33,112 nucleotides of DNA from Deltaproteobacteria bacterium (GTDB lineage: Bacteria; Desulfobacterota; Desulfobacteria; Desulfobacterales; JAFDFH01). A program made the position numbers and the translations under genes. Shown here piece after piece: positions 1 through 33,112 of the stretch. The DNA is taken from NCBI GenBank assembly GCA_019309945.1, contig JAFDFH010000001.1:1-33112 (forward strand). Direction: 5' to 3'. Numbering within the stretch: position 1 is the stretch's first letter; every line of letters starts with the position of its first letter. Under the pieces are notes generated by a model. It ran no database searches. It was not told the DNA's origin and saw nothing but the letters and a program-made list of their open reading frames with translations.

Positions 1-119
1 CGGAATCCGATTTTTTTTTCAGTCCAAAGCTGTCTCCTCAAAACATTAAACATAGTTCAAACCGCTTTCAATAAAACAAAGATGCCGAAAAAAGCCGGTA
101 GGCTGCAAGTTTTGGCCGT

Positions 120-172
120 ATTGAAAAAAATTAGCGGATGACGCAGCGGGCCTCCTGAAACATATTGAAAAG
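120..172 (+). repeat. Partial, divergent copy of the intergenic repeat family (terminator-type right module). Same module as 25806-25846.
   Basis: attgaaaaaaattaGcggatgAcgCagcgggcct aligns with attgaaaaaaattaCcggatgGcgTagcgggcct at 25806-25838. The similarity continues to the stop codon of the adjacent minus-strand gene. Confidence 0.5.
124..158 (-). terminator. Putative intrinsic terminator for the cytochrome c operon
   Basis: On the minus strand, a GC-rich imperfect hairpin region (134-158) is followed by U7 (A7 at 124-130 on +). It sits directly after the stop codon at 173-175. The hairpin is weaker than in the paralogous copy at 25809-25843. Confidence 0.35.
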
Positions 173-1897
173 TTACCAATATGTTTCTTGCCGACAGGGA
201 GTCGCCCCTGCATGAAAAGCGTTCAGGCTTTTCTCATAATCATGGTACACTGGATCGTCATATTGGTCATGGCAGGGCAGGCAGAGCGCAACCTGCACAA
301 TCCGATTTAATTCCAACAAGTTAAACGGCCGGCCGTTTTTTCTTGAAGCCAGCTGCAAGGGAACCCCTTGGGCCGACACAAAGGCGTCCAAAGGAAATTG
401 GATCCCCAGATCGGATTCAAAGGATCGATACACCGGTTTAAAATCGTGAGGATCAAAGCTTGCCATGACCAGCGAACGGAACGATCGCTCCTTCTGATAA
501 TGTCCGTTTTCATCAAAAATTTCCAAAAAGACCTGACAGCCCGGCGCATAGGGACCTATCTTTCCATTTGGCCATATACCAAGCGTGGGTCGCATGAATC
601 GCAGATAGGACCGGCCTTCCATCCAACGCCCCGGTGAAAGTTTTCCGGTGATCCATCCCCGTTGCTCAGATTGCAGAAAAAGGGTTTCGTGACAACCATA
701 ACATTGAGGCGTCCACACGCTGTGGCATGACTGGCAGGAAAGGCGTTGATGATACTCGGGCGTATGAATTTTTTGAGTTTCGAGTCTCTTAAATATAATC
801 GCTTTACCATCCCGTTTGCGAAAAAGCGTCATTTTCTTTTCCGGCCCGGGACGGAGATGATACAGGGGGCTGTTTTTGGGCGAAAGCAAAAAAGAATCCG
901 GATAAAATGCGGGCTGCCGGCCATTCAAACGGATCAGGCGACGATACAGATCCAGATCGGGAATATGGGACTGTATCGCTGGTTCGTGGCAGGTGCGGCA
1001 GGTAATATCTACCTGTTCTTCCTGGTGCTCATGAACAGATCCATCGCCCATTACACCTTTTTCCGTGTGGCAGTCGATACAGTCCATTCCGGCGGCATGA
1101 TGCAAATCCGGTGGCAGCTCCAAATAGAACCGACCACCTGAGAGTTGTCGAAGGTTCGGCCCGCCGTTTTGATAAGGGGTTCCATACCCCTCTGATTCAA
1201 AATGTCCCCGATAAGACAACCCGATGCGAGCCGATCGATTGTGGCACTTGAGGCAATTTTCATTGGGAATACGGGTGGTCAGCTTCGGGTGTTTAAAAAT
1301 TTTCTTGGACAGATCTTGCTGTCCGGGGTTTGAAAGTTCAAGAATATGACAGTCCGTGCATCCGCCTCCCCGGCGGCCGATTTCACCACGATTCGGATAT
1401 CTGGGCCGCCACAGGTGGCAGCCACCGCACATTTTACGAAAATGATCCAGGGCCAGGCTCTGACCCGGAGGTTGATCCATAAGTTCACGTACCGTGCTGA
1501 CCGAAGTTTCGGATGAATGGGGCCATAGGGTTTGCATCACTTTCAAGATGCCCGTATTGGTAGCCATAAGACTTTTTTCCACCCGGTCAACCAGATCCGG
1601 GTGACATCCTTTTTTGCCGCAGGTGAATCGGGCCATACGCAGATCACCTGGGTTTTTAGCAAGGCCCATATGGGCTCTATCTTTTTCGACGGCATACGGA
1701 TTTCCCAAATGGCATCCGGTGCAACCGAAAACGGCAACAGGATGAGATGGAGCAGGATCCCCATCACGCTCGTGGCAAACCGTACATCCATCCGGTGAAG
1801 TAGAGGGCATCGTGTTCCTAATTTCGTATCGCCATACCAGAAATACAATCAGTAGTGTTAAAACGATCAGGGAAATGATGGTTTGAGGCTTCATCAA
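173..1897 (-). CDS. Multiheme c-type cytochrome (11 heme-binding motifs), membrane anchored
   Basis: 574-aa ORF with 10 CxxCH motifs plus one CxxxxCH: CTVCH, CTGCH, CGKKGCH, CGGCH, CTDCH, CLKCH, CIDCH, CRTCH, CQSCH, CYGCH, CLPCH. It has an N-terminal hydrophobic anchor (IISLIVLTLLIVFLV) and starts 6 nt after the cytochrome b gene. Confidence 0.85.
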   Translation of the reverse strand: MMKPQTIISLIVLTLLIVFLVWRYEIRNTMPSTSPDGCTVCHERDGDPAPSHPVAVFGCTGCHLGNPYAVEKDRAHMGLAKNPGDLRMARFTCGKKGCHPDLVDRVEKSLMATNTGILKVMQTLWPHSSETSVSTVRELMDQPPGQSLALDHFRKMCGGCHLWRPRYPNRGEIGRRGGGCTDCHILELSNPGQQDLSKKIFKHPKLTTRIPNENCLKCHNRSARIGLSYRGHFESEGYGTPYQNGGPNLRQLSGGRFYLELPPDLHHAAGMDCIDCHTEKGVMGDGSVHEHQEEQVDITCRTCHEPAIQSHIPDLDLYRRLIRLNGRQPAFYPDSFLLSPKNSPLYHLRPGPEKKMTLFRKRDGKAIIFKRLETQKIHTPEYHQRLSCQSCHSVWTPQCYGCHETLFLQSEQRGWITGKLSPGRWMEGRSYLRFMRPTLGIWPNGKIGPYAPGCQVFLEIFDENGHYQKERSFRSLVMASFDPHDFKPVYRSFESDLGIQFPLDAFVSAQGVPLQLASRKNGRPFNLLELNRIVQVALCLPCHDQYDDPVYHDYEKSLNAFHAGATPCRQETYW

Positions 1898-1903
1898 ATG
1901 GCT

Positions 1904-2800
1904 CTATCCAGGCAATCGAGGCAGTAGATACCCGGCCGCCAAAAGAACCGCCAGGTGTCCCAGACAGAGGAGAACAATCAGGCCTCGCATCCATTTTATC
2001 CAGGACAAAGGAACAAACGCAAGAACGGCCAACAACCCGACGGGGATCAGCGGCCAGACCATACCGGTCCAGAAAGGAGATCCGTAGCGCAGAAGAAGCT
2101 GAACACCTTGAAAAAACCAGGGACCGGTAGATAGGGCGGATTCCATATGAGGAGGAATATCCGGAGGAAGCGGACAAAAGACAGCAAGCACGGATAAAAA
2201 TGCAATCAACGGCCAGCCGAGCTCTCCTTTTGGAAAAAGCCGTCTTCTATGCCGTCCCAAAAGGAAAATAACGACCAGGGGGAGGATCACCGTATGATAA
2301 AGATAGGGGAGCAGAAAAAAGTCCGGTCCCGGCCGAAGTAAAGTTCTTGCCAATCCTGAACCGACCAACGGCACGTGCTCGGCAAGGTTCACCATGACCC
2401 GTGCGGCTTGAATCCCTTCCTTGTCCCCTTTAAGGATAAACCCCGTAAAAACCAGAGGAAAACTTAAAAAAAACAGGAAAACAAGTTTCGACCATTCCAG
2501 TGATTTAATATGCTGGTAGGTTTGTCTGAAAAAATGTTCAAATGTATGCCCGATAGTAAACAGCAGAAAGGCTTGGCCACTGAAGTAATGCAATTTTCTG
2601 ATAAACCCACCGTATGGAATTTGTCCGGTAATCTTTGAGACGTTTGTAAAAACATCTCCCCATGGTCGATAATTAAAGGAAAGGATGACACCGGTGACCA
2701 GTGCAAAAAGAAACGCCCACCATGCAAGTTCAGCAAGGGGCCAATGGAATCTTTTGGTTTGGAAATCGTTTGATTGCGGTTCAGATTGAAACGGTTTCAT
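1904..2800 (-). CDS. Cytochrome b / b6-like di-heme membrane subunit
   Basis: 298-aa polytopic membrane protein. It has an H-X13-H pair (LHYFSGQAFLLFTIGH) and an H-X14-H pair (YHTVILPLVVIFLLGRH), the typical bis-His ligand spacing of cytochrome b6-type proteins. It overlaps the Rieske gene by 4 nt. Confidence 0.8.
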   Translation of the reverse strand: MKPFQSEPQSNDFQTKRFHWPLAELAWWAFLFALVTGVILSFNYRPWGDVFTNVSKITGQIPYGGFIRKLHYFSGQAFLLFTIGHTFEHFFRQTYQHIKSLEWSKLVFLFFLSFPLVFTGFILKGDKEGIQAARVMVNLAEHVPLVGSGLARTLLRPGPDFFLLPYLYHTVILPLVVIFLLGRHRRRLFPKGELGWPLIAFLSVLAVFCPLPPDIPPHMESALSTGPWFFQGVQLLLRYGSPFWTGMVWPLIPVGLLAVLAFVPLSWIKWMRGLIVLLCLGHLAVLLAAGYLLPRLPG

Positions 2801-3195
2801 GAAAACGGCAATAAGACCTTGTAGCCCCCCTCTTTGTTATCTAAACGAAAATCCAAATTCGTCATGTCCTTTTTGGCCGGCCCTTGAATACAACGTCCTT
2901 GTGTTGAAAAGATAGATCCATGACAGGGGCATTGAAAACGTTTCTTTTTCGAATTGAATTCCAACCGGCACCCCAGATGGGGACAACGGGCTGAAAAAAG
3001 TTTTAGACCTTGCTCCAAATTCAGAAAATAAACGCCATTGCGATGAAGCACTTCACCTTTTTCAGGTGGCCCGGGAAAAGATATTTCAAGAAAGGAACCG
3101 CCAACACCCTGAACATATTTCCAGGTAAGATGTAAAAAACCACCTCCCAGAAGAATTTGGAACAAGCGTAAGCATATTTCTCTTCGCGTTAGCAT
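2797..3195 (-). CDS. Rieske [2Fe-2S] protein
   Basis: 132 aa with the Rieske boxes CPHLGC and CPCHGS. The N-terminus has an RR-containing hydrophobic segment (MLTRREICLRLFQILLGGG). It is the first gene of the Rieske / cyt b / cyt c operon. Confidence 0.85.
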   Translation of the reverse strand: MLTRREICLRLFQILLGGGFLHLTWKYVQGVGGSFLEISFPGPPEKGEVLHRNGVYFLNLEQGLKLFSARCPHLGCRLEFNSKKKRFQCPCHGSIFSTQGRCIQGPAKKDMTNLDFRLDNKEGGYKVLLPFS

Positions 3196-3524
3196 GGTGT
3201 GTATATCTTTCGGTTATCCCCCAGCGGTCCGGCATGTATATTTATGAAGGTCTGCGCATGGATCGCCAACGGACAATGAATAAAAAAAATTGCTATTTAC
3301 CTGACCCGGACAATCCGGGGTCCATTTCTAAAAACCTATATCGCTCACTAATCAGCAAAAAAGATTGATTAAAATATTTTTTTGCCATCAAAATCACAAA
3401 ATAATTTTTGGCGGGCGAACCTACATTTTGAATTGAAGAGCGGTATATAAAAATGTGATATGTCTTAAGATTAGCACCAGCTATTGAGAAATTCAACGAC
3501 TTTATCCAACCAACTGGGTCGAAT

Positions 3525-3601
3525 GGCCTTTGAAAAAAATTGCAGCTCCGATTTTCTCTGCTAGATTGAAGATATAGAAGGATATCGGTGTCAAAGGTCT
3601 C
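3525..3601 (+). repeat. Short (77 bp) decayed copy of the family-2 fold-back repeat
   Basis: The ends, ggcctttgaaaaaaa and tcaaaggtctc, match the family-2 termini gagacctttgaaaaa / ttttgcaaaggtctc (21940-22094). The interior is poorly conserved. Confidence 0.35.
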
Positions 3602-3618
3602 GGTTCTTGTCTTGCGGG

Positions 3619-3647
3619 TTGACACCCGCCCCCCTTTTTCCTATGCT
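3619..3647 (+). promoter_or_regulatory. Sigma70-like promoter candidate for the dynamin-like GTPase gene
   Basis: TTGACA (3619-3624), 17 nt spacer, TATGCT (3642-3647), about 40 nt upstream of the ATG at 3687. The -35 lies inside a small hairpin, gcgggt-tgac-acccgc. Confidence 0.35.
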
Positions 3648-3686
3648 GACAACTAATCAAAGAATGTTGCGTGTTGTTTTATACAA

Positions 3687-5420
3687 ATGGGAGGTCATTT
3701 GAAAAATCTTATGATCAGCGAAACCTTTGAGCGTTTCCGATCTGAAGTTGCCGCTCTTTTAGAGGATCTTCACAGGCTCATCACGGCTATTAATAATCCT
3801 GCCCTTGAGGCCGTCATCAACGACATCCGAACCCATGTTACCGAACCATTCTTGTTTGTCATTGTTGGTGAGATCAAGTCCGGTAAAAGTAGCTTTGTCA
3901 ATGCGCTGCTGCAAGCCGATATTTGCCGTGTGGATCCGGCTCCTTGTACGGATGTGATTCAACAGCTGGTATATGCGCCGGAAAAAACTGAAACCGAGAT
4001 CAACCCCTACCTGCATCGCATCGGTCTACCTGTGGATATCCTGAAACAAATCGCTATCGTGGACACGCCCGGCACCAATACGGTAATCCGGCACCACCAT
4101 GAAATCACCGAACGGTTCATTCCCAACAGCGGCTTGGTGTTGTTTGTTTTTCCGGCAAAAAATCCCCACACCCATTCGGCTTGGGAGTTGTTGGATTTCA
4201 TCAAAGATGAGTGGCAAAAACGGTTGGTGTTTATCCTGCAGCAGGCAGATCTTGCGACAGCGGAAGAACTTCGCGTTAATACCCGCAAAGTCGAAGAATA
4301 TGCCGCCGAACACGGCATTGATGCCCCTAAAATTTTCATTACTTCAGCCAAATGGGAACAGGAGCACAACTCCCGCAGCGGCTTTGAGGAAATTCGAGCA
4401 TTCATAAGAGAAACCGTCACCGGAGGTCACCATTTCTACCTCAAGCTCATATCAATCCTGGATACCGGTGAGCAGGTTTTGAAAAAAGTCTATGCTGCGC
4501 TAAAATTGCTCTTGCAAGAGCTTGAATTGGACAAGGTGGTGGCAAGTAAGATCGAACAGCGCCTAATGACCGGCAAGGATAACACCCAAAGGGATATTCT
4601 CTATCTGGTTGACCGGCTGCTGGAACAATACGACCGAATCGTCGACCAGATTAAAGCGGATTTCGAAGACGGATTTTCCATTCCCACTCTATTTAAACGG
4701 GCCTTACGCTCAACCTTCACAAGAAACAAATCTGTGAAGGCATGGCTTGACGGCCTACAAAAGCAATTTGAAGAAGCGCTGAACACATCCTTTGAGGATA
4801 TCGCCGGCGAGGGGGTCATCCACTTTACGGCTACCATCCGTGATCTCAATGACAGCATTGCAGAAGAACTCGGCAATGCCGATGGCTACCGGAGCAATGA
4901 AGTAGGCCGCGTTGTCGATTTCGGTCACAAGCGGGAAGAGGTCATCAGCGATATTCGAAACAAAGTAAAGGAAATGGCGACAGCGGATTTTAAAACCGAA
5001 ACCATGGCCACCAATCCGGCTAATATGTCATCACAATTAATCAGCGGGAGCGCACTGACACTTGTCGGTGCGCTTCTATTGATGACGCATGTAACCCTTT
5101 TAGATATTACCGGCGGCATCCTGACCGGTCTTGGAATTCTTATCGCAGGCGGCGTACTGGTCGTGAAGAAAGGCAAAATTATGGGTGAATTTAACCGAGC
5201 ACTGGCAGAAGGCCGTAAACGACTCAAAGAAGAGTTGACCGCAAAACTAACGGCAAAGTTTGATCTGGTTCATGAAAATATTCGACGCAGGGTTAACCCC
5301 TTTTTCGATCATGTAGCGGGCCGGGAGAAAAAAATTGGGCCCTTAATGGAGCAGGGTGAGGACATCCAAAAAAGGATTCTGGACCTGAAAAAACGGATTG
5401 GTGAAAGCGTTCACACATGA
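3687..5420 (+). CDS. Bacterial dynamin-like GTPase (Dynamin_N family) with C-terminal membrane hairpin
   Basis: P-loop VIVGEIKSGKSSFVNALL, G3 motif VDTPGTN, and a long helical stalk. There is a double hydrophobic segment near the C-terminus (LISGSALTLVGALLLMTHV / ILTGLGILIAGGVLVV). The start codon is uncertain because no clear SD is present. Confidence 0.8.
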   Translation: MGGHLKNLMISETFERFRSEVAALLEDLHRLITAINNPALEAVINDIRTHVTEPFLFVIVGEIKSGKSSFVNALLQADICRVDPAPCTDVIQQLVYAPEKTETEINPYLHRIGLPVDILKQIAIVDTPGTNTVIRHHHEITERFIPNSGLVLFVFPAKNPHTHSAWELLDFIKDEWQKRLVFILQQADLATAEELRVNTRKVEEYAAEHGIDAPKIFITSAKWEQEHNSRSGFEEIRAFIRETVTGGHHFYLKLISILDTGEQVLKKVYAALKLLLQELELDKVVASKIEQRLMTGKDNTQRDILYLVDRLLEQYDRIVDQIKADFEDGFSIPTLFKRALRSTFTRNKSVKAWLDGLQKQFEEALNTSFEDIAGEGVIHFTATIRDLNDSIAEELGNADGYRSNEVGRVVDFGHKREEVISDIRNKVKEMATADFKTETMATNPANMSSQLISGSALTLVGALLLMTHVTLLDITGGILTGLGILIAGGVLVVKKGKIMGEFNRALAEGRKRLKEELTAKLTAKFDLVHENIRRRVNPFFDHVAGREKKIGPLMEQGEDIQKRILDLKKRIGESVHT

Positions 5421-5460
5421 AATTTTCAAAATCTGTATTCAGACGTTAAATTAATCGGCG

Positions 5461-7008
5461 ATGAACCGAAACAACAAGGGCTGGGTGAGAACGGTTTGTT
5501 TAACGCCCCCTACACTCCAAGACAATACTGCCGATGCAGACCGCCTTGCAGACGCTCTGAAATCCGAACTTAAAACCAATAGGGTCGACATTGATCTTGA
5601 TCTTTTAAAAAAATTGCCGGAACAGCTAAGAAAGTGGGCGTATCAGCTCCAATGCGTTGTTTTGAAGGATCGCGACAGGTGGTTTTTAACCGACATAACA
5701 GATTCTCAGGATTCGTGCACCATAGCCGGATTGGCGGTTGACCTTGGAACCAGCAGGGTGGTTTTACGTCTGCTAAATCTTTCAAATGGCCAAATCTTAA
5801 ACGAATCTTCTTTTCACAATCCCCAGGTAACGATTGCATCCGATGTTCTGGCACGAATCCACTATGCGGATATAGATGGGGGCCTTAAACGATTAAATGA
5901 ACTGATAATAAACAGCTTAAATGAAAATATCACCAAATTGTGCCGATCCTGTAAACTGGAGCCGGCAGATATTTACATGCTTTCCGTGGCCGGCAACACC
6001 ACCATGTCTCATCTTTTCATGGGGCTGAATCCCCACTGGATCATTCGCGAGCCTTACATCCCGGCTGTAAACAGACCGGGAATCGTAAAAACGGAAGACC
6101 TTAACATCCTGGTGAATCCGTCGGCCAGAGCCTTTATCTTTCCCAATAGCGGCAGCTATTTTGGCGGAGATCTTGTCGCCGGGATCCTGTTTTCAGGACT
6201 TAACAATGAGGAAAAAACGTCAATTTTAGTGGATGTCGGGACAAATGCAGAGGTTGTGTTGGGAAACAGTGACTGGCTTATTGCATGTGCCGGAGCGGCA
6301 GGCCCTGCCTTAGAGGGCGGGGTAACCCGAATGGGCATGATGGCCGGCCCCGGGGTAATTGACCGGATTGCCATTGAACCAGCATCTTTGCAATTTCAGA
6401 TTCATACCATTGAAGACCTCGCGCCGCAGGGAATTTGCGGGTCAGGGCTGATCGATCTTGCAGCGCATCTTTATCTTTCCGGTATGATTGAAATGCGCGG
6501 GAAGTTCGTGCCGTCCAGGTGCGGCAACAGGCTAAAGGAACAAAAGGGTGTGATGCACCTGGTGGTGGTACCAGCAAGTGAATCCGCTACCGGGTCCGAC
6601 CTGACGATCAGCCAAGCCGATCTCGACAGCCTCATTCGTTCAAAAGCCGCCATGTACACGATCCTTGAAACGCTTATGCACTCCGTGGGAAGTTCTTTTA
6701 TAGATCTTTCGGCATTCTATGTGGCGGGCACGTTTGGATCTTTGATTCAACCCGAGTCGGCCATATCCATCGGCATGCTTCCGGATTTGCCGTTAAATAC
6801 ATACCGAGCGGTGGGCAACAGCTCCCTTGGTGGTGCAACAATGGCGTTGATCTCCAGTGAATGCTTAGATGAAATCGACAGAATAAGGGATCGCATCACG
6901 TATCTTGAGTTAAACGTCAATCAGGAATTCATGAACCGATTTTCCGCTGCAAAGTTTATCCCCCATACGGATCCGTCACGTTTCCCTTCAGTGAAAGTGT
7001 GGGGATAA
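5461..7008 (+). CDS. ASKHA-fold (DUF4445 / RACo C-terminal-like) ATPase lacking the N-terminal ferredoxin domain
   Basis: 515 aa. Actin/Hsp70-like phosphate motifs are present (GLAVDLGTSRVV; LVDVGTNAEVV; ICGSGLIDL), with the glycine-rich AGAAGPALEGG typical of corrinoid-reductive-activase-like DUF4445 proteins. No Cys-rich 2Fe-2S N-terminal domain is present. Confidence 0.65.
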   Translation: MNRNNKGWVRTVCLTPPTLQDNTADADRLADALKSELKTNRVDIDLDLLKKLPEQLRKWAYQLQCVVLKDRDRWFLTDITDSQDSCTIAGLAVDLGTSRVVLRLLNLSNGQILNESSFHNPQVTIASDVLARIHYADIDGGLKRLNELIINSLNENITKLCRSCKLEPADIYMLSVAGNTTMSHLFMGLNPHWIIREPYIPAVNRPGIVKTEDLNILVNPSARAFIFPNSGSYFGGDLVAGILFSGLNNEEKTSILVDVGTNAEVVLGNSDWLIACAGAAGPALEGGVTRMGMMAGPGVIDRIAIEPASLQFQIHTIEDLAPQGICGSGLIDLAAHLYLSGMIEMRGKFVPSRCGNRLKEQKGVMHLVVVPASESATGSDLTISQADLDSLIRSKAAMYTILETLMHSVGSSFIDLSAFYVAGTFGSLIQPESAISIGMLPDLPLNTYRAVGNSSLGGATMALISSECLDEIDRIRDRITYLELNVNQEFMNRFSAAKFIPHTDPSRFPSVKVWG

Positions 7009-7183
7009 CCTTTGCACCTGTTTGGATTGATAGAAAAATTATTTTTCGGACCTATAAACAATTTTAAGGAAAATCCAGGTCGCAGGGTCCTTCGCCTCCA
7101 AAGCGTGAAAAACTCGGGCTTTAGTGACCGTAAAACCGAACAGGATTTGGTTTTTGACCAGACGGTTCTTTTTCCTCATCAGA

Positions 7184-8971
7184 TCAGTCTTTATTCCGGT
7201 ATGCTTCGATAATATCTAAAAAGATTTTCCCATACTTTTCAAGTTTAACAGCACCGATGCCATGGATTTGGAGCAACTCATTTTCGTTTCCTGGGAAAAA
7301 AGTAGCCATTCCAATCAAGGTTTTATCAGAAAAAATAACATATGGTGGTACGCCGGTATGATCCGCGAGTTTTTTTCGCGTCTTCCGCAGCATTTCAAAC
7401 AATTCTCGATCATACTCCGGAATTTCATCTGGAAGAATTTTTTCGGGTAATGTTTCAGGTAAAATGTGGCTGACAGACACCTTTTCACCCTTAAAAACAG
7501 CATACGCCTTAGCGGTCAGATTTAATCCCCCATATTCCATATCCTGGATCATCAGCCCCTTGCTCAAAAACTGTCTGGACATATGGAGCCACTGTTTCCT
7601 GGAATACTCTGCCCCGATCCCGTAAGTTGATAATTTATCGTGCCCAAAATTTAGAACTTTTTTGGATTTGGAGCCCCGTAGTATATCAATGATGTGATTT
7701 GCACCGAATCGTTCGCCGGTACGTTTAACACATGAAAGGAATTTTTGAGCCGGGAGGGTAACATCGATCTGTTCCTTATCGCCTCCAAAACAATTGTCGC
7801 ACGTCCTGCAATTCCCGGGATGATCCTCGTCAAAATAATTCATCAGCGGTACCCGCCGGCAGGATTCTGTTTCGACAAATTGCAGCAGGCTATTCAGATG
7901 AATATTGGCCAAGCGCTGTTCATGCCCCTTTTTGTTCTGAATAATATATCGAATTTTGGGGATATCGCCGTAGCTGAAAAGTAACATGCAACTTGCAGGT
8001 AGGCCGTCTCTGCCGGCCCGCCCAATTTCCTGGTAATAGTTCTCCAGGTTCGGGGGCAAGTCATAATGCAGAACAAAGCGAACATCCGGCTTATTAATGC
8101 CCATCCCAAAGGCAACCGTTGCCACCATGACCTGTATATCATCGTTGATAAAAAGGTCCTGGTTTTTATTGCGATCCCGGTCCGTCAGGCCGGCATGGTA
8201 ATTTTTTGCCGAAATTCCTTGCTTTTTTAGGGCTTCATATAATTTATCCGTGGTATTTCGGGTAGCGCAGTAAATAATGCCGGATTCCCCGGCATTTTCT
8301 TCTATAAAAGCAAGTGCTTGTTTCAAAGGGTTTGATTTTTCAACGATCCGGAGGAACAGGTTCGGTCTGTCAAATGATGCAATAAATTCATTTGAAGCAT
8401 CAAAACCGAGACTTTTTTGAATGTCTTTCTGAACCTGTTGTGTAGCAGTTGCGGTCAGGGCAATGCAGACGGCATCTTTAAAGACCGGCCGGGTTTCTGC
8501 CAGTTGCCTGTATTCAGGACGAAAATCATGTCCCCACCTGGATATACAGTGAGCCTCATCCACTGCCAGGCAATCCACCTGAACTAAAGCAAGCAGATTC
8601 AAGATGCTTTTTTTAAGAAAAGTTTCAGGGGCCAGGTACAGTAATTTCGACTTCTTTTGCTTTATTTGGTATACATTTTTTCGATATTCGTCCGCAGGCA
8701 ACTGGCTGTTTAGTAAGACGGCCGTCACGTTTATTGCCAACATTTGCTCAACCTGATCTTTCATCAATGAAATCAACGGAGAGATGACAATTGTCAATCC
8801 GTCAAATATGAGAGCCGGAATTTGGTAACAAAGGGATTTTCCACCGCCGGTTGGCATAATGACAAGGGTATCCCTTTTTTGAATGACATTGTCGATGATC
8901 TCTTCTTGAAGCGGGAGGAATTTATCATATCCAAAAACACTTTTTAAAATTGTCCTTGAGCGTTTGATCAT
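7184..8971 (-). CDS. recQ: ATP-dependent DNA helicase RecQ
   Basis: Walker A PTGGGKSLCYQ, DEAH box VDEAHCISRWGHDFRPEY, RecQ zinc-binding Cys cluster (CRR...CRTCDNC), and a C-terminal HRDC-like region. Confidence 0.95.
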   Translation of the reverse strand: MIKRSRTILKSVFGYDKFLPLQEEIIDNVIQKRDTLVIMPTGGGKSLCYQIPALIFDGLTIVISPLISLMKDQVEQMLAINVTAVLLNSQLPADEYRKNVYQIKQKKSKLLYLAPETFLKKSILNLLALVQVDCLAVDEAHCISRWGHDFRPEYRQLAETRPVFKDAVCIALTATATQQVQKDIQKSLGFDASNEFIASFDRPNLFLRIVEKSNPLKQALAFIEENAGESGIIYCATRNTTDKLYEALKKQGISAKNYHAGLTDRDRNKNQDLFINDDIQVMVATVAFGMGINKPDVRFVLHYDLPPNLENYYQEIGRAGRDGLPASCMLLFSYGDIPKIRYIIQNKKGHEQRLANIHLNSLLQFVETESCRRVPLMNYFDEDHPGNCRTCDNCFGGDKEQIDVTLPAQKFLSCVKRTGERFGANHIIDILRGSKSKKVLNFGHDKLSTYGIGAEYSRKQWLHMSRQFLSKGLMIQDMEYGGLNLTAKAYAVFKGEKVSVSHILPETLPEKILPDEIPEYDRELFEMLRKTRKKLADHTGVPPYVIFSDKTLIGMATFFPGNENELLQIHGIGAVKLEKYGKIFLDIIEAYRNKD

Positions 8972-9046
8972 CTCAAACCATCTCCTGAAAGGTTAGGCTA
9001 CAAAGCGTTTGTCAGACTTATAGGGATTATAAAAGAAGAACTATCT

Positions 9047-10786
9047 TTATTCCTTGGGCTTTTCCAGAAGGAAAAGGTGAATATATCTCGAATCGAGGTC
9101 CTTTGCGGCGACGTCGCCATACTCGGTCTCGATTTCTTTAAAAAGATTCTCCAAGGTCTGACCGACTCTTGGGGTGATTTCGTATGGATCAAGTCCGATC
9201 CGCTCTGAAAGCCAATTTAAAAAAGATTCTTTCATGCAAAGGCGGATTTTTGGAGGTTTGCTTTTGGCCGTCCAGAGGTCGTTAAAAAAAGCTCTGAATT
9301 CATCAAGGGTCAGTGGGATCAGCTTTTCGGACGACTTTAAATGATGACGAGCCCACAGCGTCAGAATGAGGCTTTTATAGGTGAGGAACTGGTCCGCACC
9401 TGTCTCTATCTTGATGTTCATTAAAAAAAGCAGCCCGTCAAAGGCAATGATTTCATCGAGTACGTCTTCAGTCGCCTTAACTTCACTGAGGCCTAAAAAT
9501 TCCCGGTACAGCCCCCCTGTTCGGTAATTATCAAAATACAACGGTTTTTTTATAAGGAGACCGCCAAGCACCCCTATCCATTCTTCGCCCCAGAAGCTCA
9601 GCGGCAATTCCTGTTTTACAAACCAGCTTTTTACCCGCCACTTTTCAGCCCGCCATTTCACCTCCAAGGATAGCCCGAATCCGACCCGAAAGATAGCGGA
9701 AAGTGGAAACTTTTGGATAAGTGCGGCGGTAAAGCCCGGGCCCCGTTTTTTGTATGTGGGTGCCAGTCCTTCAAGGCCGATGCTGATGTAGCCACAGGCT
9801 TTCTTAACTATATTTTTTAATTCCGCCCGGCCCCTTATCGTTTTTTGGTCGGCAGCAATGATCTGATTACAAAGGCCTGCAAATTCGGTTTGGATCTGGT
9901 GCAGCATCTGATTCGTATCGATTAATTTCAAGGCGCCGGCAAAAAGATTATCTTCTTCCAGCATGCCACCGTGGTAGAGGGGAACCGGAAGGAGCACTTC
10001 CTGGTTTGAGTTCACTTTAATGGATTTTATTCCCTGATTCTCAAGGTCATCGGGGCTTAACGGCTGGTAAATGCCGATGGCTTCGTCAAATGGCAGGAAT
10101 CCCTTTTCCCCCAAGCGCACATTCCTTAGCCGATAAGCTTCTTCTTCCGATTCAGCCGGGATAATGTTTGAAGACTCTAACAGGACGTTCTGATAAACAG
10201 AGTAATCAAAACCGGCGAGACGCTCTAAAAACTGTGACAGGAATTCTTCCTGATGGGTCTTACGAATGCTGCCGTCCGGTTCTGGAACCAAAGGGTCTTT
10301 TATAAATCTGACATAAAACGTGTCATCGTAAGTGAAAAAGTCTTCACCAAACTCAGACGGATCCTGATCATGATCTCGAATCCTGACTTCAATGGTTTTA
10401 AAAAGGTAGTGTTCAATGAAGTCGCTTTTTTCGTTGATGGCCCATTGAACAAGGCGATTCGGGTCGGCTTTAAGGAGCAGATGAAGCCAGCGGGTAACCG
10501 AACTTATTTCAAGCCGATCTTTTTCCCACGTTTCGATATCGAGTATATACGCCCACTGCCGGTTGGACGCCAGGGACAGCAGTTGAAGAGAATCCTCGGG
10601 CCCGATATCATGGATCAGAAAATAAAGATCTTCTTCCGAACAAGAATGAACCAAGGCTGCAGGCTGGGGCGAATCGAGGATCGCGTCCAGGGCCTTTTCC
10701 GGAGGCAGGCCAAGAATTTTTTTTCTTTGTCGGAGTAAATTTTCGGCTCGCTCGATGGCGAGCTTCTGTTGGATGTCGGTGTTCAT
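9047..10786 (-). CDS. Conserved hypothetical protein (579 aa, soluble, no recognisable catalytic motif)
   Basis: Long uninterrupted ORF with normal composition. It is tightly packed, 5 nt downstream of ampG and 75 nt upstream of recQ on the same strand. I cannot assign a family from sequence alone. Confidence 0.6.
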   Translation of the reverse strand: MNTDIQQKLAIERAENLLRQRKKILGLPPEKALDAILDSPQPAALVHSCSEEDLYFLIHDIGPEDSLQLLSLASNRQWAYILDIETWEKDRLEISSVTRWLHLLLKADPNRLVQWAINEKSDFIEHYLFKTIEVRIRDHDQDPSEFGEDFFTYDDTFYVRFIKDPLVPEPDGSIRKTHQEEFLSQFLERLAGFDYSVYQNVLLESSNIIPAESEEEAYRLRNVRLGEKGFLPFDEAIGIYQPLSPDDLENQGIKSIKVNSNQEVLLPVPLYHGGMLEEDNLFAGALKLIDTNQMLHQIQTEFAGLCNQIIAADQKTIRGRAELKNIVKKACGYISIGLEGLAPTYKKRGPGFTAALIQKFPLSAIFRVGFGLSLEVKWRAEKWRVKSWFVKQELPLSFWGEEWIGVLGGLLIKKPLYFDNYRTGGLYREFLGLSEVKATEDVLDEIIAFDGLLFLMNIKIETGADQFLTYKSLILTLWARHHLKSSEKLIPLTLDEFRAFFNDLWTAKSKPPKIRLCMKESFLNWLSERIGLDPYEITPRVGQTLENLFKEIETEYGDVAAKDLDSRYIHLFLLEKPKE

Positions 10787-10791
10787 TTATA

Positions 10792-12096
10792 TTAAGCCGT
10801 TAAGGTTGTTTTTAAGTGCCACGGAGCAAATTTCAGCAGCAGCAGCATTCCAGGAATGGCGATCAGGGTGCATGCGATAAAAAAACCTTCCCATCCGAAA
10901 TTCTTTGCAAAAAAACCGGTCGGAGCCGAAGCCATCACCCTGGGTACACCCATGAGGCTCGTAAGTAATGCGTATTGCGTTGCGGTAAATTTTTTATTCG
11001 TAATGCTGGCCATGAATGCGACATAGGCAGCTGTCCCCATTCCACTACTTAGGTTTTCAAAGGAGATCACGCCCGCCAGGACAGAAACACTGTGACCGAT
11101 CCTCGCCAGAATCGCAAAGCAGGCTGTCGACAGGGCCTGAAGGAAACCGAAAATCCAAAGGCTTCGGTTGATTCCCATACGAAGCATGAATACCCCACCC
11201 ATCAGGCTTCCGATGATGGTAGCCCAGAAACCGAAAAGTTTAACGACTGCACCAATTTCCGTTTTTGAAAATCCGATTTCAAGATAAAAGGGCATCGTCA
11301 TAGCACTGGCCATGGTGTCGCCGATTTTGTAAAAGAGTATGAACGCCAGTATCCAAATGGCACCCCGACGACTGAAGTATTCCACCAGGGGATCAAACAC
11401 AGCTTCATGTAAGTTTTTTGGGGTTTCGACCGAAATCTCAGGTTCCGGTGCCAGAAGAGTGGTCAGAACACCGGGCAACATACATGCGGCCATTATCGTA
11501 TAGACCCAGGCAAAGGGTATATGGTCGGCCATAATCAGCCCGCCGCCGGAAGCCAGCAGCATCCCCATCCGGTATCCGTTGACGTACAGCGATGATCCCA
11601 GGCCCAATTCCTCATCGGAAAGATCTTCCCGGCGGTATGCATCCACCACGATGTCCTGGGAAGCACTGCAAAAAGTAACCAGAAAAGCAGCGAATGCCAC
11701 CATCCATAAGCTTTTTCCCGGATCAGTAAACCCTAAACAAATAATGGAAAAGATCAAGGCCAATTGAATGACCAGAAGCCATCCTCTCCGGCGGCCTAAA
11801 AAAGGCAACGTAAAGCGATCCAGGAAAGGTGCCCAGAGGAACTTCAGCGTGTAGGGAAGACCCACCAGAGCCATCATGCCGATGATGGTTAGATCCACTC
11901 CTTCTTCTTTCATCCAGGCCTGCAAGAGCGAGATGGTCAAAAGAAGGGGCAGACCACAGGCAAAGCCCATCAAAAGCGCCACAAGCATGCGGCCGCTGAA
12001 AATTACTTTGACAATGGCTTCGCGGTTTTCAGATCCTGCCAGGGGGTTTTGATTTTTGCGATTTGAAACTTTAGATAATCGCGATCCGTAGCGCAT
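10792..12096 (-). CDS. ampG: AmpG-family MFS muropeptide permease
   Basis: Polytopic MFS protein with the AmpG-type N-terminal signature LKFLWAPFLDRF...PFLGRRRGWLL. Confidence 0.8.
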   Translation of the reverse strand: MRYGSRLSKVSNRKNQNPLAGSENREAIVKVIFSGRMLVALLMGFACGLPLLLTISLLQAWMKEEGVDLTIIGMMALVGLPYTLKFLWAPFLDRFTLPFLGRRRGWLLVIQLALIFSIICLGFTDPGKSLWMVAFAAFLVTFCSASQDIVVDAYRREDLSDEELGLGSSLYVNGYRMGMLLASGGGLIMADHIPFAWVYTIMAACMLPGVLTTLLAPEPEISVETPKNLHEAVFDPLVEYFSRRGAIWILAFILFYKIGDTMASAMTMPFYLEIGFSKTEIGAVVKLFGFWATIIGSLMGGVFMLRMGINRSLWIFGFLQALSTACFAILARIGHSVSVLAGVISFENLSSGMGTAAYVAFMASITNKKFTATQYALLTSLMGVPRVMASAPTGFFAKNFGWEGFFIACTLIAIPGMLLLLKFAPWHLKTTLTA

Positions 12097-12119
12097 AAGG
12101 CAGATCCGGTGTCCGGATT

Positions 12120-14093
12120 CTATTTTCCGGTTCCGTAATTTTCAAGCTCCGTGGGCGTGACAATCGGACCATACGTGTCTCTCAGGGCCTTCAGACCTTC
12201 ACGCTGTTCATTGAGAACTTCGAATAATTTTCCAGGAACGCTTTTTTCTTTTCCATAGGCTTCAATCTGCAGATCTATTCTGCCGATGATATTATCCACA
12301 TACAAAGAAAACTGTTTTAGATAGAGCTCTTCTGTATATTCTTTATTGATTATGGTATGAAAAAGCGCTTTAAGATCTTCAAACTTTGGAAGGTCCCCAA
12401 TCGGTGTCCGAATCACATCTACCTCGTTGTGTGCGATCCTGTCCAGCCAGGACAACCAGACCTTTACGTCTCTTTTCTCTCCAATCAGGTTCTTTGAAGA
12501 CCCCCCTCGGGCTTCTTCCGTCAGGAAGTAATTCAAGCCCGCCATCACCGGTTTTTTATCAGCCGCAATTTTGGGGCTTCCAAAAAATTTAAACTGGGCG
12601 TCCATATAGTCGCCTAGTGCACCGGGTATAAAGGGCGCATTGGCCCAGGGCGCCCGTTTAACACCGGTAGCGCCGACTTCCGTGGCGGTTGCTGCAGATA
12701 CGATGGAAGCACCAATGGTAACGCCATGATCTGGATTCTTCGTTGCCCATACCGGCGGCATGGTGTCACTATCTCTGCCGCTGTAAGTAATCACTCTTGT
12801 TCCCACACCTCTGGGATCCTCGGCCTTTTCAGAATAATTTCCCAGGGCGGTTGAAGCAAGGGTGCATCGCGCATTAGGATGGGATATGGGAATCGCCTTT
12901 CCGTTTTCATCGACTTGCCCTGCTTCCCAGGGGCCTTGAAAATTCCTTCCTTTAACCGGCGGCTCCTCACCATTACCCGTCCATTGAGGGATACCGTTTT
13001 CATCAATCAATAGATTCGACCATATGACTTCGGTTCCGGGTTCCCTGAGGCATTCCATAAGCATTGGATCGCCTTCCCGGTTTACATCCTCCACAATGCC
13101 AAATATACCGCATTCGGGATTAACGGATCGGATGCTGCCGTCTGGGTCAATCCACATTTGGGCCAGGTCATCGCCGACAAAATGGTTGCCAACCATCGCG
13201 GTAGTCGTCTTGCCGCATCCACTGGGGGCCGCGCCGGCGATCCATGTCGTCCGCCCACCGGGTCCTTCAATTCCGGTAATGAACATATGTTCCGAAAGTT
13301 CGGTGCCTCTGTTTTCGTAAATGGATTTATCCACGGCAAAGCGATGATTCCCCTTTTTGAGCAATAACGTATTCCCGGCATAGGTACACTTAAAGCTGTA
13401 GGTGGTTCGGTAACTTCGATCCATCATTACCCGGGCATCCGGCAAATCTTCGGGTCGGTTTAAACCTTCGCTGTGGATGTTGGTGAAGAAATGGTTCGCA
13501 CGACCAACCTCTTTATCAAAATCGTTAAATGCATTCCGGTACAAAATTTCGGCGCTGTGGGACACATAGGTGGAGCTGGTAATTTCCAGGGCCGGGTTAG
13601 ATACAGGCGCGCCAATAGGACCTCGCACGTAGAACCCAACCATCATCGTTTTGCCATGCATAATACCCGTCATTTGATCCCGAACGATTTCAAGAGCTTC
13701 GCTCCTCAGCAGTTGCTTTGCCAGAGAACTTATATCTTCGCCTTCATTGGCGATATAAAAGGTACGGTCGACAATTCGACCCTGTTCCTCCTTTAAATCA
13801 AAATGAATGGTATGGTCCGGCATGGGAAGCGGGGCTTCCTCTCCTTTTTTAAGGGCCATAGATCGGATATGCTGTCGATCTTCTTTGGATCCGGTATTGA
13901 TAAAAACCGTATCCGGTTCACACATTGTGATTGCATTCGCTACTTTCAGGAGGACTTCGGGGTGGTTAATTCGTTGTATTTTGGCCAGATTGACTTCATC
14001 CAGCTTTTCTTTAAAAAGTGCCATTGTCGCCTCGTGTGAAGTAATCCCCCCGATTTCAACGACGATGTCTATCCCTTTTTTTAATTCCAGCAT
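12120..14093 (-). CDS. pckG: Phosphoenolpyruvate carboxykinase (GTP)
   Basis: 657 aa with a kinase-1a P-loop-like motif, GAAPSGCGKTTTAM. Overall layout resembles GTP-dependent PEPCK. Confidence 0.8.
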   Translation of the reverse strand: MLELKKGIDIVVEIGGITSHEATMALFKEKLDEVNLAKIQRINHPEVLLKVANAITMCEPDTVFINTGSKEDRQHIRSMALKKGEEAPLPMPDHTIHFDLKEEQGRIVDRTFYIANEGEDISSLAKQLLRSEALEIVRDQMTGIMHGKTMMVGFYVRGPIGAPVSNPALEITSSTYVSHSAEILYRNAFNDFDKEVGRANHFFTNIHSEGLNRPEDLPDARVMMDRSYRTTYSFKCTYAGNTLLLKKGNHRFAVDKSIYENRGTELSEHMFITGIEGPGGRTTWIAGAAPSGCGKTTTAMVGNHFVGDDLAQMWIDPDGSIRSVNPECGIFGIVEDVNREGDPMLMECLREPGTEVIWSNLLIDENGIPQWTGNGEEPPVKGRNFQGPWEAGQVDENGKAIPISHPNARCTLASTALGNYSEKAEDPRGVGTRVITYSGRDSDTMPPVWATKNPDHGVTIGASIVSAATATEVGATGVKRAPWANAPFIPGALGDYMDAQFKFFGSPKIAADKKPVMAGLNYFLTEEARGGSSKNLIGEKRDVKVWLSWLDRIAHNEVDVIRTPIGDLPKFEDLKALFHTIINKEYTEELYLKQFSLYVDNIIGRIDLQIEAYGKEKSVPGKLFEVLNEQREGLKALRDTYGPIVTPTELENYGTGK

Positions 14094-14110
14094 ATTTGAC
14101 TCTCCTTTAT

Positions 14111-14698
14111 TTATAGAAAATTGATGATAATATCACTTAAATTTCTTTTGGGCACATGATGGATGCCTTCATTGTCGCGCCAGTATTTGATATCATTATC
14201 CGGACCGGCATTTTCGATCACCGCTGTTTCTTTGGGTTTTCCAATCGCAAGGACGAGGATTATTTGAAATTGCTTGGGAATTTGAAGGATATCCCTGAGT
14301 TTGGCCCCCTTTACGGATCCAATCATGCAACCTGCAAGGCCTTTTTCCCGAGCTCCTAAAAGAATGCTCTGGCCGGCAATACCATGGTCACATCCAAAGT
14401 CTTTGGCAATGACAGTATCTCCAAGGATGATGATATACGCTGATGGTCTTTCACCCTCCTCCGGCCCCGCCCAGTCTTTCAGATATCCGGCCCACCCCAG
14501 GCAAGGAAATATCATGGCGTTCGTTGGGGGATTGGCGCAAAGGATATACTTGAGGGGTTGCAAGTTTGCTCCCGAGGCGGAAAGCCTCGCAAGATCAACC
14601 AGACTTTTTAGCGTTTCCAACCGGATGGCATACTCTTGGTAAAATCGCCGACAGCTTCTGTTTTTTCTGATGAGATCTGAGATCATTTCATTTTTCAT
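14111..14698 (-). CDS. Nitroreductase-family flavoprotein
   Basis: Nitroreductase-like N-terminus (RKNRSCRRFYQEYAI...) and fold-typical length. The longest ORF starts at 14737 but would overlap rdgB by 50 nt. The in-frame ATG at 14698 (11-nt overlap) or at 14686 (just after the rdgB stop) is more plausible. Confidence 0.7.
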   Translation of the reverse strand: MKNEMISDLIRKNRSCRRFYQEYAIRLETLKSLVDLARLSASGANLQPLKYILCANPPTNAMIFPCLGWAGYLKDWAGPEEGERPSAYIIILGDTVIAKDFGCDHGIAGQSILLGAREKGLAGCMIGSVKGAKLRDILQIPKQFQIILVLAIGKPKETAVIENAGPDNDIKYWRDNEGIHHVPKRNLSDIIINFL

Positions 14699-15341
14699 GA
14701 TGGACGAATTTTTCCATAACGGGCATATGCTGATCAATCCAGGTCAGGACTTTTTTAAATTCATCCCGAAGTTCATTGAGTGCCTTTCCCCGGTGGCTTA
14801 CACGATTTTTTTCATTTCGCGTTAATTCCGCAAACGTCTTTTTCAGTGGTGGATAATAGAAAATCGAATCGTAACCGAACCCGTTTGAGCCGGCGGGCTT
14901 TTCAGCGATCAAACCTTCCACCCGAGCCTCATAGGTCAGCGCAGGACCGGTTGGAACCGCAATGGATATAACACATTCAAACGCCGCCTTGCGATTCGTC
15001 TGGCCCTCCATCTCTTTGAGCAGCCTGGCACATCTTTGTTCGTCGCTCGCATTTTCCCCGGCATAACGTGCCGACCGAACGCCGGGCGCACCTCCGAGGG
15101 CTTCTACGATTAGGCCTGAATCATCCGCCAGTGCCGGCAGTCCTAATATTTTTGCCGTAAAGCTTGCCTTTTTATACGCGTTTTCATCAAATGTGCTTCC
15201 ATCTTCTTCTACCGGGGGTATGGGGCCAAAATCCTCCAGATTTTTTATTCCAAAAGGAAAGTCCTCAAATAGATCCCTGATTTCTGCGGTTTTTCCTTTA
15301 TTTCGCGTTGCAATTACAAGAATATTTAAGTTTTGCATCAA
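14688..15341 (-). CDS. rdgB: Non-canonical purine NTP pyrophosphatase RdgB/HAM1 (dITP/XTP pyrophosphatase)
   Basis: N-terminal signature LVIATRNKGKTAEI, plus DDSGL, FGYD and SHRGKA motifs characteristic of the RdgB/Ham1 family. Confidence 0.9.
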   Translation of the reverse strand: MMQNLNILVIATRNKGKTAEIRDLFEDFPFGIKNLEDFGPIPPVEEDGSTFDENAYKKASFTAKILGLPALADDSGLIVEALGGAPGVRSARYAGENASDEQRCARLLKEMEGQTNRKAAFECVISIAVPTGPALTYEARVEGLIAEKPAGSNGFGYDSIFYYPPLKKTFAELTRNEKNRVSHRGKALNELRDEFKKVLTWIDQHMPVMEKFVHHEK

Positions 15342-15586
15342 AGCCTCAGCAGATCATCGCAAAACGCCCTCTTTCGTCTAATTTCAGCTTCAGACAAAAT
15401 TTTAAGCCCTCGAAATATTCGATGTATTCATTCGGTTAACCCGCCTTAGGAGCGTTAAAATGTTCACCTTGTTTGAAAGTAAACGAAATTAAGCAGTTTT
15501 AAAGAGTGTCCTCAATTCATAAAAAAATTCTGATTCAGTTCTTAGAAAACGGCCTGTTCTTGAAAAAAGGGTGCAAAGCTTGAGAA

Positions 15587-15602
15587 ATGATTTATAAATC
15601 AT
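15587..15602. promoter_or_regulatory. Perfect 16-bp palindrome ATGATTTATAAATCAT (candidate operator) next to a TATTAT -10-like hexamer
   Basis: The sequence is its own reverse complement. TATTAT is at 15605-15610 and TTGAGA at 15580-15585 (19-nt spacing, suboptimal). It lies in the 402-bp divergent region between rdgB (-) and the TrkA-like gene (+). Confidence 0.3.
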
Positions 15603-15743
15603 GGTATTATGTTTGTAAAGGGTTTTAAATGACAAGAGATTTGATAAATATTTCTTTACACTGCAAACCGCGCTGGTATATTAATTGGTGACTGCTCACG
15701 GAGGTCAGAGATTGGCGGAGCTTTCAGGAATCCTGAGGGAAAA

Positions 15744-16445
15744 ATGGAAAATCGGGTCAAGAAATTGAAAAATCATTATATCGTATGTGGCGGGGGTGAG
15801 ACCGGACGACACGTCCTGGCCGAACTCATTAAGAGCAAGGAACATGTTGTTCTGATCGAACAGGATCAGGACAGGATCGAACGATGCAGCTCTACGGGTG
15901 ATCTGCTCTATGTTAAAGGCGATGCAACCGATGATCAAAATCTGCTCTCTGCCGGTATCGATCAAGCTGCGGGGATCATCATCAGTCTGCCGTTTGATAA
16001 AGATACACTGTATGTCACCATGACGGCAAGAATGCTCAACAAAAAAATACGTATCATCAGCAGTATGGTAGATCAAAAACTGGAACCCAAACTTAAAAAA
16101 GCGGGGGCCAATAGTGTGGTATCATCCAATTTTATCGGTGCCTTGCGCATGGCATCTGAAATGATTCGTCCGACCGTCGTTGAATTCCTCGACAGAATGC
16201 TGCGCAGCCGCCATGGAAATTTGAGAATACATGAGATAACGATTTCAGAAAATTCAGATATTGTGGGGAAAAAAATCAGCGAATCCGGATTAAAAGACAA
16301 ATTCGATCTGCTGGTACTTGGAAGAAGACACGCTACGGAAGAAATTGAGTTTAACCCTTCGCACCTGCAGGTAATCGAAGCAGGGATGAAATTAATTGTA
16401 ATGGGAGCAATTGAAAATATTGACAGGGTCAAAAATGCATTCTAA
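15744..16445 (+). CDS. TrkA/RCK-domain potassium transport regulatory protein (TrkA-N + TrkA-C)
   Basis: Rossmann motif YIVCGGGETGRHV at the N-terminus and a C-terminal TrkA-C-like region (ISENSDIVGKKISESGLKDKFDLLVLG). SD-like GAGGGA lies 4 nt upstream of the ATG. Confidence 0.8.
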   Translation: MENRVKKLKNHYIVCGGGETGRHVLAELIKSKEHVVLIEQDQDRIERCSSTGDLLYVKGDATDDQNLLSAGIDQAAGIIISLPFDKDTLYVTMTARMLNKKIRIISSMVDQKLEPKLKKAGANSVVSSNFIGALRMASEMIRPTVVEFLDRMLRSRHGNLRIHEITISENSDIVGKKISESGLKDKFDLLVLGRRHATEEIEFNPSHLQVIEAGMKLIVMGAIENIDRVKNAF

Positions 16446-16448
16446 CTG

Positions 16449-16589
16449 GTGTCCGTCCAGAAACGAGGATTTTTGTTCGAGATCAAGGCCTACGAAGAAT
16501 TTTACCGCAGGCATATTGTTGATATTCCGAGGATAAAATTTTGAGCATAACGCCGAGATCGGGCAAAAAGACCGTTTCTGGATGGGCCC
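16449..16589 (+). mobile_element. Family-1 fold-back repeat (141 bp, MITE/ERIC-like), copy A
   Basis: 17-nt terminal inverted repeat GTGTCCGTCCAGAAACG / CGTTTCTGGATGGGCCC. It is flanked by the direct duplication TAACTG (16443-16448 and 16590-16595). The left duplication contains the TAA stop of the TrkA-like gene. About 94% identical to copy B. Confidence 0.75.
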
Positions 16590-16600
16590 TAACTGGTAGA

Positions 16601-17026
16601 TTATAGCCCAATCAGGCGATCAAGTATCAGTCCGTTAAAACTTTCATTACCCTTTGACATAAAAAACCATCCCAAGTGTGTAAGACACATGCTGCAAATC
16701 GCAATTCTCCAGCTAAACCCCTTGAACCAAGTAAATTCATCTGTGGCAGGTCCGACATACCCGCATCCGCTGACGGATCGAAAACATCCGAGATGGTAAA
16801 TAATGCCTTGAGGGTTTGCAAAGGTGTGTTGATGGGCCCCCTGAACTTCTATTCGCTCAGCAGGACGCGTTAAGATTTGATAACATTGACGGCAACGGAT
16901 GTATTCCCCATTGTCGGGCTCTTTGGGGGCCGTTTCATCCTCAACATAACCTTCGGGCTTTTTAGCATTGGATTTTTCAGAGGGTACTCGAAAAAAATGA
17001 AAAGAATCAATTTCAATGGATATCAT
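16601..17026 (-). CDS. Bacterial cereblon-like protein (CULT / thalidomide-binding domain)
   Basis: CRQC ... W-x5-W-x4-CSMC-x5-W (FTWFKGFSWRIAICSMCLTHLGWFF) reproduces the CULT spacing of two zinc CxxC pairs and the three-Trp aromatic cage. Confidence 0.8.
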   Translation of the reverse strand: MISIEIDSFHFFRVPSEKSNAKKPEGYVEDETAPKEPDNGEYIRCRQCYQILTRPAERIEVQGAHQHTFANPQGIIYHLGCFRSVSGCGYVGPATDEFTWFKGFSWRIAICSMCLTHLGWFFMSKGNESFNGLILDRLIGL

Positions 17027-17060
17027 TTGACGAATACATTCGTAGCACTGTTTAAAATAA

Positions 17061-17136
17061 GGGGTGCAAAACTGGATTTAATAAATTTGAGCCTGACGCA
17101 GAAATCGGGCAAAAAGTGCCGTTTTGCAAAGGTCTC
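17061..17136 (+). repeat. Short family-2 repeat derivative (right half plus degenerate left end), copy E
   Basis: tttgagcctgacgcagaaatcgggcaaaaagtgccgttttgcaaaggtctc matches the right half of copy C (22044-22094) almost base for base. The left end, aaggggtgcaaaa, is only weakly complementary. Confidence 0.5.
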
Positions 17137-17336
17137 GAAGCGATGTCGGGTGGCTTTACACATGTTCAGGGAACACGATTCATACCATTAGCAATTTTGC
17201 CACCGTTTGGGGCTGTGAAACTTGCGTCTGATATACAACTTCATATCTCCAACATACAAGAAACTTTACAAAAAGCAAGGGGTATGTAATAAAAGTAGAT
17301 TGTCATACCTTCTCGATATATTTTTAGATAGTGTCT

Positions 17337-17397
17337 GGAAAAATAGGCCGTCCCGATCAGACTCTGATACGATTATTAACAAATCGGTAATGCTCCC
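17337..17397 (+). repeat. 60-nt conserved element upstream of recN; paralog (inverted) at 28684-28745
   Basis: ggaaaaataggccgtcccgatcagactctgatacgattattaacaaatcggtaatgctccc is about 90% identical to the reverse complement of 28684-28745. It contains the inverted repeats ATCAGA-n-TCTGAT and CGATT-n7-AATCG. Confidence 0.6.
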
Positions 17398-17447
17398 ATC
17401 GAGAAGGGCGATAATTTTATCCACATGAATACATCATCTATTTTGAA

Positions 17448-17505
17448 GATTAAAATTTAAGCCTGACGCGGAGATTGGGCAAACGGGCCACTTCTTTACG
17501 GGCAC
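17448..17505 (+). repeat. Family-1-like right-end fragment, copy G
   Basis: gattaaaatttaagcctgacgcggagattgggcaaacgggcc...gggcac resembles the right half of copies A and B. It ends in GGCAC followed by TAACTA, as at the A and B junctions. No matching left end was found. Confidence 0.4.
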
Positions 17506-17543
17506 TAACTATACGACTTTGATTCTATGCTTTAATTTTTCCT

Positions 17544-19274
17544 ATGCTTCAAGATCTTTCTATTCGAAATTTTGCCATTATTGATGATCTCCAGATATCT
17601 TTTTCCGGCGGGCTGACCATTTTGAGCGGGGAAACCGGCGCAGGAAAATCCATCATTATCAACGCCGTAAATCTTTTGCTCGGTAGTCGAACGACCGCGA
17701 AACTCATTCGTACCGGTGCTGAAACCGCTGAACTGGAAGCATTTTTTCAAATTACGACAGATAGCCGAGTTGCCAAAACTTTAGTGGAACATGGGTTCGA
17801 TGCAAAGGAAGGACTTCTGGTAAGAAGAATTATTGCCCGCCAAGAAAGACAGCGGATTTATATCAATGGACGACTTGCAACCATTCAGATTTTAACCTCA
17901 ATCACTAAAAATCTGGCCAGTATATCGGGGCAGCACGTCCATCAGGGCCTTTTAAAAGAAACGCACCATCTTCTGATACTGGATCAGTTCGGCGGCTTGA
18001 CGTCCTTACGTAGCAAGGTTTACATGTGTTTTCACGAGATCATCCCACTTATCCAGAAGCTCGACAAACTTTATGCGTTGAGCGATCGACAGTCAGATCA
18101 GATTGAATTGCTTGAATTTCAGAAAAAAGAGATCATGGATGCCGCGATATCCGCCGGAGAAGATGTGACTCTTGAGAAAGAACGGACACGCCTTAGAAAC
18201 AGTGAAGCCCTTTATCAAACCATCCATCGTAGTATTGAAGATCTTTACAGTTCACAGGGTGCCGTCATAGAACGACTGATAGAGGTGAAAAAACAGCTAG
18301 AAAAGGCCTCTCAAATCGACCCTGAAATATTGCCAACGGGGGCAAGAGTCGCTCACGCCGCTTTTGAACTGGAAGATATCGCTGAAGAACTGAGAACCTA
18401 TCTGAAAAATTTACAGATAAATGAAGGGCGTCTGGAAGTGGTTGAAGCACGCCTGGATACCCTCCAGAAATTGAAGCGCAAATACGGCGGATCACTGGAA
18501 GCCGCAATTTCGCATCTCGAATCCATCGACGATGAGCTTTCAGGGATTGAAAAATTGTCCACCAAAATTTCCAGGATCGAGGCAAAGCTATCTGAACGGC
18601 ACACTAAACTGGCCGGGTGGGCTCTGCAGTTATCCGAGAAGAGGAAGATGACAGCGGAAATACTGGCAAAAAAGGTGGAAAAGGAACTTGCCACCCTTAA
18701 AATGGCCCAAGCCATATTCGCAATATCCCTACGATCCATTCCATTCGAAGAAAATACAAGCCTACATCTCAAAACAAAAGATAAAACCATTAATGAAACC
18801 GGAATCGACCGTGCGACCTTCCTGATCGCTCCCAATGTGGGAGAAGATTTAAAACCGCTTTCATCCATTGCTTCCGGAGGGGAGCTTTCAAGGGTAATAC
18901 TCGCGATAAAGGCGATACTGGCTGAGACCCAATCGGTTGAAACGGTGGTTTTTGATGAAGTTGACGCCGGAATCGGGGGGAGCGTGGCGGAAGTAGTAGG
19001 CAAGAAATTGGCTTTGCTTGCAAATTACCACCAGGTCATCTGCATCACCCACTTGCCCCAGATTGCCAAATTTGGGGACCATCACTTCAGGATATCAAAA
19101 CAGGTTTCCAGGGGCAGAACGAGAACGACAATCCTCCCACTCGGTAAAAAAGAACGTTTAAACGAAATCGCCAGAATGCTCGGGGGTGAAAAAATTACCC
19201 AGGCAACACGCGATCATGCGCGTGAACTGCTAGAAAAGAGAGAGTATTTTACAAAAGTCGCACGGGGCAAATGA
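17544..19274 (+). CDS. recN: DNA repair protein RecN
   Basis: N-terminus MLQDLSIRNFAIIDDL, Walker A GETGAGKS, long coiled-coil middle, C-terminal SGGELSR signature and Walker B VVFDEVDAGIGG. Confidence 0.95.
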   Translation: MLQDLSIRNFAIIDDLQISFSGGLTILSGETGAGKSIIINAVNLLLGSRTTAKLIRTGAETAELEAFFQITTDSRVAKTLVEHGFDAKEGLLVRRIIARQERQRIYINGRLATIQILTSITKNLASISGQHVHQGLLKETHHLLILDQFGGLTSLRSKVYMCFHEIIPLIQKLDKLYALSDRQSDQIELLEFQKKEIMDAAISAGEDVTLEKERTRLRNSEALYQTIHRSIEDLYSSQGAVIERLIEVKKQLEKASQIDPEILPTGARVAHAAFELEDIAEELRTYLKNLQINEGRLEVVEARLDTLQKLKRKYGGSLEAAISHLESIDDELSGIEKLSTKISRIEAKLSERHTKLAGWALQLSEKRKMTAEILAKKVEKELATLKMAQAIFAISLRSIPFEENTSLHLKTKDKTINETGIDRATFLIAPNVGEDLKPLSSIASGGELSRVILAIKAILAETQSVETVVFDEVDAGIGGSVAEVVGKKLALLANYHQVICITHLPQIAKFGDHHFRISKQVSRGRTRTTILPLGKKERLNEIARMLGGEKITQATRDHARELLEKREYFTKVARGK

Positions 19275-21472
19275 TGACACCATACAGCATCCCTCCATTA
19301 CTTACATTGTGCTGTCTCCTTGGGTTTGCCGGCCTAACTGTTTTTCGTGGAAGAAGAACAAAAGTTAACACCCTTTTTTTACTCATTTGCATACTGGGTT
19401 CTTTTCTTTATGCCGACATATTTATTGTTTTTAATGTAAAATCTCCTGAAACAGCACTCCGAATCAGCCGAATTGATCATTTTTTCATTATATATCTTTT
19501 CCCTCTGTATATTCATTTTTTCCACACATACCTAAAAATTTCCAACCGCAAATGGATTGTTCGCTTAGCCTATGCCTATGCCTTTATACTGATGTGGTTC
19601 ACACCAACATCGCTTTATATTGAGTCCATGGAAAAACATTTTTTCGGTTTTTTTGCAAAAGGGGGCAAACTCTATCCCTTTTTCGGAATGGCTGGTCTTT
19701 TTGTCACCATTTATGCCCTGGTAATCCTTTATCAAGCCATTCAAAATGAGAGCAGCAGCATCCACAAAAACAGGTTAAAATACATTTTGGCCGGATTTGG
19801 TGTCACGGGTCTCATGAATGGCCTCAATGTCTTCCCAATTCTCGGTTATTCCGTGTATCCTCCGGGAAATTTAAGCTTTATTCCTTTCATTATTTTTGCC
19901 GTGGGTATTTATAAACACGATTTGTTGGACATGGGCATTCTGATTAAAAAGAGCCTGATCTATTCACTTCTTACGGCATTGCTCACCGGGCTCTATGCCT
20001 TTATTATTACTGTTGCAAGTAAAGTTTTCGGAGATTTCAATTTTTCTGAATCCATCTATTTCCCAATATTCTTCTTCTTTCTGATTGCTTTTGTTTTCGG
20101 ACCATTAAAAACAAGTGTACAGGATTTTGTTGATCAAATTTTCTACAAAGGTAAATACGATTACCAGAAAACCATTAAAAATGTAAGCCAGATGATCGTA
20201 TCGGTGCTTGATCTTGATGAAATTGTAAAACGTCTAACCGAGACCGTTGCCGACACCATACGGGTTAACAATTGCACACTTTTTTTATGCAACCCAACCG
20301 GGCTCGGATTTGTAAATTTTTCAGCCCGGGGAAAGGATAATTATCCCCGCCATTCAAAGACCGTGGACAAAAAAACCGCCCTTATAAATTTTATGGAGAA
20401 ACAACGCCACCCGATCATAAAAAAGAACTTACTCCAAAGAGTCACGGATACAGAAATTCAGGATGTGCTTGCAGGTATGGAGCAATTACATGCCGAAATA
20501 GCCCTTCCCATGATCTTTAAAGAGCAATTAAAGGGGTTTATCATACTGGGTGAAAAGCTCTCCGGAGATCTTTTTTCCCCAGAGGACTTGGATCTTCTCG
20601 AAACGCTTTCGAGCCAGAGTGCCCTAGCGATTGAAAATGCCCGTTCATATCAACATATCGAGGATCTGAATAGAAATCTCGAGAAAAAGGTGGCGCAAAG
20701 GACACGGGCACTAAAAGAAACACTAATTGAAAAAGAGCGCACCCAGGAAATGTTGATCCGCTCGGAGAGCCTTGCTGCTTTGGGGCAACTCGTAGCCGGT
20801 GTTGCCCACGAACTGAACAACCCCCTTGCAAGTGTAACGAGTCTCATCCAGACCGCTATTGAAGATTTAGAGCAGTGGGACAAAGAGATACCTCCGGATG
20901 AAAATCTAATTGATGATCTTAAATTTGCAGACGGGGAATTGGCCAGAGCAAAATCGATTGTTGCCAGTCTTCTCGGCCTTTCCAGGCAAACCCAAACCTA
21001 TTCAGAAACCGTCGATCTTAATTTGGTTATACAGGATGCCTTAAGGGTACTTTATAACCAGTCCAAACATCACAATATAGATTTTGTTGAAAATTATGTA
21101 CCGAATTTACCGGACGTTCAAGGAAATTTTGCGAATTTAGGGCAGGTAGCCGTGAACATCATAAAAAATGCGATCCAAGCTATTGCCGACGAGAAGGGAA
21201 CGATCATTCTTACCACTCGTTATGACAAGGACACGGGGCAGGTTTTTTTTAGTTGCAAGGATACCGGCCCCGGGATCCCGGAATTGTTACGGCAGGACAT
21301 TTTCAAACCTTTCTTCACGACAAAAGACGTCGGTTTCGGAACGGGCCTGGGCCTGTATATTTGCCATGAAATAATAGAGAAGCATGGGGGCACCTTAACC
21401 TTGGAATCCGCAACCGAACAAGGGGCTCAATTTGAGGTCAGACTGCCGGCCCTTCATCCTCCATTTACTTGA
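19271..21472 (+). CDS. Orphan sensor histidine kinase (N-terminal 7TM sensor, GAF-like domain, HisKA, HATPase_c)
   Basis: About 7 hydrophobic helices in the first 290 aa, a GAF-like middle, H-box VAHELNNPL, and G-boxes DTGPGI / GTGLGL. The start ATG overlaps the recN stop (ATGA). Confidence 0.85.
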   Translation: MMTPYSIPPLLTLCCLLGFAGLTVFRGRRTKVNTLFLLICILGSFLYADIFIVFNVKSPETALRISRIDHFFIIYLFPLYIHFFHTYLKISNRKWIVRLAYAYAFILMWFTPTSLYIESMEKHFFGFFAKGGKLYPFFGMAGLFVTIYALVILYQAIQNESSSIHKNRLKYILAGFGVTGLMNGLNVFPILGYSVYPPGNLSFIPFIIFAVGIYKHDLLDMGILIKKSLIYSLLTALLTGLYAFIITVASKVFGDFNFSESIYFPIFFFFLIAFVFGPLKTSVQDFVDQIFYKGKYDYQKTIKNVSQMIVSVLDLDEIVKRLTETVADTIRVNNCTLFLCNPTGLGFVNFSARGKDNYPRHSKTVDKKTALINFMEKQRHPIIKKNLLQRVTDTEIQDVLAGMEQLHAEIALPMIFKEQLKGFIILGEKLSGDLFSPEDLDLLETLSSQSALAIENARSYQHIEDLNRNLEKKVAQRTRALKETLIEKERTQEMLIRSESLAALGQLVAGVAHELNNPLASVTSLIQTAIEDLEQWDKEIPPDENLIDDLKFADGELARAKSIVASLLGLSRQTQTYSETVDLNLVIQDALRVLYNQSKHHNIDFVENYVPNLPDVQGNFANLGQVAVNIIKNAIQAIADEKGTIILTTRYDKDTGQVFFSCKDTGPGIPELLRQDIFKPFFTTKDVGFGTGLGLYICHEIIEKHGGTLTLESATEQGAQFEVRLPALHPPFT

Positions 21473-21510
21473 CAATCTTTAGAAGATGTATATACAAATA
21501 TTTTTAAGTA

Positions 21511-21651
21511 GTGTCCGTCCAGAAACGAGGATTTTTGTTCGAGATCAAGGCCTGCGACAAATTTTACCACAGGCATATAGTTGATATTCCGAGGATAAAA
21601 TTTTGAGCATAACGCAGAGATCGGGCAAAAAGACCGTTTCTGGATGGACAC
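21511..21651 (+). mobile_element. Family-1 fold-back repeat (141 bp), copy B
   Basis: The termini GTGTCCGTCCAGAAACG / CGTTTCTGGATGGACAC are complementary at 16 of 17 positions, and the exception is G:T. It is flanked by the direct duplication TAAGTA (21505-21510 and 21652-21657). Confidence 0.75.
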
Positions 21652-21684
21652 TAAGTAGCGCTAACGGAATCAAGGAGAATCACT

Positions 21685-21927
21685 ATGCCGATCTATGAGT
21701 TTAGATGTCTAAAATGCCAGGAATGTTTCGAGTGGCTTGTAATTAGCAAAAATGATGAGGTTGAAATGAAGTGTCCAAAATGTAAATCTGAAAAATTTGA
21801 ACGGATTATCAGTTCAACCAATTATGCGGTTGACAACCCAGGGGGAAATTCAGGCGTAAAATCAACGACAAGAACCTGTTCATCCGGTTCGTGTACGACT
21901 TACGAAATACCCGGTCCAACCCGCTAA
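21685..21927 (+). CDS. FmdB-family zinc-ribbon putative regulatory protein
   Basis: Canonical N-terminus MPIYEFRCLKCQECFE plus a second CPKC pair (CxxC-CxxC zinc ribbon). A strong SD, AAGGAG, lies 7 nt upstream. Confidence 0.75.
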   Translation: MPIYEFRCLKCQECFEWLVISKNDEVEMKCPKCKSEKFERIISSTNYAVDNPGGNSGVKSTTRTCSSGSCTTYEIPGPTR

Positions 21928-21939
21928 ATTTCCAATAAG

Positions 21940-22094
21940 GAGACCTTTGAAAAATGGTAATTTTTGTTCGCGTTCAAGGAAGGCGACCAAATTTTAAATC
22001 AGGTTCAACCATAGGAATATATTTAATATTTCGAGGATTGAAATTTGAGCCTGACGCCGAAAGCGGGCAAAAAGTGCTGTTTTGCAAAGGTCTC
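21940..22094 (+). mobile_element. Family-2 fold-back repeat (155 bp), copy C
   Basis: Termini GAGACCTTTGAAAAA / TTTTGCAAAGGTCTC. It is flanked by the direct duplication ATAAG(GA) at 21935-21939 and 22095-22099. The interior is homologous to family 1 (atttttgttcg...caagg...cgaggat..aaatttgagc.t.acgccga.a.cgggcaaaaag). Confidence 0.75.
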
Positions 22095-22107
22095 ATAAGG
22101 ATTCCAT

Positions 22108-22788
22108 ATGAAACACATCCATAACCAGGAGAAGGAACAGTTCAGAAAACTCTTTAAGCAAGAAGAAATTGATAATTTTGAAGATCGATTCAAAATTATG
22201 GAAGTTTTTTTACAAACTGAACGTCATGTTACTTCCAACGAACTGATCCAGCTGCTTAAAGCAAAAGGATACAGTTTCAAATCTGATTTTGTCAGGGATA
22301 CGCTGAAGCTGATGAGCCGCCTTGGTTTTGTCAAGAAAAACAGGTTTGATAATGGATACGTGCGCTATGAACACCGGCACCTGGGTCAACATCATGATCA
22401 TATGATCTGTACAAAATGCAGGAAAATCATTGAGTTTAAGGAGGAAGCGATCGAGAAACTGCAGGTTGAAATTGCATCAACGTATGGTTTTCACATGCTC
22501 CAGCATAAAATGGAAATCTACGGCATCTGTTCCGAATGCCTTAAAGATCGAGTTCAGCGTATCCCTCTGGGGATGGCGAAACAGGGGGAACGACTTGTCA
22601 TTAGAGAATTCACCGGGGGTACTAATGCACATATGCGCTTATTAACCATGGGGTTGAGACTTGGAGATGAAATTGAGGTTGTTACCAATAGTAATAATGG
22701 GCCAATGGTTATTGCCCTTGATTTTAATCGTTTCGTTCTTGGGCGCGGACTGGCCCAAAAGATAATTGTTGAGCCACAAACCGATTAG
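22108..22788 (+). CDS. Fur-family metalloregulator fused to a C-terminal FeoA (SH3-like) domain
   Basis: Residues 1-150 carry a winged-helix region plus the Fur metal sites HHDHMICTKC and CSEC. Residues 155-226 are FeoA-like (GERLVIREFTGG...RLLTMGLRLGDEIEVV...GPMVIALDFNRFVLGRGLAQKIIV). Confidence 0.8.
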   Translation: MKHIHNQEKEQFRKLFKQEEIDNFEDRFKIMEVFLQTERHVTSNELIQLLKAKGYSFKSDFVRDTLKLMSRLGFVKKNRFDNGYVRYEHRHLGQHHDHMICTKCRKIIEFKEEAIEKLQVEIASTYGFHMLQHKMEIYGICSECLKDRVQRIPLGMAKQGERLVIREFTGGTNAHMRLLTMGLRLGDEIEVVTNSNNGPMVIALDFNRFVLGRGLAQKIIVEPQTD

Positions 22789-22873
22789 GCCTTTAATAAT
22801 TATTCGTCTCGGAATTTCTACAACTTATCGAAACTATACATCTTTATTGAGGCGTTGATTTTATCTCACACAT

Positions 22874-22894
22874 GGAATGATGGAATGGCGGAAT
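22874..22894 (+). repeat. Three tandem 8-bp units containing GGAAT (GGAATGAT GGAATGGC GGAAT); a fourth GGAAT is at 22913
   Basis: Read directly: GGAAT occurs at 22874, 22882 and 22890 with exact 8-bp spacing. Confidence 0.6.
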
Positions 22895-22951
22895 CGTGGG
22901 ACTCAAAATTGGAATTTCATCTTCTTTTTATATAATGATTAACATCCTTAA

Positions 22952-22988
22952 TTTTAGGCACTTTAGCGCATTTTAGGCATTTTAGGCA
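22952..22988 (+). repeat. Four tandem 9-10 bp units TTTTAGGCA(C) / TTTAGCGCA / TTTTAGGCA / TTTTAGGCA
   Basis: Read directly. The T-tracts repeat at roughly helical periodicity, downstream of a TTGGAA-16-TATAAT promoter-like pair (22909-22936). Confidence 0.6.
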
Positions 22989-23041
22989 TTTATAGCTCGG
23001 GTTTTTACCGTTACAGTTGTCCCTAAGGGGCTAAGGGGCCA

Positions 23042-23069
23042 CTTCTTCCAAACGCAGTCTTGGAAGAAG
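23042..23069 (+). other. 10-bp perfect stem hairpin CTTCTTCCAA-n8-TTGGAAGAAG
   Basis: Perfect inverted repeat. No U-tract follows, so terminator function is doubtful. It lies in the 375-bp spacer before the radical SAM gene. Confidence 0.3.
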
Positions 23070-23163
23070 CTTAGGATCTTGTTTCGGATTTCGAATTTTC
23101 CCGTCAGACCTGCCATCGTCTGGCGACGTCCATGGAAGATTCTGGAGATATATAATAAAAACA

Positions 23164-24099
23164 ATGCCGTCCGTTGAACCTGCCTATATAGAAACCTTCC
23201 AAAACGGTTTGTTCAAGGAAAAGATCGAAAAGGCCTATGAACTTTTGCGATCCTGCACCCTCTGCCCCCGAAGATGCAAAGTTGACCGGATGTCCGGCCA
23301 GACGGGCATCTGCAAAACCGGTGAAAGAGCATATGTTTCAAGCTATAGCCCTCACTTTGGAGAAGAGGCTCCCCTGGTGGGGTCACAGGGTTCCGGTACA
23401 ATTTTTTTTACCCATTGCAACCTGTTGTGTATCTTCTGTCAGAATTACGATATCAGCCATAAAGGTTATGGATACGAGAAATCTTCCGAACAATTGGCCG
23501 GCATGATGCTTCAACTTCAAAATACGGGTTGTCACAATATAAATTTTGTAACCCCATCCCATGTAGTTCCCCAGATCCTTGCGGCCTTGGAAGGGGCCAT
23601 TGAGGGAGGTCTCTCGGTTCCCTTGATTTTTAACACCGGGGGCTATGACAGTGTCGAAACCCTTAAAATCCTGGAAGGTGTTTTTGATATCTATATGCCG
23701 GATTTTAAATTCTGGGATCCGGGAATTGCCGATGCGACATGTAAGGCCAAAGATTATCCTGAAATGGCCCGAAGGGCGATTATCGCGATGCACAGGCAGG
23801 TGGGAGATCTTGAGATAGACGAAGCGGGTATTGCCAGGCGTGGACTTTTGATTCGTCATCTTGTACTGCCATCCGGGCTGGCCGGAACACGGGAAATAAT
23901 GAAATTTATCGCCAAGGAAATATCCTTGAACACTTATGTAAATATCATGCCTCAATACAGACCTTGCGGCAGGGCTTCTGAAATGGAGGAACTATCAATC
24001 CGTCTTTCATCCGATGATTATAATAATGCCCTGCAGGCCGCCGAGGAAGAAGGTCTTACACGGCTCGACAGTCGCCGGCGTAGTTTTAAGATTCTTTAA
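23164..24099 (+). CDS. Radical SAM protein, PflX-like (pyruvate formate-lyase activase-related)
   Basis: CX3CX2C cluster CNLLCIFCQNYDIS and an extra N-terminal Cys pair, CTLCPRRC. The length and motif order match the COG1313/PflX type. Confidence 0.8.
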   Translation: MPSVEPAYIETFQNGLFKEKIEKAYELLRSCTLCPRRCKVDRMSGQTGICKTGERAYVSSYSPHFGEEAPLVGSQGSGTIFFTHCNLLCIFCQNYDISHKGYGYEKSSEQLAGMMLQLQNTGCHNINFVTPSHVVPQILAALEGAIEGGLSVPLIFNTGGYDSVETLKILEGVFDIYMPDFKFWDPGIADATCKAKDYPEMARRAIIAMHRQVGDLEIDEAGIARRGLLIRHLVLPSGLAGTREIMKFIAKEISLNTYVNIMPQYRPCGRASEMEELSIRLSSDDYNNALQAAEEEGLTRLDSRRRSFKIL

Positions 24100-24118
24100 T
24101 TCAGCCCATGAGGAGTCC

Positions 24119-24550
24119 ATGAAACCTTATGCCCTTGTTATCGCATCCCTGATTATTTTTTGCAGCAGTGTTGCCCTGGCCGAACGCCTGGCCGTTGCGG
24201 TGCCGGTGGCCAACATCCGTTCCGGACCCGGCACGTCATATGATGTTCTATGGAATGCGGAAAAATATTATCCCATCTTTGTTTTAAAAAAATCCGGTCC
24301 TTGGTATCATATTCGTGATTTCGAGGGGGATGAAGGTTGGGTCCATAAGTCCCTTGTCCGTAAAATTGCATCAATTATTACGATAAAACCAAAATGCAAT
24401 ATTCGTTCCGGTCCAGGCCCCCGCTATGAAATACGGTTTTCAGTTGAGGATGGGATTCCATTCAAGGTTTTAGGACGAAAAGGGAACTGGATTCATATTG
24501 AGCATGCCGATGGAGACAAAGGATGGATTTATAAAACGTTGACCTGGTAA
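24119..24550 (+). CDS. Secreted protein with two bacterial SH3 (SH3b) domains
   Basis: I chose the start at the ATG at 24119, which is preceded by AGGAG (24111-24115) and gives the signal peptide MKPYALVIASLIIFCSSVALA. Two repeats are present: NIRSGPGTSYDV...GWVHKSLV and NIRSGPGPRYEI...GWIYKTL. The longer ORF from 24014 overlaps the preceding gene and lacks an SD. Confidence 0.75.
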   Translation: MKPYALVIASLIIFCSSVALAERLAVAVPVANIRSGPGTSYDVLWNAEKYYPIFVLKKSGPWYHIRDFEGDEGWVHKSLVRKIASIITIKPKCNIRSGPGPRYEIRFSVEDGIPFKVLGRKGNWIHIEHADGDKGWIYKTLTW

Positions 24551-24581
24551 CGGCAATCGAAATAAAATTATTGGAGGAAAA

Positions 24582-25268
24582 ATGGCAAAAAAAAAGATCT
24601 CACGAAAACAACTTTTAAAAGAACCCGATGAGTTTTTGACCGTTTCGAGTAAACTAATTCGATTTTCCATTGAATATAAAAAACAAATTTCATTGGCCCT
24701 GAGCGTGCTGTTTGTCCTCATTGTCGTTGTTTTAGCAATCCGCTATTTTTCAAATAAAGCTGAGGACCAGGCCTTAGCTATGCTGGCAAAGGGTGTCACC
24801 AAATACGAATCCATTTTAAAAGACAAAGGCCCCAACAAGGCTTACCATGAGGTTGAAAAAGATTTCCAACGGATTCTTAAAAAGTATTCAGGGAAAAAGG
24901 GGGGAAATCTTGCAAGGGTAACATATGCCAATATTTGCTACAACGCGGGCGATTCTGATAAGGCAATCGAACTCTTTCATACCGCCCTGGATGACTTTGA
25001 CGATAACCCTGCATTAAGAGATCTTATTTTAATCGGCCTGGGCTATTCCTATAAAGAAGCGAAGGATTACAAGACTGCAGCACAGTATTTTGAAATGGTT
25101 GCTTCCAGGACTGATTCCATCATGAAGGACGAGGCGCTCTTCAATCTTGGTTGGCTTTATGCCGAAATAGGTGATCCCGATAGAAGTAACGACGCCTATA
25201 AAAAGATACTTTCTGACTTTACGGATTCCATCTATTTTGATCTGGTTAGAGAGAAAGTGGCCGGATAG
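24582..25268 (+). CDS. Membrane-anchored TPR-repeat protein (YfgM-like architecture)
   Basis: N-terminal basic segment plus one TM (ISLALSVLFVLIVVVLAI), followed by TPR-like repeats. SD GGAGG lies upstream. Confidence 0.7.
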   Translation: MAKKKISRKQLLKEPDEFLTVSSKLIRFSIEYKKQISLALSVLFVLIVVVLAIRYFSNKAEDQALAMLAKGVTKYESILKDKGPNKAYHEVEKDFQRILKKYSGKKGGNLARVTYANICYNAGDSDKAIELFHTALDDFDDNPALRDLILIGLGYSYKEAKDYKTAAQYFEMVASRTDSIMKDEALFNLGWLYAEIGDPDRSNDAYKKILSDFTDSIYFDLVREKVAG

Positions 25269-25301
25269 TTCTTTCTTGGAAGGATCCTTTGGGTTATTTA
25301 C

Positions 25302-25341
25302 AAAAAAAAACGACTAACCGAGAAATTACCGATTAGTCGTT
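25302..25341 (-). terminator. Strong rho-independent terminator oriented for minus-strand transcription
   Basis: The minus strand reads AACGACUAAUCG-guaauuucu-CGGUUAGUCGUU, a stem of about 12 bp, followed by U9 (A9 at 25302-25310 on +). In the + orientation no U-tract follows the hairpin. Confidence 0.75.
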
Positions 25342-25376
25342 AAGGGGGAAAACAGATAAAGAAATTATTAGGTTGT
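25302..25376 (-). ncRNA. Candidate sigma54-dependent small RNA of about 75 nt (prediction only)
   Basis: Bounded by the predicted sigma54 start (about 25376) and the U9 terminator. It has no ORF and contains a single-stranded-looking UUUUCCCCCUUAA stretch complementary to SD-like AAGGGGGAA. Confidence 0.4.
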
Positions 25377-25386
25377 TTTTAAATTA

Positions 25387-25402
25387 TGCAAATAGTTTGC
25401 CA
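25387..25402 (-). promoter_or_regulatory. Sigma54 (-24/-12) promoter candidate
   Basis: The minus strand reads TGGCAA-ACTAT-TTGCA, which matches TGGCAC-N5-TTGCW with exact spacing. Confidence 0.5.
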
Positions 25403-25525
25403 AACTGGTACTTTATTATTCACATTGTCTATGAACCAATTATTTCATATATTTTTCAATGGGTTATATTTAAATTAAATTTTAAGTTAAAAAACTACAT
25501 GATTAGAAACCATATTTTAAATAGG

Positions 25526-25571
25526 AATAGTTTCCAAGTGGAAACAAGCTTGTTTCCACTTGGAAACTATT
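25526..25571. promoter_or_regulatory. Perfect 46-bp palindrome made of two 16-bp inverted repeats, GTTTCCA-n2-TGGAAAC; candidate enhancer (UAS) for an NtrC-type activator
   Basis: AATAGTTTCCAAGTGGAAACAAGCTTGTTTCCACTTGGAAACTATT, verified base by base. The sub-sites are centred 22 bp apart and lie 125-170 bp upstream of the sigma54 -24 element across an AT-rich spacer. The palindrome itself is certain; the UAS role is inference. Confidence 0.45.
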
Positions 25572-25707
25572 TATGTCTAAAAGCAAAGCCGGTAATCAAA
25601 AAAAACCACTACTAGCCTTCAGGGATAGAAGATATAACAAATAATCAGACTTGAGTTTCAGCAAAATTCAGGCCAAGCTGCAGAAAAATTGCCGCAAAAT
25701 GCACACT

Positions 25708-25846
25708 GAGACCTTTGAAAAATGGTAATTTTTTTTCGCATTCAAGGAAGGCGATCAAATTTTAAATCAGGTTCAACCACAGGAATATATTGAATATTTC
25801 GAGGATTGAAAAAAATTACCGGATGGCGTAGCGGGCCTACCGGAAC
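25708..25846 (+). repeat. Chimeric family-2 repeat, copy D: left two thirds of family 2 joined to the terminator-type right module
   Basis: 25708-25812 aligns with 21940-22043 (copy C) with about 5 substitutions. From 25806 it instead matches the module at 120-172. There is no right-hand TIR. Confidence 0.6.
25809..25843 (-). terminator. Intrinsic terminator of the HK / NtrC-type regulator operon (carried by the repeat module)
   Basis: The minus strand reads CCGGUAGGC-ccgcuac-GCCAUCCGG (4 + 3 bp stem with an internal loop) followed by UAAUUUUUUU. It begins 4 nt after the TAA at 25847-25849. Confidence 0.5.
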
Positions 25847-27226
25847 TTATTGAGAAGTTACTTGGATGCTATGCTTTCTTATTTTCTTGTTAAAGCCGCT
25901 TCTTCCGATTCCGAGTAATTCGGCTGCATTGGACTGGACATTGTTGGTCAACTGTAAGGCCCTTTCAATCATTTTTTTTTCAATTTTGTTAAGGGTTTCA
26001 TGTAATTTTGCATTTACAGGTATCCCGTCAAGGTGATGGGTATCGTAAACATTGTCCTTAAAATCCTTGGGAAGGTCAGAAACCGTTATGATTTCTCCGG
26101 GACACAGAATTATGGCCCTTTCAATAACATTTTCGAGTTCACGAACATTTCCGGGCCATCTGTAATCATAGAAAAGACGTTCAACCTCTGGATCCACATC
26201 CACTATCGGGATGTCGGATCTTCGTTCATCTCTATATTTTTTTATAAAATGATCAATGAGCACGTGGATGTCCTCTATACGTTCCCTTAACGGCGGTAAA
26301 ACGATGGACAACACATTCAGCCGATAAAAAAGATCTTCCCTGAATCGTCCTGCCTGGATCTCCTCCTTTAACCTTTTGTTCGTGGCAGTAATAATGCGGA
26401 TATCGACAGAGATCGATTTAACTCCGCCGACCCTTTCGAAAACCTTTTCCTGGAGAATTCGCAGAAGCTTTACCTGGAGGTTTTGTGAAAGATCACCGAT
26501 TTCATCAAGAAATAGCGTTCCACCGTCAGCCAGTTCAAAGCGTCCTTTTTTCATGGCCATTGCGCCCGTAAACGACCCTTTTTCATGGCCGAAGAGTTCG
26601 CTTTCAAGAAGATTCTCCGAAAGCGCGCTGCAGTTCACCGCAACGAAGGCTTTAGCGCGTCTTGAGCTGTTAAAATGGATTGATTTCGCAACAAGCTCCT
26701 TGCCCGTGCCATTTTCGCCTTCGAGGATTACCGTTGCCGTGGTGGGCGCAACTTGCCGGATGGTTTTGAAAACCTCCTGCATTTCTTTACTTTTTCCGAT
26801 AATGTTTCCAAAACCGAATCGGGATTCCATAGCCGAGCGAAGCTCTCTGTTTTCCTTGACCATTCGATACATTTCAAGGGCCTTGTTCACATAAATAACC
26901 AACCGCTCGTTGTCGAAAGGTTTAAGGATATAGTTGTAAGCCCCTTTCTGCATCGCCTCGACTGCTTTTTCGACGGTACCGTATGCCGTCATCATAATGA
27001 TGGGAAGTTTCGGATCTTTCATTTTTACTTTTTCAAGCAGCTCAATGCCGTCCATTACGGGCATTTTCATGTCTGTAAGCACCAGGTCGACATCGGAATT
27101 TTCCAATATTTGAAGGGCTTCTGGCCCGCTGTTGGCCGTAAAGGTTTCAAAGCCCTCTTCTTTCAAAACCGCACTTAATATCGGCGGATAATTTTTTTCA
27201 TCATCGACAATTAAAATTGTCTCCAT
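25847..27226 (-). CDS. Sigma54-dependent response regulator (NtrC family: REC + AAA+ + Fis-type HTH)
   Basis: REC domain with DD...D...K pattern (ILIVDDE, LVLTDMKMP), Walker A GENGTGKE, GAFTGA-type loop GSFTGA, ESELFGHEKG, and C-terminal HTH AAELLGIGRSGFNKKIRK. Confidence 0.9.
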   Translation of the reverse strand: METILIVDDEKNYPPILSAVLKEEGFETFTANSGPEALQILENSDVDLVLTDMKMPVMDGIELLEKVKMKDPKLPIIMMTAYGTVEKAVEAMQKGAYNYILKPFDNERLVIYVNKALEMYRMVKENRELRSAMESRFGFGNIIGKSKEMQEVFKTIRQVAPTTATVILEGENGTGKELVAKSIHFNSSRRAKAFVAVNCSALSENLLESELFGHEKGSFTGAMAMKKGRFELADGGTLFLDEIGDLSQNLQVKLLRILQEKVFERVGGVKSISVDIRIITATNKRLKEEIQAGRFREDLFYRLNVLSIVLPPLRERIEDIHVLIDHFIKKYRDERRSDIPIVDVDPEVERLFYDYRWPGNVRELENVIERAIILCPGEIITVSDLPKDFKDNVYDTHHLDGIPVNAKLHETLNKIEKKMIERALQLTNNVQSNAAELLGIGRSGFNKKIRKHSIQVTSQ

Positions 27227-27228
27227 AT

Positions 27229-28656
27229 TTATACTCCCGGGTCTATCGGTATTTTGATGGCGACGTGAGCACCGCCATCCGGTCTATTGTCAATCGATAT
27301 GCTGCCGTAATGGGACTCGATAATATTTTTTACGATCCCGAGGCCCAGCCCGGTTCCTTTACCCTTGGTCGTAAAAAATGGATCCCATATCTTTTCCATA
27401 ATATCTTCCGCAATACCTTCCCCTTCATCTTGAAAACATATCGTTACGTTATTCCTATTTTCATCCGATGTGATTTCGACCCGGATCTTTCCACCCGCCG
27501 GCATCGCCTGCATGGCATTGATCAGGATATTAAGAAAAGCCTGATACAGCATATCAGAATCAGCCATTATTTCAGGGAGGTTATTCCCATAATGTTTCTC
27601 AATCCGATAATCCTGTTCCCTCAACTGTGAATCAAGATATATGATATTTTTTTCAACAACGTCCGTAACATTGCAGGGGAGAAAGTTCGGAATTTTTGGT
27701 TTCGCAAAATTTAAAAAATCGGTTATAATATAATTAAGTCGACCTGCTTCTTCAACGATAATATCGGGAATAGGGTTTGAATGATCAAGGCTGGACATTT
27801 TTTTCTTTAACAGTTCGGCTGAACTTTGGATGATGCCTAGAGGATTTCGTATCTCATGGGAAATCCCGGCAACCATCTCGCCCAAAGTAGACAAGTGCTC
27901 GGCGCGACTGAGCTGCTCTTTGAGTCTGAGTCTTTCCAAAGCCCGTTTTTGAAAGACGCCTTCACCTCTTTTCACCACCAGAAGAAGAACTAGAAAAAGA
28001 GCACTCATGATCAAGGCACAGGTCGTAATAATATGGACTTGAAAGCTAAAAATGCTCTTATCGTCTTCTGACAGATTCTGTACAAGTTCAACCACTCCAA
28101 GCACCGGACCCGAAATCCTGGAAAGCGGCTTTTCAGCGCGCAGGGGCGCAAATGTAATCAACATGCTTTCTTTTGGAAATCCGAGCAACATTTCCCAAAA
28201 ATTGCCTCTTTGAACCAACTGTGACGTGGATTTTCCTGCAAGTGCGTTCTGAAAGCCCGTACCCCCTAAATCCTTTTGGCCGATGAGCGATGGATCAAAG
28301 CTATAGGAAATGATGTTATTCTTATCGTAGATGTTTACCATATCTAATTTGAAGCTATGAAGCGTGGTTCGAACCACCTTGTCCATGTGTTCAAACTGGT
28401 CTTTATTGCGGAGTTGTATCTTGCCAAATTTTAAAGCGACCGGAATGACGAACTTCAAAAAAATCTGATGGTTAAGGTTTTCTACCAGCAAGCGGGCATA
28501 GTCTTCACTTTTCCTGAGTTGCAAATCCCTGGCCCAACGCGTGTTCAGTAAGGAGAGTGCAATCGTTCCAATAAAAATGATCACAAGGCTTGTAAAGGTG
28601 AAGTATTTAACGAGCCTGAACGGTTTTACTTTTTCTTCGGAAGATCGGGGTTTCAT
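27229..28656 (-). CDS. Sensor histidine kinase (two TM helices flanking a periplasmic-type sensor, HisKA, HATPase_c)
   Basis: H-box ISHEIRNPL and G-boxes DEGEGI / GTGLGLG. I chose the start at the ATG at 28656 (MKPRSSEEK...), which is preceded by AAGGA. The ORF-track start at 28680 is a GTG without an SD. The stop lies 2 nt from the regulator start. Confidence 0.85.
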
Positions 28657-28683
28657 ATCCTTTATCACCAGCAAGATCACTAA

Positions 28684-28745
28684 GGGAGCATTACCGATTT
28701 GTTAATAATCGCATCAGAATCTGATCGGGATGATCTATTTCTTCC
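28684..28745 (-). repeat. 60-nt conserved element in the leader of the HK operon; paralog of 17337-17397
   Basis: See 17337-17397. It has the same orientation relative to the downstream gene in both loci and ends 28 nt upstream of the HK start codon. Confidence 0.6.
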
Positions 28746-28790
28746 TGTTATACCCGAACCCTGCAGATGGGACGTTATTATTTTTTAAAT

Positions 28791-28819
28791 CATATATGGA
28801 AACTAACGTTTTAAGTCAA
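28791..28819 (-). promoter_or_regulatory. Sigma70-like promoter candidate for the HK / regulator operon
   Basis: The minus strand reads TTGACT, 17 nt spacer, TATATG. The spacer contains a GTTTCCA heptamer identical to the half-site of the 25526-25571 palindrome. Confidence 0.35.
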
Positions 28820-29044
28820 GGTAAAGCTTTATTATCATTGCGATGATGTTATCTGGCGCCATTCGACATGACCCCAAAAAATGGGCCGACAAAAATGTAG
28901 GTCCCCTTCAAATTTGTTATTCATATGTTGATTTTTACCCATTTAAATTTTCTGGATGATCAAATATCTTTGGTTCCAAAATAAATTGATATTTCAAAAG
29001 GATAGCACTGTTCTCGCCTAACATGAGTGATCCATTGGTACGAT

Positions 29045-29060
29045 TGGCATCCTTCTTGCT
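29045..29060 (+). promoter_or_regulatory. Second sigma54 (-24/-12) promoter candidate
   Basis: TGGCAT-CCTTC-TTGCT with exact consensus spacing. It lies in the 685-bp divergent region between the HK operon and the XRE-pilM operon. Confidence 0.4.
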
Positions 29061-29070
29061 GCGATGCAGT

Positions 29071-29140
29071 AACGACAATCAATATTGATTTGAGCATCAC
29101 GCCTTGATTGATGGGATTTTATCCAGGTTCGTGCTCTTTT
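29071..29140 (+). ncRNA. Possible short sigma54-driven transcript, or attenuated leader (weak prediction)
   Basis: Predicted start at about 29071. An AAUCAAUAUUGAUU hairpin is followed by an imperfect long hairpin, GAGCAU...CCUUGAU-loop-AUCCAGG...GUGCUC, and then UUUU (29137-29140). Confidence 0.25.
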
Positions 29141-29190
29141 AATATACCATATACAATATGCAGGAAATGTACTAAACTTGCCACAATATA

Positions 29191-29232
29191 GTGTAATTTA
29201 ATATAATTTAAGTATAATTAAGTATAATTTTC
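29191..29232 (+). repeat. Four tandem 10-11 bp AT-rich units (TGTAATTTAA / TATAATTTAAG / TATAATTAAG / TATAATTTTC) abutting the -35 element
   Basis: Read directly. The helical-phase periodicity suggests curved DNA, an UP-like element or iterated binding sites. Confidence 0.5.
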
Positions 29233-29261
29233 TTGACAAGGTAGAATTGTCAAAACATAAT
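29233..29261 (+). promoter_or_regulatory. Sigma70 promoter with overlapping inverted-repeat operator, upstream of the XRE-pilMNOPQ operon
   Basis: TTGACA (29233-29238), 17 nt spacer, CATAAT (29256-29261). The inverted repeat TTGACAA-n7-TTGTCAA (29233-29253) covers the -35 and the spacer. Confidence 0.55.
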
Positions 29262-29365
29262 GTGAGTCAACTATAAGACCAATTCAGTTCAAGTTAGAAG
29301 AATTCTTCTAAACAGATTGAAGGCTTGATCCAATCATTATTGTATGGCAGGTGGAAGATTAATTT

Positions 29366-29563
29366 ATGAGTAAAAATTCTTTAAAAAAAATTAGAGAATC
29401 TCTTCTTATGAGCAAAACCGAACTTTCAAGAAAGGCAAACGTCTCTCCTGTGACGATCGGGCGCATTGAAAACGGTATGCCGTGCCGAATGGAAACCAAG
29501 CGAAAAATCATTTTAGCCTTGGGATACAGCCTTGCTGATAAAAACAAAATATTTAGTGAATAA
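29366..29563 (+). CDS. XRE-family helix-turn-helix transcriptional regulator (65 aa)
   Basis: HTH_3-type sequence LLMSKTELSRKANVSPVTIGRIENG. It ends 8 nt before pilM. Confidence 0.8.
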   Translation: MSKNSLKKIRESLLMSKTELSRKANVSPVTIGRIENGMPCRMETKRKIILALGYSLADKNKIFSE

Positions 29564-29571
29564 AAAATATC

Positions 29572-30627
29572 ATGATTTTTACAAAAAAAAATGATCTGGT
29601 AGGTCTGGACATAGGCTCGCGAACGTTAAAAGTCGCAGAGGTTAAAGAAACAAAAGCAGGGCCAAGTCTTAAAAGTTTTGCGATGCTGGATATTCCACCA
29701 GGGTTAGTTGAGGAAGGAAACATCAGGGACCCCGAAGAACTCGCGAATTCCATCCGTCAGCTTTTTAAAACCAATAATATTAAAGAACAGAATGTTGCCA
29801 TTTCGACCGGCGGCTTATCAGTTATTGTTAAAAAGATTGATGTCCAGACCATGGAAGAAGATCAGCTTCAAGAGACAATTAGTTTAGAAGCTGAGCAATA
29901 CATTCCGTTTGACATTAGTGATGTGAACCTCGATTTCCAAATACTCGGTGAAAGCGAGCACAATCCCAATCAGATGAGTGTACTTCTCGTTGCAGTCAAA
30001 AAAGAAACCGTTAGCGACTACATCGCGCTTGCGGACCGGGCCGGGCTTAATCCCTGTGTAATGGATGTGGACGCTTTTGCTTTGCAAAGCATTTATGAAA
30101 TGAATTATGACTCCACAGATGAAAATATCGCCTTGATTGACATTGGAGCCAGTAAGACATCACTGAACATCCTTAAACAAGATACTTCCGTATTCATGCG
30201 GGACGTTTCTTTGGGATGTGGAGAGATAAACCAAAAAATTGTTTCACTTATTGATTGTTCTTTAGAGGAATCCGAAAAAATCAAATTCAGCAACGAAACG
30301 GACAAAATCTCGGCTGATGATTTAAGAGAAATTGTGACATCGGTGATCGGAGCCTGGTGCTCTGAAATAAGACGCGCGATTGACTTCTTTTATTCATCAT
30401 ATCCGGATGATCACATCGAAAAGATCATTCTTAGCGGCGGAGGGGGAAACATTCAGGGGTTCCGCCAACTTCTGGCGACCGAAACATCAGCGGAAGTGGA
30501 AATGATTAATCCTTTTGGCAACTTCAATATAGACACGAATCGCTTTGAGTCATCTTATCTTGAGCGCGTGGCACCCCAGGCCGCAATCTGTATGGGCCTT
30601 GCTATCAGAAAAATTGGTGACAAATGA
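29572..30627 (+). CDS. pilM: Type IV pilus assembly protein PilM (actin-like ATPase fold)
   Basis: N-terminus LVGLDIGSRTLKVAEV, later IDIGASKT and ILSGGG motifs. It is followed by pilNOPQ. Confidence 0.9.
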   Translation: MIFTKKNDLVGLDIGSRTLKVAEVKETKAGPSLKSFAMLDIPPGLVEEGNIRDPEELANSIRQLFKTNNIKEQNVAISTGGLSVIVKKIDVQTMEEDQLQETISLEAEQYIPFDISDVNLDFQILGESEHNPNQMSVLLVAVKKETVSDYIALADRAGLNPCVMDVDAFALQSIYEMNYDSTDENIALIDIGASKTSLNILKQDTSVFMRDVSLGCGEINQKIVSLIDCSLEESEKIKFSNETDKISADDLREIVTSVIGAWCSEIRRAIDFFYSSYPDDHIEKIILSGGGGNIQGFRQLLATETSAEVEMINPFGNFNIDTNRFESSYLERVAPQAAICMGLAIRKIGDK

Positions 30628-31217
30628 TACGAATCAATCTACTACCCTTTCGTGTATCACGAAAAAAAGAAAACATACGGCGCCAGATCGTTATCTATAT
30701 TTCTTCTGTTATTCTGGCTGCCCTGGTCCTGGTGTATTACAATGGCAGCTTGAACAGAAAGATTCAGGATCTGAATACCGGGGTGGAAAAAACCAAAAAA
30801 GAGCTGGCGACGTATCAAGCAAAAATAAATGAAATTGAAAAAATCAAAAGAGAACTTGATATCCTGAATAAAAAGATTGCAGTCATAAAAAAGCTCCAGG
30901 CGAGCCGGAGAGGGGCGGTTCATCTGCTTGACAGCATGGGGCGGATGGTGATCGCCAAACGAATGTGGTTCACCAATTTTCAAGAAAAAGGAATGGACCT
31001 CATCATCAATGGGATTGCCGTAGACAATAAGACCATCGCCGATTTTATGACGCGACTCGAAGGATCCTATGCCAATGTGAATTTAACTAATATAAAACAA
31101 ATAAAAAGAAAAAATATATACCTTAAAAGTTTTCAAATCACGTGTAGAAAATCGACATCGAAAAAAGCTGCTAAAAGTGGGCCGTCGACACCCAAACCGA
31201 CTCGTTCAAAGACATAA
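30624..31217 (+). CDS. pilN: Type IV pilus assembly protein PilN
   Basis: Canonical MIRINLLPFR N-terminus, a single TM and a coiled coil. It overlaps pilM by 4 nt (ATGA). Confidence 0.85.
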   Translation: MIRINLLPFRVSRKKENIRRQIVIYISSVILAALVLVYYNGSLNRKIQDLNTGVEKTKKELATYQAKINEIEKIKRELDILNKKIAVIKKLQASRRGAVHLLDSMGRMVIAKRMWFTNFQEKGMDLIINGIAVDNKTIADFMTRLEGSYANVNLTNIKQIKRKNIYLKSFQITCRKSTSKKAAKSGPSTPKPTRSKT

Positions 31218-31231
31218 GGTGCAAATAAACA

Positions 31232-31846
31232 ATGAAAAAGCTCACCATCTCATTAGAAGCACTGGGTCCTTTCTTCGACAAAATCGGGAAACTATCACAG
31301 CTTCAAAGGATCCTCATATTTTGCGCAACTTTAATGATCCTCATTGGATCCTTTGTCTACTTTGCCTATCTTCCTAAATTTAAAAAAGTTAACGAATTAC
31401 AGACGGAATATAAACAGGTCAAACAGCAATTGGTTTTGGCAAAACAAAAAGCCAGCCAACTGGAAAGATATCGAAAAGAATATGCCAAGGCCGAAAATAA
31501 ATTCAAGATTGTCCGAAAATCTCTTCCCGAAAAAAAAGAGATACCGGATTTACTGGCAAGCGTTTCGCGATCCGGTCAGGAAGCCGGTTTGGATTTTTTA
31601 CTGTTTCAACCCCAAGCTGAAGTAATGAAAGAATTTTATTCTGTAATTCCGGTAAACATTCGGGTAGAGGGTACCTATCAAGAATTTGAAACTTTCTTTG
31701 ATAACGTTTCGAAGCTACCCCGAATCGTCAATATCAACAATATAAAAATAACGCCAAAGAAGGATGGTGCGCTCATCACTTCATGCCGGGCCGTCACTTA
31801 CCGGTTTCTTGAAGCCAAAGGACAAAAACAGGAAAAGAAAAAGTAA
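31232..31846 (+). CDS. pilO: Type IV pilus assembly protein PilO
   Basis: Single TM, a coiled coil, then a ferredoxin-like domain (IPVNIRVEGTYQEFETFFDNVSKLPRIVNINNIKI). It occupies the expected position between pilN and pilP. Confidence 0.85.
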   Translation: MKKLTISLEALGPFFDKIGKLSQLQRILIFCATLMILIGSFVYFAYLPKFKKVNELQTEYKQVKQQLVLAKQKASQLERYRKEYAKAENKFKIVRKSLPEKKEIPDLLASVSRSGQEAGLDFLLFQPQAEVMKEFYSVIPVNIRVEGTYQEFETFFDNVSKLPRIVNINNIKITPKKDGALITSCRAVTYRFLEAKGQKQEKKK

Positions 31847-31849
31847 ATC

Positions 31850-32554
31850 ATGACTAAATCTTTTGCCATATTCCGCAGCATCGCTTGTTTGATATGCTTG
31901 TTTTTTCTTTTGGGGGGTTGTGAAAAACAGGCTGAATCAACTAAAAAACTTCAGGCCGTCAGAAAAAAGATCGTTATTCAAAAAAATGAGGTGCAGCAAC
32001 CCCAGACAGCCAAACCAAGGCCGTCAGAACCGGTCCAAGCGGTATCTGAACCTGTTGCAGATATTGCCAAGACGGCGAAGCCGGTAACCGAACCAAAAGC
32101 AACCGATGAAGATAAAATACCTTTGGAATCAAAAGAACTAGCTGCCGTTGACTTGAAAAAGCCAGAAAAAGCTGAAGAAGAAGAAGAAACGGACAAGATT
32201 GATCCATTTGCCCCCTTGTTTAAAGATGAACCGGTTAAGAAAGCAAGGAGGGGGGTTGAAAAAAAAGTAACCAAAAAGCGAATTCCGCTTACGCCTCTTG
32301 AGAAAATCGACTTGAGCCAGCTGAAACTTGTCGGAGTAATCCGTGCACCAAGCGGGAACAAGGCTCTTGTCGAAGAAGCTTCCGGAAAGGGATATATCGT
32401 TGCCCAAGGAACATACATCGGCCTCCACTCCGGCCGGATCCTGGAAATATTAAGTGACAGGATCATTGTCGAAGAGGAGATTGAAGATATCTTGGGCAAG
32501 GTAACGATCGATAGAAAAGAACTAAAAATTCAGAAACCTCCTGGAGAATTCTAA
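31850..32554 (+). CDS. pilP: Type IV pilus assembly lipoprotein PilP with long Pro/Glu/Lys-rich linker
   Basis: Lipobox FLLGGC and a C-terminal PilP beta-domain (LKLVGVIRAPSGNKALVE...YIVAQGTYIG...GRILEI). Confidence 0.8.
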   Translation: MTKSFAIFRSIACLICLFFLLGGCEKQAESTKKLQAVRKKIVIQKNEVQQPQTAKPRPSEPVQAVSEPVADIAKTAKPVTEPKATDEDKIPLESKELAAVDLKKPEKAEEEEETDKIDPFAPLFKDEPVKKARRGVEKKVTKKRIPLTPLEKIDLSQLKLVGVIRAPSGNKALVEEASGKGYIVAQGTYIGLHSGRILEILSDRIIVEEEIEDILGKVTIDRKELKIQKPPGEF

Positions 32555-32556
32555 TA

Positions 32557-33112
32557 ATGAATTACAACATCAGGAAATTGTCAAGAAAGAGAGTCATCGC
32601 CTTCTTTATTGCGCTTCTGATCGCGGTTTTTGCAGGATGTGCCCCGAAAGCGTCAGTCCGACAAAGCCAGGAAGAAGCTGGCGATACGAACGAACCAAAG
32701 CTTATAACGGGAATAACTGCGGAAGAGGATTCCGGATCGATCATGGTTCTGGTGGAGGGAAATGTCCCACTGACCTTTACGTCCGTTAAGCAGCCCTATC
32801 CCCCGGCGGTGATCCTTTATTTTCCGGATACAGCCCTCGACAAAGTCGAGTCGTCCTTATTCCCCACCATTGATTTAATCAACTCAATCAATACTTCGGA
32901 ATTGACGGAAAATGGGCATACGATCAGAATCGAAATTGCTTTGAAGAAGGATCTTCCGTATGAGGTTATCTCGGAGGACCCGGGTTTGCGAATCACCTTT
33001 AAAAAGGCACCTGAAATGTTGTCTTTTACAAAGCCGATCGAAGAAGTCAAGGAAGAACCTGTTACGCAACCGGAAACACAGCCTTATGAAAAGAGCCATC
33101 CCCAGGCAACCC
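32557..33112 (+). CDS. pilQ: Type IV pilus secretin PilQ, N-terminal part (lipobox plus AMIN domain); truncated by the window end
   Basis: This ORF is not in the supplied track because it is open at the window end. The ATG at 32557 gives MNYNIRKLSRKRVIAFFIALLIAVFAGC (lipobox). An AMIN-like segment follows (ITGITAEEDSGSIMVLVEGNVPLTFTSVKQPYPPAVILYFPDT). It starts 2 nt after pilP. Confidence 0.75.
   Translation, partial: MNYNIRKLSRKRVIAFFIALLIAVFAGCAPKASVRQSQEEAGDTNEPKLITGITAEEDSGSIMVLVEGNVPLTFTSVKQPYPPAVILYFPDTALDKVESSLFPTIDLINSINTSELTENGHTIRIEIALKKDLPYEVISEDPGLRITFKKAPEMLSFTKPIEEVKEEPVTQPETQPYEKSHPQAT

Follow-up and report, generated by a model that had tools for sequence, protein, structure and literature searches.

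The window analysed here (33,112 nt of Desulfobacterales DNA) carries, on its minus strand, a sensor histidine kinase gene, an NtrC-type regulator gene and, downstream of both, a predicted small RNA (sRNA) gene with a promoter and terminator of its own. Facing it on the plus strand is a convergent TPR gene (24582-25268), whose stop codon lies ~34 nt from the sRNA end. Read in the direction of the minus strand, the features are as follows:

27229-28680, minus strand: sensor histidine kinase gene (Pfam HisKA and HATPase_c), kept upstream of the regulator in related loci
25847-27226, minus strand: gene for an NtrC-type response regulator / bacterial enhancer-binding protein (Pfam, sequence)
25809-25848, minus strand: weak hairpin and U7 just past the regulator stop codon (fold -11.7 kcal/mol, z = -2.0)
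25579-25675, minus strand: decayed tandem copy of the sRNA unit, the second-best covariance-model match in the window
25526-25571, strandless: putative upstream activator sequence of two 16-bp dyads GTTTCCA-NN-TGGAAAC, with equivalents in relatives
25403-25525, strandless: AT-rich spacer between activator sites and promoter (79.7% A+T)
25387-25402, minus strand: predicted sigma-54 promoter TGGCAAACTATTTGCA, with -24 GG and -12 GC at exact spacing
25342-25376, minus strand: unstructured 5' region of the sRNA, with predicted +1 near 25376 and the conserved seed UUUAUCUGUUUUCCCCCUU
25302-25341, minus strand: Rho-independent terminator of 13-bp stem, 7-nt loop and U9 (terminator scan, fold)

The kinase has two predicted membrane segments flanking a ~165-aa extracytoplasmic domain, followed by HisKA and HATPase_c (translation, Pfam); the extracytoplasmic domain matched no family, and comparison of the kinase with NCBIfam gave AtoS/ZraS-like matches only, all sub-threshold. 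The regulator, our proposed activator of the sRNA promoter, combines a receiver domain, a Sigma54_activat AAA+ domain (Pfam, 1.1e-71) and a Fis-type HTH (HTH_8). Its recognition helix reads SGFNKK, and the GAFTGA-loop position reads GSFTGA, a variant also listed for two D. vulgaris activators. The weak hairpin past its stop codon, which the consensus terminator scan missed, probably terminates the operon of kinase and regulator. Beyond it, the decayed copy is a full-length covariance-model match (21.9 bits, E ~0.02) with a -24/-12-like TGGCCTGAATTTTGCT, a diverged seed and a degenerate hairpin; its fold does not surpass that of shuffled sequence (z = -0.68), and it lacks its own activator sites.

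An earlier note, made from the letters of this DNA, had described a perfect palindrome at 25526-25571 built of two inverted repeats 22 bp apart, and it is indeed there: the minus strand from 25571 to 25526 reads as the perfect 46-bp palindrome AATAGTTTCCAAGTGGAAACAAGCTTGTTTCCACTTGGAAACTATT, containing the dyads GTTTCCAAGTGGAAAC (25567-25552) and GTTTCCACTTGGAAAC (25545-25530), whose centres are 22 bp apart and lie at ~-184 and ~-162 relative to the predicted sRNA start. These two dyads alone match GTTTCCANNTGGAAAC exactly in the 33-kb window. What carries over to relatives is the pair of activator dyads, not the 22-bp spacing or the 46-bp palindrome, which is a minority arrangement; most relatives instead have GTTCAAAATTTTGAAC sites 78-91 bp apart. 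Dyads of the form GTT-N10-AAC occur at ~-145 and ~-225 from TGGCA in nearly all related loci, and in nearly all family members the activator dyads keep a constant distance to the promoter.

The very AT-rich stretch that the note put at about 125 bp measures 123 bp (25525-25403) with the A+T content given above, against 44% G+C for the whole window. It includes an IHF-like match, TAACCCATTGAAA (25466-25454); only about one third of 102 relatives have such matches in the -70 to -40 region, where they cluster, and as a bend or IHF site this one is suggestive only. The sigma-54 consensus claimed at 25402-25387, with exact spacing, was borne out by conservation—TGGCA and TTGC are invariant among 21 aligned relatives, the 14 nt beyond -12 are variable, and conservation in the family alignment resumes at the predicted +1. 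By itself the motif is modest evidence, because one-mismatch matches in the window (6) are near expectation (5.2) and 3 of 100 shuffles reach the two exact TGGCA-N6-TTGCW matches found (0.22 expected). The second of these exact matches (29045-29060, plus strand) was rejected as a second unit, lying outside any conserved block and having no activator dyads.

The predicted transcript (25376-25302, minus strand) is ~74-75 nt long and carries UUUAUCUGUUUUCCCCCUUAA. As had been claimed, this stretch of about 75 nt is free of open reading frames (there is no ATG in the transcript) and holds a segment complementary to Shine-Dalgarno sequences. The 75-nt RNA folds at an MFE of -15.5 kcal/mol (z = -4.55), with its first 35 nt unpaired in both MFE and centroid structures. 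The hairpin and U9 at its end were correctly recognised in the note, the stem (25341-25309) having 13 pairs, one of them G-U, rather than 12; the terminator scan called it on the minus strand and not on the plus strand, in keeping with the claim that it works in one orientation. The U-rich 3' tail is compatible with dependence on a chaperone (Hfq/ProQ).

Across the family, the hairpin sequence varies freely and pairing is retained. Compensatory changes affect 9 of the 13 stem pairs among 21 sequences and all 13 among 93 distinct sequences in an alignment fitted to the covariance model, where 96.2% of cells are paired (58% when shuffled) and the covariation score is 1.009, compared with 0.268 for shuffled alignments (0 of 500 reach the observed value) and at most 0.29 for slid controls. 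By contrast with this freely varying 3' end, the seed (UUYAUCUNUUUUYYYCCUU) is the most conserved transcribed block. Its complement reads as a Shine-Dalgarno sequence, then an 8-nt spacer, then AUG; the window copy has CCCCC where most members have CCUCC. C/U variation opposite the G of AUG preserves pairing and destroys the ATG on the opposite strand, a tolerance that fits a pairing RNA and not an opposite-strand reading frame. We accordingly rejected both the opposite-strand frame at 25373-25615 (80 aa, TTG start) and the reading of the seed complement as a Shine-Dalgarno sequence with ATG, as neither the ATG nor the downstream sequence is conserved: in a dozen relatives, as in the window, ATA stands in place of the ATG, and the frame that follows is not maintained.

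We searched for further members with a pattern scan followed by a covariance model. The scan of metagenomes recovered at least 120 loci, and a hairpin and T-run lie directly 3' of the seed in 107 of the 115 pattern matches listed, with 92 distinct hairpin sequences; the model, whose stem is strongly compensatory, gave 97 matches at E<1e-3 among the loci listed, with the same order of parts, and placed the window copy, at 106.6 bits, near the top of the family. That order is constant—two 16-bp palindromic sites, AT-rich spacer, -24/-12 promoter, pyrimidine-rich 5' region, terminator. Family members include one in Desulfospira joergensenii DSM 10085 (NZ_ATUG01000002.1, ~1418462-1418567, minus strand; L035:5645-5750) and one in the Olavius algarvensis Delta 3 symbiont (CAFBRK010000234.1; L037:5825-5930), and two loci (L001 and L139) have two intact tandem copies each. 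The earlier note had proposed such a model and a comparison of orthologous kinase/NtrC-type loci, and the latter likewise showed promoter, palindromes and terminator conserved in order and orientation. Specifically, promoter, seed and terminator lie downstream of regulator orthologues, always on the regulator's strand, in 10 of ~40 species-level genomes, and in ~53 of the metagenome loci listed the sRNA shares a strand with kinase and regulator and is followed by the same convergent TPR gene, which is visible before the contig end in ~13 further loci listed. Conversely, a linked sRNA is missing beside ~28 regulator orthologues (CP070694.1 is one genome of this regulator-only kind), and ~35 sRNA copies (about one third among those listed) have no regulator nearby and sit in other contexts without the TPR gene, for example after metK-ahcY.

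The note had also guessed that the RNA belongs to no known family. Gathering-threshold scans with Rfam 15 returned no match in the window or in 10 related loci, and a permissive scan of 25200-25900 (E<=10) returned sub-threshold chance matches only, namely LhrC at 19.6 bits (gathering 110) and RsaOG at 21.3 bits (gathering 50). Literature searches found no description of the sRNA family in Desulfobacteraceae. The sequence comparisons show that the sRNA unit is real, fixed in orientation, bounded by promoter and terminator, and conserved in Desulfobacterales.

Adjacency of sRNA and regulator is not obligatory, given the unlinked orthologues and copies, so the case for coupling rests on covariation. 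Loci with GTTTCCA-NN-TGGAAAC sites have regulators with the helix SG(F/L)(N/S)KK, and loci with GTTCAAAATTTTGAAC sites have SGLN(W/Q)K. On the regulator tree, loci of the two types are intermingled (L001 and its sister L139 differ in type, for example, as do L003 and the L006 clade), and helix and palindrome change together at two or more places on it. The regulator is therefore tied to the site, and we conclude from these sequence comparisons that the sRNA unit is coupled to this regulator family.

Similar arrangements have been described elsewhere. In D. vulgaris Hildenborough, sigma-54-dependent ncRNAs follow the response-regulator genes DVU0653 and DVU0679 (Dv_sRNA2), with their function listed as "posttranscriptional regulation" (Rajeev 2011, PMC3333781; Kazakov 2015, PMC4641369); their promoters are placed at genome positions 724743 and 750515 (PMC4641369). 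Like the window sRNA, they come from sulfate-reducing "Deltaproteobacteria" and directly follow a two-component NtrC-type regulator gene, and two or three tandem 16-18-bp palindromic sites precede their -24/-12 promoters. The sites themselves differ (CGTGCG-N4-CGCACG and TGTCCGC-N4-GCGGACA in D. vulgaris, GTTTCCA-N2-TGGAAAC in the window), as do the HTH segments: identity to the window regulator is 11/42 and 7/42 for these two, below several unrelated D. vulgaris activators, and the best match, DVU3305 (21/42), controls protein operons. No DVU0653-, DVU0679- or DVU3305-type sites were found in any related locus examined. Orthology with the D. vulgaris sRNA-linked regulators, compared by regulator and sites, is thus unsupported.

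Pxr, encoded beside nla19 in Myxococcus and relatives, is also an intergenic sRNA gene downstream of a sigma-54-dependent response-regulator gene, with its own sigma-54 promoter and, in some genera, tandem paralogues that recall the tandem copies seen here. It belongs to a different bacterial order, however, and is ~108 nt long, processed and folded into three stem-loops, whereas the only hairpin of the window sRNA is its terminator and the seed is unstructured; the window has no Rfam match to Pxr, either at gathering threshold or at E<=10. In Pseudomonas, cbrA, cbrB and crcZ place kinase, NtrC-type regulator and a sigma-54/regulator-dependent sRNA on one strand in the same order as in the window, with read-through from the regulator gene possible. 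CrcZ is a ~400-nt sponge of Hfq/Crc with repeated A-rich motifs, in contrast to the ~74 nt and single anti-Shine-Dalgarno seed of the window sRNA. Further sigma-54-dependent sRNAs whose genes neighbour that of the cognate activator are GlmY (glrK-glrR), which acts by protein mimicry, and the Qrr RNAs (luxO), which have four stem-loops; their structures and seeds differ from those described here, and Rfam gave no match to either. RsaE/RoxS and LhrC resemble the window sRNA in that a terminator comes after an unpaired C/U-rich motif, through which they bind ribosome-binding sites, but they have other promoters, occur in other taxa and show no sequence relationship. By these comparisons, the sRNA represents a new, hitherto uncatalogued RNA family, widespread in Desulfobacterales, of an already known type.

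We consider it likely that the unit is a stand-alone gene for a trans-acting sRNA of ~74 nt, driven by sigma-54 and the regulator, with a seed that would block translation of mRNAs encoded elsewhere. In the proposed mechanism, the membrane kinase would sense an extracytoplasmic signal and phosphorylate the regulator, which would bind both dyads, ~160-185 bp upstream of the start, and, across the bendable AT-rich spacer, drive sigma-54 RNA polymerase into an open complex at TGGCA-N6-TTGCA. Transcription would start near 25376 and stop at the hairpin and U9 near 25302, and the unstructured pyrimidine-rich 5' region would pair with an mRNA from the Shine-Dalgarno sequence to the start codon, blocking initiation. 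We infer sigma-54 and regulator dependence, start site, base-pairing mode and sign of regulation from the arrangement of these elements; translational repression appears the likeliest mode of action because of the complementarity of the seed to Shine-Dalgarno sequence, 8-nt spacer and AUG. When the window was scanned for duplexes with the seed, only the trivial antisense site and a weak candidate at 2261-2310 (plus strand) came up, and a fuzzy search for the seed complement in 200 related loci (~1.4 Mb) gave no credible site. Across loci, pairing of the seed with the start regions of the kinase, regulator and TPR genes beside it had median z values of -0.05, -0.59 and -0.73, respectively, which is only what any Shine-Dalgarno sequence gives. 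An alcohol dehydrogenase gene beside some unlinked copies was rejected as a target, its complementarity to the seed being of the generic Shine-Dalgarno kind.

These target searches, which found no mRNA partner, would also fit an RNA that titrates a protein, in the manner of CrcZ (Hfq/Crc) or the Csr-type sponges, and pairs with no mRNA, and the closest architectural analogue, cbrB-crcZ, encodes just such a sponge. We think this very improbable, however: the RNA is short, with one conserved pyrimidine-rich single-stranded block in place of repeated GGA or A-rich motifs, and that block is exactly complementary to the translation start signals and tolerates C/U changes that preserve pairing.

A role in cis is also very unlikely, in which the transcript would affect the convergent TPR gene by transcriptional interference or by pairing with a read-through 3' UTR of the TPR mRNA, the hairpin being mainly a shared terminator. 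The TPR gene does follow the sRNA in most linked loci, and in the window the hairpin stands between the two genes, separated by the short distance given above. Yet convergence of regulator and TPR gene is equally conserved in orthologous loci without the sRNA, and the synteny is therefore ancestral gene order; the ~35 copies elsewhere have no TPR gene beside them, the T-run follows the hairpin on the sRNA strand only, conservation favours the seed and not the 3' end, and the seed shows no enriched complementarity to the TPR start region.

The adjoining decayed copy and the deviating CCCCC of the window seed might suggest that the window unit is itself a non-functional remnant, and the 46-bp palindrome, which would fold at -31.4 kcal/mol if transcribed, that it is a repeat element or folds as RNA, with no role as a protein-binding site. 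Both ideas seem to us highly improbable, given that all elements of the window copy are intact and its model score is among the family's best, that dyads 78-91 bp apart in most relatives are unable to form one hairpin, and that the dyads follow the recognition helix of the regulator. Least credible is a sigma-54 transcript serving as the leader or attenuator of a downstream gene, or as a tiny-peptide mRNA, with the sRNA as a by-product: four unlinked copies are followed, on their own strand, by an iron-type alcohol dehydrogenase gene (which in L180 starts only ~40 nt past the terminator) and the opposite strand of the seed reads as Shine-Dalgarno sequence and ATG in many members, but the next gene is convergent in the window and most loci, in nearly all copies listed the seed runs straight into a strong terminator, the transcript has no start codon, and the opposite-strand ATG and frame are not kept.

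A sRNA probably controlled by the neighbouring activator is a solid finding but not in itself a surprising one, since sigma-54 activators in these lineages are already known often to control a neighbouring sRNA; the unit would extend that pattern beyond Desulfovibrio and Myxococcus. Among complete-oxidising sulfate reducers of marine sediments the Desulfobacterales dominate, and to our knowledge almost nothing is known of their RNA regulators. The family, backed by ~100 sequences and well bounded, is ready for Rfam curation, and the unit supplies a defined promoter, an activator site, a candidate cognate two-component system and a clear seed for target prediction. The matched changes in regulator helix and site also provide a natural series for the specificity of NtrC-type activators. 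More tentatively, and with low confidence, we raise the possibility that the sRNA is the main or only direct output of the two-component system, and that, inside a single orthologous group, the regulator-operator pair has been re-specified more than once with the RNA unchanged. If so, an extracytoplasmic signal would be turned into translational control through an RNA that reproduces in its seed (CCUCCUUA in most members) the anti-Shine-Dalgarno 3' end of 16S rRNA, lengthened so as to cover the start codon, and the pairing of GTTCAAAATTTTGAAC with SGLN(Q/W)K as against GTTTCCA-NN-TGGAAAC with SGF(N/S)KK would be a natural model of a joint switch in factor and site specificity.

The sigma-54-dependent unit proposed in the earlier note lies on the minus strand between an NtrC-type regulator gene and a convergent TPR gene (24582-25268, plus strand), and strong comparative evidence from related sequences supports its interpretation as an enhancer-dependent small RNA (sRNA) unit. 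Read in order on the minus strand, its features are:

25847, minus strand: stop codon of the regulator gene
25848-25809, minus strand: weak hairpin and U7, just 3' of the regulator stop
about 130 nt, minus strand: unremarkable stretch between the weak hairpin and the -24/-12-like element
25675-25660, minus strand: -24/-12-like element, TGGCCTGAATTTTGCT, part of a decayed tandem sRNA copy
25571-25526: perfect 46-bp palindrome, two 16-bp dyads
123 bp between palindrome and promoter: AT-rich spacer, 79.7% A+T
25402-25387, minus strand: sigma-54 promoter TGGCAAACTATTTGCA
75 nt, minus strand: predicted transcript, no start codons
25341-25302, minus strand: terminator hairpin, 13-bp stem and U9
34 nt past the terminator: stop codon of the convergent TPR gene

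Reading this strand bore out the palindrome, the AT-rich spacer, the promoter and the lack of an open reading frame claimed earlier; the terminator hairpin with its U9 run is likewise present, with a stem of 13 pairs rather than 12. The dyads GTTTCCAAGTGGAAAC and GTTTCCACTTGGAAAC, which make up the palindrome, recur exactly nowhere else in the window. Two exact matches to the sigma-54 consensus occur in 33 kb versus 0.22 expected, so the promoter by itself is modest evidence. The other match, TGGCATCCTTCTTGCT at 29045-29060 (plus strand), sits in the 890 nt that separate the kinase gene (27229-28680, minus strand) from an XRE-type HTH gene (pilM next), with a possible hairpin about 50 nt downstream; GTTTCCA-type dyads are absent there, and the block is not conserved in related loci. 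An IHF-like match falls in the spacer at 25466-25454, and such matches concentrate at -70 to -40 in about one third of relatives, which is suggestive only.

By Pfam, the regulator comprises receiver, Sigma54_activat and HTH_8 domains, and the kinase HisKA and HATPase_c domains, with two membrane segments flanking an extracytoplasmic domain of about 165 aa without family assignment. The sigma-54 contact loop of the regulator (25847-27226, minus strand; residues around 225) reads GSFTGA, the canonical form being GAFTGA; this variant is also given for DVU2394 and DVU3220 (Kazakov 2015, PMC4641369). A second, decayed copy of the sRNA unit, in tandem with the first, separates the regulator gene from the palindrome (25579-25675, minus strand). 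It has TGGCCTGAATTTTGCT, a diverged seed (the pyrimidine-rich 5' block) and a broken hairpin, and matches the family model over its full length at 21.9 bits. Because of this copy, the window has about 200 nt more between regulator and promoter than the related loci L003 or L004.

With the regulator protein as query, species-representative genomes gave about 40 loci encoding orthologues at 57-78% identity, and every one comes from Desulfobacterales or their relatives. The unit is kept at orthologous positions: in ten loci (L001, L003-L006, L035-L039), a same-strand -24/-12 promoter, pyrimidine-rich block and terminator hairpin follow the regulator gene. Metagenomes searched for promoter and seed together yielded at least 120 loci, and about 105 of their 122 matches, among the matches listed, are clearly the sRNA unit. 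When these clear metagenome matches, the genome loci and the window are pooled, a hairpin and T-run lie directly 3' of the seed in 107 of 115, and 100 unique RNAs carry 92 distinct hairpin sequences. A covariance model built from 21 sequences gives the window copy 106.6 bits and, across the loci gathered, identifies at least 97 copies at E<1e-3; in regulator-anchored loci, its matches fall downstream of the regulator and on its strand only.

Several members depart from the basic form. In L001 (5597-5709 and 5881-5998) and on the minus strand of L139 (2387-2274 and 2105-1991), the sRNA is present as two intact tandem copies, and every copy has a promoter and upstream dyad(s) of its own. A second subtype, found in L035 (Desulfospira joergensenii DSM 10085), L036 and about 50 metagenome loci among the matches listed (e.g. 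L098:6459-6564), carries an additional 5' hairpin (CUAAC-loop-GUUAG), UUUUUUCAUCUUUUUUUCCUUUUCU as its seed and a terminator stem lengthened by A-U pairs (AAAAAGGCUGC...GCAGCCUUUUU). The divergent member at L038:5773-5884 (seed UUCUUCAUCGGCUUUCCUCCUG, 48.4 bits) indicates that the family reaches past the metagenome-scan pattern.

The terminator pairs covary. Compensatory changes affect 9 of 13 pairs in a 21-sequence alignment, and double changes all 13 in 93 distinct model-aligned sequences, where 96.2% of cells are paired versus 58% when shuffled, a value somewhat inflated by fitting to the model. The covariation score of these sequences is 1.009 versus 0.268 for shuffles (0 of 500) and at most 0.29 with slid partners; an independent MAFFT alignment gave the same structural picture. 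The window RNA has an overall fold z of -4.55 and leaves its first 35 nt unpaired. Across the family, TGGCA and TTGC are invariant, the next 14 nt are variable and conservation restarts at the predicted +1 (near 25376 in the window), the pattern expected of a transcript whose 5' end lies about 12 nt past the -12 GC.

Reverse-complementing the conserved block UUCAUCUGUUUUUCUCCUUAA gives UUAAGGAGAAAAACAGAUGAA, which comprises a Shine-Dalgarno sequence, an 8-nt spacer and a start codon. Opposite the G of AUG, the window and a dozen relatives carry U in place of C (UUUAUCU), which keeps the pairing as G-U and would turn an opposite-strand ATG into ATA. An opposite-strand reading frame was rejected, since its ATG is lost in these sequences and no frame is conserved downstream of it. 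The orientation-specific T-run, promoter and substitution pattern agree in pointing to the sRNA strand as the functional one. Four rival readings (antisense action in cis on the TPR gene, titration of a protein, a leader or peptide role, and a local remnant) are each disfavoured, and even taken jointly we regard them as unlikely.

Nearly every sRNA copy has two 16-bp GTT-N10-AAC dyads upstream, the proximal one about 145 nt before TGGCA in relatives, in agreement with the window proximal site (centre about -162 from +1). In the commonest form, GTTCAAAATTTTGAAC, 78-91 bp separate the sites; the window form, GTTTCCA-NN-TGGAAAC with sites 21-22 bp apart, recurs in L001, L003, L004, L085, L089, L106, L140, L173 and L199. 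Where the regulator C-terminus is available, window-type loci encode the recognition helix LLGIG(K/R)SG(F/L)(N/S)KK, and about 50 common-type loci SGLN(W/Q)K. The site types are interleaved on a neighbour-joining tree of 74 orthologues (L001 is sister to common-type L139; L003 and L199 stand beside the L006/L103 clade), implying matched change at least twice or exchange of the DNA-binding domain. The tandem loci differ likewise, with GTTTCCA-type dyads in L001, GTTCAAA-type in its close relative L139 and matching regulator helices. This helix-dyad matching is the strongest evidence available for the neighbouring regulator as the cognate activator.

Linkage of regulator and sRNA is common, not obligatory. 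Among the matches listed, kinase, regulator and sRNA occur together with the convergent TPR gene in about 53 metagenome loci; in about 13 others the TPR gene is visible before the contig runs out, and about 35 have neither the kinase-regulator arrangement nor the TPR gene. At least ten unlinked copies follow metK and ahcY of the SAM cycle (L082, L104, L118, L125, L150, L154, L159, L177, L180, L183), with no regulator gene in up to 14 kb, and an iron-type alcohol dehydrogenase gene follows the sRNA on the same strand in four such copies (L082, L104, L136, L180). Unlinked copies retain GTTCAAAATTTTGAAC dyads. About 28 regulator orthologues, with SGLNQK-type helices, adjoin the TPR gene directly without an sRNA; plausibly, the same regulator controls an unlinked copy there.

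Other features flank the unit. Non-coding blocks upstream of the kinase gene (28779-28840 and 29181-29237) show 75-87% identity in many related loci; the former may serve as promoter region for the kinase-regulator operon, and the latter holds a sigma-70-like promoter (TTGACA-N17-TAATGT) toward the HTH/pilM genes. At 22108-22788 (plus strand), a single ORF joins a Fur-family domain to a C-terminal FeoA domain. Downstream of it come a radical-SAM gene (23164-24099), an SH3-domain gene (listed at 24014-24550, so that the two overlap by 86 nt) and the TPR gene.

Rfam 15 gave no family match, in keeping with the earlier note, which did not recognise the sRNA as glmY, qrr1 or pxr, and a literature search found no paper describing it. 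The family is new, with an architecture already known elsewhere. Desulfovibrio vulgaris has four recorded sigma-54-dependent ncRNAs (Rajeev 2011, PMC3333781; Kazakov 2015, PMC4641369), two of which, like the window sRNA, lie directly downstream of response-regulator genes (DVU0653 and DVU0679) and have palindromic sites in tandem. Similarly, pxr, which has a sigma-54 promoter and tandem paralogues, is found downstream of nla19, and crcZ downstream of cbrB. Orthology of the window regulator to DVU0653 or DVU0679 was rejected: site motifs differ, and HTH identities are 11/42 and 7/42. Its HTH is nearest to that of DVU3305, at 21/42 identities (relatives reach up to 27/42). DVU3305 is a 'general stress' regulator whose site is TGTTGCA-N3-TGCAACA and whose targets are protein-coding; this resemblance offers a lead on physiological context, not a test.

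No sRNA target was found in the window, related loci or neighbouring genes. The best non-trivial seed duplex in the window (2261-2310, plus strand; -25.7 kcal/mol, over GGGGGAGG-N9-AUG) cannot be told apart from a chance match. Conservation of the 35-nt 5' region extends, in most members, well past the anti-Shine-Dalgarno core, the complement of this region being AUGAAGAAAUUAUUAGG (MKKLLG), which hints at one dedicated target, absent from the sequences searched. In the best-supported model, drawn from established NtrC-family activator behaviour and the covariation described here, the kinase would sense a signal and phosphorylate the regulator, which would bind the dyads and allow sigma-54 polymerase to form an open complex. 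Judging from the seed, the resulting 74-nt RNA would pair with translation-initiation regions and repress translation.
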